From the UHGV virus genome UHGV-0019275: DNA of 24,941 nucleotides; one strand, given 5' to 3'. The stretch is from a virus. Positions 1 to 24,941 of the stretch are shown piece by piece (positions within the stretch are counted from its first letter, which is position 1; each line of letters starts with the position of its first letter). The position numbers and the translations under genes were made by a program. Under the pieces are notes generated by a model. The model worked only from the letters and a program-made list of their open reading frames with translations. It had not been told where the DNA came from and did no database searches.

Positions 1-15
1 GTTGGTTTGGGAGAA
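1..15. repeat. Left crossover site of invertible segment (partial, cut by window edge)
   Basis: Positions 4-15 GGTTTGGGAGAA are identical to the right half-site of the 1855-1880 site read on the opposite strand; central TT at 2-3. Confidence 0.5.
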
Positions 16-510
16 GGCTCTGCATTACCGGTTGGGGTGCCTGTTCCGTGGCCTTCAGCCACTCCGCCAACAGGCTGGCTGAAATGCAATGGTGCGGCTT
101 TTTCTGCTGAAGAATACCCGGAACTGGCAAAGGCTTACCCGACCAATAAATTGCCTGATTTACGCGGTGAATTTATTCGTGGCTGGGATGACGGTCGCGG
201 GATTGATTCTGGTCGTACTTTGCTTAATTGGCAGCCACACACAATTTTGGACCATGCACACTATATGGAATTATGGACAGGGGACGGACTCGCCGCAGGA
301 AGTGCACGGGAAGGAGTAAATCCAGGAATACTGGCTACATACGGTGACGGGGGAATAGTTAAAACAGACGAACCTGGTCTTAAGGTGCCTTCCTCACTAC
401 GAGCTATTAGCTCCCGTAGTGTAAAACGTTTTGGTGAAATTAGTGGAAAGGTAGGTACAGAAACTCGTCCTCGTAACATCGCTTTTAATTATATTGTGAG
501 GGCCGCATGA
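1..510 (+). CDS. Alternative tail-fiber C-terminal variable segment (promoterless, silent in this orientation; would fuse to H after inversion)
   Basis: Frame 1 is open from position 1 (VGLGEGSALPVGVPVPW...); contains a phage tail-collar-like motif (LPDLRGEFIRGWDDGRGIDSGR); stop at 508-510 overlaps the next ATG. Confidence 0.7.
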   Translation, partial: VGLGEGSALPVGVPVPWPSATPPTGWLKCNGAAFSAEEYPELAKAYPTNKLPDLRGEFIRGWDDGRGIDSGRTLLNWQPHTILDHAHYMELWTGDGLAAGSAREGVNPGILATYGDGGIVKTDEPGLKVPSSLRAISSRSVKRFGEISGKVGTETRPRNIAFNYIVRAA

Positions 511-1112
511 TGAATAAAGCTGTATTAAATAGCGAACTCATTGCCATAAAAGTGGGAGATATTACCGTTTATAATTATGATGGTGAAACGCGGGAATATA
601 TTTCTACATCAACTGAATATCTCGCTGTCGGCGTCGGTATCCCGGCATGTTCCTGTCTGGATGCACCAGGTACACATAAAGCTGGTTATGCAATCTGTCG
701 CTCTGTAGATTTAAATTCATGGGAATATGTGCCAGACCATCGCGGTGAAGTTGTCTATAGTACCGAAACGGGAGATACCAAAGAAATCACAGTTCCGGGT
801 GATTACCCTGAAAATACAACCACTATCGCCCCGTTAACGCCATACGATAAATGGGATGGTGAGAAATGGGTGACGGATACCGAGGCACAGCATAGCGCCG
901 TAGTAGATGCAGCAGAAGCACAGCGCCAGTCGCTGATTGATACAGCAATGGCTTCTATCAGTCTGATTCAACTGAAATTACAGGCCGGACGGAATCTGAC
1001 GCAGGCAGAAACCGCCCGACTTAACGCTGCGCTGGATTACATTGACGCGGTGACGGCAACAGATACCAGCACCGCACCGGATGTCATCTGGCCTGAACTG
1101 CCGGAGGCGTAG
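507..1112 (+). CDS. Tail fiber assembly protein (alternative copy)
   Basis: 201 aa; C-terminus (LNAALDYIDAVTATDTSTAPDVIWPELP) is typical of the Tfa/gpG family and parallels the minus-strand copy; ATGA overlap with the upstream fiber segment. Confidence 0.8.
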   Translation: MMNKAVLNSELIAIKVGDITVYNYDGETREYISTSTEYLAVGVGIPACSCLDAPGTHKAGYAICRSVDLNSWEYVPDHRGEVVYSTETGDTKEITVPGDYPENTTTIAPLTPYDKWDGEKWVTDTEAQHSAVVDAAEAQRQSLIDTAMASISLIQLKLQAGRNLTQAETARLNAALDYIDAVTATDTSTAPDVIWPELPEA

Positions 1113-1503
1113 GCCATTCAATATCTGGAGCACTGGAGGGATCAACCAGTTCCAGTGCGTCCAGATAATCCAGCCATAAATTATATTGTGCCAGTTCCTC
1201 ACCTTTCAGGCGACCAATCGCCGCTTTACCTGGCCATTGTCTGCTGTTCATGTGCTCGTTGGCTTCATTAATAAGTTTTCTTTTTTTCAAATCCGCCAAT
1301 GCAATAAGGTTTTCTTTTGATAAAGGTGGTTGCTCTGTCAAAACCGGATATCCCTCCTGATTGCTGACTATTTTCATGCCATTATCCTGACCATCCAGTA
1401 GTAACAGCCATTCATCCGTGGTTATCTCAACAGCATCTGAAGGTGCTTTATTTAAATCGGTAAAAAAACCATTTTCTTTTTGTGAATAGAAGTATCTATC
1501 CAT
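1084..1503 (-). CDS. G: Tail fiber assembly protein (copy expressed with current H)
   Basis: 139 aa; C-terminal motif NLWLDYLDALELVDPSSAPDIEWP; immediately downstream of H; converges on and overlaps the + strand copy by 29 bp. Confidence 0.8.
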   Translation of the reverse strand: MDRYFYSQKENGFFTDLNKAPSDAVEITTDEWLLLLDGQDNGMKIVSNQEGYPVLTEQPPLSKENLIALADLKKRKLINEANEHMNSRQWPGKAAIGRLKGEELAQYNLWLDYLDALELVDPSSAPDIEWPTPPAVQAR

Positions 1504-1506
1504 TTA

Positions 1507-2475
1507 TTAATCTCCAAAAGCAATCCAGTAAGCAAAAGGATTTATTCCTTGCTCAGTCACAGATGACATCAGGGAAAATTGCGATGGTGAAACAGGTAAC
1601 GCTGCAAAACTAACCATTGTTGACACACCTGACCGTGCATTATCGTACGATGCAACAACACAATAATTGGTATTGCTGAAAGATATCGGCAGGGTGATAT
1701 TTACAGGTGAGCCTAATGGTCCTGATGCTGATATTCCCATTTGAATGATGGTTCCATCAGGCAATTTTCTCCAGCGATTAGAACTCGGATTTCTTTTCCA
1801 GGCTGACATATCCGGTATCTGATTTTCTCCTGTGCCCACATCCCTTTTCGCCGCTTCTCCCAAACCAAGGTTTTTAAGAACGTCGCCGGCCAGTCCCGCG
1901 TCAACCATTTCTTTCAGAGCATTAGCGATTAACGGGTACTGCTTGTGTGGATTGGCGGCCTCAACATGTTTTTTCATCAGGTCATCAGCATATCCTTTCA
2001 CCTCGATAATCTTGCCGTCGACATACTGGCGCGTTGCCAGCACGACTGCCGGGTCGATTTTCAGGGTGATTGCCGATGTGCTCGACACAATCAGAATCAT
2101 GCGAATGGTCTGCGTGCGACCGCTTCCCTCCTGCAGTTGTGGCTTGTAGGTCTCCGGACAGTTCGCCACGGCAATCAGAATACCATCATCGTCATAGAGA
2201 CCAATCTCGCGGATCCAGAAACCACCTTCATTCTCGGGAATAATCTGTTCCGCGATAATCTGACTGGTATTGGCCGGGTCAACGGTCAGCAGGTTCAGCG
2301 GCGCGATGCGTTTCTGGTTAATGAGCTTCGTCTGCGCCGTGTCAGGGGTCGGCAACGTACCATTCGCATCACCGACGGCCATCTGCGTCAGGTTGAGTTT
2401 GGTACCGAGTGCCGCCGCGTTCGCCAGCCGCGCCGCGCCCTGATTGGTCAGAATGGCAAAATATTTTGCGGTCAT
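1507..2475 (-). CDS. H: Tail fiber protein H (constant N-terminus plus currently selected variable C-terminus)
   Basis: 322 aa; N-terminus (MAVGD...LPTPD...GGFW.RE.GLYDD.G.LIAVAN...YKP.L.EGSG) matches the P2 gpH N-terminal domain as I remember it; ATG at 2475 overlaps the stop of I. Confidence 0.9.
   Translation of the reverse strand: MTAKYFAILTNQGAARLANAAALGTKLNLTQMAVGDANGTLPTPDTAQTKLINQKRIAPLNLLTVDPANTSQIIAEQIIPENEGGFWIREIGLYDDDGILIAVANCPETYKPQLQEGSGRTQTIRMILIVSSTSAITLKIDPAVVLATRQYVDGKIIEVKGYADDLMKKHVEAANPHKQYPLIANALKEMVDAGLAGDVLKNLGLGEAAKRDVGTGENQIPDMSAWKRNPSSNRWRKLPDGTIIQMGISASGPLGSPVNITLPISFSNTNYCVVASYDNARSGVSTMVSFAALPVSPSQFSLMSSVTEQGINPFAYWIAFGD
1855..1880. repeat. Right crossover site, hix/gix/cix-like 26-bp site inside gene H
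   Basis: Minus-strand reading TTCTTAAAAACC-TT-GGTTTGGGAGAA closely resembles my recollection of hixL (TTCTTGAAAACC-AA-GGTTTTTGATAA); it lies at codons about 199-207 of H, the constant/variable junction. Confidence 0.6.
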
Positions 2476-3080
2476 GCGTTCACTCTCAGGTTATCAATCA
2501 AATGGATGGCCGAGGCCGGGTAATATTCACCGCCGACGACAATCTCCTCGGGGGTGTAGGGGTAAACAGTCAGCGCGTCGCCGTGATAGCATCCCGCGCC
2601 GACATACAGTTCGCCGGTCGAGCTCAGACTGATAGCCAGCCCGGTCAGGTGGCGACTTGCCGGTTTGGCGTCTTCAATCAGGCGCTCAAGCTCCTGATAC
2701 ATTTCGTCAGTAATGCCGCTATCGAGCACGCCGACAACGAGGCGGAATGTGCCTGGCTCCTCGTTGAGCTGCCACCACTCGCGCACTTCAATCAGAAAGC
2801 CGAGCGGCTCAACCACCCGACGCAATGCGCTGATGGTGCCTTTGTGCTGATGGACGAAAAACGAGGACGCGCAGACGCTACGCTTTGTCGCCTCCGGCCA
2901 TTTCTCATCCCACCTGTCGACCGACAGCGCCCACGCCAGATACGGCAGCAGTTTTACCGGGCAGGTGCGCCAGTTCCACAGAGTGCGCAGCGGTACCGGC
3001 ACACGCTGAATCTCAGAGAGCGCGGCAGCGGCGGCAACCTCCAGCGGCGACGAGCCAACGGGTAATAGCCGGTCACTCAT
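2472..3080 (-). CDS. I: Baseplate assembly protein I
   Basis: 202 aa, MSDRLLPVGSSPLEVAAA...WDEKWPEATKR, strong resemblance to P2 gpI; overlaps J and H. Confidence 0.9.
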   Translation of the reverse strand: MSDRLLPVGSSPLEVAAAAALSEIQRVPVPLRTLWNWRTCPVKLLPYLAWALSVDRWDEKWPEATKRSVCASSFFVHQHKGTISALRRVVEPLGFLIEVREWWQLNEEPGTFRLVVGVLDSGITDEMYQELERLIEDAKPASRHLTGLAISLSSTGELYVGAGCYHGDALTVYPYTPEEIVVGGEYYPASAIHLIDNLRVNA

Positions 3081-3981
3081 CCGAGCCCCCGATAGTTATC
3101 TGGTACTCAGTACAATTCGACGCCTGCGACTTACTCAGCACAATGTCGGCCTGCGGTGATGCCAGTTCGACACGCTGCACCCCCTCAACATGCAGCGCCG
3201 CGTAAATGGCCGACAGACGGATATCACGCCCGAGGCGGTGCTGCGCGCTGATGTAACTCTGCAGCTTTTGTTCTGATGCCTGCCTGATGGGCTCAGACTC
3301 GGGGCCGGGGTAAACGTAGAGCGTCGCGTCAATCTGGTACGGCACAATCTCGGCTGACTGGACGGTCACCCGGTCAGCCACCGGGCGCACATCTTCGGCA
3401 TTCAGCGCTTTATCAACAATCGCCAGTAAATCAGGGCTGGCGGTGCCGTCGCCCTCACGTGATAGCACAGTAATCGTCACGCAGGCTGGCGACGGACTGG
3501 CGACCGAAACGTCAGCGACCCGCCCGTCGGCACTGCGACCATGATACTCATATGCTCCGACCGGCCCCGCCACACTCAAGCCCTCAAACGCTTGTTGCGT
3601 GCGCAGTCGCAGGTCAGTATCTGATTCCATAACGGCAGGCGTCGGCGGGATGGTAGTGTCATCCGCCGGGGTGATGGTCAGGCGCTCGGTATTGTTGTTC
3701 CCGGCCACGACGTCGAGATCGTTACCGGCAGAATAGGCCAGCGTTACCGCCTGCGCGGCTTCGTTCACCCGCTGACGCCAGATAATTTCACGGTAGGCGT
3801 TTTCCTGCAGCAGCTTAACAATCGGCTCTGACTCAAGTGCGAGCGTCCGGGCAATGGCCTCCTGCTGGTCTTCGGGATAGAGCGAAATCAGTATCGCTTT
3901 GCGTTCCGCAAGGATGGTTTCATAGTCCAGTTCCTCAACTACATCGGGAACGGGTAACTGACTCAGGTCAACGGTTGCCAT
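3073..3981 (-). CDS. J: Baseplate assembly protein J
   Basis: 302 aa; position and sequence as P2 gpJ; ATG at 3981. Confidence 0.9.
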   Translation of the reverse strand: MATVDLSQLPVPDVVEELDYETILAERKAILISLYPEDQQEAIARTLALESEPIVKLLQENAYREIIWRQRVNEAAQAVTLAYSAGNDLDVVAGNNNTERLTITPADDTTIPPTPAVMESDTDLRLRTQQAFEGLSVAGPVGAYEYHGRSADGRVADVSVASPSPACVTITVLSREGDGTASPDLLAIVDKALNAEDVRPVADRVTVQSAEIVPYQIDATLYVYPGPESEPIRQASEQKLQSYISAQHRLGRDIRLSAIYAALHVEGVQRVELASPQADIVLSKSQASNCTEYQITIGGSDE

Positions 3982-3987
3982 AGTGAT

Positions 3988-4335
3988 TTAACTCAGTGAA
4001 ACAGTGGTTGAAACTGACGCACCGGTATCGGTACGCATCCCGGTAATATCGACATACATTTCGCCAGCGTCGCCGGTCTCAAAGCTGATGGCGGTAAGCC
4101 TGATGCGCGGTTCCCACTTCTGGATAGCCGAATAGCACGCCACCATAATTTGCAGCCTGAGCGCCGGGTTTTGCGGCATATCAATCAGCGCCGACAGAAG
4201 CGAGCCATATTCTCGACGCATTACCCGCGAACCGACCGGCGTCAGCAGAATATCGCGCATGCTCTGGCTGATATGCTCGGTATCGCTGATGCCGAGGCCG
4301 GTATTTCGGTTCATACCCTGATAGCGCGCCGTCAT
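3988..4335 (-). CDS. W: Baseplate assembly protein W (gp25/GPW family)
   Basis: 115 aa, MTARYQGMNR...HISQSMRDILLTPVGSRVMRREYGS, like P2 gpW. Confidence 0.9.
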   Translation of the reverse strand: MTARYQGMNRNTGLGISDTEHISQSMRDILLTPVGSRVMRREYGSLLSALIDMPQNPALRLQIMVACYSAIQKWEPRIRLTAISFETGDAGEMYVDITGMRTDTGASVSTTVSLS

Positions 4336-4967
4336 AACGGTGTCCCCGTTTGCCCGCCGCTGTCCCCCGGGTGTTTATGGGTGTGGAGTACCTTGCCATT
4401 AGACGACAGTGACCCGCCGGTATGTTCGATATTGCCGCTCATCTTGCCGCCTTTTTGTACCTCAAGCGTCGCTGTCGTCAGCTTATTGGTGCAAATCACC
4501 TCCGGGGTGTCGAGGGTGATACTGGTCGAGGCTTTCACCAGTACCAGCGGTACGGTTGCAGTGATGGACTCCGATGCCGTCACGTCGGCCGTTTTGATAC
4601 CGCTGACCGTCAGCGCGCCGGTCTCGGGCTCGTACTCAATGACCGCACCATCAGGGAAAGCCACATGCCACGCATCCGCCGAGGCAGACGGGGCGGGGTT
4701 ATCGTCGGAGAAAATACCCGGCAGCACGAAAGCGGTATCAAGCTCGCCACCGATTGCCAGCAGCAGAACCTGCTCACCGACCGAGGGAGCCCACCACGTC
4801 CGCGAACGACCGGCGCGGGTGGTCAGCCAGTTCAGCCATGTAGTCTGGATCCCGCCGCTTTGTACGCGGCACAGCCCCTGCACGGTATCAACCTCAGTCA
4901 CCACACCTGAGCGGATGAGGTTGCGAATCGCACGCGCGAGCTCCTGTATCGTGGATAACGTATTCAT
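4332..4967 (-). CDS. V: Baseplate spike protein V
   Basis: 211 aa; P2 gpV-like; overlaps W by 4 nt. Confidence 0.9.
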   Translation of the reverse strand: MNTLSTIQELARAIRNLIRSGVVTEVDTVQGLCRVQSGGIQTTWLNWLTTRAGRSRTWWAPSVGEQVLLLAIGGELDTAFVLPGIFSDDNPAPSASADAWHVAFPDGAVIEYEPETGALTVSGIKTADVTASESITATVPLVLVKASTSITLDTPEVICTNKLTTATLEVQKGGKMSGNIEHTGGSLSSNGKVLHTHKHPGDSGGQTGTPL

Positions 4968-5035
4968 AGTGCAAGGATGCCTCTGGTCTGGAGTCGCGCC
5001 AATTCGCGCGGCTCCGGTGGTGGTTCACACAATAT

Positions 5036-5485
5036 TTATTTGCCGAGATGCCTGATAATGACGTCTTCAATCATCTGCTCATCGTCGCGGGTGAAACCGA
5101 GTAACGGGCGCGCCTCGTACTGCACATCCCGGCTGTTGCGGTTTGGTCTGTCTTTGAGCCCGTACTGATGCACCCGCGCCATGCGCTGCACCTTGCCGGT
5201 AAACTCCACCACCGCCGCACTGTCGCTGCCTTTGGCTTTCATAAAGCGACTGGTGCGCAGTTTGGCGAACATTTCACGTTTAATCCGACCTTTCTTGCTC
5301 CTCACCGGCTGGCGCTTTCGTGCCGCATACGGGGTGCCGTCTGGTGCCTGCTGGCGCTTGATACGCTGTTGCTGACTGGTACGCAGCTTTTTCGCAATCT
5401 CAGCCGCCATTTGCCGACGCGCCGCCGGTGACAGGCTGGCAATCAGACCGGCAAGGCGTTCCTGCAGTGCGGTTAACTCACTCAT
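5036..5485 (-). CDS. S: Tail completion / virion morphogenesis protein S
   Basis: 149 aa, MSELTALQERLAGLIASLSPAARRQMAAEIAKKLR, near-identical start to P2 gpS as I remember it. Confidence 0.9.
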   Translation of the reverse strand: MSELTALQERLAGLIASLSPAARRQMAAEIAKKLRTSQQQRIKRQQAPDGTPYAARKRQPVRSKKGRIKREMFAKLRTSRFMKAKGSDSAAVVEFTGKVQRMARVHQYGLKDRPNRNSRDVQYEARPLLGFTRDDEQMIEDVIIRHLGK

Positions 5486-5954
5486 CCCACTTACTCACCA
5501 GTTCGCCGTTAACGTACAGCTCGACCGGGCGCGTCACCGGCTCAGGCAGCGGCGGCTCAGGGGCATAGCTGACATGCAGCGCGCCGTCGACCTCTTTGAC
5601 GAGCGTGCGCTCGGTGAGCCTCAGGCTGATACTGATATCGAGCGAATCGTCGTTATTGATATCAATAATCCAGGTGAATCCTTTTTCCCGCCCGTCGTCG
5701 GTGGTCATAATGTCCGGCTGATGTTCACGCAGCCACGCCTGCACCGGCACGAATATCAAATCAAGGTCACCGGTGAAGTCGGTCACCACCACGTTAAGCA
5801 CGTACACCTTTTCAAACGACAGCGAGCTCGCCAGTCTGGAATCGGTATGGCCGTTGTCGGCAAAAAGGCGCAGCATATCGGGGTTGTTTCGGAGCTGCGG
5901 CACGGCGTTAATCAGCGCTTTGCGCAGGCTTTTGTGCTTCTGCATCGAGTTCAT
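5478..5954 (-). CDS. R: Tail completion protein R
   Basis: 158 aa; P2 gpR-like (NPDMLRLF.DNG...SLSFEK...DIMTTD...ELY.NGELVSKWDE). Confidence 0.9.
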   Translation of the reverse strand: MNSMQKHKSLRKALINAVPQLRNNPDMLRLFADNGHTDSRLASSLSFEKVYVLNVVVTDFTGDLDLIFVPVQAWLREHQPDIMTTDDGREKGFTWIIDINNDDSLDISISLRLTERTLVKEVDGALHVSYAPEPPLPEPVTRPVELYVNGELVSKWDE

Positions 5955-6198
5955 CCTGACAGTGTTTGACGGTTTTGACCTGTAGCGCGCAGGCGATCAG
6001 TGCGCCCTCAAGGCGGCGGATATCTGCGCTCAGGTCACCATTGGTTTTCGGGTCACTTCCCGGCATCGGGCAAAGGCTCACTCTCGGGCATCCGTTGACC
6101 ACAATCACCGGCGCTGGCGCAGGCGGTGCGGATGTGCAACCGACGCACAACATCAGGTAAAGCAGCGTTATACCAGCGGCGAAAGGCTTCATTTTCAT
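5908..6198 (-). CDS. lysC: Rz1-like outer-membrane spanin lipoprotein (LysC), nested out of frame in lysB and overlapping R
   Basis: 96 aa; N-terminal hydrophobic segment ending in Cys (LMLCVGCTS) followed by a Pro-rich stretch SAPPAPAP; begins inside lysB and extends into R, as in the P2 arrangement. Confidence 0.55.
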   Translation of the reverse strand: MKMKPFAAGITLLYLMLCVGCTSAPPAPAPVIVVNGCPRVSLCPMPGSDPKTNGDLSADIRRLEGALIACALQVKTVKHCQDELDAEAQKPAQSAD

Positions 6199-6466
6199 TA
6201 AGTAACCTCGTTATTGATTGCTCGCGGCGGCTGGCTTCCTCGCTGGCCTTTGCGAGCTGTTCACGCAGTGCCACCTGCGCAGATTCATTACGTCTGGCAA
6301 GCTGACCGGCAACACTGAGCTGATTTTTCAGCATGCCAATCGTCGTCTTTTGTTCGCTCGCGACGCGGTTTGCTGTCTCAAAGGAGCGGGATAAATTGCT
6401 GTTCTCATGGCGCAACCACAACATCCCGAGCACAGTCAGCACCAGAAGTGTAATCAGGATTTTCAT
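6053..6466 (-). CDS. lysB: Rz-like inner-membrane spanin (LysB)
   Basis: Start chosen at ATG 6466 (MKILITLLVLTVLGMLWL, an N-terminal TM helix), which forms an ATGA overlap with the lysozyme stop; coiled-coil-like remainder. Confidence 0.7.
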   Translation of the reverse strand: MKILITLLVLTVLGMLWLRHENSNLSRSFETANRVASEQKTTIGMLKNQLSVAGQLARRNESAQVALREQLAKASEEASRREQSITRLLNENEAFRRWYNAALPDVVRRLHIRTACASAGDCGQRMPESEPLPDAGK

Positions 6467-6960
6467 TCCATTACCCCGCCAGCGGTGCGCCATACGGTGA
6501 CCAGTTTGTCGAGGCTGTGCTCACGTTGGCCGTAACCGGCACCCGGTAACGACGCCCAGATATTGCGGCACCGTGAAATTGCCCGCTCAATACGCCCCGC
6601 CTTAATATCCTCAATGGCACCGCGTTCGCGGATTAACTGAATCGCAAGTTTGTCCTGCGACAACGGGCTGAAATCAGGCAATGCGAGTTGTTTCTGATAA
6701 TGCGGCCAGTAGAGATAAAGCTGCTGGTAACGCCCTGATGCCGTGGATTTTTCGCCGCGTCGATTAAACACTTTCGCTGGTCTGCCATGTGCGAAAGGGT
6801 GGTCGGTGTAGTCGGTGAAAATTTCCGGCTTGCCATCAAGGCCAGTGACAATGACGTCGTAACCACGATTTTTCGTCAGCGGATGCGTCGCCGTCCCTTC
6901 GGAATAGGCCAGCATGTCCAGAAATGCGGCGATATTCTGGTGAGTATTAATGATCGGCAT
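6463..6960 (-). CDS. K: Endolysin (lysozyme), P2 gpK-like
   Basis: Start set at internal ATG 6960 (MPIINTHQNIAAFLDMLAYSEGTA...), giving about 165 aa; the longer ORF-track version would run through the holin gene. Confidence 0.85.
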   Translation of the reverse strand: MPIINTHQNIAAFLDMLAYSEGTATHPLTKNRGYDVIVTGLDGKPEIFTDYTDHPFAHGRPAKVFNRRGEKSTASGRYQQLYLYWPHYQKQLALPDFSPLSQDKLAIQLIRERGAIEDIKAGRIERAISRCRNIWASLPGAGYGQREHSLDKLVTVWRTAGGVME

Positions 6961-7243
6961 CGCTATCCCCCTGTTGTGACTTAAAGCGGCGCTGAATGGC
7001 GATTTCCACCACCTGATAACCTGCAATGCCGAGCATGGATCCAATCCCACAAACGGCAGGCAGTGACATATCTGGAAACTGCACCAGAACAACACCGGCG
7101 ACCATTGAAACAAAACCGCCGAGCAGCATGCGGCCGATAAACAGGCGCGGGGTAATGGGCTCACCACCCGCCAGCACTTTTCCGACAACAATCATCACGC
7201 CAATCACAAACAGTGACAGGACGCCTTTTTCCCCTTCTGTCAT
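6947..7243 (-). CDS. Y: Holin, P2 gpY-like
   Basis: 98 aa with hydrophobic helices (LSLFVIGVMIVVGKVLAGG; LLGGFVSMVAGVVLV) and a charged C-terminus; sits between X and K. Confidence 0.75.
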   Translation of the reverse strand: MTEGEKGVLSLFVIGVMIVVGKVLAGGEPITPRLFIGRMLLGGFVSMVAGVVLVQFPDMSLPAVCGIGSMLGIAGYQVVEIAIQRRFKSQQGDSDADH

Positions 7244-7246
7244 GGT

Positions 7247-7450
7247 TTACTCCCAAAGGTTGATAGTTTCTGTTACGGGTGACGATGCCACGTCGGGCAG
7301 GTCAATCGCCGTGCCATGCGGCAGAATGACGCCCAGCTCAGACAGACCGGGATTAGCCTGCAGCACCGTCTCGACCACGCCCTCAGTGCGCCCGTAATAC
7401 CGGGCGCAAAGCGCGTCGAGGGTGTCACCCTGCATCGCGTAGACTTTCAT
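7247..7450 (-). CDS. X: Tail protein X (LysM-like)
   Basis: Start at ATG 7450 (MKVYAMQGDTLDALCARYYGRTEGVVETVL...), 67 aa, matching P2 gpX length and sequence; ATGA overlap with the stop of L. Confidence 0.85.
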   Translation of the reverse strand: MKVYAMQGDTLDALCARYYGRTEGVVETVLQANPGLSELGVILPHGTAIDLPDVASSPVTETINLWE

Positions 7451-7959
7451 CAGAGCTGACCCACGATGCAGCGCGGCTTGTCCTGCAGACGCGAGACCGA
7501 CCAGCGCATATCCCGCCACAGGTCATCAATGGTGGTTTCGACGCTGTCGGCTTTTTTGTCACCCTTACCCGTGGCCTCAACCCCGCGATAACGCTCATAC
7601 AGGGTGGCGGTCGCCATCGCCGTCACGGCGCTGAGGTAGTGGAAAACGCGCACATTCTCGCCGTCGATTTCCTCGGCGTCAGGCACGTCGGCCAGTGTCT
7701 TAAACCCTGCGGCAATCTGGCGCAGCCGGTAGTCGTAAAGCTCCGCATTGGTTTCCGCCATGCCGGTCTTGATGGCGTTGCGCAGGCGCGCATCGGAAAC
7801 CGTCTGCTCAAGGCGCATCAGTTCGCGCACCCGCTTCGGATCCACATCAGGGAAAAAGAACGTGTTTTTAATCACTGCGTCGCCCGTCTCCGGTGCGGGA
7901 ATCACCACGCCCGGTACGTCCTGCGGTTCGTCGGGCTGATTCAGTATTACTGTCGTCAT
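7450..7959 (-). CDS. L: Head completion/stabilization protein L
   Basis: 169 aa; P2 gpL-like; position between M and X. Confidence 0.9.
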   Translation of the reverse strand: MTTVILNQPDEPQDVPGVVIPAPETGDAVIKNTFFFPDVDPKRVRELMRLEQTVSDARLRNAIKTGMAETNAELYDYRLRQIAAGFKTLADVPDAEEIDGENVRVFHYLSAVTAMATATLYERYRGVEATGKGDKKADSVETTIDDLWRDMRWSVSRLQDKPRCIVGQL

Positions 7960-8052
7960 GACAACCTCATTAGGTTGGGCGGTGGACGCCGGTCGCCGTC
8001 AGGGTCAAAACCTGCTTTGACCGGCGTGCCGCCCGGCTCGGGGAGCGTTCAG

Positions 8053-8802
8053 TTAACCGGCGGTTTTTACCGCCTTTGGTGGACGCCCGCGCTTTGCCGC
8101 CGGTTTGTTGGCAGGTTTGCGCGTGCGCGGTTTAGTCGTTTTACGGGGCGCGGCCTCTGGCTTTGGCTTCAATGCCCGTTCCAGTCGCTCAATCTCCTTG
8201 CGCACACCGGCATTGCGGTCGAGCTGCATCGCGCGCTGAAACTGCGCCAGCGCCTCTGCATTCATACCGGCATCACGCAGGGTCAGGCCTGTCACCTTAT
8301 GCAGACGGGCGCGCACCATATCGGGAACGTCAGCGCCGTCGGTCAGGTCGATAGTGGTCTGCAGCCAGGAAAGGTCGACAGACTCACCGGCATCGCGCAG
8401 GCGCTGTGCAGCAAGCGCCACTTCCTCAACCAGCATGTAAGGTGTTGTGCGGTGGTGGTCAGAGGTGAGGCCGTATTTCAGCGCGTACGGGGCAATTTCC
8501 AGCGCGCCAGCGATATCACCGGCATCGAGACGCCACAGCATGACGGTCATGACAATGTCATCCTGCGCACCACGGCCATCAGCCAGCACACCGGCGACCC
8601 ACGGCGCATAGAACGGCAGCAGCTCGCGCTTTTTCTCGGCTTTACGTTCGTTTGAACGGATGTTTTTTAACGTGCGGCGGTCATCGGCCAGCTTAACCAG
8701 CATCTGCTCATAGGCGGTTGCATGGCGCAGCGGGGCTTGCTCCCGCTGCGCGGCTTGAGAGGCCGAGACCCGCATCATGTGACGCTGTGCGGGGCTCGTC
8801 AT
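8053..8802 (-). CDS. M: Terminase endonuclease (small) subunit M
   Basis: 249 aa with basic Lys/Arg/Pro-rich C-terminus; P2 gpM-like; directly downstream of N. Confidence 0.9.
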   Translation of the reverse strand: MTSPAQRHMMRVSASQAAQREQAPLRHATAYEQMLVKLADDRRTLKNIRSNERKAEKKRELLPFYAPWVAGVLADGRGAQDDIVMTVMLWRLDAGDIAGALEIAPYALKYGLTSDHHRTTPYMLVEEVALAAQRLRDAGESVDLSWLQTTIDLTDGADVPDMVRARLHKVTGLTLRDAGMNAEALAQFQRAMQLDRNAGVRKEIERLERALKPKPEAAPRKTTKPRTRKPANKPAAKRGRPPKAVKTAG

Positions 8803-8805
8803 GGT

Positions 8806-9873
8806 TTAGGCTCCGCTTTCCGGTGCTGCAGGTGCGGTGAAATCGCCCAGGGTGATGTTTTCCAGCAGGCACCCGGCGGCATACGCCTCGACCACATAGT
8901 CGATATTCATCGACTCGTAGTTTTCAACGCGGTCTTTTTTCGGGTTTTCATCAATGCTGCGGCGGTGGCTCTCATCCATGAAATAGATAGAGAGGTTTTC
9001 CAGCGTGGTCACTAACACGGCATTCGCCGGGAAGTACGGCACACGCACAGCAGGCAGGTTGCCGATTCGCTTCTGGCTGATGATGATATCTGCCGCAAGC
9101 GCCTCGCTGTTTTCCTGCGGCTTGTTCACCAGCGGGAAATATTTGTCGGCTAGCAGCTTACGGCCAACGATGGCAACGAGTTTCGGGTCATCCTGATAAA
9201 CCTCGTCAATCAGGTTGTTGGTGGCGTCCATCACCAGCGCGTCGAGGTTCTCATAGTCGCCGTTTCGACCTACACGAATCACTGCTGAAACGACCTTACC
9301 GTCAGCGTCGGTGATGTTGCTCATCACGCGCGTCGGGGCTTCATTGCGGTATTTCTGCAGCCAGCCGACGGCCACATCCTGCAGCATCGGATTTTTGGTG
9401 CGGTCAGAGGTGGCGGCGCGGGTGGTACCGTTAAAACCGGCCATGATGAAATCCAGTGCCTGACGTTTGACAATGGCGTCGCGGATGCGGCGCTGGAAGT
9501 CCTGAAAACGCGCCCACAGGTCGAGGGTTTTATATTTCAGATGGAAGTCAAAATTAATTTGGTCGCACTCGTACTTGTTGGACTCAAGCGCGGTGAAGTC
9601 GGCGGTCTTACGCTCATCATCGCCCGAGGTGTCGGTCGTGCTGGCGATAGTACCGGTCACACCGACGCCGATTTTCTCACCCTTCATTTCTGCGACCGGC
9701 AGAATATTAATCGTCTGCAGAAACGCGGATGACTCCTGCACTTTGTTCATCAGTGTTTGCGTGACGGACGGCTCGACGGTGAATTTTTTACTGACGTCAT
9801 CAGTGCTGATGCCGTTCAGCTCAGCGACGCGGGTCAGATAGGCATTGAACTTAAAACGGGTATCCGGGCGCAT
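8806..9873 (-). CDS. N: Major capsid protein N
   Basis: 355 aa; MRPDTRFKFNAYLTRVAELNGI...ECDQINFDF...NLPAVRVPYFPA, high similarity to P2 gpN from memory. Confidence 0.95.
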   Translation of the reverse strand: MRPDTRFKFNAYLTRVAELNGISTDDVSKKFTVEPSVTQTLMNKVQESSAFLQTINILPVAEMKGEKIGVGVTGTIASTTDTSGDDERKTADFTALESNKYECDQINFDFHLKYKTLDLWARFQDFQRRIRDAIVKRQALDFIMAGFNGTTRAATSDRTKNPMLQDVAVGWLQKYRNEAPTRVMSNITDADGKVVSAVIRVGRNGDYENLDALVMDATNNLIDEVYQDDPKLVAIVGRKLLADKYFPLVNKPQENSEALAADIIISQKRIGNLPAVRVPYFPANAVLVTTLENLSIYFMDESHRRSIDENPKKDRVENYESMNIDYVVEAYAAGCLLENITLGDFTAPAAPESGA

Positions 9874-9949
9874 AGTATTTCCTGTTTGAATTTATCGGTT
9901 AGTCACTGCATCGGGCGGGGATGCCGCCCGGTTTCTGGTCTGCGGTTTA

Positions 9950-10804
9950 TCAGCAGTCGGTCAGCAGCTCATCGCCACCACCGCCGCTGGCTTTCGTGCG
10001 TCGCGGCTGGCTGAAACTTTCGGTTTTATCGAGGGTGGTTTTCAGGTCGGAAAATGCCTGGCTGGTTTCTTCAACCTTGCCGGTCAGTTCCTGTTTGAAA
10101 GTGGCAAACGCGGTTTCCATAGCGGAAAGGCGCTCGTCCTGTTTTGTCAGGTTGGTTTGCACATGTTCGCTGACGGTGGTCACCGCTTCATGCACATCAT
10201 TCAGGCGCGCATCGTCGCTGACCTGCTTACGGCTGAAAATGGCTTTCACCTTATCGGCCAGGCTGTTGAGCACCGTGTCGGGAACGTCTTCAAACTCCAG
10301 CTCGGCCAGAGTGGCAGCGGAAAAGACGTTTTCAGGGTTGGCCTTAAAGCGCTGCAGCGGGTTGTGCTTCGCGTTGCGGCAGAATTCGAGGTATTCAGTG
10401 CCGAGGCTCGCCGGGTCATCGGTGACAGCAAGGCCGACGAGGTAGCATTTGCCGGTATTGGCAAAATTCGGCTGAATTTCCATTGAGGTGTAGACCTTCT
10501 GCAATTTTTTATTCATCGCAATCAGGTCGTCGGTTGGGGTGATTCTGGCGAACAGCGCCCATTTGCCGTTAAGCGCAGAATCGTCGTCAATTATTTCAGC
10601 TTTCAGTTCAACCACATCGCCTAAGCGTTTGAAGTCGCCATCAGGAAAGAGACCGCGAATATGCTCAAGGTTAATGCGGCAACCGTAGACGCGAGGGTCA
10701 AACGATTCGGCCATTTCCTGAATATCGTTGCCGCTGATAATGCGGCCGTCGCAGGTGTCACCCTCGACGCCGATGCGAAAGAATTTTGAGACTTTTTTTG
10801 CCAT
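9950..10804 (-). CDS. O: Capsid scaffolding protein O
   Basis: 284 aa; MAKKVSKFFRIGVEGDTCDGRIISG...FDPRVYGCRINLEH matches the P2 gpO N-terminus. Confidence 0.9.
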   Translation of the reverse strand: MAKKVSKFFRIGVEGDTCDGRIISGNDIQEMAESFDPRVYGCRINLEHIRGLFPDGDFKRLGDVVELKAEIIDDDSALNGKWALFARITPTDDLIAMNKKLQKVYTSMEIQPNFANTGKCYLVGLAVTDDPASLGTEYLEFCRNAKHNPLQRFKANPENVFSAATLAELEFEDVPDTVLNSLADKVKAIFSRKQVSDDARLNDVHEAVTTVSEHVQTNLTKQDERLSAMETAFATFKQELTGKVEETSQAFSDLKTTLDKTESFSQPRRTKASGGGGDELLTDC

Positions 10805-10969
10805 TGTCAGGAGTCCTGAGGTTAAGGTTACTGGTCACCGCCAGTTTCCAGACTCAGGACACGCCAGACCACCAATGACGACTGGACAACCGCCCACACA
10901 ACAGCACCTTAGCGAATCACTGACGGCCATTAAGTAGCCTTGCCCTGAATCCACTACGGCGAGGCATCA

Positions 10970-12739
10970 ATGACCATTTCCACAGATACAACCTTGTTGC
11001 ATGACCCGCGACGGCAGGCATCGCTGCTTTACTGGCAGGGTTTTTCCGTGCCACAGATTGCCGAAATGCTGCAGGTCAAGCGCCCGACCGTGCAGAGCTG
11101 GAAGCAGCGCGACGGCTGGGACGGCATCGCGCCGATTTCCCGCGTTGAAAGCAGCCTTGAGGCTAGGCTGATTCAGCTCATCGCCAAGCCGCAAAAGACA
11201 GGGGGTGATTTCAAAGAGATTGACCTGCTCGGACGGCAGATTGAACGGTTGGCGCGAGTCAACCGCTACAGCCAGACCGGCAACGAAGCCGACCTTAACC
11301 CCAACGTCGCCAACCGCAACAAAGGGGAGCGCAAAAAGCCGAAAAAGAATTTTTTCAGCGACGAGTCTATCGATAAACTAGAGGAATTATTTTTCGACCA
11401 GTCTTTCGAGTACCAGTTGCAGTGGTACCGCGCAGGACTGGAGCACCGTATTCGTGACATTCTCAAATCCCGCCAGATTGGCGCGACATTCTATTTCTCC
11501 CGCGAGGCACTGCTGCGCGCACTCAAAACCGGCCATAACCAGATATTTTTATCAGCCAGTAAAACGCAGGCTTACGTGTTCCGCGAATACATCATCCAGT
11601 TTGCGCGACTGGTCGACGTTGACCTGACTGGCGACCCGATTGTCATCGGTAACAACGGCGCAAAACTGATTTTTCTCGGTACCAATTCCAACACCGCGCA
11701 GAGCCATAACGGCGATCTGTATGTCGATGAAATATTCTGGATCCCGAATTTTCAGAAACTGCGCAAAGTCGCCTCGGGCATGGCCTCGCAAAAGCACCTG
11801 CGCTCGACCTATTTTTCGACACCTTCCACGCTGGCGCACGGCGCTTACCCCTTCTGGTCTGGCGAGCTGTTCAACAAGGGGCGCAGCCGGATTGCCGACC
11901 GCATCGAAATCGACATCAGTCACAGCGCGCTCGCCGGTGGCCAGCTCTGCGACGATGGCCAGTGGCGGCAGATTGTCACCATTGAGGACGCCCTTGCGGG
12001 TGGCTGCACCCTGTTCGACCTCGACCAGCTCAAACGCGAAAACAGTGATGAGGACTTTAAGAACCTGTTTATGTGCGAGTTTGTCGACGATAAAGCGTCG
12101 GTATTCCCGTTCGAGGAGCTGCAGCGCTGCATGGTCGATGTGATGGAGGAATGGGAGGACTTTGCCCCGTTCGCCGACCATCCGTTCGGCTCTCGTCCTG
12201 TCTGGATTGGCTACGACCCGTCACACACCGGCGACAGTGCCGGGTGCGTCGTGCTCGCGCCGCCGGTGGTCTCTGGTGGCAAGTTCCGCATGCTGGAGCG
12301 CCACCAGTGGAAGGGCATGGATTTTGCAGCACAGGCAGAGGGCATCCGCAAGCTGACCGAGAAATACAACGTTGAATACATCGGCATTGACGCAACCGGC
12401 CTCGGTCTCGGCGTGTTCCAGCTGGTGCGCTCATTTTACCCGGCGGCACGCGGCATCCGTTACACACCTGAAATGAAAACCGCAATGGTACTCAAGGCGA
12501 AAGACACCATTCGCCGTGGCTGTCTGGAGTACGACGCCGGAGCAACCGACGTCACGCAGTCGTTTATGTCCATCCGCAAAACCATGACTAGCAGCGGGCG
12601 CAGCGCCACCTATGAGGCCAGCCGCACCGAGGAAGCCAGCCACGCCGATATCGCATGGGCGACCATGCACGCCCTGTTAAACGAACCGCTTTCTGCCGGT
12701 AGCGGCATGCAGCCTAAATCTATTCTGGAGTTCAACTAA
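10970..12739 (+). CDS. P: Terminase ATPase (large) subunit P
   Basis: 589 aa; P2 gpP-like; divergent from O across a 165-bp late-promoter region. Confidence 0.95.
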   Translation: MTISTDTTLLHDPRRQASLLYWQGFSVPQIAEMLQVKRPTVQSWKQRDGWDGIAPISRVESSLEARLIQLIAKPQKTGGDFKEIDLLGRQIERLARVNRYSQTGNEADLNPNVANRNKGERKKPKKNFFSDESIDKLEELFFDQSFEYQLQWYRAGLEHRIRDILKSRQIGATFYFSREALLRALKTGHNQIFLSASKTQAYVFREYIIQFARLVDVDLTGDPIVIGNNGAKLIFLGTNSNTAQSHNGDLYVDEIFWIPNFQKLRKVASGMASQKHLRSTYFSTPSTLAHGAYPFWSGELFNKGRSRIADRIEIDISHSALAGGQLCDDGQWRQIVTIEDALAGGCTLFDLDQLKRENSDEDFKNLFMCEFVDDKASVFPFEELQRCMVDVMEEWEDFAPFADHPFGSRPVWIGYDPSHTGDSAGCVVLAPPVVSGGKFRMLERHQWKGMDFAAQAEGIRKLTEKYNVEYIGIDATGLGLGVFQLVRSFYPAARGIRYTPEMKTAMVLKAKDTIRRGCLEYDAGATDVTQSFMSIRKTMTSSGRSATYEASRTEEASHADIAWATMHALLNEPLSAGSGMQPKSILEFN

Positions 12740-12740
12740 A

Positions 12741-13787
12741 ATGGGTAAACAAAAATCCCGTAAAGCCAACGCACAAAAGGCCAGCAAACCACAACAACTG
12801 ACCGCCAGCGCACCGCCAAAAACGACAGCGTTCACCTTCGGCGAGCCGGTGCCGGTACTCGATAAGCGCGACATTCTGGATTACGTCGAATGCATCAGTA
12901 ACGGCAAATGGTACGAGCCGCCGGTCAGCTTCTCAGGGCTGGCAAAGAGCCTGCGCTCTGCCGTGCATCACAGCTCGCCAATTTATGTTAAGCGTAACGT
13001 GCTCGCGAGCACCTACATTCCGCACCCGTTGTTATCCCGTCAGGATTTCAGCCGCTTTGCGCTCGATTATCTGGTGTTCGGTAACGCCTTTCTTGAGCAG
13101 CGCCACAGCGTCACCGGCCAGTTAATCAAACTGCTGGCCTCGCCAGCCAAATACACCCGACGCGGAGTCGACGATTCGATTTTCTGGTTTGTGGAAAACT
13201 TCACCCAGCCGCACGAGTTCGCGCCTGATACCGTGTTTCACCTGCTGGAGCCCGACATTAATCAGGAGATTTACGGTCTGCCGGAATATCTCAGCGCGCT
13301 TAATTCCGCTTGGCTGAATGAATCCGCGACGCTGTTCCGCCGCAAGTATTATCAGAACGGCGCGCACGCAGGCTACATCATGTATGTGACTGACCCGGCG
13401 CAAAGTGCGACCGACGTCGAATCGCTGCGCGAGGCGATGCGTAACTCGAAGGGACTCGGCAACTTTAAGAACCTGTTTTTCTACGCCCCCGGCGGAAAAC
13501 CGGACGGCATCAAAATCGTGCCACTGAGCGAGGTCGCCACAAAGGATGACTTTTTCAACATTAAGAAAGCCAGCGCCGCCGACCTGATGGACGCGCACCG
13601 CGTACCGTTCCAGCTCATGGGCGGCAAGCCCGAGAATATCGGTTCACTCGGTGACGTTGAGAAGGTGGCAAAGGTATTTGTGCGCAATGAGCTGTCGCCG
13701 CTACAGGACAGGTTCAGGGAGGTAAACGACTGGCTCGGCATGGAGGTCATCAGGTTCAAAGAGTACACCCTCGATAATCCGGAATAA
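12741..13787 (+). CDS. Q: Portal protein Q
   Basis: 348 aa; P2 gpQ-like; starts 2 nt after the stop of P. Confidence 0.9.
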   Translation: MGKQKSRKANAQKASKPQQLTASAPPKTTAFTFGEPVPVLDKRDILDYVECISNGKWYEPPVSFSGLAKSLRSAVHHSSPIYVKRNVLASTYIPHPLLSRQDFSRFALDYLVFGNAFLEQRHSVTGQLIKLLASPAKYTRRGVDDSIFWFVENFTQPHEFAPDTVFHLLEPDINQEIYGLPEYLSALNSAWLNESATLFRRKYYQNGAHAGYIMYVTDPAQSATDVESLREAMRNSKGLGNFKNLFFYAPGGKPDGIKIVPLSEVATKDDFFNIKKASAADLMDAHRVPFQLMGGKPENIGSLGDVEKVAKVFVRNELSPLQDRFREVNDWLGMEVIRFKEYTLDNPE

Positions 13788-13797
13788 TCACCACTCT

Positions 13798-13816
13798 AGC
13801 CGCCAGCATGGCGGCT
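13798..13816. terminator. GC-rich hairpin between convergent Q and cargo operon (possible bidirectional terminator, no clear U-tract)
   Basis: AGCCGCC-agcat-GGCGGCT inverted repeat lying exactly between the Q stop (13787) and the cargo gene stop (13818). Confidence 0.25.
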
Positions 13817-13817
13817 C

Positions 13818-14543
13818 TCAATCGTGAGTGGATATTTGCGAAACAAACTCTTTAACTCCATCTCGTTCAAGTATTTTACTGTCATGGATATACTTTACGA
13901 TATCCCACTCGTAGTATGTACAAGCCATTGCAACTAAAGATATTATTTTTATGTCAGTTAAGTTAACTAATGTTTCATAATAATCTTCCCGTTCAACCCC
14001 GCAATTATCTATCAACTTCACAATCAAATAAAAGCGACGCACCACTGAAAAAATGCAATCATTAGCATCCACTTCACTTAACCACTTTGTTATTACCTCT
14101 TTTTTTACCTTGGCTTTAACTAAAATTACAATATTATCTTCAAGATAAGTTACGGCTGCACCACTTGTAAATTCTTCGACCACCCCGTCAGTTTGTCCAT
14201 CAATATCACCAACTTGAACACAAAACCTTTCAAAGTTAGAATCCTGACATTCAACCAAATGGAAAAATCTCACTTCAAATTTTTTATACTCTTCTAAAGA
14301 TTCTTGCCTTTTTACTTCATCGATCAGGCTGGAATTAGCCTCCCTTTGAAGTTTTATTGAATTTATAAGGAGGTAAATTGTAATAAATGAAAGTATAGGG
14401 TTGACGACACCACCCAAATAATCACCAAACTGCGCCCAAACATCAGTCTTGCTGGATAAATGTCCGTTTACTCCGAAGTTGAAGTAATACAAGGCGCACA
14501 CAGCTACAATCACGCCAGCCGAAGACAGCAACACCTTTCTCAT
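13818..14543 (-). CDS. Cargo protein B: 241-aa protein with two predicted N-terminal TM helices, function unknown (candidate membrane effector)
   Basis: ATG at 14543 overlaps the stop of the upstream gene (ATGA); hydrophobic segments VIVAVCALYYFNF and VVNPILSFITIYLLINSI; AT-rich codon usage unlike the phage backbone; no family recognised. Confidence 0.7.
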   Translation of the reverse strand: MRKVLLSSAGVIVAVCALYYFNFGVNGHLSSKTDVWAQFGDYLGGVVNPILSFITIYLLINSIKLQREANSSLIDEVKRQESLEEYKKFEVRFFHLVECQDSNFERFCVQVGDIDGQTDGVVEEFTSGAAVTYLEDNIVILVKAKVKKEVITKWLSEVDANDCIFSVVRRFYLIVKLIDNCGVEREDYYETLVNLTDIKIISLVAMACTYYEWDIVKYIHDSKILERDGVKEFVSQISTHD

Positions 14544-15358
14544 ACAGTTTCAACCATACGGATTAGATATTTCACCACATCACCACTTTTTACTACAACT
14601 TTGCTAACAGTAAGTTTTAGATATGTGTAGTTATCTTGCCTGCCATTATTATTGTGTAAATTTAATGAGACCAATCTTTTTTGAGCGGCGGGTATAGCCT
14701 TTAAAGGCATGTAAAAACCAAAGGCTACTGTATCATCTTCACCTTCGATAACTAACCTACCATTTCCAGTTCTCGCATTAAATCGAGTAATAACTGCGTT
14801 AATATTAACTTGACCGGGCTTTATTTTTGATTGTGTCAAGTTTGTAGCAGTCATTGTGTCTAACTTTGCTATTCTTTGTTTTCCAGCAGGTTTTTTATAG
14901 TTAAGTTCAACATCAAAGTTTTTTTGAAGATTTATCCTATGCATCCTTACCAAAGGTTGTCTGATACGATCAATAAGTTCATCTTCAATTTCCTCAAGCT
15001 CCTCAATAATTCCTGCAGCTTTTGGAGATAGCTCCTTAGTTTCCAGATATAGAGATTCAGAAATAAAATACCCCATGACTTCCGAGAACACAGAACGGGT
15101 CATTTTTTTTAATTCGGCAGCTAATTCCGGCTCATTAACAATCAAGTCGAAGTTTTGACCATAAGAACTTTTAAAGCTTTGTTTGAGAACCGCTCGCGCA
15201 GGGTTAACATGAGTGCGGCGCTTAATAATTTTTTTTCTGAGTATTGCCTCTGCTAGTATGCATGTCACCTCAGCCGTTCCAGAGAGGGTATCAAGGCCAT
15301 ACTCCATATCAACTTCTTGATCACCACTTTTGATGACAACGTCATAGCTAACTTTCAT
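14540..15358 (-). CDS. Cargo protein A: 272-aa soluble protein, function unknown
   Basis: ORF track starts at GTG 15364, but ATG 15358 has a good SD (AAGGA, 7-nt spacing); no nucleotide-binding or nuclease motif recognised by eye; AT-rich. Confidence 0.7.
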   Translation of the reverse strand: MKVSYDVVIKSGDQEVDMEYGLDTLSGTAEVTCILAEAILRKKIIKRRTHVNPARAVLKQSFKSSYGQNFDLIVNEPELAAELKKMTRSVFSEVMGYFISESLYLETKELSPKAAGIIEELEEIEDELIDRIRQPLVRMHRINLQKNFDVELNYKKPAGKQRIAKLDTMTATNLTQSKIKPGQVNINAVITRFNARTGNGRLVIEGEDDTVAFGFYMPLKAIPAAQKRLVSLNLHNNNGRQDNYTYLKLTVSKVVVKSGDVVKYLIRMVETV

Positions 15359-15466
15359 CGGCACATCCTTGATTTAGTAACCTTTGGTTATTATTTTTCA
15401 TCTTCTACTCATTGACACCGATTTTTTACACCAAAAATATCAAATTGCAAGTGTGTGCTGCGCGCA

Positions 15467-15485
15467 ATGCTTTCCCCGCCACGCC
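15467..15485 (-). other. cos cohesive-end site (186/P2 type)
   Basis: Minus-strand 19-mer GGCGTGGCGGGGAAAGCAT differs at 2 positions from the P2 cohesive end GGCGAGGCGGGGAAAGCAC (from memory) and matches my recollection of the 186 cohesive end; placed between portal side and replication side as expected. Confidence 0.55.
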
Positions 15486-15644
15486 TGCCCGCTTTACGGG
15501 GCGGTTTTAATGCAGTTGCATGAACACTCGGGATCCGCGCCAGCTCTGGCGGCGCACGGTCAGAACGGGCAACCCCTGCGAATGCAAAAGCATGCACCTG
15601 TTGCATGCACGGCTAAAAACGGGGAAATCGCGGAAAAATGGCAT

Positions 15645-15672
15645 AAAAAACCGGCATTCACGGTGCCGGTTT
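15645..15672 (-). terminator. Hairpin with flanking A/T runs near cos (possible terminator for leftward transcripts)
   Basis: AAACCGGCA-ttcacgg-TGCCGGTTT with A-run on the + strand upstream (U-run on the minus-strand transcript downstream). Confidence 0.3.
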
Positions 15673-15809
15673 GGGGCTGGTTTTGTCGCGATTACTGGGC
15701 GTGTAATGCGCCAATAACACTATTGAGGCACATGCTGGCAAAAATCAGCAGAAAAATCGTCGTCCACCGATTTTCATAAACGAGAGATAACATATTGATA
15801 TAGATCCTT

Positions 15810-16001
15810 TTATTTGTGCATTCTAATGTGGTTTAACAGGTGTTTGATAACGACCGTAAGCTCATCTTTACTGGCTTGCTCGACCATTTTTTCGGTGTAG
15901 CTTTCCACCTCACGAGAACTCAGGTCGTTATTTGAAGCCATTACGGTCAGCTTTTTTGCCCAATCGGCAAACGGGTCTATCGATGAAAGGGAATTATGCA
16001 T
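15810..16001 (-). CDS. Hypothetical small protein (start uncertain; overlaps the start of the divergent 143-aa ORF)
   Basis: ORF with ATG at 16001 preceded by a GAGG SD; tightly divergent from the + ORF so only one may be real. Confidence 0.2.
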   Translation of the reverse strand: MHNSLSSIDPFADWAKKLTVMASNNDLSSREVESYTEKMVEQASKDELTVVIKHLLNHIRMHK

Positions 16002-16431
16002 GTCCAAAAACCTCGAATTATTTAACCAGCAGACGGCGGAAATTTTTGCGGTGTTATGGGATAACTTCCCGGTGCCGCAGGTCATCACCTACGAAAAATT
16101 TAACGCCGTGCTACCTGATGACTACTTTGACCAACTTAACTCACCGGAAATGAAAGCACTGAATCAGTTGCGTAGTGTGGTTGAGGGTACATTCACTTTT
16201 CTCAGTGAAAACGGCTACATCCAATATGAAACAGACCATCAGACTTATTTTCGGGATGTGCGCCTGACCGAGAAAGCACTCGCCGTGCTCAACAAAAAGC
16301 CCGAGGCACTCGGCGGTAGTGAAACGATGGGCGATAAGATTATCAGTGCGGTGAAAGACGGGGCACCCGGAGTTATTGCAGGTGCGGTGACAAACCTGCT
16401 TTCACTCGGTGTCAATCTGGTAACCAACTAA
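16000..16431 (+). CDS. Hypothetical 143-aa protein with hydrophobic Gly/Ala-rich C-terminal tail
   Basis: ATG at 16000 with AGGGA SD about 9 nt upstream; plausible composition; C-terminus GAPGVIAGAVTNLLSLGVNLV; no family recognised. Confidence 0.4.
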   Translation: MSKNLELFNQQTAEIFAVLWDNFPVPQVITYEKFNAVLPDDYFDQLNSPEMKALNQLRSVVEGTFTFLSENGYIQYETDHQTYFRDVRLTEKALAVLNKKPEALGGSETMGDKIISAVKDGAPGVIAGAVTNLLSLGVNLVTN

Positions 16432-16498
16432 CGCCTCGCGTGGCTCGTTGTTCAACCCCGTCAGCACTGAAAGCAAGTTTCAGCACCGGCGGCGTTTG

Positions 16499-16732
16499 TT
16501 AATGCAGCCAGCTATCGTCCTCCCATACCTGCTGCATGATTTCCATTACTCGTTTTTTATCTTCGTCCAGTTTCAAACCGCTTAGTTCAACGCCATTAGC
16601 GGAGCCCTTGCGAATTCGGATAGCAGTCTTTGGGTAAATAGGTTGAAGATTGCGGTACAGTTCAGCCTCAAGTGCATCCAATGTTGCCTGACTAATTTTT
16701 TGCTCTTTATCCAACGTGATATTGATTCTCAT
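16499..16732 (-). CDS. DinI-like protein (SOS-regulated; corresponds to the DinI-like part of the 186 Tum antirepressor)
   Basis: 77 aa, MRINITLDKEQKISQATLDALEAELYRNL...MEIMQQVWEDDSWLH, resembles the E. coli DinI family (MRIEVTIAK...ALAGEL.RR...EILQETWE..DDWF) from memory. Confidence 0.75.
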   Translation of the reverse strand: MRINITLDKEQKISQATLDALEAELYRNLQPIYPKTAIRIRKGSANGVELSGLKLDEDKKRVMEIMQQVWEDDSWLH

Positions 16733-16735
16733 AAT

Positions 16736-16918
16736 CTAATCAGCCTTATAAAAATTATCATCTTCGGTTTCGTTATTTTCGCTGTTTGCTAGGTCTGCAA
16801 TGAGAGTGAGCGCGAGCTTTAAGTCTGATGGCTTGCAGTTTGCAATCAGAGATACCTCGGCAATAAATTGCACACAAGCCCACTTTTGCTGCGTTCGGCT
16901 GAAATGTTCGCCAACCAT
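16736..16918 (-). CDS. Tum-like antirepressor N-terminal ORF, first gene of the LexA-controlled operon
   Basis: ATG 16918 with strong SD (GGGAGGG); LexA box 20 bp upstream; ends at TAG 16736-16738, in frame with the DinI-like ORF. Confidence 0.6.
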   Translation of the reverse strand: MVGEHFSRTQQKWACVQFIAEVSLIANCKPSDLKLALTLIADLANSENNETEDDNFYKAD

Positions 16919-16937
16919 GAAATCCCTCCCATAGGGT

Positions 16938-16957
16938 TACTGTATGTTTATACAGTA
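16938..16957. promoter_or_regulatory. LexA (SOS) box overlapping the promoter of the tum/dinI-like operon
   Basis: TACTGTATGTTTATACAGTA, a perfect CTGT-N8-ACAG palindrome with AT-rich spacer, between the A stop (17032) and the ORF start (16918). Confidence 0.75.
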
Positions 16958-17031
16958 GCACGTATTGGCAAAAGATGGGAAGAAAAAAAACGAATAGAGC
17001 GATTGCTGTATGTGCATGATATGGATATGAA

Positions 17032-19254
17032 TTACTCATGTATTGGTTTTGATTCTTCAGCCATCGCCGCAACACGATTAAGGATTTTCCGAGCTTTAGC
17101 CTCATGCGATGGTGCTGCGGAAAATATTTCTCCTTTGGCCGTTCCGCGTAGCCATTTACCATCAAAACAACTTTTACCACCGGCCATCAGGTGCAGGGCT
17201 TCGCCCCGGCTGATATTAATGCCGGTTGTCAGATGTATCTCATCGATAGTTTTAGCTATAGCTGCGTTTTGCTCATCCGTTCCGTGGATGAATTTTCGCC
17301 GTGCTGCTGGCTTTTGCTTCCTGAGTCGGTTGGTCAATTCTCGTCTTTCACGCCGACTCAGTGGTTTTGTTAAATCCAGTATCGGTGGATCGCTTTCGCT
17401 TCCCGTACAGTTATTGACAGAACTCCGAGGGACGGCTTTGCCGTCCTGAAGGTCAACGGCCAAATCAACAGCACGCTTCGGAACAATCTTCCACTGAGTG
17501 AGCCGGGTTAAAATCGGGCTTCCTGCACCTATGGAGGAATCGTAGACCCCCTTAATACATACCGTTTCCTCACCGTACTGATTAAGCTCGGTACGCGGTT
17601 CATACAGTGTGCGCACCTGTAAATCATCGCGACGGACAAACGGCCCACCCTGAGCATTAACATAACCAGCCCAGTCACCAGCGTCGGCGGCATCATGGAC
17701 GGCGGCAAACTCAACGCTCAGACCGTGCGCGGTTTCGGTATCAGCGAGGCGACGCAACTCACGGTAAACCGTCACCGGCGCACCACCAATAAACTGAAAC
17801 TGACGGATGTGCCAGCGCGCAGCCCATGCTGAAACGGCGGGGGCTGTCTCTTTCAGCAGCTCACCGCTTTCATCATCGGTTTCACCATCGAGAGCATAAC
17901 CGTCGATATTTTTTGAAATGTATTTAGCAACATAGCCGGTTGCGCTGCCTTTCTCCGGGTCAATGGACTCCGCGTGGAAACGTGCTTTTTGGGATTTATC
18001 GCTTTTCAGTTCGTGGCGGTCTTCTTTCCATGCGTATTTACGGACGATGGAGCGAACATATTCAACATCTTCCGGCAGCATGAACATCAGCATGTGCCAG
18101 TGTGGAGTGCCGTCGTGATGGGGCTCGGCGACACGAATACCGAAAATACGGACATCTTCCCGATGTAGTTTGGCACGGATACGCGCCCAGATACCGGTTA
18201 GATAGTTTTGCGTGTCAGCCGGGCTGGCACCGCTCCATTTGCTGTTACGGTAACCGGCTTTAGTCGTGGCGTGATATTTTGACGGCGCGGTTAGAGTGTA
18301 AAACTCACCGACATAACCGAGCTCATTACAGATGTTTTCAAACCCACGAATGCGGGTCATGAGCTCACAGCGGCGAATCGCAGGGTTAGCAACTGAGCCA
18401 TCATATTTTTCAATTAGGCTGATACGGTTGCCGTCTTCGTCTTCGAGATCCAGACCTTTGAGAAATTCACGAGTGCGGCGCTTTTGTTCACGCCAGTCAG
18501 TCACGCAGTTTTTACTCGCGTAAGTGTTTTTTTTCTTACTGACGTTGCCGACTGCAATTTGCAGGTGTTCGCGCCACGTAGCTGCTACACGGCGCAAACG
18601 ACCGCGCCACCACCCATCGTTAAACATTTTGGCGATAGCCGGTGCGATTTCATCCGCACCGACATATTTTTTTTCAACCCGCTCCCAATGTGGTGGGATA
18701 ACGTTGAATTGGAGGGAAATAAAGCCAGCACGAATATACCAGGTGTACAGCGTTTTAAGCTCGCCGAATCCGTGGTCATTAATGTTGGCAAGTTCACCAC
18801 GAATGAAATTAGCAATATCAGCGGCCAACAGGTCAACATCAGCGCGCGACATGTCCGGGAGACGGTTATATCGGGCGACCATATTAACCATGCGTGACGA
18901 CAGATATTGCATTTGCTGAGTATCAAAATGACTTCCAAAAACAGCGGTTGATACCTTGCTGTTGATACCAGCGCATTCGTATTTTTTTGCGACCAGTTCA
19001 AGACGCGGCAATGCCTTTTTGCAGAAGCTGATTAAAAATGCATTGGCTCGTTGACTACCCTGATTTTGTTCCAGCACCGCAGCAGTGCGATAAACATCTA
19101 ACCGCACGCAGTCGGGCTGGAGAGAAAGCACCTTTTTTGCATGCAGCAAAGCCGCGAACATACGGTCGCGGCGATGCTGTTGCTCATAAGTAAGGTATGG
19201 GCTGGAGATTGCCGACCGTGGGACGTTCCACGGATAAGCGAATTGAACAGCCAA
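17032..19254 (-). CDS. A: Replication initiation endonuclease A (rolling-circle initiator)
   Basis: 740 aa; conserved blocks (YTLTAPSKYH; VAEPHHDGTPHWHMLMF; GYVAKYISKNIDGYALDG) match P2 gpA from memory; initiator codon at 19254 is TTG, 1 nt after the upstream stop (coupled). Confidence 0.95.
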   Translation of the reverse strand: MAVQFAYPWNVPRSAISSPYLTYEQQHRRDRMFAALLHAKKVLSLQPDCVRLDVYRTAAVLEQNQGSQRANAFLISFCKKALPRLELVAKKYECAGINSKVSTAVFGSHFDTQQMQYLSSRMVNMVARYNRLPDMSRADVDLLAADIANFIRGELANINDHGFGELKTLYTWYIRAGFISLQFNVIPPHWERVEKKYVGADEIAPAIAKMFNDGWWRGRLRRVAATWREHLQIAVGNVSKKKNTYASKNCVTDWREQKRRTREFLKGLDLEDEDGNRISLIEKYDGSVANPAIRRCELMTRIRGFENICNELGYVGEFYTLTAPSKYHATTKAGYRNSKWSGASPADTQNYLTGIWARIRAKLHREDVRIFGIRVAEPHHDGTPHWHMLMFMLPEDVEYVRSIVRKYAWKEDRHELKSDKSQKARFHAESIDPEKGSATGYVAKYISKNIDGYALDGETDDESGELLKETAPAVSAWAARWHIRQFQFIGGAPVTVYRELRRLADTETAHGLSVEFAAVHDAADAGDWAGYVNAQGGPFVRRDDLQVRTLYEPRTELNQYGEETVCIKGVYDSSIGAGSPILTRLTQWKIVPKRAVDLAVDLQDGKAVPRSSVNNCTGSESDPPILDLTKPLSRRERRELTNRLRKQKPAARRKFIHGTDEQNAAIAKTIDEIHLTTGINISRGEALHLMAGGKSCFDGKWLRGTAKGEIFSAAPSHEAKARKILNRVAAMAEESKPIHE

Positions 19255-19255
19255 T

Positions 19256-19477
19256 TTATACCCCCCGATAGTGTTTGTTTTTTAGCTCTGCGATTTGCTG
19301 GCAGGTTACGCAAAAAGCCACGCCCGGAATCGCAATGCGGCGAGCTTCCGGGATTGGTGCGTCACATTCCTCGCAAAGAAAACAGGAAGGTGCAGCGATA
19401 CGGGTGCGTGCGTTGCTGATGTGGCGTTCGCGGTCTTCCTGCTCGCGCAGTTGTGCTAAATCCATTGCGTCGGCCAT
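19256..19477 (-). CDS. TraR/DksA-family C4 zinc-finger protein
   Basis: 73 aa with CFLCEEC...CVTC four-Cys motif; same position as the P2 orf82-type gene upstream of A. Confidence 0.8.
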   Translation of the reverse strand: MADAMDLAQLREQEDRERHISNARTRIAAPSCFLCEECDAPIPEARRIAIPGVAFCVTCQQIAELKNKHYRGV

Positions 19478-19704
19478 TAGTGCAGCTCCTGTGATTCATT
19501 CTCAAAGCGGGTTGCTTCACGGCGCAGCAGTTCGGCAGCTTCGGTGCCGCTCATTCCCTCTCTGGTAATATGGATAGCCAGCGCCTCAAGGCGGATGGAA
19601 ACAGCGAGCGCGCGGTCTTTACGCTCTTCTTTTTTTGCATCGGTCAGCAATACGGCCAGCGCATCGCTATCAGTGTTAAAACTACGGATTTCGGTATTAC
19701 GCAT
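19477..19704 (-). CDS. Hypothetical early protein
   Basis: 75 aa; ATG 19704 with AGGAGA SD; stop overlaps the next start. Confidence 0.5.
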   Translation of the reverse strand: MRNTEIRSFNTDSDALAVLLTDAKKEERKDRALAVSIRLEALAIHITREGMSGTEAAELLRREATRFENESQELH

Positions 19705-19771
19705 AATTAACTCTCCTGATTTCGGGCAATAAGATGCCCGGCGGGTTTACGCCATTAAATTTCTGTTTGGA

Positions 19772-20110
19772 TTAATTCGGCATGGTTAGCCGTTTGGGAA
19801 ATAAGCTCACTACTGCACGAAAATGATTCATCGCTGTAATAAGCGCCTTTTTCTCGTCAGTAGTCAGCTCACTTAATTCGAGTTCATGACGAGCCGCCGG
19901 TATTTTTGCCAGAAAGAAAATAGCGGCCAGCGCCCGATTATTTTCTTCAAATTGTGGGTCACGTTTATCGCGCATATCATCGACAAAACGTTCAACCTCT
20001 TTCCAGCTATCGCCCCAATATCTCGCGCGCAATTCGGCAACATGATTGAGACCGGCCAGACGTTCACCCGCTTTTAGCGGAACAGTCGCGGAAACAGCTT
20101 CGATAGCCAT
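19772..20110 (-). CDS. Hypothetical early protein
   Basis: 112 aa; ATG 20110 with G-rich SD. Confidence 0.5.
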   Translation of the reverse strand: MAIEAVSATVPLKAGERLAGLNHVAELRARYWGDSWKEVERFVDDMRDKRDPQFEENNRALAAIFFLAKIPAARHELELSELTTDEKKALITAMNHFRAVVSLFPKRLTMPN

Positions 20111-20280
20111 GATCCCCCCCGCTTTTGAGTAGAGAGGCCAGCCAGTAAATCAGCCTGCGAGTGGCTCGGGTGCCAGCGCTTGCCGTCCTTACCTGCGATC
20201 CAGCCGTGGCCGTAGTGCATGCCGGGGCTTTGCTTAACGAGCAGAGATGCGAATGACGGTTCACTTTTCAGCATACGCAC
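20074..20280 (-). CDS. Hypothetical small protein (start may be GTG 20280 or a downstream ATG)
   Basis: ORF-track start is GTG; overlaps the downstream gene by 37 nt; weak support. Confidence 0.3.
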   Translation of the reverse strand: MRMLKSEPSFASLLVKQSPGMHYGHGWIAGKDGKRWHPSHSQADLLAGLSTQKRGGSWLSKLFPRLFR

Positions 20281-20281
20281 C

Positions 20282-20791
20282 TCAAATCAGACCAAACGAT
20301 GCGCCAATACCGCTCATGGTATCGACCACGCTCGACATAGCTGGATTAGTCTGCAGACGTGCATGCAGAGCCAGAGCCGACAATGACAACATGCGAATGC
20401 CGGAGTTAACGCTTTCAATCATGTTATGCTTACGGGCAATGGTCAGACGTTCATCAGATACCGCGCCGCTCGCCAGTTCGCCGAGTTCACGCATTGCGCG
20501 CATGACATAAGACTGCAATTTGTCTTTAGCCAACTCATTAACCGGCACGCATGGTAGGCAGTGAATCTGCGCTAAAAAACCATCAATGAGGGTTGAGTCT
20601 TCGGTCAGGTCAGTCAGCAGCCACAATTCAGACGGCGTGAACTGGTGAGGCTGTTCCGGGTTGAGCTTGTTACGTAACGTTTGAACGTTCATACCTGCAC
20701 GCTTGGCCAGCTTCGCCATATTGTGACGCTGTGCGAAAATGCGGCATGCTTCGTCATAGTGGGGATGTTTGGAAACCTGAAAATCAAACAT
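20282..20791 (-). CDS. cII: Phage CII-like regulatory protein (186 CII / CP76 family)
   Basis: Start set at ATG 20791 (MFDFQVSKHPHYDEACRIFAQRHNMAKLAKRAGMNVQTLRNKLNPEQPH...) with GAGGGA SD, giving 169 aa; second gene of the early lytic operon; matches my memory of 186 CII. Confidence 0.7.
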   Translation of the reverse strand: MFDFQVSKHPHYDEACRIFAQRHNMAKLAKRAGMNVQTLRNKLNPEQPHQFTPSELWLLTDLTEDSTLIDGFLAQIHCLPCVPVNELAKDKLQSYVMRAMRELGELASGAVSDERLTIARKHNMIESVNSGIRMLSLSALALHARLQTNPAMSSVVDTMSGIGASFGLI

Positions 20792-20823
20792 GGTTAAATT
20801 CCCTCTAACTTGCATAATCAAAT

Positions 20824-21195
20824 TCAGTTAAGAGCGGTGCGCTGGTCGATGTAGCGACAATCAATCGCTTGTTGAGTCAGCTTATCGCGCCATGCTTTTA
20901 CGTTTACGAGGGTTCGGCTTCGTTTAGCAGCTTCCTCTTTGTTGGAAAAGTCTTTGGTCGGAGCTTTGAGAAGGACTCCCTCATCGAGCCATTGCCAGAC
21001 CAGACGCTCGCTAACACCGCGAGTAGCGGCGAAGTCTTTCACAGTCATCGTGTCTGACATAGCGGAGCGAATCATTGTCTGTAGAGCTGGCAGCATGGCG
21101 GTAACGATGGCATCAAACTGTGTTGGATCTAGCAGCACAGTTTGATTTTGTGAGTTTTGCGAGTCGTGCGTCGAGATTGATTTTGCATCTGACAT
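20824..21195 (-). CDS. Apl/Cox-like HTH regulator (excisionase / lytic-operon first gene)
   Basis: 123 aa; ATG 21195 with AGGAG SD; HTH-like segment MTVKDFAATRGVSERLVWQWLDEGVL; first gene downstream of the leftward promoter. Confidence 0.6.
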   Translation of the reverse strand: MSDAKSISTHDSQNSQNQTVLLDPTQFDAIVTAMLPALQTMIRSAMSDTMTVKDFAATRGVSERLVWQWLDEGVLLKAPTKDFSNKEEAAKRSRTLVNVKAWRDKLTQQAIDCRYIDQRTALN

Positions 21196-21258
21196 ATCGC
21201 ATTATCTCCTGTTGTTTGAAATGTAGTGCAGTGGTGTGCATCTTGGTCGATGAATGCC

Positions 21259-21287
21259 ACTATAGATCGTAAAAAGTTTTCTGTAAA
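21259..21287 (-). promoter_or_regulatory. Sigma70-type early lytic promoter (pR/Pe analogue), reading leftward
   Basis: Minus strand TTTACA (21282-21287), 17-bp spacer, TATAGT (21259-21264); sits next to the repressor start, consistent with the face-to-face promoter layout of P2/186 switches. Confidence 0.5.
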
Positions 21288-21316
21288 CACCCATAAAATT
21301 ATCTGTAGGGGTTTTT

Positions 21317-22177
21317 ATGAGTTCTGAGCTTGATGTTCAGTGGCGTGTTAGTGCAACGAACGGCGTATTGGAACGCTTAATGTCAGCCTATGGGGTCAAG
21401 ATGCAAAAGGATTTGGCTGACCTGCTAGGTATCGCTAAACACAGCGTTAGCGGCTGGGTTCAGCGTGATGCAATACCTGGCAATGTCATAGTTAGGTGTT
21501 GTCTTGACACGGGAGCTGATATCAATTGGCTTGTAAATGGAGAACTTGCAAATGCAAATCACGAGCGAGCCAGTTGCAAGTTAAAAGGCAAAGAGCTTTA
21601 TGACGAGATTATGACGAATGGTGGTAAAACCGTTTTGCGTAGGATTCTTGATGCGTATGGCTTTACCATGCAAAAGGAGCTCGGTGATTTGCTCGGCATT
21701 TCCTCTGGCACAATTAGCACATGGGTAAGGCGAGATTTTTTCCCTGGTGATGTTGTTGTTACATGCGCTCTTGATACCGATACGTCACTGGAATGGTTAG
21801 CAACAGGCAAGGGGCAAATGCGAGCTAACAGGGAAGATGTCACATCTGGTTTTTCTATTAAAAAATCTCGTCTTGAATCTGGTGAGCTTAAGGATGCAGG
21901 AACGTGGCATCCTGACCCCTCAATGATTCCTTCTAACTCAGGGGAATTGATTTTTGTTGACGGTGTAGCTGCCTCTTGGCTTGTCGACTGTTCTGCTTCG
22001 AATATAAGTAATGGTCGCTGGTTAATTGATATCGACGGCGCTCTTGATGTTTTTGATGTAATTCGCTTGCCCGGTGGAAAAGTCAGGTTGTCAAATAAGT
22101 CTGCTGAGTTTGAATGCAACATTACAGACATTACTCCTGCCGGGGCTGTAGTTTTCACATTGGAAAAACACGTGTAA
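21317..22177 (+). CDS. cI: Immunity repressor, 186 CI-like, with tandemly duplicated N-terminal HTH domain
   Basis: 286 aa; residues about 16-75 and 105-165 are internal repeats (AYG..MQK.L.DLLGI.....S.WV.RD..PG.V.V.C.LDT.....WL..G), each resembling the 186 CI DNA-binding domain; upstream of int on the same strand. Confidence 0.8.
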   Translation: MSSELDVQWRVSATNGVLERLMSAYGVKMQKDLADLLGIAKHSVSGWVQRDAIPGNVIVRCCLDTGADINWLVNGELANANHERASCKLKGKELYDEIMTNGGKTVLRRILDAYGFTMQKELGDLLGISSGTISTWVRRDFFPGDVVVTCALDTDTSLEWLATGKGQMRANREDVTSGFSIKKSRLESGELKDAGTWHPDPSMIPSNSGELIFVDGVAASWLVDCSASNISNGRWLIDIDGALDVFDVIRLPGGKVRLSNKSAEFECNITDITPAGAVVFTLEKHV

Positions 22178-22185
22178 GGGACATT

Positions 22186-22514
22186 ATGAAATGTAAACTC
22201 TTTTTAGCTCTGCTTCTTACCCTTTCTTTTGGAGCCTCAGCCGCTGAAAAAACACAGGATTTAGATGGCGCTAAGTTTGGTGAGGATTGGCCGTTAACTT
22301 TTGAAAAAGCTACGGTGTCTTGTGTCAACGGTAAATATGCCTTTGTGTACGACAAAGCAACAGATGACCAAATGGTTTTGCGATTGATGGAGTAAAGTCT
22401 GGAAAGCTTGAGGGGAGCAATATTGATACTGTTTGGAAAGATAGCCCGGAGTATGCAGGCGTAAAAATTCCTTTGGATCCTGTAATGGATGCTGCAACAG
22501 CACTTTGGGAATAA
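22186..22514 (+). pseudogene. Small secreted protein gene (DUF2511/YebY-like?) interrupted by a frameshift
   Basis: ATG 22186 with AAGGG SD and signal-peptide-like N-terminus MKCKLFLALLLTLSFGASA; frame 1 stops at 22393-22395, but frame 3 continues as PNGFAIDGVKSGKLEGSNIDTVWKDSPEYAGVKIPLDPVMDAATALWE to 22514; a 1-nt indel near 22366-22370 would join them. Confidence 0.5.
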
Positions 22515-22536
22515 TTAGAGTTGCCTCGGTGACATT

Positions 22537-23577
22537 ATGACTGTAAGTAAGCAAAAAAATGGCAAATGGTTATGCGAGCTCTATCCAAATGGTCGAGAAG
22601 GGCGGCGTATACGTCGGCAATTCAATACCAAAGGTGAGGCCGAGGCATTCGAAGCATTTACGAAAAGTGAGAGTGAGGATAAGCCGTGGCTCGGCAAGAA
22701 AGAAGACCGCCGACGCTTAAGTGAGATTATCCAGCTTTGGCATAATTTACACGGACAGGCACTGGTCGCCAGTAAGTCGCGGTTAGCTAAACTTCAAATC
22801 GTGTGTAATGGACTTGGTGACCCTATTGCATCCCGCCTTACTGCTAAAGATTGGGCTCATTACCGTGACCGCCGACTTCGGGGGGAGATAGATAATGGCT
22901 ATCATAAAGACCCGGCAAAATGGATTGCTAAACCGATAACTGTCAATCGTGAGCAACAATATCTTGAGGCTGTATTTAATGAGCTCAAAAGGCTAGGGGA
23001 GTGGAGCTTACCAAATCCACTTGATGGAGTCCGTGTTTTCAAGGAAGCCGAGAAAGAAATGTCTTGGCTCACTTTGTCTCAAATTCCGAAATTGTTTCAG
23101 GCATGCGAGCAATACGGAAAAGAAGACCTCACCATGATTGTTAAGATTTGTCTTGCAACAGGTGCTAGATGGGGTGAGGCTGAGAGGTTGACACGTCCCC
23201 AGCTCTCGCCACATAAACTGACCTTCACCAAAACGAAAGGGAAAAAGAATCGAACCGTTCCGATCCCAAAATGGTTGTATGACGAATTATCTGAAAGGCA
23301 GGGAAAGATGTTTAAGCCTTGCTATCAGGAGTTTAAAAAGATGCTCAAACTAACGGATATCGAACTGACGGAAGGGCAAAAGACACACGTTCTGCGTCAT
23401 ACCTTCGGCGCTCATTTTATGATGAATGGCGGGAATATTCTTGTGCTGCAACGTATACTCGGTCATGCGAATATTCGTGAAACTATGAAGTATGCACATT
23501 TCTCCCCGGATCATCTTGAGGAGGCTGTAACATTTAATCCTTTAACATTATGTAATGGTTTTAAATGGAAAGATTAA
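22537..23577 (+). CDS. int: Tyrosine integrase (P2 Int family)
   Basis: 346 aa; C-terminal catalytic motifs HVLRHTFGAHF and GHANIRETMKYAHF; downstream of the repressor as in P2/186. Confidence 0.9.
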   Translation: MTVSKQKNGKWLCELYPNGREGRRIRRQFNTKGEAEAFEAFTKSESEDKPWLGKKEDRRRLSEIIQLWHNLHGQALVASKSRLAKLQIVCNGLGDPIASRLTAKDWAHYRDRRLRGEIDNGYHKDPAKWIAKPITVNREQQYLEAVFNELKRLGEWSLPNPLDGVRVFKEAEKEMSWLTLSQIPKLFQACEQYGKEDLTMIVKICLATGARWGEAERLTRPQLSPHKLTFTKTKGKKNRTVPIPKWLYDELSERQGKMFKPCYQEFKKMLKLTDIELTEGQKTHVLRHTFGAHFMMNGGNILVLQRILGHANIRETMKYAHFSPDHLEEAVTFNPLTLCNGFKWKD

Positions 23578-23645
23578 TTATGCGTATATTGTTAGTTTAT
23601 TTTAACGCTGTTGGATTTAAATTTAATAACGGCTGCGTCTATTGT

Positions 23646-23692
23646 AAACCATAAAGACCACCTATGGCCGTCTTTATGGTTTGTGTTTTTTT
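23646..23692 (+). terminator. Rho-independent terminator downstream of int
   Basis: 13-bp inverted repeat AAACCATAAAGAC / GTCTTTATGGTTT with 11-nt loop, followed by a 7-T run (23686-23692). Confidence 0.55.
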
Positions 23693-23693
23693 G

Positions 23694-24464
23694 TTATGAT
23701 GGTAATTCTATTTCATCATGATCATCAACTTTTTCAAAGTCACCGGCTTTAATTGGGACAGGTTTAAGTTCAATTTCACCGAAACCCATTGGGAAAAGAC
23801 TATGAGTAGTGTCTTGTTTGCAAAAATAAGATACCAAATCAAATCCACAGGAAACTTTTTTTATAAAGTCATCTGATAGTAAAATGCATAAAAAAGATGA
23901 GTCTTCTTTTGTTTCTGTGTTTTTCTTTGTTGTCTTGGGGTGAATTATGTCATTTCTAAGTGACTCAAGGCTTTTAAAATCTTGCCATAGTTTTGAACCT
24001 TTAGGTGAATCACAATTTAAAATAGACGGTAGGATTTTATCTATTTTTTCACTTGTTGGTATATATCGCTCAATTAGCTCTTTGCTATAGGATTCTTTGA
24101 TTCCCTTGGCATTGTTTTTTTCATAAACATAATCATGTGGTATGCATATATTTGCAAAAGACTCAATTGCAGTATACATAGAAATAATGGCCGTCTGAAT
24201 TGATTCAAAGTAATTATAGAGTCTCGGCAGGTCTTTGTCGGAAATTTTAAAGTTTTTATGTTTGGTTTTGTGTATTTTTCCAAAAAGACTTTTATATATA
24301 GAATTGGATTTTGAGAGCTCTTTTTTTGCTGAGGATAAGAATATAGAAACGTTATTTGGGGTGAAAAAACTAACTGTCGCACCAGATAATGTGGCTTTAT
24401 CTGACATTTGCAATGTCAAATTTAAATTTTCTTCTTCTATTCTTGCTATGATTGGTCTCTGCAT
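23694..24464 (-). CDS. Hypothetical protein in AT-rich flank beyond int (start uncertain; ORF-track start 24539 is TTG)
   Basis: Long AT-rich ORF; first ATG at 24464 lacks a good SD; contains RNDIIH (an Rx4H, HEPN-like motif); no family recognised. Confidence 0.4.
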   Translation of the reverse strand: MQRPIIARIEEENLNLTLQMSDKATLSGATVSFFTPNNVSIFLSSAKKELSKSNSIYKSLFGKIHKTKHKNFKISDKDLPRLYNYFESIQTAIISMYTAIESFANICIPHDYVYEKNNAKGIKESYSKELIERYIPTSEKIDKILPSILNCDSPKGSKLWQDFKSLESLRNDIIHPKTTKKNTETKEDSSFLCILLSDDFIKKVSCGFDLVSYFCKQDTTHSLFPMGFGEIELKPVPIKAGDFEKVDDHDEIELPS

Positions 24465-24910
24465 CCTGATATCGATAATCTGGATTGTATCCTTTTTTGA
24501 CACGTTCTTCTCCGTGGATGTTTTGTGGTTAAAAAACAATGCTAATTTTAGGATGTTGGGTTTTTAAAAACTGACAACTACTTGGTAATACCTGATTCGT
24601 GCAAAAATAATTTTGAAGCTAATAATTACATTATATCAGGTAAAAATCATATAATGCGTATCAATATTACAACATATACGGAAATTTTCCAACTACCTCA
24701 TGTGTTAGCGTTTCACTCGGGTATACTAAAGTCTGTGTGGTATAAAGCTTTAAGTGGCGGCAAAGTGGCGGCGGAGGTTGCAGAATATTGCAATTCACTG
24801 CATTAAAAATTAAATTAACTAATTGTTTTTATTATAATTATATGTTTTTTATGTGGTTTTATTGGGAGCGTCTTAACTAAGATTTCGCTTAAGCGACATC
24901 CTGTTAAGAA

Positions 24911-24939
24911 GGGCTGGCCAATTGGCTGGCCCTTTTTTT
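24911..24939 (+). terminator. Rho-independent terminator-like hairpin at the right window edge
   Basis: GGGCUGGCC-aauu-GGCUGGCCC (9-bp stem with two G-U pairs) followed by UUUUUUU. Confidence 0.4.
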
Positions 24940-24941
24940 AT

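Follow-up and report, generated by a model that had tools for sequence, protein, structure and literature searches.

An invertible tail-fibre segment in a P2-like Escherichia coli prophage lies beside a deleted invertase gene and is probably flipped in trans

How can a phage tail-fibre switch still turn when the invertase gene beside it has been destroyed? The left end of viral genome UHGV-0019275, analyzed here as a stretch of 24,941 nucleotides (the window), raises this question. A reading made from the letters of the window (the sequence-only reading) had proposed a host-range switch of the Gin/Cin/Pin/Hin type, with the invertase gene just outside the window. Our analysis suggests that the segment at positions 2-1868 (1.87 kb) is very probably a host-range switch of the type of Pin and the e14 P segment, the prophage's own invertase being dead and the segment now being flipped in trans. 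The core of this finding is confirmatory: it is a classical Pin/Gin/Cin-type switch, and P2-like prophages with such a switch have already been described.

The window matched the genome of E. coli CH425 with 0 mismatches over 24,941 bases. There it belongs to a 186/PSP3-like prophage (Peduoviridae) located between yfiB and rplS, which according to the RefSeq annotation of the identical record has late genes and proteins in P2-type order, a 186-type CI/CII/Fil early region and an integrase at one end. Over 11 kb it is 96.8% identical to phage vB_EcoM-613R3 and about 90% identical to PSP3/SEN1. The prophage is apparently complete, and its cargo ORFs gave weak matches only (PADLOC, Pfam).

We examined the two crossover sites (Table 1). 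The right site, found as described within H at the constant/variable junction, reads TTCTCCCAAACC-AA-GGTTTTTAAGAA on the plus strand and TTCTTAAAAACC-TT-GGTTTGGGAGAA on the minus strand, with the crossover dinucleotide at 1867-1868. It matches 17 of the 18 specified positions of TTNTNNAAAACCNNGGTTTTNNANAA, the consensus of Hin/Gin/Cin/Pin-type sites. Sites with at least 15 of 18 matches occur at 0.01 per shuffled window, and a consensus scan of the window found no other site at this level. The half-site GGTTTGGGAGAA was said to recur in inverted orientation, and it does: the window holds exactly two copies, at 4-15 (plus) and 1855-1866 (minus), where 0.15 would be expected by chance. The inner half of the right site and its central TT form a 15-bp perfect inverted repeat with the left site (2-16 and 1854-1868). 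When the left site was completed with the upstream sequence of the identical genome, a full 26-bp site was obtained, TTTTCTAAAAGG-TT-GGTTTGGGAGAA, so that the window does begin inside it. This site matches the consensus at 15 of 18 positions; its outer half is degenerate, with GG for CC beside the centre, and differs at 3 of 12 positions from the invertase-side half-site of PinE itself. A degenerate half ending in GG beside the centre is also present in hixR of Salmonella. The two sites lie in inverted orientation and have the central TT and the 15-bp core in common. The residues GLGE are read across the site in both fibre frames, as had been noticed, within LKNLGLGEAAKR in H and within VGLGEGSALP in the silent frame. 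The window starts one base ahead of the repeat. In principle, mixed orientations might have broken the assembly there; the right junction is contiguous.

Table 1. Coordinates of the crossover sites and coding modules at the left end of the window
Feature	Position	Strand	Remarks
Left crossover site	1-15		Cut off by the window start; last base of outer half at 1, central TT at 2-3, inner half GGTTTGGGAGAA at 4-15
Silent alternative C-terminal module of H, tail-collar type	1-510	+	Collar PF07484, E=1.2e-15 (Pfam)
Tail-fibre assembly gene, TfaE-like, 200 aa	510-1112	+	Caudo_TAP, E=2e-31 (Pfam); RefSeq annotation
Tail-fibre assembly gene, 139 aa	1084-1503	-	Caudo_TAP, E=3.5e-25 (Pfam)
Variable C-terminal module of H expressed at present, stop codon included	1507-1866	-	Gp53-like_C PF21882
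Right crossover site	1855-1880		26-bp hix/pix-type site in tail-fibre gene H at the constant/variable junction; junctions in inverted isolates exactly reciprocal there
Constant N-terminal part of H, about 203 aa, outside the segment	1869-2475	-	Phage_tail_fib PF12571, E=9e-63

Pfam and ORF analysis gave the cassette layout that the sequence-only reading had drawn, with the constant fibre N-terminus outside the segment and, mirrored inside it, two C-termini (Collar and Gp53-like_C), each followed by its own chaperone of the Caudo_TAP family. The silent collar module comprises 168 codons (4-507) and a stop at 508-510, and is without a start of its own; the 200-aa assembly gene is cognate to it and is silent in the present orientation. 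In H, a protein of 322 aa, the Gp53-like_C domain covers residues 237-321 (E=9e-13) and the present variable part has 119-120 codons. The 139-aa assembly gene is cognate to this module and is expressed in the present orientation, directly downstream of H. The two assembly genes overlap tail to tail by 29 bp.

An invertase gene had been expected immediately to the left of position 1. In CH425, which matches the window at 100% identity, the gap between the site and the tail sheath gene is only about 400 bp, and it contains a 200-bp pin pseudogene in which the N-terminal 67 codons are fused to the last 10 or so. Translation and alignment to intact genes indicated that codons ~68-172 have been lost from its interior, and the CH425 copy carries an additional 1-nt frameshift. 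No intact invertase of about 180-200 aa with Resolvase and HTH_7 domains was found between the left site and the sheath gene in CH425. The prophage's own adjacent invertase is certainly non-functional. The same remnant is present in vB_EcoM-613R3, a deposited phage record, and in about 35 complete E. coli genomes. The sequence-only reading had held that the switch model would fail if leftward extension revealed no recombinase within about 1 kb. There is no intact one, yet the switch stands, because both orientations occur in clonal isolates.

Comparison of sister assemblies, in which inversion appears as a fixed difference, gave two independent clonal pairs. CH425 and CH423 are 100% identical over 6 kb on either side of the segment. 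The 1.87-kb segment of one is the exact reverse complement of that of the other, and the breakpoints fall within the 15-bp repeat. The sister isolate CH458 shows the same inverted junction as CH423 over an 805-bp query. Assemblies GCF_056836525.1 and GCF_056836545.1 belong to this set of CH isolates. In EC15 and EC12 the same prophage again differs by inversion of the same segment. The junctions are conservative and reciprocal in both pairs, and the two orientation variants do not differ in the constant part of H. Inversion of the segment is therefore demonstrated between clonal isolates. In CH423, H is a 371-aa protein with PF12571 and Collar domains, which is the fused alternative form; the predicted exchange of the C-terminus was thus seen, with the silent part being 168 codons long rather than 170. 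CH425, CH423, EC12, EC15 and also CH458 all carry the deleted invertase, so the inversion is later than the deletion. Given that the adjacent invertase is dead and that both orientations are found in clonal isolates, the enzyme must come from elsewhere; in other words, inversion is catalyzed in trans.

We propose the following course of events. An invertase dimer would bind each 26-bp site, the sites would be brought into synapsis and cut at the central TT, and strands would be exchanged by subunit rotation. Inversion would replace the gp53-like C-terminus of H and the 139-aa chaperone with the tail-collar C-terminus and the 200-aa chaperone, so that the collar module would be joined to H's constant part, and this swap of C-termini would presumably alter receptor specificity. 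Catalysis in trans would be due most likely to PinE of the prophage at thrW, or alternatively to PinR of a Rac-like prophage.

Among the systems most similar to the cassette is the e14 P segment of K-12 (stfP-tfaP-tfaE-stfE-pinE). It has the same TT-GGTTTGGGAGAA at both ends and the same module order, also with collar and gp53-like alternative C-termini, and its inversion by several Pin enzymes has been demonstrated (PMC4272514, PMC12529663). Its reported repeats, TTGGTTTGGGAGAAGG (PMC12529663), are the same as positions 2-17 of the window. The e14-type cassette of E. coli KSC1031 (annotated tfaE/stfP), among others of E. coli, is 94-97% identical to window positions 1/2-1873/1874, whereas K-12 e14 itself matches only at the start of the collar module (94%) and in tfaE (87%). 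The element in the window differs from e14 in that it is a P2/186-type myovirus with another constant fibre part (the PF12571 protein H) and other outer half-sites, and in that its adjacent invertase is deleted.

The full left site, the collar-fused H of CH423 and the layout of related P2-like prophages all support the assignment to the Gin/Cin/Pin/Hin type. In the P2-like prophages of E. coli RM8385 and N1420, the tail sheath gene FI is followed by a serine invertase and then by the segment. The gene order is identical to that of the window lineage: FI, invertase, site, collar, tfa, tfa, variable part of H, site, constant part of H, I and J. Their invertases have Resolvase and HTH_7 domains and 188-197 aa, whereas the window lineage keeps only the first 67 codons and the last few. 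Loci of EPEC E2348/69 (Goldberg et al. 2014) and Salmonella Fels-2 with Fin are also of this kind, with an intact invertase between FI and H. Tail-fibre inversions of P2-like prophages have been seen experimentally in EPEC (PMC4272514), and the trans action of Fin on hix is cited in PMC4272514 and PMC12529663. The Mu G/Gin and P1 C/Cin systems resemble the window in having a constant fibre N-terminus, two C-termini with cognate assembly genes and 26-bp sites, but they belong to other phage families, have other cassette sequences, and their invertases are intact and adjacent. The Salmonella Hin/H segment also has 26-bp sites, but there a promoter is switched instead of a coding C-terminus, and hin lies inside the segment. 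A shufflon (Rci tyrosine recombinase, multiple sfx sites) was considered and rejected, as only two sites were found in the window together with its left flank and the remnant is that of a serine recombinase.

If the adjacent gene is dead, the sites and mirrored modules might be a fossil, switching having stopped at the deletion and the lineages being locked. The certain loss of the cis invertase fits this idea, as does the age of the deletion, which is old enough to have reached some 35 genomes and one phage record. In addition, S3, DETEC-S565 and KE40, which carry this prophage, each have only 1 pinE-like place and no second locus. (We considered PinR as a second such place in these counts, which used a chimeric query, and rejected it, since pinR has no nucleotide similarity to pinE.) However, two independent pairs of near-identical genomes with the deletion show opposite orientations with perfectly reciprocal junctions, and both sites are intact with an identical 15-bp core. 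We therefore regard a frozen relic as very unlikely. RecA usually needs repeats longer than 15 bp for homologous recombination. The 15-bp repeat falls below this length, which is one reason why we consider it scarcely credible that the orientation differences arose by RecA-dependent recombination between short inverted repeats, or are assembly artefacts. No observation made here speaks for either. The repeat is also an invertase site of textbook form, in which the central dinucleotide is identical, and the same event is seen in two strain pairs that are unrelated and come from different countries and different assemblies. Moreover, across many genomes both orientations are represented among homologous cassettes that adjoin an intact pinE, and 33% of the e14 segments in GenBank are inverted (PMC12529663).

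A switch flipped in trans requires a donor, and we infer its identity from the invertases encoded in the CH425 chromosome. A chromosome walk located an intact PinE of 184 aa, identical to K-12 PinE at 182 of 184 positions, in an e14-like prophage at thrW; the gene occupies 1183671-1184225 of the CH425 record. It adjoins a segment of its own with the sites CTCTCGAAAACC-TT-GGTTTGGGAGAA and TTCTCCCAAACC-AA-CGTTTATGAAAA, whose inner half-site and central dinucleotide are identical to those of the window sites. Invertases of the Gin/Cin/Pin type cross-complement. PinE, for example, inverts Mu G (PMC12529663). The resident Rac-like prophage encodes a PinR identical to that of K-12 (196/196), with its gene at 2377648-2378238. 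Other locations in CH425 were rejected: the e14 site holds no e14 (iraM directly follows icd), the Qin site is empty (ydfJ and rspB are contiguous), and so is the ybjL site used by the N1420 prophage. A pinH fragment near ssrA matches only nt 124-263 of pinE and does not match the probe, and a PinR-like recombinase pseudogene of 576 bp, flanked by IS1 copies, contains an internal stop.

We consider the PinE of the thrW prophage the most likely enzyme, with PinR as the alternative. That PinR mainly flips the switch, and that the fibre variant may serve the host as a receptor-blocking anti-phage protein, has some basis in e14, the repeats of which are shared with the window. According to Kirigo et al. 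(PMC12529663), each of PinE, PinQ and PinR can invert the e14 P segment, PinQ and PinR more strongly than PinE, and the chimeric fibre protein that results blocks T2 adsorption; e14 StfE2 has been proposed as such an anti-phage protein. However, those experiments mostly involved over-expression, and deletion of pinE in K-12 locked the e14 segment despite the presence of PinQ and PinR (PMC12529663). This lock weakens PinR as an actor at native levels, although it may alternatively be due to loss of the enhancer. PinR is also only 38% identical to PinE, no hix-like site adjoins pinR, and because the prophage looks complete a role in virion host range is simpler. A leading part for PinR combined with a host function is therefore rather unlikely.

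A live switch without an adjacent invertase gene is thus possible, as the dead-invertase lineage still flips between clonal isolates and is widespread. Such loci would be overlooked or wrongly assessed by annotation pipelines and inverton surveys that demand a recombinase gene next to the segment. The lineage also offers a natural test case for cross-talk between prophage invertases, comparable with the recent report of PinQ and PinR acting on e14 (PMC12529663), and for asking whether invertase genes keep their 5' end because of the enhancer in it.

The remnant keeps nt 1-201 of the ORF, the stretch equivalent to the enhancer-bearing region of hin. The invertase genes of Mu and P1 likewise carry the Fis enhancer within their 5' end; in the window lineage it is a candidate only. 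The remnant contains two candidate Fis 15-mers, GTATCAACAAATGAC (ORF nt 22-36) and GCGCAGGATGTGAGC (ORF nt 71-85), at positions corresponding to the Fis sites of Hin. From this position and the sequences of the Fis sites we infer that a cis-acting, Fis-bound recombinational enhancer is probably still present in the first 201 nt that the dead gene has kept. A literal sequence search for the distal Fis site of Hin gave nothing relevant. Perhaps, and only tentatively, the lineage has come to depend on other prophages, with the 5' 200 bp kept under selection for the enhancer and switching networked. If so, the co-resident Pin-type invertase, be it PinE, PinR/Q, Cin or Gin, would determine fibre variation, and the switching of several prophages would be linked into one network. 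[quoted passage not shown] The sequences of the candidate 15-mers also encode a conserved catalytic motif.

The whole window aligned without a single mismatch to the reverse strand of the E. coli CH425 chromosome (NZ_CM166358.1, 3658824-3683764), where it belongs to a P2-family prophage that appears complete, has an early region of the 186 type and is integrated between yfiB and rplS. According to the RefSeq annotation, this early region encodes an integrase, CI, CII, Fil, a replication endonuclease and a DinI-like protein. Over the late region, identity is 96.8% to the phage record vB_EcoM-613R3 and approximately 90% to the Salmonella phages PSP3 and SEN1. One end of the window is at the left crossover site and the other is 16 bp past the stop codon of the host gene yfiB, just beyond the integrase-side end of the prophage.

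CH423 and CH425 come from one hospital project and carry the same prophage. The 6-kb flanks on each side are 100% identical in the two genomes, and the 1.87-kb segment in CH423 is the exact reverse complement of that in CH425, with breakpoints within a 15-bp repeat. In CH423, the tail-fibre gene H encodes a Collar-domain protein of 371 aa, and the silent gp53-like module is located beside the remnant of an invertase gene. CH458 also matched the inverted junction at 100% (805-bp query), and the three genomes are within 13 bp of one another in size. The same segment was also inverted between EC12 and EC15, an independent pair from Hangzhou. The orientation of the window was found in at least 11 of the genomes with the remnant, and the opposite one in at least five. 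The segment inverts, and has done so after loss of the invertase. For many E. coli genomes and for Salmonella and Klebsiella phages, homology to the window ends at 1/2 and 1873/1874; therefore, the cassette is exchanged as a single block delimited by the crossover sites.

The right crossover site reads TTCTCCCAAACC-AA-GGTTTTTAAGAA on the plus strand and TTCTTAAAAACC-TT-GGTTTGGGAGAA on the minus strand, which is the coding strand of H. It scored 17/18 against TTNTNNAAAACCNNGGTTTTNNANAA, which we take to be the consensus of Hin/Gin/Cin/Pin-type sites. Scores of at least 15/18 arose 0.01 times per shuffled window, and a whole-window scan with the same consensus gave no second site scoring even 13/18. 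The half-site GGTTTGGGAGAA occurs exactly twice in the window, with 0.15 occurrences expected by chance. The window itself starts one base before the 15-bp perfect inverted repeat, which could in principle be the trace of an assembly break where orientations were mixed. When completed with the upstream sequence of CH425, the left site became a full 26-mer, TTTTCTAAAAGG-TT-GGTTTGGGAGAA, whose outer half is degenerate adjoining the centre; degeneracy at this same place is also seen in the sites nearest the invertase in e14 and in intact P2-like relatives (…AAACG-TT…). The sequence-only reading had described the 26-bp site, the inverted half-site and its membership of a left site, GLGE read across the crossover site in both fibre frames, and the fibre C-termini and assembly genes between the sites, all of which we confirmed. 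It had also proposed an alternative collar-type C-terminus, correctly as to type but not as to length: the silent module has 168 codons instead of 170, which is the sole correction.

Features of the window, with coordinates
Feature	Window position	Strand	Basis
15-bp perfect inverted repeat	2-16 and 1854-1868
Half-site GGTTTGGGAGAA	4-15 and 1855-1866	+ and -
Right crossover site	1855-1880
Frame without promoter or start, Collar domain (PF07484)	1-510	+	ORF and domain search
200-aa Caudo_TAP chaperone	507/510-1112	+	ORF and domain search
139-aa Caudo_TAP chaperone, just 3' of H	1084-1503	-	ORF and domain search
H, 322 aa: PF12571 N-terminus, Gp53-like_C C-terminus	1507-2475	-	ORF and domain search
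29-bp overlap of the convergent tail-fibre assembly genes	1084-1112
18-nt inverted repeat, 83%	1031-1048 / 1157-1174
AT-rich cargo of two ORFs (241 and 272 aa), between portal gene and replication region	13818-15358	-
DUF2511 pseudogene, frameshifted, between integrase and CI repressor genes	22186-22514		RefSeq, identical record
Hypothetical ORF, 269 aa, beside integrase at prophage end	23694-24503	-

The 18-nt inverted repeat lies in the conserved C-terminal coding regions of both assembly genes, and offers, in principle, an additional internal substrate on which modules could be rearranged or exchanged.

An invertase gene had been expected just left of position 1. No intact one was found between the left site and the tail sheath gene in CH425, a gap of only ~400 bp that contains instead a deleted pin-like pseudogene. 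Translation and alignment to intact genes showed that codons 1-67 (MFIGYVRVSTNDQ…KLDRLG) are fused to the last few codons (…ISTLYKKFP); the deletion of codons ~68-172 removed half of the catalytic domain, the E-helix and most of the HTH. The CH425 remnant has an extra 1-nt frameshift near codon 43. At an identity of at least 97.8%, the junction of sheath gene, remnant and site was shared by 35 complete E. coli genomes; vB_EcoM-613R3 has it too. In the record of this phage, the closest one deposited (ON470592.1; 2373-4310 of the stretch L023), the deleted invertase is annotated as a 104-aa 'DNA invertase', both crossover sites are present, and the alternative fibre C-termini are both of the gp53-like (GEAAKR…) type. 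The P2-like prophages RM8385 and N1420 have the predicted layout with an intact invertase of 188-197 aa (Resolvase and HTH_7, Pfam), whereas the window lineage does not. Thus, the earlier interpretation is partly supported: the serine-invertase switch stands, but the adjacent working invertase does not.

We consider serine-invertase inversion, with the enzyme supplied in trans, to be the probable mechanism. Action in trans is long established, for Fin on hix and for PinE on the Mu G and Salmonella H segments (cited in PMC4272514 and PMC12529663). A chimeric query, joining a rare window anchor to the part of pinE missing from the remnant, identified one further pinE-like locus in each of CH425, CH423 and CH458. 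A chromosome walk in CH425 located it in a complete e14-like myovirus prophage at the tRNA-Thr gene thrW; e14 (icd is uninterrupted), Qin (absent), a pinH fragment and pinR (no nucleotide similarity to pinE) were ruled out. The PinE of the thrW prophage is intact (184 aa) and identical to K-12 PinE at 182 of 184 residues. The prophage has its own P segment with the sites CTCTCGAAAACC-TT-GGTTTGGGAGAA and TTCTCCCAAACC-AA-CGTTTATGAAAA, whose inner half and centre are identical to those of the window sites and of K-12 e14. Given that these cores are identical and lie ~2.5 Mb apart, recombination between the two prophages is conceivable. The thrW P segment and pinE occupy 1181405-1184225 of the CH425 chromosome (41405-44226 of the stretch L020), and the collar-type module there is truncated, lacking the equivalent of window 216-457.

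CH425 also carries a full Rac-like prophage, whose PinR is identical to K-12 PinR (196/196). Kirigo et al. (NAR 2025, PMC12529663) reported that the e14 P segment is inverted by PinE, PinQ and PinR, and gave its repeats as TTGGTTTGGGAGAAGG, which is identical to window 2-17. We favour PinE as the enzyme that would act on the window segment, because its own sites share the core and because deletion of pinE in K-12 locks the e14 segment although PinQ and PinR are present (PMC12529663). A lock of this kind would also follow if a cis enhancer within pinE were lost. Invertases of the Din class require a cis-acting enhancer bound by Fis. In Hin, the distance from this enhancer to the closest site is ~100 bp (PMC3798978). 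The remnant keeps nt 1-201 of the ORF, including two candidate Fis 15-mers (G-N13-C), GTATCAACAAATGAC at nt 22-36 and GCGCAGGATGTGAGC at nt 71-85, which differ from pinE at one and two positions, respectively; the proximal one is ~95 bp from the crossover. Their positions correspond to those of the Fis sites of Hin. These matches are only suggestive of an enhancer in the remnant stub, as the same bases also encode a conserved catalytic motif.

In its operation, the window switch resembles the segments P of e14, G of Mu and C of P1, and its cassette is closely related to the P segment. It shows the sites, module architecture and observed inversion of a Din-type switch, and has no adjacent invertase. 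Given that invertible fibre loci of P2-like prophages (PMC4272514) and cross-prophage action of Pin enzymes (PMC12529663) have already been documented, the locus falls in a known class. What is modestly new is a widespread prophage lineage in which the switch appears 'orphaned' yet live, with the invertase gene reduced to a putative enhancer-bearing stub.

At 2543496-2544071 of its chromosome (31497-32072 of the stretch L019), CH425 also has a pseudogene for a PinR-like serine recombinase, interrupted by a stop at codon 20. IS1 copies and Tn3/IS3 fragments lie on either side of the pseudogene, and a defence-like island (NACHT, SEC-C, ATP-dependent nuclease and UvrD-helicase domain protein) adjoins it. 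Within the window, the two-ORF cargo lies in the portal-to-replication interval, the hotspot in which P2 accessory or defence genes are usually located. The cargo matched no Pfam family and gave a weak ZorB/MotB-like PADLOC match (E=0.002); only 14 E. coli genomes had a match of at least 99.6% identity to a 1.2-kb anchor from it. The 269-aa ORF had no Pfam match and a weak HEPN-like PADLOC match (RTasHEPN, E=1e-4). Located at the attachment-site end, it may be a further gene of the accessory or defence type.

What the first reader, a model, noticed from the sequence alone, without database searches (positions are those of the whole stretch)
13788..15466. AT-rich two-gene cargo operon between portal gene and cos: candidate undescribed anti-phage / abortive-infection module
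Seen in sequence: a 1.55 kb AT-rich island of two translationally coupled minus-strand ORFs (ATGA overlap at 14540-14543) sits between the portal stop (13787) and the cos-like 19-mer (15467). From memory, P2 has only a few hundred bp there. The first gene (14540-15358, 272 aa) is soluble with no motif I can place; the second (13818-14543, 241 aa) has two N-terminal TM helices followed by a about 170-aa domain. Established knowledge: the cos-flanking interval between portal and replication genes is the P2 old/tin region and a recognised hotspot for anti-phage cargo in P2-like prophages. Inference: this pair resembles the sensor-plus-membrane-effector layout of abortive-infection systems, and I cannot match either protein to a named family.
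Basis: partly seen in the sequence, partly recalled or inferred. Interest (0 to 1): 0.85.

Follow-up and report, generated by a model that had tools for sequence, protein, structure and literature searches.

The report
AbiC-like two-gene prophage cargo module
Between the portal gene and the cos site of a 186/P2-type E. coli prophage sits a swappable two-gene cassette, a distant relative of the lactococcal abortive-infection membrane proteins AbiC/AbiP always paired with a soluble OB-fold protein, which is very probably an untested anti-phage system in an already known defence hotspot.

Summary
Window 13788-15466 carries two overlapping minus-strand genes, geneA (14540-15358, 272 aa) and geneB (13818-14543, 241 aa, two TM helices). 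Their GC is 37% against 55-57% in the flanking phage genes. They lie between the portal stop and a real cos site.

The slot is variable: sibling prophages have it empty, or hold other genes or diverged alleles of this pair. The same pair also occurs in the P4-satellite hotspot, in non-P2 phages and in chromosomal islands. In every complete locus examined, geneA sits directly upstream of geneB.

The pair is not unplaceable.
- **geneB** is a divergent full-length homologue of the AbiC/AbiP (Pfam putAbiC) abortive-infection family (hhalign E 4.6e-41 through intermediates). It fails the family HMMs directly.
- **geneA** is a divergent DUF7946-DUF7947 protein with a C-terminal OB fold.
- Rousset et al. 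2022 already list the family as an unannotated system (P2 #77, P4 #31). I found no record that it was tested.

Most likely it is a two-component AbiC/P-type abortive-infection or exclusion system, with an OB-fold sensor or regulator and a membrane effector. Function is inferred, not shown. I rate it a new variant of a known kind, of moderate interest.

The parts
15390..15418 (-). sigma-70-like promoter candidate (GTGTCA-17-AATAAT) between cos and geneA
   Evidence: Consensus scan, (9/12 matches; 12 sites found in the region against 4.8 expected, so weak on its own). Its position fits an autonomous, moron-type transcription unit.
14540..15358 (-). geneA: 272-aa soluble basic protein (pI 9.2). 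N-terminal alpha/beta domain (DUF7946-like) plus C-terminal OB fold (DUF7947-like) with the conserved RFNxxTGNGRL hairpin
13818..14543 (-). geneB: 241-aa inner-membrane protein with two N-terminal TM helices, the invariant W-x-QFGDY-x-GG-xx-NP motif, a long helix and an acidic helical cytoplasmic domain. Divergent AbiC/AbiP (putAbiC) homologue
   Evidence: ORF. Hydropathy. Model pLDDT 86.3. hhalign to putAbiC-bearing proteins E 2.9e-25 (N-terminal part) and E 4.6e-41 over 225 columns. The intermediates hit PF16872 (16/25), PADLOC AbiP (12/25) and AbiC (11/25).
14540..14543 (-). ATGA stop/start overlap (translational coupling of geneA and geneB)
   Evidence: Spacing of -32 to +8 nt in 17 non-redundant loci.
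13799..13815 (.). GC-rich hairpin (GCCGCC-AGCAT-GGCGGC) between the convergent portal and geneB stops
   Evidence: Read from the sequence. Not called by the terminator scan because there is no T-run, so its function is unproven.
15467..15485 (.). cos cohesive-end sequence (186 type), the right boundary of the cargo slot
   Evidence: Related phage genome termini map here.
12741..13787 (+). portal gene (gpQ homologue), the left boundary of the slot
   Evidence: PF04860.

Best explanation
The interval is an autonomous, horizontally acquired two-gene operon (a 'moron') in the cos-proximal defence hotspot of a 186/P2-type prophage. It most likely acts as a two-component abortive-infection or phage-exclusion system of the AbiC/AbiP kind.

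**Shown**
- geneA and geneB are an obligately linked, co-diverging pair.
- geneB is a two-TM inner-membrane protein remotely but clearly homologous, over its full length, to the AbiC/AbiP (putAbiC) family.
- geneA is a cytoplasmic basic protein with an unmatched N-terminal domain and a C-terminal OB fold.
- The cassette occupies a slot that is empty or differently filled in sibling prophages. It also occurs in the P4 satellite hotspot.

**Inferred**
- In the lysogen the pair is transcribed from its own promoter.
- geneA is the sensor or regulator. Its OB-fold hairpin (RFNxxTGNGRL) may bind a phage-derived nucleic acid or protein. It may dock on the acidic cytoplasmic domain of geneB.
- On infection by another phage, geneB is released or activated. 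It then either perturbs the membrane through its conserved Asp/Gly/Pro-containing TM2, or blocks late phage gene expression, as reported for AbiC and AbiP. The result is an aborted infection.
For: **Linkage**
- 10/10 full-length geneB homologues in species-representative genomes have geneA directly upstream.
- So do all further loci fetched.
- So do 32/33 IMG/VR loci; the exception is cut by a contig end.
- Pairwise identities of A and B correlate at r=0.86 over 17 loci.

**Hotspot and variability**
- Only 14 exact and 22 diverged copies occur in 5426 complete E. coli genomes.
- Sibling prophages with the same or a near-identical portal have 178 bp, a DUF2188 gene, a 334-aa gene or an AAA ATPase in the slot.
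- A 58%-identical allele sits in the same slot. The pair lies between cos and portal in Pectobacterium as well.
- 23 IMG/VR loci lie next to a P2-type portal.
- The pair follows psu-delta in a P4-like element of Pantoea. It also occurs in a non-P2 Klebsiella phage.
- Neighbours elsewhere include Mrr, HSDR_N, ParDE, Fic and resolvase genes.

**Family**
- hhalign of geneB against putAbiC-bearing intermediates gives E 4.6e-41 over 225 columns. Those intermediates hit PF16872, AbiP and AbiC.
- AbiC and AbiP are experimentally validated Abi proteins with N-terminal TM helices (PMC13064643).

**Prior probability**
- 6 of 8 unknown P4 loci were active in PMC13586616.

**Charge complementarity**
- geneA family median pI is 8.9. 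The geneB cytoplasmic domain has median pI 4.7.
Against: - No experiment exists for this pair in the literature I could search.
- No PADLOC model (2023) hits either protein beyond a weak ZorB-TM similarity.
- geneB fails the PF16872, AbiC and AbiP HMMs directly, so homology rests on profile-profile bridging.
- AbiC and AbiP are single-gene systems whose own mechanisms are unresolved, so homology transfers little mechanism.
- Some copies sit between housekeeping genes, as in Chromobacterium.
- About two thirds of the hotspot systems tested by Rousset showed no activity on their 8-phage panel.
Confidence: 0.6

Rival explanations
1. A toxin-antitoxin or addiction module. geneB would be a membrane toxin, constitutively neutralised by geneA. 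Its main role would be to stabilise the prophage or island rather than to sense phage.
For: Tight translational coupling with the putative neutraliser upstream. Strict co-inheritance. Opposite net charges. The cassette persists in a degraded prophage in strain S3. A ParDE module neighbours it in one island.
Against: Both proteins are large for a classical type II TA pair. Homologous AbiC and AbiP work as single genes without an antitoxin. In Denitrovibrio geneB is split by an IS while geneA is intact; this fits either reading. TA and Abi functions are not mutually exclusive.
Confidence: 0.12
2. A constitutive superinfection-exclusion device at the inner membrane. geneB, helped by geneA, would block DNA entry or early steps of incoming phages without killing the cell. 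This is defence, but not abortive infection.
For: It is a prophage-encoded inner-membrane protein expressed from its own promoter. The most conserved motif lies at the predicted periplasmic loop/TM2 boundary. P2-hotspot systems can act against P2 relatives.
Against: Its homologues AbiC and AbiP act after DNA entry, on capsid protein production and on early transcript switch-off. A cytoplasmic OB-fold partner is not obviously needed for an entry block.
Confidence: 0.15
3. A function in the phage's own life cycle, such as a cos/packaging accessory, lysis timing or lysogeny control. Its place next to cos and portal would suggest this.
For: It is immediately adjacent to cos and the portal gene.
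Against: It is absent from most sibling prophages and from all 50,697 deposited phage genomes at DNA level; only one distant protein relative was found, in a non-P2 Klebsiella phage. The slot can be empty. The pair also occurs in P4-like satellites, non-P2 phages and plain chromosomal sites. Its AT-rich composition is foreign.
Confidence: 0.04
4. Lysogenic-conversion cargo unrelated to phages, for example a membrane stress, ion homeostasis or host-interaction function.
For: No direct functional evidence exists. A weak MotB/ZorB-like TM similarity could point to an ion-handling protein. Some copies lie outside recognisable defence contexts.
Against: The pair is remotely related to validated Abi proteins. 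It recurs in two independent defence hotspots, P2 and P4.
Confidence: 0.08

Closest known systems
AbiC / AbiP of Lactococcus (AbiC/P group; Pfam PF16872 putAbiC; PADLOC AbiC, AbiP)
   Same: N-terminal TM helices (two in AbiC) followed by a helical cytoplasmic domain. geneB aligns over 225 columns with putAbiC-bearing proteins (E 4.6e-41), and those proteins hit the AbiC and AbiP models. It is carried on a mobile element. The expected phenotype is abortive infection.
   Different: It fails the PF16872, AbiC and AbiP HMMs directly. It is always encoded with an upstream OB-fold partner, whereas AbiC and AbiP are single-gene systems. Its cytoplasmic domain is strongly acidic, whereas AbiP's domain binds RNA/ssDNA. 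The hosts are Gram-negative.
Unannotated systems #77 (P2 hotspot, 50 occurrences) and #31 (P4 hotspot, 49 occurrences) of Rousset et al. 2022 (PMC9122126, Tables S5B and S1B)
   Same: The same protein family pair: QFGDY...NPIL membrane protein plus ...TGNGRL... protein. The exact accessions WP_073507268 and WP_073507269 appear in their Table S5A.
   Different: There it is only catalogued, with no domain annotation and no name. Its motifs are absent from the table of systems cloned and tested.
Lambda RexA/RexB
   Same: A prophage-expressed pair of a soluble protein of about 275 aa plus a small inner-membrane protein. The textbook logic is sensor activates membrane effector, causing abortive infection.
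DUF7946 / DUF7947 (Pfam PF25678 / PF25679)
   Same: geneA has sub-threshold matches to both, in the order N then C. 38/53 and 18/53 relatives match them.
   Different: All scores for the window protein are below the gathering threshold (14.5 and 12.9 bits against 27). The DUFs carry no functional information, and no paper in the library mentions them.

Membership tests
AbiC/AbiP (putAbiC, PF16872) | N-terminal transmembrane helix or helices followed by a helical cytoplasmic domain | tested here: met
   Hydropathy peaks at about residues 13 and 52. Model helices 2-24 and 33-104, then a helical domain 127-237. AbiC has two TM helices according to PMC13064643.
AbiC/AbiP (putAbiC, PF16872) | Match to the family HMM at or above its cut-off (PF16872 gathering score 22 bits; PADLOC AbiC/AbiP) | tested here: not met
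   No PF16872 hit at E<=1 for the window protein. None of 44 relatives hit it at E<=0.1. No AbiC or AbiP hit in PADLOC for any of the 44.
AbiC/AbiP (putAbiC, PF16872) | Homology to bona fide members, detectable by profile-profile comparison over the whole protein | tested here: met
   hhalign A2 against A6: probability 100, E 4.6e-41, 225 columns, geneB residues 1-226. A6 members hit PF16872 (16/25, best 1.5e-26), AbiP (12/25, 1.1e-20) and AbiC (11/25, 1.1e-11). With only 5 intermediates, the C-terminal domain alone gave just a motif-level match.
AbiC/AbiP (putAbiC, PF16872) | A single gene is sufficient for abortive infection | not testable with these tools
   Here the gene is always paired with geneA. 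The more distant AbiC-like genes in phages lack geneA. Sufficiency needs an experiment.
P2 cos-proximal defence hotspot cargo (Rousset 2022) | Located between replication gene gpA and portal gene gpQ, next to cos | tested here: met
   Portal 12741-13787, pair 13818-15358, cos 15467-15485, gpA 17032-19254.
P2 cos-proximal defence hotspot cargo (Rousset 2022) | Content varies between otherwise closely related prophages | tested here: met
   The slot is empty, or holds a DUF2188 gene, a 334-aa gene, an AAA ATPase or diverged pair alleles.
P2 cos-proximal defence hotspot cargo (Rousset 2022) | Confers resistance to phage infection | not testable with these tools
   The pair is not among the systems cloned by Rousset. 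It is not found in the DefensePredictor tables held or among the new systems of PMC13586616.
DUF7946-DUF7947 proteins | Both Pfam domains at or above the gathering score, in N-to-C order | tested here: inconclusive
   The window protein scores 12.9 and 14.5 bits against a cut-off of 27, in the right order. Many relatives match weakly, and a few have precomputed hits.
RexAB-like two-component Abi | RexA-like fold in the soluble partner and a four-TM RexB-like channel | tested here: not met
Zorya ZorB / MotB stator subunit | Single TM with a conserved Asp, a periplasmic peptidoglycan-binding domain, and a ZorA/MotA partner | tested here: not met
   There is only a weak TM-segment similarity (ZorB3 E 0.002; 20/44 relatives, best 3.2e-5; NCBIfam PRK09040 E 0.03). 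There is no OmpA-like domain and no MotA-like partner.
Type II toxin-antitoxin | Toxicity of one product, neutralised by the co-expressed partner | not testable with these tools
   Only the gene order, coupling and charge complementarity are known.

The most novel reading that the evidence does not exclude
The pair would be a previously unrecognised two-component branch of the AbiC/AbiP superfamily. A dedicated OB-fold protein would sense a phage replication or packaging intermediate (ssDNA, RNA or an SSB-like protein). It would then gate an AbiC-type membrane protein whose invariant W-x-QFGD-x-GG-xx-NP TM2 resembles the Asp-bearing MotB/ZorB helix and conducts ions. If so, this cassette would give the first mechanistic handle on AbiC-type proteins, whose mode of action has been open since 1992. 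It would also show that the Q-side of cos is a defence slot of its own.
Probability: 0.2. Interest if true: 0.7.

Novelty: new variant of a known kind. Interest (0 to 1): 0.45.

Why it matters
If the pair is active, it adds a widespread two-gene system to the defence catalogue. There are at least 420 geneA clusters at 90% identity and 95 geneB clusters at 50% identity, found from Enterobacterales to Denitrovibrio. Current detection tools miss it.

It would also link the large, mechanistically opaque AbiC/AbiP family to a separable putative sensor protein. About 6,000 representative proteins share geneB's N-terminal membrane module. A two-gene layout makes trigger and effector steps individually testable. 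It further shows that cargo can be inserted on the portal side of cos, at the very left end of the packaged P2-type genome.

Tried and rejected
**Direct searches that gave nothing**
- Direct Pfam, NCBIfam and PADLOC scans of both proteins: nothing significant.
- PDB sequence searches with family profiles: nothing.
- BFVD search: three uncharacterised two-domain phage proteins, uninformative.
- DNA search of 50,697 phage genomes: no match.

- The afdb50 library was unavailable.
- The search for related loci with the geneA alignment failed for lack of a conserved stretch.

**Weaker versions of later results**
- hhalign of the geneB C-terminal domain against 5 putAbiC proteins gave only a motif-level hit. 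This was later resolved with 25 intermediates.

**Candidate names checked and rejected**
- The new systems Crouga, Bandua, Aernus, Toga, Reve and Hailong.
- The Vibrio integron systems, including the RexAB-like Sucellos.
- The DefensePredictor tables.
- DUF7946, DUF7947 and putAbiC in the literature: no papers.
- RexAB membership and ZorB/MotB membership (see the tests).

**Other**
- I first assumed the window was strain S3. It is not: the sequences diverge left of the head-completion gene.
Full report
**1. What is in the sequence**

The window is part of a phage-186/P2-type prophage of E. coli. Its genes in order are:
- terminase, 10970-12739 (+)
- portal, 12741-13787 (+)
- two minus-strand ORFs, 13818-14543 and 14540-15358
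- a cos-like sequence at 15467-15485
- small ORFs and a DinI gene
- the replication endonuclease gpA, 17032-19254 (-)
- the 186-type early region (TraR, DUF2732, DUF5347, Fil, CII, CI) and the integrase

The two ORFs overlap by ATGA. I call them geneA (272 aa from the ATG at 15358, preceded by AAGGA) and geneB (241 aa). Their GC content is 0.367, against 0.55-0.57 for the portal and terminase genes. A sigma-70-like promoter candidate lies at 15418-15390 on the minus strand. A GC-rich hairpin (13799-15) separates the convergent stops of geneB and the portal gene.

The cos assignment is sound. Related phage genomes deposited as linear molecules (Midge, SEN1, FSLSP004) end at window positions about 15477-15499. 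The 17-mer GCTTTCCCCGCCACGCC recurs at the equivalent place in relatives.

**2. It is variable cargo in a known hotspot**

The 1.68-kb interval occurs at 99% identity or more in only 14 of 5426 complete E. coli genomes. Diverged alleles (64-66% DNA identity) occur in 22 more.

About 150 genomes share the flanking portal end or cos region. In 16 of them the two flanks lie within about 0.9 kb of each other. In sibling prophages, some encoding the identical portal protein WP_000517961, the slot between the portal stop and cos contains:
- nothing but 178 bp (G47-1)
- a DUF2188 gene (AST217)
- an unrelated 334-aa gene (SF-468, PKF8)
- an AAA ATPase (EC6622)

A 58%-identical allele of the same pair fills the same slot in other 186-like prophages. 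A third allele lies next to the portal of a different P2-type prophage. In Pectobacterium the pair again lies between cos and portal.

In IMG/VR, 33 viral contigs carry a full-length geneB relative. 23 of them have a P2-type portal gene convergent and immediately downstream.

Rousset et al. 2022 defined the gpA-to-gpQ interval around cos as the P2 defence hotspot (PMC9122126). This cassette lies on the portal side of cos within that interval.

**3. The two genes are one unit**

- In species-representative genomes, all 10 full-length geneB homologues have a geneA homologue directly upstream.
- The same holds in every locus fetched through geneA: Pseudomonas, Chromobacterium, Pantoea, Denitrovibrio, Thiothrix, Marinomonas and a Klebsiella phage.
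- It also holds in 32 of 33 IMG/VR loci; the exception is cut by the contig end.
- The spacing is -32 to +8 nt. Pairwise identities of the two proteins correlate at r=0.86 over 17 non-redundant loci.

Contexts outside P2 are telling:
- In Pantoea ananatis the pair follows psu and ogr/delta, which is the P4-satellite hotspot.
- In a 46-kb Klebsiella phage it lies in the early region.
- Elsewhere it sits beside resolvase, Fic, HSDR_N, Mrr or ParDE genes.
- In Chromobacterium it lies between housekeeping genes.

**4. What the proteins are**

*geneB.* Direct HMM scans fail. PHROGs knows it only as phrog_8999, of unknown function.

It has two hydrophobic helices, at about residues 4-23 and 43-62. 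By the positive-inside rule the N-terminus is cytoplasmic and the loop is short and periplasmic. An invariant motif, W36-x-Q-F39-G40-D41-Y-x-G44-G45-x-x-N48-P49, lies at the loop/TM2 boundary. A long helix follows, then an acidic helical domain.

A pattern scan showed that the N-terminal 100 residues are shared with many proteins with other C-termini. Some of these carry Pfam PF16872 putAbiC.

An exhaustive profile search found 95 representatives at E<=1e-30, 1208 at E<=1e-10 and 6279 at E<=1e-3. I took 25 intermediates from that search. 16 hit PF16872, 12 hit PADLOC AbiP and 11 hit PADLOC AbiC. geneB's family profile aligns to theirs with probability 100 and E 4.6e-41 over 225 columns, including the putAbiC region.

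geneB is therefore a divergent, full-length member of the AbiC/AbiP superfamily. UniRef already labels a member of its 90%-identity cluster 'Phage abortive infection protein'.

According to a 2026 review:
- AbiC has two TM helices and reduces major capsid protein production.
- AbiP has one TM helix plus an RNA/ssDNA-binding domain and disturbs the early transcript switch.
- Both are single-gene systems, and neither mechanism is resolved (PMC13064643).

*geneA.* It is soluble and basic (pI 9.2). It has sub-threshold hits to DUF7946 (N-terminal) and DUF7947 (C-terminal). These recur in 18 and 38 of 53 relatives respectively.

The family is large, with at least 420 clusters at 90% identity, and uniformly about 274 aa long.

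The family-invariant residues R192, T197, G198, G200 and R201 form the beta1-beta2 hairpin of the OB fold. This hairpin is a usual ligand-binding site in OB folds (established knowledge).

**5. Mechanism**

*Shown:* an obligate, co-diverging, translationally coupled pair. One partner is an AbiC/P-type membrane protein and the other a cytoplasmic OB-fold protein. The pair is carried as swappable cargo in two known defence hotspots.

*Inferred:* it is an anti-phage system in which geneA senses or regulates and geneB executes.

One observation supports a direct A-B contact. The geneB cytoplasmic domain is consistently acidic (median pI 4.7). It is more acidic than in the solitary AbiC/P-like intermediates (median 6.2). 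geneA is generally basic (median 8.9). One reading is that nucleic-acid binding, built into AbiP itself, is supplied here in trans by the OB-fold partner. This is speculation.

A weak but repeated similarity of the TM2 segment to ZorB3/MotB-type models hints at an ion-handling helix with a key Asp (20 of 44 relatives). However, the predicted orientation is opposite to MotB, and there is no MotA-like partner or peptidoglycan-binding domain. I keep it only as a lead.

My probability that the cassette protects against some phage is about 0.6-0.65. For the specific sensor/effector assignment it is about 0.4. The rivals are a TA/addiction role, constitutive entry exclusion, a role in the phage's own cycle, and non-phage lysogenic conversion. 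They are set out separately with tests.

**6. Comparison with the known, and novelty**

The exact proteins appear as 'hypothetical + hypothetical' in Table S5A of Rousset et al. The family is their unannotated system #77 of the P2 hotspot (50 occurrences, '2 TM in protein 1') and #31 of the P4 hotspot (49 occurrences).

Its motifs are absent from their table of cloned systems, so it was not tested there. I also found it neither among the newly named P4 systems of PMC13586616, nor among the Vibrio integron systems, nor in the DefensePredictor tables held here. Those tables are truncated, so absence there is weak evidence.

It works like lambda RexAB in layout but shares no detectable fold or sequence with it.

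What is new here is the link of geneB to AbiC/AbiP, the OB fold of geneA, the strict pairing, and the mapping of the cassette to the portal side of cos. I file it as a new variant of a known kind.

**7. Verdict**

This is a real, well-delimited, mobile two-gene cassette and a good candidate for experimental validation. It is not a categorical novelty. Interest is 0.45.

Noticed in passing
window 23694-24539 (-): An AT-rich (GC 0.31-0.33) ORF of 269-281 aa lies just beyond the integrase and before the chromosomal yfiB. RefSeq annotates it as a hypothetical protein (WP_001394629). It contains an R-N-D-I-I-H (Rx4H, HEPN-like) motif. It may be a second cargo gene in the integrase-att slot that PMC13586616 mentions as a minor P2 hotspot. 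It has no PDB sequence match.
   Followed up: partly
window 15810-16431: On the gpA side of cos there are two partly overlapping, oppositely oriented ORFs: 16000-16431 (+) of 143 aa (phrog_2266) and 15810-16088 (-) of 92 aa (phrog_2454). A DinI gene follows at 16499-16732. All are of unknown function but conserved in sibling prophages, even where the portal-side cargo differs.
   Followed up: partly
window 14360-14460 (geneB residues 28-84): The loop/TM2 segment of geneB weakly matches the Zorya ZorB3/MotB model (E 0.002; 20/44 relatives, best 3.2e-5) and NCBIfam PRK09040 (E 0.03). The motif W-x-x-F-G-D-Y resembles the Asp-bearing start of the MotB TM helix, but the predicted orientation is opposite.
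   Followed up: partly
L065 (E. coli S3, NZ_CP010228 697183-697662) against window 7000-7500: Strain S3 carries the identical cargo pair. Its prophage copy, however, jumps from a truncated head-completion gene straight to the tail assembly genes, so the lysis, baseplate, fibre and sheath genes are missing. The window sequence is intact there and diverges from S3 left of about 7480. The cassette therefore persists in a degraded prophage.
   Followed up: partly
L048 6578-7582 (+), L049 6578-7582 (+), L061 5043-6266 (-): Other occupants of the same portal-to-cos slot are a 334-aa hypothetical protein (SF-468, PKF8) and a 407-aa AAA family ATPase (EC6622). Neither was examined further. Both are candidate cargo of the same slot.
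   Followed up: no
L058 6818-7249 and 10982-11401: In Denitrovibrio acetiphilus the geneB homologue is split by an insertion of transposase genes, while geneA is intact.
   Followed up: no
L050 6717-7535 (-): In Klebsiella phage Kp4865-4 an unannotated 272-aa ORF lies convergent to the pair, with a DinI-like ORF a little further on. It may be a small cargo cluster in a non-P2 phage.
   Followed up: no
window 15485-15504 (+) and 15590-15611 (-): Terminator-like hairpins lie immediately next to cos on the gpA side. They may insulate the cargo slots from read-through across cos in the prophage.
   Followed up: no

Follow-up and report, generated by a model that had tools for sequence, protein, structure and literature searches.

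Whether a tum-type antirepressor gene has been broken by a nonsense mutation, or whether two separate genes natively occupy its place, is the question raised by a locus on the minus strand of a 24,941-nt stretch of viral DNA (UHGV virus genome UHGV-0019275; hereafter the window). There, a LexA box precedes a 60-codon open reading frame (ORF) that ends at a TAG codon, and a 77-aa DinI-like ORF begins one codon later in the same frame (continuous single-frame translation ...FYKAD-stop-IMRINITL...); both ORFs and the stop codon lie exactly where the original prediction had placed them (Table 1). Two readings had been left side by side: either the antirepressor was uncoupled by a nonsense mutation, with SOS induction possibly blunted, or the lineage natively encodes two proteins. 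We consider it very probable that the region is an intact tumA-tumB SOS-induction operon of a PSP3-like, 186-family (Eganvirus-type) P2-like prophage in an E. coli chromosome. It would do the work of 186 Tum, but with the two genes of PSP3 in place of one; this arrangement is already known and ordinary, being recorded in GenBank annotation and treated in published work.

Table 1 Features of the tum locus and of associated phage genes in the window.
Feature	Position	Strand	Basis or remark
p95-like SOS promoter, -35 hexamer TTCCCA	16976..16981	(-)	Aligned with the annotated 186 p95 -35 (TTCACA)
LexA operator (predicted SOS box), TACTGTATAAACATACAGTA	16957..16938	(-)	Consensus match 18/20
Shine-Dalgarno sequence of tumA, GGGAGGG	16930..16924	(-)	Read from the sequence; 5 nt ahead of the ATG at 16918
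tumA, 60-aa antirepressor homologue (PSP3 TumA)	16918..16736	(-)	Codons 16918..16739, TAG 16738..16736
ATT codon between the tumA TAG and the tumB ATG	16735..16733	(-)	ORF list
tumB, 77-aa DinI-family protein	16732..16499	(-)	ATG at 16732; ORF list and Pfam DinI
Stem-loop just past the tumB stop, between convergent genes	16496..16454	(-)	RNA fold
Replication gene A (P2/186 gpA-like)	17032..19254	(-)	ORF list; adjoins the tum locus on its upstream side
cI immunity repressor	21317..22177	(+)	Pfam Phage_CI_repr (two copies) and Phage_CI_C

The locus has close counterparts both in phage PSP3 and in bacterial chromosomes. A 501-nt query spanning it (16480..16980) was 96.8% identical at the DNA level to PSP3 (AY135486), and PSP3-like phages covered 72-77% of the window at 89-97% identity. 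The same 501-nt tum region was 100% identical in several E. coli chromosomes, and the full region was present in 37 complete E. coli genomes, where it is annotated as two intact coding sequences (PGAP labels 'hypothetical protein' and 'DinI family protein') and not as a pseudogene. Upstream, a 74-nt spacer separates the LexA box from the end of gene A (17032), whose ORF is described as 'replication endonuclease' or 'similar to P2 A' in matching records; the order of gene A, p95 and tum is common to the window and 186, and with gene A directly upstream the locus is fixed at the position of the 186 'SOS operon'. Downstream of tumB, the stem-loop (-29.5 kcal/mol, z = -2.1, from RNA folding of the 81-nt stretch 16425..16505) has no U-tract, and a terminator scan of 16300..17150 made no call; the structure may, as a tentative suggestion, act as a terminator or as a stabiliser of the RNA end.

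The predicted operator, TACTGTATAAACATACAGTA, matches the LexA consensus TACTGTATATATATACAGTA at 18 of the 20 positions, is the sole such site in the window and arose by chance in none of 100 shuffles. It had originally been described as a perfect LexA box, which on in silico scoring holds for the CTGT/ACAG half-sites and their flanks but not for the two central bases, which deviate. Its position is that of the annotated LexA site of 186 (GenBank U32222), for which the record gives a p95 promoter with a -35 hexamer TTCACA, an 18-nt spacer and a -10 hexamer TACTGT, the LexA site beginning at the -10. In the window, the first six bases of the box (TACTGT, 16957..16952) are the counterpart of the p95 -10, the 18-nt spacer hardly differs from that in 186, and the two promoters correspond almost base for base (cTTCCCAtcttttgccaatacgtgcTACTGT against cTTCACAccttttgccaatacgtgcTACTGT). 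The hexamers themselves (TTCCCA and TACTGT) are poor, and a generic sigma-70 scan of 16300..17150 called nothing, so the promoter was placed by homology to the annotated 186 p95. From this alignment, we predict that the operon promoter is LexA-repressed, with the putative SOS box overlapping its -10. Relatives share this layout: a CTG-N10-CAG motif lies 36-43 nt upstream of tumA in 24 of the 24 that could be scored, and the tumA Shine-Dalgarno sequence is also conserved in relatives; the strong ribosome-binding site that had been noted ahead of the 60-codon ORF is GGGAGGG, 5 nt from the ATG.

The interior of the operator shows a further peculiarity. Its outer parts are identical in the window (16941..16954) and in 186 (L002, 3548..3561), and taking the exact reverse complement of the central 8 bp in 186, ATGTTTAT, gives the window centre, ATAAACAT as read on the gene strand (the PSP3 centre is ATAAATAT). 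This flipped-looking core is probably mere drift in a degenerate, AT-rich centre.

TumA, the product of the 60-codon ORF, is 98% identical to PSP3 TumA and matches phrog_1993 (E = 1e-31); its exact sequence occurs on at least 1,000 contigs, under the name 'hypothetical protein' in RefSeq and 'TumA' in UniRef. Its likeness to the N-terminus of 186 Tum is weak and becomes visible only in a joined alignment or in profile comparison: TumA alone gave no tblastn match to 186 at E<=0.01, the TumA family and the 186 Tum N-terminal family were matched by hhalign with a probability of 85.6% (E = 5.6e-6) across the conserved core V..IA.......C......AL.LIA..A, and the N-terminal halves of the two proteins share ~34% identity over 32 columns. 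When the two window ORFs were joined, the 139-aa product aligned with 186 Tum at 37% identity over 134 columns (E = 4e-32) with both halves covered, bearing out the expectation that a joined protein of about 139 aa would resemble the ~146-aa 186 Tum and its DinI-like C-terminus. For TumA itself, there was no Pfam family, no PADLOC match and no PDB relative by profile search, and an AlphaFold2 model gave a two-helix hairpin at moderate confidence (pLDDT 68).

The DinI-like region of 186 Tum (146 aa) lies in its second half (Lemire et al. 2011, PMC3121763), and Tum is described as binding CI and preventing operator binding (Shearwin 1998, as relayed in PMC3121763). PSP3 TumA is stated to carry antirepressor activity by way of a personal communication (PMC3121763), and it is on this communication, relayed in two papers, that the assignment rests; whole-word searches for TumA and TumB found no paper in the literature searched. 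By homology, TumA appears to be a Tum-type SOS antirepressor homologue of the 186/PSP3 kind, and the identification of the region as a LexA-controlled, Tum-type antirepressor locus stands, given the 18/20 box and the homology to PSP3 TumA.

TumB, which is 99% identical to PSP3 TumB and likewise present as an exact sequence on at least 1,000 contigs, matched the Pfam DinI family (PF06183) over profile positions 2-63 of 63 (E = 7.4e-24; 84.3 bits, with a cut-off of 24.2), E. coli DinI (PDB 1GHH; E = 2.6e-9) and phrog_189, 'RecA filament binding protein DinI' (E = 3e-30). These matches place TumB in the DinI family and suggest that it may bind RecA filaments and modulate the coprotease activity of RecA. 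The tumB start lies 3 nt past the tumA stop and is preceded by just a distant AAGG, 11 nt upstream, with no well-spaced Shine-Dalgarno sequence; given this proximity and the distant AAGG, translation of tumB is probably coupled to that of tumA. Both genes show low ratios of non-synonymous to synonymous change (dN/dS 0.03-0.26 for tumA and 0.01-0.11 for tumB).

A separately made DinI-like product is also indicated for 186. Its GenBank record lists the 146-aa tum together with three in-frame truncated products, the shortest of which, Tum95.5, begins at a GTG with AAGGAGG ahead of it and reads (V)KVNITLDKDQ.... This start coincides with the start residue of tumB (MRINITLDKEQ... in the window), from which it follows that 186 also makes the DinI-like part separately, and according to the record the truncated Tum95.5 'modulates SOS induction'.

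How general the boundary between the two genes is was assessed among homologues and at species-level loci. A search with TumA returned 208 homologues, and the figures on lengths and ends refer to the 120 that were listed. The genera represented were Escherichia, Salmonella, Klebsiella, Citrobacter, Cronobacter, Enterobacter, Yokenella, Kluyvera, Pluralibacter, Atlantibacter, Kosakonia and Buttiauxella. Among the matches listed, 108 of the 120 were 59-63 aa long, and the longer ones were N-terminal over-calls translated through the LexA box (...LLYKYTV...). All 120 ended at the same position (full-length ones with ...FY.A[DE]), and none of these 120 of the 208 ran on into a DinI domain. The junction was then surveyed in 28 species-representative genomes, of which 24 could be scored for operator and stop codon; the tumA stop was TAG in 15 loci, TAA in 6 and TGA in 3, so that the stop is conserved in its position but not in its codon. 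A DinI gene lay downstream of tumA in 8 of the 28 species-level loci, and unrelated genes or none in the other 20. Where a DinI gene was present, the spacer was variously 3 nt and in frame (the PSP3 clade and L015), 2 nt and out of frame (L023) or 13 nt and out of frame (L027).

The split and fused forms coexist among phages. As the first 70 residues of 186 Tum, used as a protein query, retrieved mostly short or partial proteins rather than full-length 146-aa Tum, the two forms were counted instead from a tblastn census, which gave ~28 phage records with a fused 186-type tum and ~10 with the PSP3-type pair; stand-alone N-terminal modules of 63-72 aa, named 186-type 'Tum protein', were common. 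According to Lemire et al. 2011 (PMC3121763), a stop codon splits tum in PSP3 and in Fels-2, and it is the upstream gene that encodes the antirepressor, so the possibility that relatives of 186 are encoded as two ORFs with the same stop proved correct for PSP3 and Fels-2 but not for 186 itself, which is fused. The PSP3 record (AY135486 / NC_005340) annotates tumA at 29134..29316, with the note 'similar to 5' end 186 tum; UV induction of prophage', and tumB at 29320..29553, with the note 'similar to dinI and 3' end of 186 tum'.

Against this background, a fused 186-type tum of ~139 codons that was recently hit by an amber mutation, leaving a truncated antirepressor, an orphan DinI domain and blunted SOS induction, has next to no likelihood. 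It would account for two ORFs lying in frame and one codon apart, and for a joined product that aligns end to end with 186 Tum. It is at odds, however, with a stop position kept in all 120 listed homologues across many genera and spelled by three different codons, with the 20 of 28 species-level loci in which TumA stands alone without a DinI gene, with the out-of-frame spacers in L023, L027 and Fels-2, with strong purifying selection on both genes, and with the annotation of PSP3 tumA for UV induction. In addition, the title of Bunny et al. 2002 attributes the lethal phenotype of a lexA-null mutation in Salmonella to the Fels-2 prophage, which carries the split form, and as far as that title goes, a split tum locus can drive induction. 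The conserved stop position, the three stop codons, the frequency of lone TumA, the purifying selection and the split in PSP3 and Fels-2 refute the nonsense-mutation reading, with its possibly blunted SOS induction. The single-ORF structure of 186 is absent from the window, where the TAG at 16738..16736 separates the modules; this stop codon is a native gene boundary, the two-gene state is native, as the earlier alternative had it (the pair being annotated in PSP3, described in print and conserved at its boundary), and it is the fusion in 186 that is exceptional.

Two further readings accept the boundary and differ on what the genes do. One holds that the TAG-ATT-ATG junction is itself functional, allowing low-level amber readthrough, more of it in supE hosts, and hence a minor 139-aa TumA-TumB fusion that would mimic 186 Tum and act as a third regulatory species in the induction switch. 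The in-frame arrangement of TAG, 3 nt and ATG throughout the PSP3 clade (the window, PSP3 and L003-L006) speaks for it, as does the production of both fused and short forms by 186; yet PSP3-clade TumA sequences are 95-100% identical to that of the window, which makes conservation of their junction uninformative, and the spacers elsewhere (in frame after a TAA in L015, 2 nt in L023, 13 nt in L027 and 10 nt in Fels-2) indicate that a fusion is no requirement of the family. No readthrough-promoting element was seen, and we judge this reading to be highly unlikely. A comparably small chance attaches to the view that the 60-aa ORF is not an antirepressor but a leader or accessory peptide, induction being brought about by the DinI-like protein or by a gene elsewhere. 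That TumA has no Pfam family or solved relative, is a 'hypothetical protein' in RefSeq and owes its functional assignment in PSP3 to unpublished work would all fit such a role, but its strongly conserved core (WACVQFIAEVSLIANCKPSDLKLALTLIADLA) is under purifying selection, it always lies behind a LexA box even where no DinI gene follows, it shares homology with the half of a characterised antirepressor (186 Tum) that is not DinI-like, and many 63-72-aa 186-type Tum N-terminal proteins stand alone. An intact two-gene operon of antirepressor homologue and DinI-family protein remains the reading that we favour.

Mosaic operons were also found, in L004, in E. coli sequences H71-H83 and in phage vB_EcoM-613R3 (H10/H41/H121). 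In these, a tumA 98-100% identical to that of the window is combined with a 186-like DinI allele that shares 47% identity with TumB of the window, and the switch point falls in the first ~40 nt of tumB, a conserved stretch (MRINITLDKEQK); from the location of this joint near the tumB start, the tumA and tumB halves behave as separate modules. Separately, TumA loci 84-90% identical to enterobacterial TumA were recovered under the names 'Bacillota bacterium MAG' (L008, a 1-kb contig) and 'Chryseobacterium sp. 18061' (L011). To judge from that identity, the likeliest explanation is contamination by, or mis-binning of, enterobacterial contigs, not a genuine presence in these hosts.

Elsewhere in the window, the immunity repressor CI is 286 aa long, the same as PSP3 CI, and PGAP annotates it at full length, as 'phage repressor protein CI', in an E. 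coli genome with a tum locus identical to that of the window; an Apl/Cox-like gene and a CII gene lie opposite cI. A Pfam search of CI (21317..22177) gave no Peptidase_S24 match, and a repressor without this domain fits induction by an antirepressor. CI is thus predicted, from its domains, to be of the 186/PSP3 type and not RecA-cleavable, and is the presumed target of TumA. Its N-terminal part comprises tandem copies of the 186-type helix-turn-helix (HTH) region (aa ~14-83 and ~103-176; 50% identical, E = 4e-25) ahead of Phage_CI_C. The CI of 186 has a single HTH in 192 aa. Nilsson et al. 2011 speak solely of a 'longer C-terminal domain' in PSP3 CI.

Four hypothetical genes, on both strands, fill the interval between tumB and the portal gene (13818..16431): genes of 274 aa and 241 aa that overlap by 4 nt (-), a 143-aa ORF (+) and a 92-aa ORF (-; 64 aa according to PGAP). 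Their matches in PHROGs were to families of unknown function alone, and PADLOC gave none bar a weak ZorB/MotB-like match of the 241-aa product (E = 0.002). P2-like phages carry variable cargo at this position, old, tin and orf97 among it, and on that basis the 274-aa and 241-aa genes might together form a defence or exclusion module not yet characterised. Between cI and int lies a DUF2511-domain gene (22178..22536 (+), equivalent to L031 1457..1795), PSP3 gp28, which is possibly a lysogenic-conversion (moron) gene expressed from the prophage.

We propose the following course of events. In an undamaged lysogen, LexA would occupy the operator overlapping the -10 of the p95-like promoter and the operon would be off. 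Upon DNA damage, RecA would become active, LexA would cleave itself and the promoter would fire, yielding one mRNA for two proteins, with tumB probably translated by termination-reinitiation 3 nt past the tumA stop. TumA would then bind the non-cleavable 186-type CI, a contact suggested by analogy with 186 Tum, and lift its hold on the lytic promoter, so that the prophage is induced, while TumB, acting on RecA filaments, may tune the SOS signal and with it the timing or extent of induction.

These results support a view of Tum as modular, in which a small LexA-controlled antirepressor often stands alone, a DinI partner is optional and 186 has the two fused. In practical terms, the RefSeq 'hypothetical protein' could be renamed TumA, which would aid in predicting SOS-inducible P2-like prophages.

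The nearest known system is that of PSP3, in which the LexA box, 60-codon tumA, TAG, 3-nt spacer and 77-codon tumB, downstream of gene A, are as in the window and the 286-aa CI likewise has two HTH copies. The two differ by point changes alone, one of them in the centre of the LexA box (AAACAT versus AAATAT), and PSP3 is recorded as a Salmonella phage, whereas the window represents a prophage in an E. coli chromosome. With 186, the genomic position, the promoter and LexA operator, and the antirepressor and DinI-like modules are homologous to those of the window, and a CI type without a self-cleavage domain is common to both; in 186, however, the modules are fused in a 146-aa ORF, with a ~20-residue linker that carries an internal Shine-Dalgarno sequence and no stop, and orf97 follows downstream where the window has unrelated hypothetical genes. 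Fels-2 (STM2728 and STM2726.1) also has a small ORF behind a LexA-box-like CTGT...ACAG and a separate DinI gene, downstream of gpA, but its upstream ORF is highly divergent, has 62 codons and ends in TGA, and its DinI ORF is out of frame after a 10-nt spacer with its own Shine-Dalgarno sequence, GAGGTGA. More distantly, the dinI-gfoA/gftA loci of Gifsy-1/2/3 are LexA-repressed operons that pair a small antirepressor with a DinI homologue and act on an uncleaved repressor, but with dinI first, with other antirepressor and repressor families and in lambdoid rather than P2-like phages (Lemire et al. 2011, PMC3121763). Finally, TumB aligns with E. coli DinI (1GHH) over the full DinI length, including the C-terminal acidic helix (...ILQETWE.. 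/ ..IMQQVWED..), and differs from it in being phage-encoded and co-expressed with an antirepressor.

Follow-up and report, generated by a model that had tools for sequence, protein, structure and literature searches.

Two HTH domains in the CI repressor of PSP3-like phages and a proposed division of labour between them

The immunity repressor CI encoded in the stretch of DNA analysed here (24,941 nucleotides of virus genome UHGV-0019275, hereafter the window) carries two HTH domains per subunit instead of one, and is therefore a variant of the 186-type CI repressor family. The two heads differ in how they are conserved, HTH1 being hypervariable and HTH2 near-invariant. Judging from patterns of conservation in the sequences of about 80 species, we consider it probable that the duplication was followed by a division of labour, in which HTH1 reads the operator at the lytic promoter pR and sets immunity, and HTH2 reads a separate type of auxiliary site that we call O2. 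The evidence for the architecture and for this proposal is described below.

Results

Domain architecture of the repressor

The cI gene (21317-22177, + strand) is an open reading frame for a PSP3-type immunity repressor of 286 amino acids, whose order from the N- to the C-terminus is HTH1, linker, HTH2, linker, and a C-terminal domain of the 186 CI type. The protein is 97.9% identical to PSP3 CI over all 286 amino acids and 99.7% identical to the CI of phage vB_EcoM-613R3, and it is colinear end to end with 28 homologues. The original prediction, made from the window alone, had proposed a tandem duplication of the HTH domain, and the duplication proved to be real. When residues 1-89 were compared with residues 90-286 by BLASTP, residues 14-76 paired with 100-165 at 52% identity (E 3e-23). 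Two Phage_CI_repr matches had been expected from Pfam and both were found: PF07022 is present in two stretches of CI (E 1.3e-52, best stretch 106-169), exceeding the cut-off of 22 bits, and PF16452 (Phage_CI_C) is present at residues 180-277 (E 1e-20, 74.3 bits with a cut-off of 27). An HMM built in this analysis places the two HTH domains at residues 16-77 and 105-166, and HTH1 scores as strongly as HTH2 against our in-house HTH domain model (E about 1e-34).

HTH1, the variable head, consists of residues 16-76 (21362-21544, + strand). HTH2, the near-invariant head, consists of residues 105-166 (21629-21814, + strand) and is colinear with the N-terminal domain of 186 CI. It is preceded by a conserved helix at residues 92-100 (21590-21616, + strand), which corresponds to the N-terminus of relatives that carry a single HTH (MQLDELEGGKAVL). 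Residues G91, K92, Y95, G102 and G103 in this region are invariant in the homologue alignment, and residues 92-100 are helical in an AlphaFold2 model. The model (mean pLDDT 76.7) predicts two bundles of five helices each and a C-terminal domain rich in beta structure, with low-confidence linkers at residues 78-86 and 169-177. The C-terminal oligomerisation domain (residues 180-283; 21854-22165, + strand) is assigned to the 186 CI type by PF16452 and by Foldseek, in which the modelled domain matches 2fkd_A with a target TM-score of 0.88 and an rmsd of 1.8 Å. The 186 CI structure 2FJR aligns colinearly to residues 105-280 of the window CI, and 186 CI is 192 amino acids long, in agreement with the original prediction.

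Peptidase_S24 is absent from the best 25 of the 27 Pfam families obtained for CI at E values up to 1, and in fold the C-terminal domain resembles LexA and lambda CI only distantly (Foldseek E values from 1e-5 to 1e-3). No match for CI to the P2 C-type repressor (about 99 amino acids) was found in Pfam or PHROGs, and it has been reported that P2 C and CI repressors cannot be aligned (PMC3448106).

Distribution of the two-headed form

The two-headed architecture is not unusual and is common in PSP3-like phages. We identified it at about 73 of 80 Enterobacterales loci, in 42-68 of 5,426 complete E. coli genomes, and in phages PSP3, SEN1, SW9, SI22, Midge and RCIP0057 together with hundreds of protein clusters. 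The PSP3 CI orthologue group consists of two-headed CIs of 278-290 amino acids. The identical form is the common one in the PSP3 group, an outcome that the original prediction had named as counting against it. The duplication is old, as had been suggested, because the two copies have only about 50% of residues in common and because CIs of this architecture occur in many genera at 43-87% protein identity. In one metagenomic relative (L095) the gene is broken by two in-frame stops, which leave an HTH1-only ORF and an ORF for HTH2 and the C-terminal domain.

In a literature search on Phage_CI_repr, PF07022 and the PsP3 HTH, we did not find an architecture with two HTH domains described. Nilsson et al. 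2011, the only paper located that discusses PsP3 CI, gave it "a longer C-terminal domain" (PMC3448106), a description that the finding of two HTH domains corrects.

Unequal conservation of the two heads

Mean pairwise identity is 0.61 for HTH1 and 0.87 for HTH2 (set A1). The recognition helix of HTH1 occurs in at least 40 variants among the 80 loci, and that of HTH2 (ISSGTISTWVRR) is constant across classes. Amino-acid identity is 0.78 in HTH2, 0.53 in HTH1 and 0.41 in the C-terminal domain, while 4-fold synonymous sites, which are saturated, differ equally in all three domains (0.68-0.71, with HTH2 at 0.68). Because amino-acid identity is higher in HTH2 and the synonymous differences are equal, this comparison indicates that HTH2 is under purifying selection. 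In every sequence HTH1 retains the core residues that it has in common with HTH2 (R20, Y25, Q30, L33, W47, R50, C61, T65, W71, L72 and G75).

Prophages of Ewingella, Rahnella and Chimaeribacter encode CIs with a single HTH (loci L081-L086 and cluster representative P0133). The proteins of the six loci are 196 amino acids long and carry an HTH2-type recognition helix (GLSSGTISTWVRR). These relatives share the N-terminal helix and the type of C-terminal domain with the window CI and are without HTH1. The N-termini of L081-L086 match residues 94-107 of the window CI, and that of P0133 is identical to that of L086. Identity is 79% for HTH2 against the HTH of P0133, and 50% against HTH1. We propose that HTH2 and the C-terminal domain represent the ancestral unit and that HTH1 is the added copy. 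The fusion of a foreign HTH gene, with linker 1 derived from an ancestral 5' regulatory region, was considered and dropped; the HTH2 lineage is the one that HTH1 resembles most, and an internal duplication therefore fits.

The O2 palindrome and its sites

The O2 consensus is a 16-bp palindrome, ACTTGCA-NN-TGCAAGT. It is found in all six of the single-HTH loci, 55 nt ahead of the cI ATG, and in L084 it occupies exactly the spacer between the hexamers of the predicted pR (TTGACA-17-TAGATT). We propose that O2 is the operator type of the HTH2-type head. In another single-HTH cluster, P0141 (helix GAGTGTISTWVKRGYF), no O2 at 10/14 or better was found.

The window carries an O2 palindrome (ACTTGCAAATGCAAAT) with one mismatch to the consensus in the DNA coding for linker 1 of cI (21544-21559, unstranded). 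This is the position of FL in 186, which lies at +269 of cI in the 186 record, and the same coordinate is matched in 24 representative loci. The site inside cI is constrained at the DNA level: the codons that it covers are fixed as GCA in 27 of 27 cases (0.29 gene-wide) and as CTT in 16 of 16 (0.23 gene-wide). An O2-like palindrome with three mismatches (ACTTGCATAATCAAAT; 20808-20823, unstranded) is located in the interval from the apl-like stop codon to the start of cII, at the position of 186 FR. It lies 15 nt beyond a CII box (ATGTTTG-N13-CAAACAT, 20764-20792), and 186 FR is 13 nt beyond an identical box; the FR-like position is also matched in PSP3, Midge and SW9.

Taken alone, the window has two O2 matches at three or fewer mismatches, a number that was also attained in 35 of 100 shuffles and is not significant. 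Across 43 representative loci the scan returned 47 matches at 11/14 or better versus 5.7 +/- 2.4 in shuffles. They fall into clusters at +182, in 24 loci, and between -528 and -558, in 11 loci. Of the 40 two-headed representative loci, only 24 attain 11/14 at the FL-like site and about 11-15 at the FR-like site. The complete genomes of PSP3, Midge and SW9, which belong to three HTH1 classes, contain exactly three O2 matches each, in the D-ogr/pag interval, in linker 1 of cI, and in the apl-cII interval. E. coli CH458 has a cI 100% identical to that of the window, and its third O2 is between D and the ogr-like gene. The three positions are those of the CI sites pB, FL and FR annotated in the 186 record. 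An 8-mer, TTTGCRAG, was tried as an HTH2 half-site, from which the full palindrome was then recognised; its matches in the apl-like coding region (21146-21190) possibly reflect coding conservation and are not counted here as sites.

The pR region and the immunity cassette

The predicted lytic promoter pR (21259-21287, - strand) faces cI and has a -35 element TTTACA (21287-21282), a 17-nt spacer and a -10 element TATAGT (21264-21259), with 10 of 12 matches in a consensus scan. The hexamers keep their position across classes. The spacer (GATCGTAAAAAGTTTTC), together with the -35 element and the sequence upstream as far as the cI ATG (21265-21316, unstranded), is class-specific and forms the candidate HTH1 operator region. 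In many classes the spacer is a class-specific palindrome, as in AATCGCA-TT-TGCGATT, TCCCGCA-AAA-TGCGGGA and ACACG-TTA-CGTGT, and such palindromes are kept where the flanks differ (L024/L025 versus L014, and L055 versus SW9). Identity of the HTH1 helix correlates with identity of the pR spacer (Mantel r 0.60, p 2e-4; partial 0.58 with the C-terminal domain controlled), a covariation that linkage alone inflates, since HTH1 and the spacer are physically adjacent.

The HTH1 class to which the window belongs has a pR spacer without a clear palindrome. The original prediction suggested mapping operator repeats in 21196-21316; direct repeats 22 bp apart are present there (AAAGTTTTCTGTA, 21273-21285, and AAAATTATCTGTA, 21295-21307). 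We rejected the pair as HTH1 operators because Pantoea members of this class do not preserve the second copy; within the class, conservation that reaches Pantoea is limited to CACTATAGATCGTWAAAARTTWYCTGTAAA. An inverted repeat read by eye, AGTGGTGTGCATC-N6-GATGAATGCCACT (21230-21261), was likewise rejected as a CI operator, because its left arm belongs to GTGCA/GGTGT direct repeats, spaced by one helical turn, that are conserved regardless of HTH1 class.

Relative to phages Midge and SW9, the only strongly diverged block is an immunity cassette of ~320 bp (21261-21580, unstranded). Up to 21260 identity is at least 0.9; it is 0.25-0.65 in the cassette and about 0.8 beyond it, and an E. coli match (H64) aligns only from about 21584 onward. 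Immunity specificity seems to be set by HTH1 and the pR operator within this cassette. The earlier suggestion that the two-headed repressor may define a distinct immunity would therefore apply to the first head and its operator, and not to two-headedness as such.

Neighbouring genes and layout of the switch

The gene order is cII, apl-like gene, cI, DUF2511 gene and int. The apl/cox-like gene (20824-21195, - strand) encodes a 123-amino-acid protein of the PSP3 gp30 family, for which a Pfam search gave no match. The cII gene (20282-20791, - strand) encodes 169 amino acids starting from MFDFQ (PF06892, E 3e-46). A candidate weak lysogenic promoter pL (TTGATT, 17 nt, CATTAT; 21177-21205, + strand) was read by eye, with a score of 8/12 that is below the scan threshold. 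It would lie face to face with pR and straddle the start codon of the apl-like gene, an arrangement as in the 186 annotation. Between pL and pR are the direct repeats GTGCA-N5-GTGCA (21226-21245, unstranded), which are conserved irrespective of HTH1 class. Because they are located where the 186 record has Apl sites, the GTGCA/GGTGT repeats are probably sites for the Apl/Cox-like protein. Apl sites are direct repeats one helical turn apart (PMC7498355).

An SOS-induced antirepressor module (16499-16918, - strand) consists of tumA (16736-16918) and tumB (16499-16732), as annotated in PSP3. TumA is 98% identical to PSP3 TumA, and a DinI domain is found in the module by Pfam (E 7e-24). Binding of this conserved antirepressor, Tum, could be another reason for the conservation of HTH2.

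Discussion

The gene encodes the immunity repressor of a PSP3-type prophage of E. coli (186-like, Peduoviridae). We propose that the N-terminal HTH domain was duplicated in a single-headed ancestor of the 186 type, and that the two copies then split the work. HTH2 would bind O2 inside cI (the FL counterpart), between apl and cII beside the CII-dependent promoter (the FR counterpart), and at the late-gene activator promoter (the pB counterpart). The hypervariable HTH1 would bind an operator in and around the pR spacer and thereby set immunity. By analogy with 186, the C-terminal domain may assemble dimers into a larger oligomer, and heads bound at pR and at the flanks would then cooperate through looped or wrapped DNA. 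A change would be needed only in HTH1 and the neighbouring pR operator (~320 bp), and immunity could therefore be swapped in one recombination event without re-evolving three distant sites.

The original prediction proposed differently spaced or composite operators, and a composite operator would have HTH1 and HTH2 of one subunit on adjacent, non-identical half-sites at pR, so that an asymmetric site jointly defines immunity. The flexible linker of about 28 residues could, on the structural model, let the heads reach adjacent major grooves. In the window the pR spacer falls short of a clean palindrome and is accompanied by the direct repeats at 21273 and 21295, and one two-headed locus (L045) carries O2 near pR. 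However, in most classes the spacer is two-fold symmetric, as expected for two identical heads, and it co-varies with HTH1 alone. In the window no O2 at three or fewer mismatches is present in 21196-21316, and the second direct repeat is not conserved in the HTH1 class. The O2 sites, which match HTH2, are complete palindromes alone, hundreds of base pairs or about 25 kb away from pR. We therefore consider a composite operator unlikely. About equally improbable is that HTH2 is kept mainly for a protein-protein role, as a docking site for TumA/TumB or as a structural spacer in the oligomer, rather than for reading specific DNA sites, with O2 recognised by another factor or by the two heads alike. 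The tumA and tumB genes are present and 98% conserved relative to PSP3, an antirepressor working across immunity types would need a constant target, and HTH2 is more conserved than the oligomerisation domain. Against this, the single-HTH relatives carry O2 in the pR spacer, where two-headed phages carry class-specific palindromes; they own only an HTH2-type head, which must therefore be the DNA binder there. The O2 positions also coincide with three annotated 186 CI sites, and protein-protein and DNA-binding roles of HTH2 are not mutually exclusive.

HTH1 could also be a decayed or regulatory remnant without DNA binding, with HTH2 alone running the switch and the variable region representing fast-evolving linked DNA. 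HTH1 does evolve much faster than HTH2, and in L095 it is split off as an ORF of its own. Yet all core residues in common with HTH2 are kept in every HTH1, its domain-model score is as strong, and the pR of two-headed phages is without O2 and has palindromes that follow the HTH1 helix though the flanks differ. A remnant is the least likely of these explanations, and division of labour between two DNA-binding heads remains the one that we prefer.

The window shares with PSP3 (CI AAN08403, orf29 of AY135486) the gene order int, DUF2511 gene, and cI facing gp30 (apl-like) and cII, as well as the switch-region sequence and the three O2 sites. It differs by a few CI substitutions and is an E. coli prophage copy. 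In phage 186, dimers of CI build a 14-mer wheel by which DNA is wrapped and looped. The window CI has the HTH family and the C-terminal domain fold in common with 186 CI (PDB 2FJR, 2FKD), and both switches have pR facing pL, auxiliary operators (putative in the PSP3-type switch) at the FL, FR and pB positions, and a Tum-type induction module. In contrast to the one head of 186 CI, the window CI has two heads and two site types; the proteins are only about 32% identical, and their operators have unrelated sequences. Shearwin et al. 2002 (reference 5 of PMC3675496) report, according to their title, that the 186 CI head recognises two distinct sequences. The pR sites annotated for 186 are unlike those at FL, FR and pB, which read ATTCAC-N5-GTGAAT.

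Tandem Phage_CI_repr domains ahead of Phage_CI_C are also present in the CI of Klebsiella phage 4LV2017 (313 amino acids), and P0137, P0184, P0196, P0199, P0228, P0234 and P0237 are other two- or three-headed 186-type CIs. The two heads of such CIs resemble one another more than they resemble either head of the PSP3 type, with identities of 61%, 69% and 53% within a lineage versus 24-47% across lineages. This suggests that duplication happened independently, or that gene conversion has acted inside each lineage. A test of the division of labour for 4LV2017 through its single-HTH relative P0153 found no clear operator.

The 186 switch is among the best quantified alternatives to lambda, with a wheel-shaped repressor, DNA wrapping and the distal sites FL and FR. 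A puzzle in 186 is that one head reads two unrelated operator types, and a natural and widespread relative apparently splits the two tasks between two heads. If our assignment of heads to sites is right, two-headed CI would provide a genetic handle separating pR repression from long-range effects, would explain free diversification of immunity (at least 40 HTH1 helix variants against a constant HTH2 background), and would offer orthogonal HTH1-operator parts on a common scaffold for synthetic circuits. If it is wrong, the finding shrinks to a common, already sequenced domain architecture. We suggest more tentatively, as something that may well not hold, that head duplication arose independently several times in 186-type CIs, each time splitting an evolvable immunity head and its swappable ~320-bp pR cassette from a frozen head that serves FL, FR and the late-activator promoter. 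If true, these repressors would do with two domains what 186 CI does with one head of dual specificity, the linker-coding DNA in cI would double as a cis-regulatory site, and the arrangement would be a modular answer to co-evolving several dispersed operators at each immunity change.

A two-headed CI repressor in a PSP3-like prophage

The cI gene (21317-22177, + strand) is an ORF encoding 286 aa for which the original prediction proposed a tandem duplication of the helix-turn-helix domain. We confirmed this duplication. The two halves of the protein align with 52% identity across 66 positions (E 3e-23), and Pfam places PF07022 (Phage_CI_repr) on two stretches (E 1.3e-52), as had been expected, with one copy of PF16452 (Phage_CI_C) at residues 180-277 (E 1e-20). 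PHROGs assigns the protein to phrog_4, transcriptional repressor. An AlphaFold2 model (input 29 homologues, mean pLDDT 76.7) predicts two five-helix bundles and a beta-rich C-terminal domain, with low-confidence linkers at residues 78-86 and 169-177 and an additional helix at 92-100. The closest structures are 186 CI (2fjr) and the 186 CI C-terminal domain (2fkd, target TM-score 0.88). We refer to the heads as HTH1 (residues 16-76) and HTH2 (residues 105-166), separated by linker 1.

The window is a PSP3-like (Eganvirus) prophage of E. coli. Its CI is 97.9% identical to that of Salmonella phage PSP3 and 99.7% identical to that of Escherichia phage vB_EcoM-613R3, whereas identity to 186 CI is only about 32%. 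The gene order cII (PF06892), apl/cox-like, cI, DUF2511/YebY gene, int is common to PSP3 and the window, and tumA and tumB lie on the far side of the replication gene. Compared with PSP3 and vB_EcoM-613R3, the DUF2511/YebY-family gene (PSP3 gp28; 22187-22536) lacks 10 bp near 22370, which shifts the frame and truncates the product; it is either a pseudogene or an assembly error. Directly beyond int, a 281-aa AT-rich ORF (23694-24539, - strand) has only weak HEPN-like matches (PADLOC, E 1.3e-4). Only 19 of 5,426 complete E. coli genomes carry the surrounding 1.4-kb segment in full, and the ORF may represent cargo or a defence function located at the attachment site.

Distribution and origin of the two heads

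Nearly all of the best 120 database clusters, from Klebsiella, Enterobacter, Salmonella, Escherichia, Citrobacter, Cronobacter, Pantoea and others, are 278-290 aa long with the Pfam content of the window CI. On clustering at 50%, the majority of relatives are single-headed (about 190 aa), a two-headed form of 285-294 aa occupies about ten representative clusters, and additional two- or three-headed forms span 313-358 aa. Our scan of one genome per species confirmed 114 loci; we kept 80, and about 73 of those encode a two-headed CI. The architecture is therefore common in its group, an outcome that the original prediction had named as counting against it. The window cI is present in 68 of 5,426 complete E. 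coli genomes and full-length in 42. No description of tandem CI heads was found in the literature searched; the protein has already been sequenced and is common, and it seems that its two-headedness went unrecognised there.

The 186 CI structure (2FJR) aligns colinearly with window residues 105-280. Six loci from Ewingella, Chimaeribacter and Rahnella (L081-L086) encode single-HTH CIs of 196 aa, whose sole head carries the HTH2 recognition helix GLSSGTISTWVRR and whose N-terminus, MQLDELEGGKAVL, matches window residues 94-107 (LYDEIMTNGGKTVL). In P0133, a single-HTH cluster representative with an N-terminus identical to that of L086, the HTH is 79% identical to HTH2, compared with 50% between HTH2 and HTH1 of the window CI. 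From these alignments, the ancestral protein is HTH2 with its preceding helix and the C-terminal domain, and the added copy is HTH1 with linker 1.

Other two-headed 186-type CIs are those of L005/L103 (Klebsiella phage 4LV2017 cI) and the proteins P0137, P0184, P0196, P0199, P0228 and P0234; P0237 possibly has three heads and P0214 (525 aa) possibly more, with four weak matches. The two heads are 61% identical to each other in 4LV2017, 69% in P0184 and 53% in P0199, and only 24-47% identical to either PSP3-type head. Because the heads within each protein are closest to one another, the comparison suggests independent duplications in these lineages, although gene conversion inside each lineage is a possible alternative. 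A metagenome contig (L095, the locus of P0135) has a split version of the two-headed repressor at 1213-2070, in which a 69-aa HTH1-only ORF ends in two in-frame stops (TGA, TAA) and is directly followed by an ATG-initiated 189-aa ORF of HTH2 and the C-terminal domain, with an N-terminus resembling single-HTH CIs. Either two genes are the natural form here, or the gene is decaying.

The domains are unequally conserved. Mean pairwise identity in 29 homologues is 0.61 for HTH1, 0.87 for HTH2 and 0.62 for the C-terminal domain; in about 39 class representatives the amino-acid identities are 0.53, 0.78 and 0.41, and the 4-fold synonymous differences 0.71, 0.68 and 0.71, respectively. Since saturation at synonymous sites is the same for the three regions, HTH2 is, on this measure, under unusually strong purifying selection rather than recently shared. 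Its recognition helix is almost invariant, constant as ISSGTISTWVRR[DEN][FY]F, whereas positions 40-52 of HTH1 are variable, with at least 40 helix variants across the 80 loci.

O2 palindromes at the positions of FL, FR and pB

Each of the six single-HTH loci has, 55 nt ahead of its cI ATG, a palindrome close to O2 (ACTTGCA-NN-TGCAAGT), the candidate operator of the HTH2-type head. The copy in L084 occupies precisely the 17-nt spacer of its predicted pR (TTGACA-17-TAGATT). Across 43 representative loci, a scan at a threshold of 11/14 found 47 O2 matches versus 5.7 +/- 2.4 in shuffles. In two-headed loci they lie not at pR but at +182 from the HTH1 start (24 loci) and at -528 to -558 (11 loci), and not all such loci reach the threshold at the FL-like or FR-like site. 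One exception is the two-headed locus of Serratia rubidaea (L045), with an O2 palindrome, ACTTGCTTATGCAAGC, about 77 nt before HTH1, near the pR region.

Only two O2 matches with three or fewer mismatches occur in the window, a count that lacks significance (at least two were obtained in 35 of 100 shuffles): an FL-like site (ACTTGCAAATGCAAAT, 21544-21559) in the DNA encoding linker 1, and an FR-like site (ACTTGCATAATCAAAT, 20808-20823; a weak match, 11/14) in the 32-bp gap from the apl-like stop to the cII start. PSP3, Midge and SW9, which represent three HTH1 classes, have exactly three matches each in their complete genomes, located between D and the late activator gene ogr/pag, in linker 1 of cI, and between apl and cII. 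The D-pag site was left out when the pattern was built, and in PSP3 it overlaps a plausible promoter (TTGCAA-16-TATTAT). In E. coli CH458, whose cI is 100% identical to that of the window, the 12 kb on the left side of the window contain a single O2 match, which sits between D and the ogr-like gene. In 186 (GenBank U32222), auxiliary CI sites are annotated at exactly the same three positions, namely FL inside cI at +269, FR between apl and cII, and two sites at pB, between D and B. In addition, the CII box ATGTTTG-N13-CAAACAT is identical in the window and 186, and is followed by the O2 site after 15 nt in the former and by FR after 13 nt in the latter.

Within the cI-internal O2 site, the Ala codon is GCA in 27/27 loci (gene-wide frequency 0.29) and the Leu codon is CTT in 16/16 (0.23), both in a linker that the model predicts to be disordered. 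Judged by sequence, this site is constrained at the DNA level.

HTH1 and the pR region

The predicted equivalent of the lytic promoter pR is sigma-70-like (21287-21259, - strand; TTTACA-17-TATAGT) and faces cI. A candidate weak lysogenic promoter pL, read by eye (21177-21205, + strand; TTGATT-17-CATTAT), straddles the apl-like start codon, as does the annotated pL of 186. Between the apl-like start and the pR -10, the window differs little or not at all from Midge and SW9. Past the -10 the three sequences diverge as far as about 21580, where similarity resumes. The diverged block, about 320 bp long, includes HTH1 together with the -35 and the spacer of pR. H64 (NZ_CP128888.1), a prophage cI of E. 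coli, matches the window only from about 21584 onward (84% identity); because this boundary coincides with the right end of the diverged cassette, it suggests that recombination broke within linker 1.

The 17-nt pR spacer is specific to each HTH1 class and often a clean palindrome (AATCGCA-TT-TGCGATT, TCCCGCA-AAA-TGCGGGA, TGCCGCA-TAA-TGCGGCA, ACACG-TTA-CGTGT or ATCGT-TTTT-ACGAT). The GCA...TGC core that several share with O2 is expected, since the heads are homologous. Within the class to which the window belongs, conservation reaching to Pantoea is limited to CACTATAGATCGTWAAAARTTWYCTGTAAA, which is not obviously palindromic. The same helix occurs with the same spacer despite a left flank of another family (L024/L025 versus L014; L055 versus SW9/L013). 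Spacer identity correlates with HTH1 helix identity (Mantel r 0.60, p 2e-4; partial r 0.58 when the C-terminal domain is controlled for, both inflated by physical linkage), compared with r 0.33 for the HTH2 helix and 0.34 for the C-terminal domain.

The interval from the predicted pL to the predicted pR (21206-21258), in the position of the Apl sites in 186, contains direct repeats GTGCA-N5-GTGCA spaced by one helical turn. They read GGTGT or GTGCAT in other families, are kept whatever the HTH1 class, and are probably binding sites of the gp30/Cox-like protein encoded by the apl/cox-like gene (20824-21195, - strand; 123 aa). This protein has no Pfam match; its PsP3 counterpart is a singleton with no detectable domains (Nilsson et al. 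2011, PMC3448106), and the Midge annotation records an HHpred match to a DNA-binding protein. In its 5' coding region (21146-21190), TTTTGTGAG, TTTTGCGAG and TTTTGCATC, the first two in tandem, resemble O2 half-sites and overlie the predicted pL -35. They could act as weak wrapping sites, comparable to the ill-defined sites on the pL side of 186, or could do no more than encode the low-complexity N-terminus SQNSQNQ. An inverted repeat in the same gene (21112-21146; ATCAAACTGTGTTG, 7 nt, CAGCACAGTTTGAT; 14-nt arms, 93% complementary) is neither a CII box nor an O2 site.

A proposed division of labour between the heads

The CI wheel of phage 186 is bound by three operators at pR, spaced by two helical turns; the FL and FR sites, at a distance of about 300 bp, help to repress pR and make activation of pL possible (PMC3675496). 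The pR sites in the 186 record are unlike the ATTCAC-N5-GTGAAT sites of FL, FR and pB, and the single head recognises two distinct sequences according to the title of a 2002 paper, as cited in PMC3675496 (reference 5). PSP3-type CI appears to use two heads for the work that 186 CI does with one. By analogy with 186, its dimers would assemble via the C-terminal domain, with HTH1 dimers occupying pR and HTH2 dimers on the FL-like site, the FR-like site and the late-activator promoter. The sequence comparisons support this division of labour as a specific, testable model.

The composite operators originally envisaged, with pR read by both heads, are disfavoured: the pR palindromes are symmetric and O2 half-sites are absent there. 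HTH2 could possibly be conserved for docking of Tum, which is compatible with a role in reading DNA but leaves the O2 distribution unexplained. That HTH1 is dead is contradicted by its invariant core residues and by its covariation with the pR spacer. If HTH1 and HTH2 do divide the work in this way, a change of immunity would need only a cassette of about 320 bp, and the three distant sites would need no co-evolution.

Follow-up and report, generated by a model that had tools for sequence, protein, structure and literature searches.

Between the repressor and integrase genes of the window analyzed here (24,941 nucleotides of UHGV virus genome UHGV-0019275), a protein-like reading begins in one frame, stops, and continues in another frame (22186-22514). 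Is this interval a chance pair of ORFs, an intact gene that only appears broken because of a sequencing error, a gene whose two pieces are joined in translation, or a gene that has been lost? And, if a gene was lost, was it recently acquired cargo or a resident of this family of prophages? The window is 100% identical to positions 3658824-3683764 of the Escherichia coli CH425 chromosome (NZ_CM166358.1), which carries a ~32 kb prophage inserted between yfiB and rplS. The prophage, compared with P2 in an earlier note made from the letters alone, is PSP3-like, that is, it belongs to the P2 family and has a 186-type CI/Apl/CII switch. As that note stated, the interval is flanked by the genes for a repressor and an integrase: upstream is cI (21317-22177, + strand; stop codon 22175-22177), the first gene of the lysogenic operon, which encodes an immunity repressor of the 186/PSP3 type (two copies of PF07022, 1.3e-52; PF16452, 1e-20; identical to WP_001394632.1), and downstream in the same operon is int (22537-23577, + strand), which encodes an intact tyrosine integrase (PF24624 and PF00589; identical to WP_001394630.1).

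The 5' fragment (22186-22395, + strand; DUF2511) has 69 codons, from the ATG at 22186, which is also the start chosen by PGAP, to a premature TAA at 22393-22395. A Shine-Dalgarno-like AAGGGA read from the sequence (22176-22181, + strand) is located 4 nt 5' of the ATG and overlaps the cI stop codon; the encoded N-terminus, MKCKLFLALLLTLSFGASA|AEKTQ..., has by inspection alone the features of a signal peptide (approximately codons 1-19/20), that is, MKCK with K2 and K4, an 11-residue hydrophobic core (L5-F15; Kyte-Doolittle mean of 2.2), and A17-S18-A19. The ribosome-binding site and signal-peptide-like N-terminus on which the suspicion of a secreted protein was based are, then, both present. 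Residue 3 of the signal peptide (22192-22194) is Cys (TGT) in this lineage and Arg, His, or Gly in other alleles; it varies among alleles, and a Cys here is probably neutral. The mature sequence, in which Cys46 is encoded by 22321-22323, continues through D61 and is followed by eight out-of-frame residues (QMVLRLME).

The 3' fragment (22368-22514, + strand) is in the -1 frame relative to the 5' fragment, overlaps it by 28 nt (22368-22395), and reads PNGFAIDGVKSGKLEGSNIDTVWKDSPEYAGVKIPLDPVMDAATALWE, that is, 48 codons (PNGFAIDG...ATALWE) that end with the TAA at 22512-22514; the stop at 22393-22395 and the continuation in a second frame to 22514 are therefore as originally described. The 3' fragment lacks both a start codon and a signal peptide, and no ORF of at least 25 aa is listed in the -1 frame; it is presumably untranslated. 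Instead of the one uninterrupted 112-codon frame of a functional gene, the locus has a stop after 69 codons, and PGAP annotates exactly 22186-22514 in CH425 as 'DUF2511 domain-containing protein; frameshifted'.

The two halves had been said to loosely resemble the DUF2511/YebY-type family, and profile searches now establish this relationship. The joined protein matches Pfam family PF10709 (DUF2511) with 45.9 bits (E=7.5e-12) over profile positions 5-86 of 87; using the gathering score of 21 bits as the cut-off, the C-terminal fragment alone is above it (27.3 bits; profile positions 42-86) and the N-terminal fragment alone is below it (15.9 bits; profile positions 5-38). Because the two fragments match complementary parts of PF10709, we regard them as the parts of one split gene and not as a chance pair of ORFs. 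The repaired protein has further homologues: phmmer aligns it with the YebY structure (7N0J) over 77 residues (E=3.4e-6), with W35, C46, and YPLN aligned, it matches phrog_2950 over its full length (1.3e-51; PHROG annotation 'unknown function'), and intact copies are found in related prophages (vide infra). No match to the repaired protein was found in NCBIfam or PADLOC. The DUF2511 fold is a four-stranded antiparallel beta-sheet with four helices; a single-sequence AlphaFold2 model of the intact PSP3 protein had a pLDDT of 59, and with this poor model Foldseek retrieved no PDB entry with E<0.9.

The structure of E. coli YebY has been solved (7N0J), and the protein has been shown to be periplasmic (Hadley et al., 2021; PMC8689200). 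Members of the DUF2511 family have two strictly conserved cysteines that are disulfide-linked (Cys48-Cys113 in YebY), and substitution of either cysteine in YebY with Ala or Ser abolishes expression (PMC8689200). In a 2025 follow-up, YebY is proposed to act as a damper on the import of copper by YebZ (PMC11923076). The phage protein shares with YebY the PF10709 domain, a signal peptide, the conserved Trp, the positions of both cysteines, and the YPLN motif, and is similar in size (112 aa for the ancestral phage protein; ~11 kDa for mature YebY); however, the relationship is distant, as the length and E-value of the phmmer alignment indicate, and the window copy, unlike YebY, is a pseudogene. 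The contexts also differ: yebY belongs to the yobA-yebZ-yebY (AZY) copper-import operon, whereas the phage gene is located in a prophage lysogeny operon, where its neighbors are cI and int and not copD- or copC-like genes. A second relative with the DUF2511 fold and a disulfide in the same place is MlbQ (PDB 2MVO), the self-resistance lipoprotein for the Microbispora lantibiotic NAI-107 (PMC8689200); this likeness suggests an extracytoplasmic role in ligand binding or protection. MlbQ differs in that it is a lipoprotein of a Gram-positive bacterium, has a long linker, and is encoded with ABC transporters, and no direct sequence match between MlbQ and the phage protein was obtained here.

In PSP3, SEN1, vB_EcoM-613R3, Midge, and other phages, megablast identified a 339-bp gene that lies, unbroken, between cI and int. 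We compared 31 related loci (from phage records, IMG/VR contigs, one Enterobacter genome, and E. coli chromosomes): the order cI-DUF2511-int is conserved in all 31, of which 29 are intact and two (Ecol_545 and 10035210-2) carry the same deletion as the window. Each of the 29 intact genes (PSP3 gp28 and 28 others) has 112 codons in one frame; Cys111 and RYPLNG are present in 26/26 intact copies outside the CH425 lineage. For 20 distinct intact coding sequences the median pairwise dN/dS is 0.09 (0.075 for the mature part), a value that indicates that the intact gene is functional in this clade and under purifying selection. In PSP3 the gene is orf28, encoding gp28 (NP_958085.1; phrog_2950), in the same slot between cI and int as the window copy, and the cI-gp28-int DNA of the window is 88-92% identical to those of PSP3 and 613R3.

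Is gp28, then, newly acquired cargo, as the earlier note proposed? The distribution of the gene is patchy and restricted to the PSP3-type clade: tblastn of 50,697 phage records located it in only seven distinct phages and did not find it in P2 or 186 (P2 lacks this gene, in line with the statement that it has nothing between C and int), and a scan of species-representative genomes located one locus only, in Enterobacter sp. MGH 24. Patchy presence is a feature of a moron, that is, of a self-contained cassette; however, our searches of the + strand from cI to int detected nothing that resembles a promoter or a terminator, so the gene appears to be embedded in the operon and in a lysogen is presumably co-transcribed with cI and int. 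Because the same cI-gp28-int slot, the length of 112 aa, and a dN/dS of ~0.09 are found throughout the PSP3-type clade, gp28 is, judged by comparative sequence analysis, a resident accessory gene of the clade, and the proposal of recent acquisition is not sustained.

Comparison with the intact orthologues also identifies what happened to the window copy. The earlier note had placed a 1-nt indel around 22366-22370, the repair of which would restore a protein of about 109 aa. The position was right (the junction is 22369|22370, + strand), but the DNA alignments reveal a different lesion: 10 bp (GATACCCATT) that are present in all intact orthologues are missing, and the protein that the deletion interrupted had 112 aa. 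The deletion removes the codons for R62, Y63, and P64 and part of that for L65, so the conserved R-Y-P-L motif is lost (YPLN is identical even in E. coli YebY, elsewhere a distant match) and the frame is shifted by -1. In the aligned sequences a single placement of the gap fits, without microhomology, and neither a repeat search nor inspection of the alignment revealed repeats or microhomology that would explain the deletion. Relative to PSP3 gp28, then, the window copy is 10 bp short, frameshifted, and prematurely terminated; the signal peptide, W35, C46, and the sequence of the C-terminal helix are shared by the window copy, PSP3 gp28, and the E. coli prophage allele WP_001394631.1.

The alignment also reveals a second defect that the earlier note had missed. 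Codon 111 (22506-22508, + strand), the penultimate codon, is TGG (Trp) in the window; in all other lineages it is TGC or TGT (Cys; e.g., in PSP3, 613R3, and Midge). Only one member of the conserved cysteine pair, Cys46, is therefore retained, and the Trp that replaces the other is encoded in the presumably untranslated frame. The undeleted sister allele WP_001394631.1 (112 aa; e.g., in E. coli S3) is 100% identical to the window except for the 10 bp. Because this sister allele already has W111, the Cys111→Trp substitution is older than the deletion.

Could the lesion be an artefact of sequencing or assembly, with an unbroken gene in the cell itself? The CH425 sequence comes from a chromosome-level WGS assembly, and the earlier note, which left open whether the gene was inactivated or mis-sequenced, had suspected a homopolymer error at 22360-22375. 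However, the 10-bp deletion is located in non-repetitive sequence, so it is not a homopolymer slip. In addition, the deletion is found at 100% identity over a 501-bp query in 7/5426 complete E. coli genomes (12/5426 have this sequence without the loss of the 10 bp); the seven genomes, from Pakistan, Viet Nam, China, Australia, and the USA, share a base-for-base identical lesion, and the exact 69-aa truncated product is encoded on 363 public contigs. PGAP annotates a frameshifted DUF2511 pseudogene at the equivalent loci of Ecol_545, 10035210-2, ECE313, and GMM060 as well. We therefore retain 'inactivated' and discard 'mis-sequenced'; the probability that the lesion is artefactual is, in our estimation, negligible.

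Alternatively, the two pieces might be functional and joined by a programmed -1 ribosomal frameshift; the second frame is indeed offset by -1 from the first, and the two overlap by 28 nt (22368-22395). This explanation we consider extremely improbable: the intact copies (29/29) have a single frame, the overlap (GAC CAA ATG GTT TTG CGA TTG ATG GAG TAA) contains no X XXY YYZ heptamer, no RNA structure family was found there (or elsewhere in the window, in which no Rfam family was detected), and the joined product would still be without the RYPL motif and Cys111.

The distribution of the deleted allele allows its origin to be traced. At window position 20704, in cII, all five deletion carriers tested have T, as does the intact locus of S3; the other seven intact loci among the 13 compared have C. 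This shared cII SNP haplotype implies a single deletion event on that haplotype; recurrent independent deletion was considered and rejected, since every carrier tested shares the haplotype with S3. CH425 and ECE313 differ at 3/8730 positions across the prophage's early region and at 33/1883 positions in the host flank, and the late region of the Ecol_545 prophage is only 91-94% identical; the occurrence of the deletion allele in several host and prophage backgrounds implies that the phage, or this region of it, moved after the deletion had occurred. A search of IMG/VR for the exact deletion junction returned no match. In the Ecol_545 prophage, ISEc12 (IS21 family) splits the major capsid gene (positions 16044-19697 of locus L007, corresponding to approximately 9274-9283 of the window); the window copy of this gene is uninterrupted. 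Some deletion carriers are thus defective prophages, and others appear to be intact.

The explanation that we prefer, with a probability of roughly 0.93, is that 22186-22514 is a decayed orthologue of PSP3 orf28/gp28 that was hit twice, by C111W and then by the 10-bp deletion. The ancestral gene would have encoded a 112-aa Sec-exported periplasmic DUF2511/YebY protein from its place between cI and int of PSP3-like prophages. In CH425 and its relatives, the first hit, Cys111→Trp, removed the disulfide partner of Cys46; the second, the single deletion at 22369|22370, excised RYPL, shifted the frame, and brought the stop at 22393-22395 into use. The remaining product would be at most a 69-aa precursor (~49 aa after cleavage of the signal peptide) that lacks half of the domain and has an unpaired Cys46 and eight aberrant C-terminal residues; such a product would most likely be degraded. 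By analogy with the cysteine mutants of YebY, C111W had probably disabled the phage protein already, in which case the 10-bp deletion would represent secondary decay. W111 may, alternatively, be tolerated: the full-length W111 allele is common, occurring on at least 1000 public contigs, and the C111 allele likewise on at least 1000.

Does the premature stop influence expression of the downstream int gene? From the stop to the int ATG there are 141 nt, which are C-poor (22 C vs 40 G) and so a poor site for Rho loading, and int has a ribosome-binding site of its own (GGTGA); for both reasons a polar effect on int would be unlikely.

The remaining question is whether inactivation of gp28 was advantageous, either by sparing the lysogen the cost of a periplasmic protein or by tuning int expression through earlier termination; this proposal would add to the pseudogene explanation and not replace it. 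Two successive lesions have accumulated in this single gene of 339 bp, and the 32-kb prophage around it is intact but for one other pseudogene, that of an invertase; the deleted allele is found in different host backgrounds, and the W111 lineage contains what would be a third, independent frameshift allele. The latter is represented by a public 72-aa protein (P0003; three Logan contigs) that reads ...DDRYPLNGLRLME and in which the 10 bp are kept; its C-terminus (...RYPLNGLRLME) is consistent with the loss of 1 nt in a TTTT run (at window positions 22376-22379), and it may be either an independent inactivation or itself a homopolymer sequencing error. However, purifying selection on the intact orthologues is strong, neutrality alone predicts additional lesions in a gene whose product C111W has already put out of action, a deletion of single origin can spread by hitch-hiking with a successful prophage, and the C-poor gap before int argues against an effect via termination. 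On balance, we judge selected loss to be improbable, and none of the observations calls for it.

We would assign a similarly low likelihood to the more specific proposal that gp28 is a periplasmic lysogenic-conversion factor whose stepwise loss in a prophage lineage of worldwide spread (C111W, the 10-bp deletion, and possibly an independent 1-nt frameshift) reflects selection against its activity in human-associated E. coli and not neutral decay. If this proposal were true, gp28 could, by analogy with YebY, damp YebZ-dependent copper import or, by analogy with MlbQ, have as its ligand a peptide antibiotic or a component of an incoming phage.

The locus is, then, a genuine but ordinary pseudogene, derived from an accessory gene that is known and conserved in PSP3-type prophages, and it is already annotated as such publicly. 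The CI-YebY-recombinase context is also already known: Hadley et al. (2021) described YebY homologues in Enterobacteriaceae whose genes are flanked by those for a XerD-like recombinase and a PF07022 CI repressor (PMC8689200). What our analysis contributes is the corrected nature of the lesion and the evidence that it is real, so the pseudogene calls by annotation pipelines are right, and the conservation of a YebY-like gp28 across PSP3-type prophages. The natural C111W and 10-bp-deletion alleles, in near-identical prophages, provide ready isogenic material for studies of the role of gp28 in the lysogen.

Several other features of the prophage were observed. A 13-bp direct repeat, GAGCGTCTTAACT (window + strand), is present at both ends of the prophage and may be the att core; its right-hand copy occupies 24866-24878 of the window, and the other copy adjoins rplS (positions 33977-33989 of locus L041). 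A segment of ~1.2 kb (23545-24754) between int and the att region is absent from PSP3 and 613R3, and homology to the int-ogr intergenic region of PSP3 restarts at ~24755. The segment contains an AT-rich 281-aa ORF (23694-24539, - strand; annotated by PGAP as 269 aa, WP_001394629.1) that matches phrog_17113 (1e-180; 'unknown function') and has no Pfam or NCBIfam match; PADLOC gives a weak match (1.3e-4) to the HEPN-like RTasHEPN model of DRT systems, so this ORF may be a defence gene. The true extra cargo relative to PSP3 is this ORF and not the DUF2511 gene.

A second variable region is located between the portal and replication genes; it contains - strand ORFs of 241 and 274 aa (13818-15364) and a + strand ORF of 143 aa (16000-16431), for which Pfam and PADLOC searches returned no match. 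Compared with the Ecol_545 prophage this region is essentially unmatched, one 75-bp match aside; in the matching prophages of other strains, the annotated genes include those for protein kinases or an nSTAND1 NTPase. The three ORFs could be uncharacterised cargo in a variable prophage slot.

Elsewhere in the CH425 prophage, the annotation shows only one other gene that is not intact, the remnant of a tail-fibre invertase. This remnant, an invertase-like 'recombinase family protein' pseudogene (NZ_CM166358.1, 3683830-3684029), lies outside the window, just to the left of position 1, and adjoins opposed tail-fibre and tail-fibre-assembly genes (window positions 1-1500); the region looks like a frozen host-range inversion switch.

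Follow-up and report, generated by a model that had tools for sequence, protein, structure and literature searches.

What is the strongly AT-rich DNA that follows the integrase gene of a 186/P2-like Escherichia coli prophage, does it belong to the phage, and what does the long gene that it carries encode? These questions are raised by a 24,941-nt window (the whole stretch of DNA that was analysed), which represents the regulatory and integration end of the prophage and includes the following genes upstream of the AT-rich DNA.

20282-20821, minus strand: CII
20824-21195, minus strand: gene at the Apl position
21317-22177, plus strand: 186-type CI repressor
among the CI-to-int genes of the window: small DUF2511/YebY-like gene
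22537-23577, plus strand: tyrosine integrase (int) of a 186/P2-like prophage (Pfam Int_N and Phage_integrase)

The preliminary description of the locus treated positions 23578-24941 as one AT-rich flank with a long minus-strand open reading frame (ORF), either a second island or cargo adjacent to the attachment (att) site. The strong AT-richness past int was borne out, with G+C falling from 0.45 in int (0.506 in the whole window) to 0.31-0.33; specifically, the values were 0.326 and 0.312 in 23501-24500 and 31-32% across 23560-24865. The interval is, however, not uniform, since 24866-24941 is universal E. coli chromosome and corresponds to the rplS stop region and terminator.

The prophage ends inside rplS

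Using megablast, the segment 24866-24941 was matched in 5426 of 5426 complete E. coli genomes, and the full 1364 nt of 23578-24941 were present in only 19 of these. In prophage-free strains 24866-24941 overlaps both the rplS 3' end and the spacer between rplS and yfiB, and in the carrier strain ECE313 the other prophage end is located approximately 32 kb away, beside an intact rplS-trmD-rimM-rpsP operon. The att core was defined by a three-way alignment of the empty attB (HST04), attL (rplS side) and attR (the window junction), giving the following features.

24866-24878, plus strand: att core GAGCGTCTTAACT, i.e. the last rplS (L19) codons E-R-L-N, common to attB, attL and attR
24879-24941, plus strand: host chromosome, including the TAA at which rplS originally stops (24878-24880) and, at 24911-24932, the terminator hairpin of rplS followed by a T-run

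The yfiB gene begins just past the window end. At the rplS-side junction the phage provides a TGA stop and a terminator hairpin of its own, and the original TAA stop and the rplS terminator remain on the window side (24878-24941). Judged from this alignment, the att target is the 3' end of the ribosomal-protein gene rplS and no tRNA. This agrees with the preliminary description, in which no tRNA-like att target was seen: ARAGORN predicted no tRNA or tmRNA gene anywhere in the window, and a search of 22000-24941 against Rfam returned chance-level matches only, none near threshold.

By the same comparison all DNA up to 24865 is assigned to the phage, and core chromosome makes up just the last 76 nt (24866-24941). 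Given that the att core is at 24866-24878, the long minus-strand gene is therefore inside the prophage, between int and att. The earlier suggestion of att-adjacent cargo and not core chromosome is thus confirmed, as only 24866-24941 is universal in the 5426 genomes and the crossover core is at 24866-24878. Comparison with prophage-free strains, proposed in the preliminary description as a way to decide on which side of the prophage border the ORF belongs, located attB in the rplS end with the ORF falling inside the prophage. These data settle the annotation of the window: the prophage ends at 24865/24878 inside rplS and no tRNA is involved.

A cargo block was inserted at the 3' end of int

A related prophage (referred to as L003), integrated at rplS in strain Res13-Sevr-PER07-33, is free of the cargo and has an Int that is 94% identical to that of the window over 341 aa. 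Past residue 341 the two tails diverge: the window tail is ...NGFKWKD, and the L003 int frame continues straight into the att region and arm-type sites with its stop inside TGGCGACAATGTGGCGGCAGAGGTTGCATAA. The window homologue of the L003 int end is TGGCGGCAAAGTGGCGGCGGAGGTTGCAGAA at 24755-24785, 1.2 kb downstream of int, where the old Int tail residues VAAEVA, common to L003 Int, are still encoded; on the evidence of this alignment, 24755-24785 is a fossil of the ancestral int 3' end. As the old int end is located 1.2 kb beyond an int gene that has a new tail, 23560-24757 is therefore an inserted block. The features in and next to this block are as follows.

23560-24757: 1.2-kb cargo block (moron; G+C 0.316), defined by alignment with L003 and comprising the new int tail, a shared terminator hairpin, the HEPN-type gene and its upstream region
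23560-23577, plus strand: last approximately 5 int codons (...FKWKD and stop), supplied by the inserted block
24752-24772, plus strand: two direct repeats AAGTGGCGGC with 11-nt spacing, putative arm-type Int binding sites of attP, overlapping the int fossil
24773-24865: rest of the int-proximal attP arm (G+C 0.31), approximately 90% identical to the cargo-free relative

Insertion of the block left both AAGTGGCGGC repeats intact. A AAGTGGCGGC-like repeat is present in three copies in the Klebsiella locus (see below), and a similar element, GGTGGCGGCAAATTGGCGGCAGAGGTTGG / GGTGGCGGCAAATTGGCGGC, is found on the other arm beside attL. The arm repeats were read using the P2-type attP organisation as a model, which suggests that the AAGTGGCGGC repeats are arm-type Int binding sites.

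Among the E. coli genomes, 49 match just the att-proximal arm (24755-24941), at 80-90% identity, and the one of these that was looked at (L003) is the related prophage at rplS without the HEPN-type gene. A 186-like prophage of Klebsiella variicola, in a yfiB-side neighbourhood, has the same order of int, gene and arm repeats; identities to the window are 93% for its Int, which has the same new ...FK tail, and 88% (aa) for its cargo protein. Since this prophage keeps both the order and the tail, the insertion is therefore old and has been passed on with functional phages. With respect to its status as a moron, the gene is located between int and att, is absent from the relative that has a 94% identical Int, and is present in 19/5426 E. 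coli genomes, in all of them at this site and with an identity of 99.9% or more. The entry of cargo into a temperate phage can be followed here in good resolution: the block went in at the last int codons, with the old int end surviving as a fossil, int acquiring a new tail, and the arm sites and core remaining intact.

The cargo gene has conserved start signals and is under purifying selection

The gene and its predicted signals are listed below.

23646-23682: terminator hairpin between the convergent int and HEPN-type genes, formed by a perfect inverted repeat of 13 bp, with a plus-strand T-run
23694-24503, minus strand: gene for a 269-aa HEPN-type protein with a GTG start at 24503, the same as in RefSeq WP_001394629.1
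24510-24513, minus strand: Shine-Dalgarno GGAG, read from the sequence, with a 6-nt spacer to the GTG at 24503-24501
24638-24630, minus strand: second candidate promoter, an extended -10 TGaTATAAT read from the sequence
24664-24692, minus strand: candidate promoter TTGGAA-17 nt-TAATAT, read from the sequence

The maximal ORF (23694-24539, minus strand) corresponds to 281 aa. The chance of 269-281 stop-free codons is approximately 2-5e-10 at the local base composition, and pairwise dN/dS values among four orthologues (E. coli, Klebsiella, Serratia and Morganella) are 0.03-0.08, i.e. strong purifying selection; on both counts the minus-strand ORF noted earlier is real. The remark that it has no convincing Shine-Dalgarno sequence did not stand: the predicted GGAG (24513-24510), 6 nt before the GTG at 24503, is conserved together with the start across the four orthologous loci, where the Morganella start is ATG, and conservation among these loci starts exactly at GGAG.

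The TTGGAA-17-TAATAT candidate has a counterpart in Klebsiella (TTGGCA-17-TAATAT) and is recognisable in Morganella; neither candidate promoter passed the criteria of a consensus promoter scan. From these candidates, transcription would start near 24657 or 24623. The RNA of the 23646-23682 hairpin folds with -18 kcal/mol (z -2.35), and the Klebsiella locus has a hairpin of different stem sequence at the same position. Moreover, the gene moves together with approximately 250 nt of upstream DNA, a region in which a search for small ORFs, tandem repeats and stable RNA structures gave no credible candidate; the small ORFs in 24504-24870 have GTG or TTG starts and coincide in part with the arm sites or the int fossil. 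A 74-aa ORF on the plus strand (24582-24806) was rejected as a gene, having a TTG start, no PHROG match and a C-terminus that corresponds to the int fossil. The cargo block is best explained as self-contained, with a predicted promoter, a GTG gene preceded by GGAG, and a terminator hairpin in common with int.

The C-terminal domain resembles HEPN domains

An AlphaFold2 model of the protein was generated from 27 sequences (pLDDT 81.6). In its N-terminal part four short strands (18-47) and a helix (51-74) form a beta/alpha domain covering approximately residues 11-75. The C-terminal HEPN-type domain (approximately 89-235) is composed of the helices 89-120, 141-162, 171-187 and 203-230 and a beta-hairpin (127-139), and its core, a four-helix up-and-down bundle, resembles solved HEPN domains. 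The best structural matches are the HEPN toxins of HEPN-MNT pairs (5yep_B, 7ae2_A and 8xdj_A); Foldseek searches against PDB and BFVD gave nothing significant, and sequence profiles compared with PDB sequences identified no relevant relative.

The sequence SLRNDIIHPKT, pointed out in the preliminary description, is present and contains a single Rx4H motif, R183-N184-D-I-I-H188 (269-aa numbering). By chance, approximately 0.13 Rx4H and 0.39 Rx4-6H motifs are expected per protein of such composition, which upholds the earlier caution that the motif is weak evidence on its own; its weight for a HEPN assignment comes from its conservation across relatives. Specifically, neither R183 nor N118 varies among 91 relatives with identities as low as 25%, and H188, K153, W173 and the acidic residues E114 (helix 89-120) and E145 (helix 141-147) are each kept in at least 90% of these, while N184 is invariant in the 27 closer relatives. 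RNDIIH (183-188) is located at the C-terminal end of helix 171-187 (helix 3) and is followed by a low-confidence loop. This is the position expected for the HEPN superfamily, in which Rx4-6H is located at a helix end/loop start (PMC3710099).

Searches with the 91 family members gave sub-threshold Pfam matches to HEPN_RiboL-PSP (13 members), HEPN_Cthe2314 (13), DUF3644 (10), HEPN_Apea (3) and HEPN_AbiV (1), and sub-threshold PADLOC matches to RTasHEPN (23) and CARF_HEPN (8). The recurrent sub-threshold matches go to HEPN models only, DUF3644 being itself a HEPN family (PMC3710099), and the Pfam HEPN scores of the relatives are 13-20 bits compared with gathering cut-offs of 27-28. For the window protein, Pfam returned no match even with the cut-off relaxed to E ≤ 1, and NCBIfam and PADLOC returned none at threshold. 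It has a full-length match to PHROG 17113 (function unknown; E 1.1e-180), and for some homologues there is a weak precomputed match to Pfam PF27216, "YopA_C". Literature searches for YopA, YopA_C, PF27216, the protein accession, the PHROG id and the motif strings returned nothing. No relatives were detectable for the N-terminal region, which has conserved D11, R13, P17 and P49-N50, and no Pfam domain was found in the N-terminal extensions of long family members.

Together, the conservation of the motif, the fold and the sub-threshold matches indicate that the C-terminal domain very probably belongs to the HEPN superfamily. The earlier HEPN label is thus retained at the level of superfamily and fold and is not extended to any named HEPN or Abi family; in our reading of the sequence matches the protein appears to be outside HEPN_RiboL-PSP, HEPN_Cthe2314, HEPN_Apea, HEPN_AbiV, Abi_2 and DUF3644.

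Relatives are found in diverse genomic contexts

An exhaustive profile search yielded 1110 cluster representatives at E ≤ 1e-3, spread over Proteobacteria, Bacteroidota, Ignavibacteria, Paenibacillus, Planctomycetota and others. No match was obtained with tblastn against 50,697 INPHARED phage records, and tblastn against plasmids gave two distant matches only. The contexts in which the gene and its homologues were found include the following.

Klebsiella variicola 186-like prophage: same int-att slot
Serratia P4-like satellite: orthologue (83% identity) between an Ogr_Delta gene and int
Morganella islet beside icd: with a pair of RelA_SpoT-domain genes and an integrase fragment
Simplicispira and a Saprospiraceae MAG: islands that also contain integrases or IS elements
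Chromosomal integron array: one-gene cassette bounded by attC repeats, with VapBC in the arrays
8-kb mobilizable Acinetobacter plasmid: homologue alone, with an adjacent YafO toxin
Solitary insertions among housekeeping genes: two are beside a QatC-like or Argonaute-associated-nuclease-like gene

The gene is solitary throughout: clustering of the neighbours at 27 loci showed that the sole family common to all is the HEPN-type gene itself. At one locus (L011) an NTP_transf_2-type gene is found 6 kb from the homologue, across unrelated genes. Housekeeping genes are the immediate neighbours at 5 of the 9 distant loci examined, and a tyrosine recombinase is present within 6 kb at only approximately 6 of the 27 loci; an association of the family with defence islands is therefore not general.

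A proposed role in defence and alternative explanations

The reading that we favour, with a probability of roughly 0.6, is that the protein would be a stand-alone HEPN RNase for abortive infection or superinfection exclusion, restrained by its own N-terminal domain. The mechanism is modelled on the HEPN enzymes Csm6/Csx1, Cas13, RnlA/LsoA, PrrC and HepT. The lysogen would produce the protein as an endoribonuclease that is latent and holds itself in check. Two copies would pair such that their R...H motifs compose one active site, as in other HEPN enzymes, and the conserved N-terminal domain would act as a sensor or gate for activation. When another phage or a satellite infects the cell, the enzyme would cleave RNA (tRNA, rRNA or mRNA), translation would stop and the infection would be aborted. 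In doing so it would act alone, without an antitoxin or partner gene. We infer the abortive-infection role from the genomic context: the gene recurs in variable mobile-element slots that are known defence hotspots.

More tentatively, and with somewhat less than even odds, we propose that the protein is the first representative of a new abortive-infection system made up of one gene, in which the N-terminal beta/alpha domain would replace the antitoxin as sensor and brake. Across many phyla, the one-gene cassette would then shuttle between the P2/186-like int-att slot, the hotspot of P4 satellites, integrons on chromosomes and small plasmids. Should the protein be an active, partner-less and phage-blocking RNase, it would extend the catalogue of defence genes by a compact one (0.8 kb) and, if the proposal is true, offer a clean case for how a solitary toxic RNase is restrained and triggered.

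Close orthologues are found both in a P4-like satellite and in a 186-like phage of the helper type, and HEPN domains have RNA processing roles as well (PMC3710099). This raises the alternative that the enzyme serves the phage or satellite and not host defence, be it by processing or degrading host or rival transcripts in lytic growth, or as a weapon or counter-weapon between P2/186 helpers and P4 satellites. We consider this unlikely. The gene is dispensable in the phage lineage because L003, the related prophage at rplS, is without it; moreover, it faces int in convergent orientation and is not part of a phage operon, and homologues are also located on non-phage elements and between housekeeping genes.

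Slightly more doubtful is that the gene encodes an addiction or stabilisation toxin, the main role of which would be to keep the element in the cell, together with an unrecognised antitoxin in the form of a small protein or RNA, encoded in the 250-nt upstream region or antisense. Such a role would fit with the HEPN toxins of HEPN-MNT pairs as best structural matches, with homologues on elements rich in toxin-antitoxin systems (the integron arrays with VapBC and the small plasmid beside YafO), and with the upstream DNA that co-travels with the gene. However, no neighbouring ORF is conserved among the 27 loci and no MNT-type gene adjoins any homologue. Upstream, the small ORFs have the GTG/TTG starts and overlaps described above, the RNA folds no better than shuffled sequences (z -0.54) and ToxI-type tandem repeats are not found, and the integron cassette contains one gene only.

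That the protein is catalytically inert, either as a helical HEPN-like adaptor that binds nucleotides or proteins or as a bundle that merely resembles HEPN, we regard as improbable. Finally, a separate second island, or ordinary chromosome outside the prophage, as might be suggested by the abrupt drop in G+C past int and the terminator between int and the ORF, is refuted by the arm-type repeats of the phage, the int 3' fossil and the att core, all of which are beyond the gene, by the chromosome beginning at 24866 in every genome, and by the same int-gene-att order in Klebsiella. Our preferred reading remains a self-restrained RNase with a role in abortive infection or superinfection exclusion.

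Comparison with known systems

Both the int-att hotspot and the presence of HEPN genes in hotspots of prophages and satellites are already known, and the family itself is unnamed as a defence system. The protein was not found among the systems named or tested in PMC9122126 and PMC13586616 (text and supplements) and is not recognised as a system by PADLOC v2; the "putative HEPN" pFR103 tested by Rousset et al. is a different protein.

With respect to RT-associated HEPN proteins (UG/Abi, the AbiA C-terminal HEPN and PADLOC RTasHEPN), the match is weak and partial, and no reverse transcriptase is present in this protein or nearby. Compared with the stand-alone conflict HEPN families (RiboL-PSP, Cthe_2314, ApeA, DUF3644/EC042_2821, AbiV and the integron-cassette HEPN 3jrt; Anantharaman et al. 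2013), none of the matches reaches the gathering threshold, and the N-terminal domains described for HEPN proteins include no counterpart to the one found here. The protein forms a family of its own, PHROG 17113.

The HEPN-MNT toxins (HepT-MntA; Shewanella SO_3166, 5yep; Aphanizomenon, 7ae2 and 8xdj) are single-domain proteins of approximately 130 aa, encoded beside an MNT antitoxin that AMPylates them. Here, no MNT antitoxin is a conserved neighbour in the 27 loci and no NTP_transf_2-type gene adjoins the homologues. The identity to the HEPN-MNT toxin structures is 7-13%, and relative to these toxins the window protein has an extra conserved N-terminal domain of approximately 75 residues and the beta-hairpin insert 127-139.

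With regard to genomic location, P4 has its main defence hotspot in the interval from int to the psu-delta-sid operon (Rousset et al. 2022, PMC9122126; NAR 2026, PMC13586616), and in P2-like phages the int-att interval is reported as a minor defence hotspot with 3% of their systems (PMC13586616). Six of eight randomly picked P4-hotspot loci of unknown function protected against phages (PMC13586616). The slot of the Serratia orthologue, there beside the Ogr_Delta gene, corresponds to the P4 hotspot and, like P2/P4 hotspot cargo, the cassette of the window is variable, AT-rich, predicted to be self-contained and located at the P2-like int-att slot.

Prophage ends and the region next to int

Two short features lie at the ends of the prophage, one at each, and a third lies between the 186-type repressor gene cI and the tyrosine integrase gene int:

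L002 7900-7990, reverse strand: rebuilt rplS end at the other prophage end in the carrier strain ECE313, from sequence comparison
Window 24755-24806, + strand: fossil of the 3' end of an ancestral int, from comparison of the tail with Int of the cargo-free relative
Window 22114-22514, + strand: small DUF2511/YebY-like gene; the window ORF matches PHROG 2950

At the ECE313 end, the phage DNA restores the end of rplS: it brings identical ERLN codons, TGA in place of TAA as the stop codon, and a terminator hairpin of its own, GGGGTTAGCGAATTGCTAACCCC, with a T-run behind it; the L19 protein is therefore intact in the lysogen. Near att, a 74-aa + strand ORF terminates in ...GGKVAAEVAEYCNSLH, while Int of the cargo-free relative finishes ...VGDNVAAEVA and the stop; we consider this ORF spurious as a gene, its tail being the old int end. 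Putative arm-type Int sites overlap the fossil. The DUF2511/YebY-like gene is annotated as frameshifted in the window's prophage; the E. coli relative (L003) and Klebsiella each have an intact copy of 112 aa.

Variants and neighbours of the HEPN family

The settings of homologues of the HEPN cargo gene include:

L007/L008 7468-8605: Morganella morganii islet genes beside the HEPN orthologue
L018 1-10801: chromosomal integron array on a metagenome contig, with attC-like repeats

The M. morganii orthologue adjoins a 118-aa gene and a 259-aa gene with a RelA_SpoT domain, which together are possibly a toxic small-alarmone-synthetase pair; the 259-aa protein was not recognised by PADLOC v2. The islet, beside icd, includes an integrase fragment; one of the strains has a prophage tail module directly bordering it. 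The integron array has at least 15 attC-like repeats (pattern CCTAACTACGCAATCAAGGGGACC...GGTCCCTTATTTTGGTTGTTAGG); its cassettes include VapBC and HTH-antitoxin ones and, at 5001-5801, the HEPN homologue.

An extra N-terminal extension of 135-200 aa is present in a subset of the family (P0032, P0038, P0042, P0096, P0109, P0111, P0120 and P0139); it had no match in Pfam and may represent an alternative sensor domain. Adjacent to distant homologues are, in a Bacteroidota MAG (L025 6921-8798), a fusion of a QatC-like protein with a DpnII/MboI-type REase domain and, in a Porticoccaceae MAG (L030 4558-5361), a protein similar to a pPIWI/Argonaute-associated nuclease.

An ORF pair after the portal gene

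Directly after the portal gene (window 12741-13787, + strand) there is a stretch of AT-rich DNA:

Window 13818-15364, - strand: a pair of ORFs, 241 and 274 aa long, that overlap; G+C 0.37

Since neither ORF had a match in Pfam or PADLOC, we regard the pair as a candidate two-gene system; its position is the classic P2 gpQ/gpA defence hotspot.
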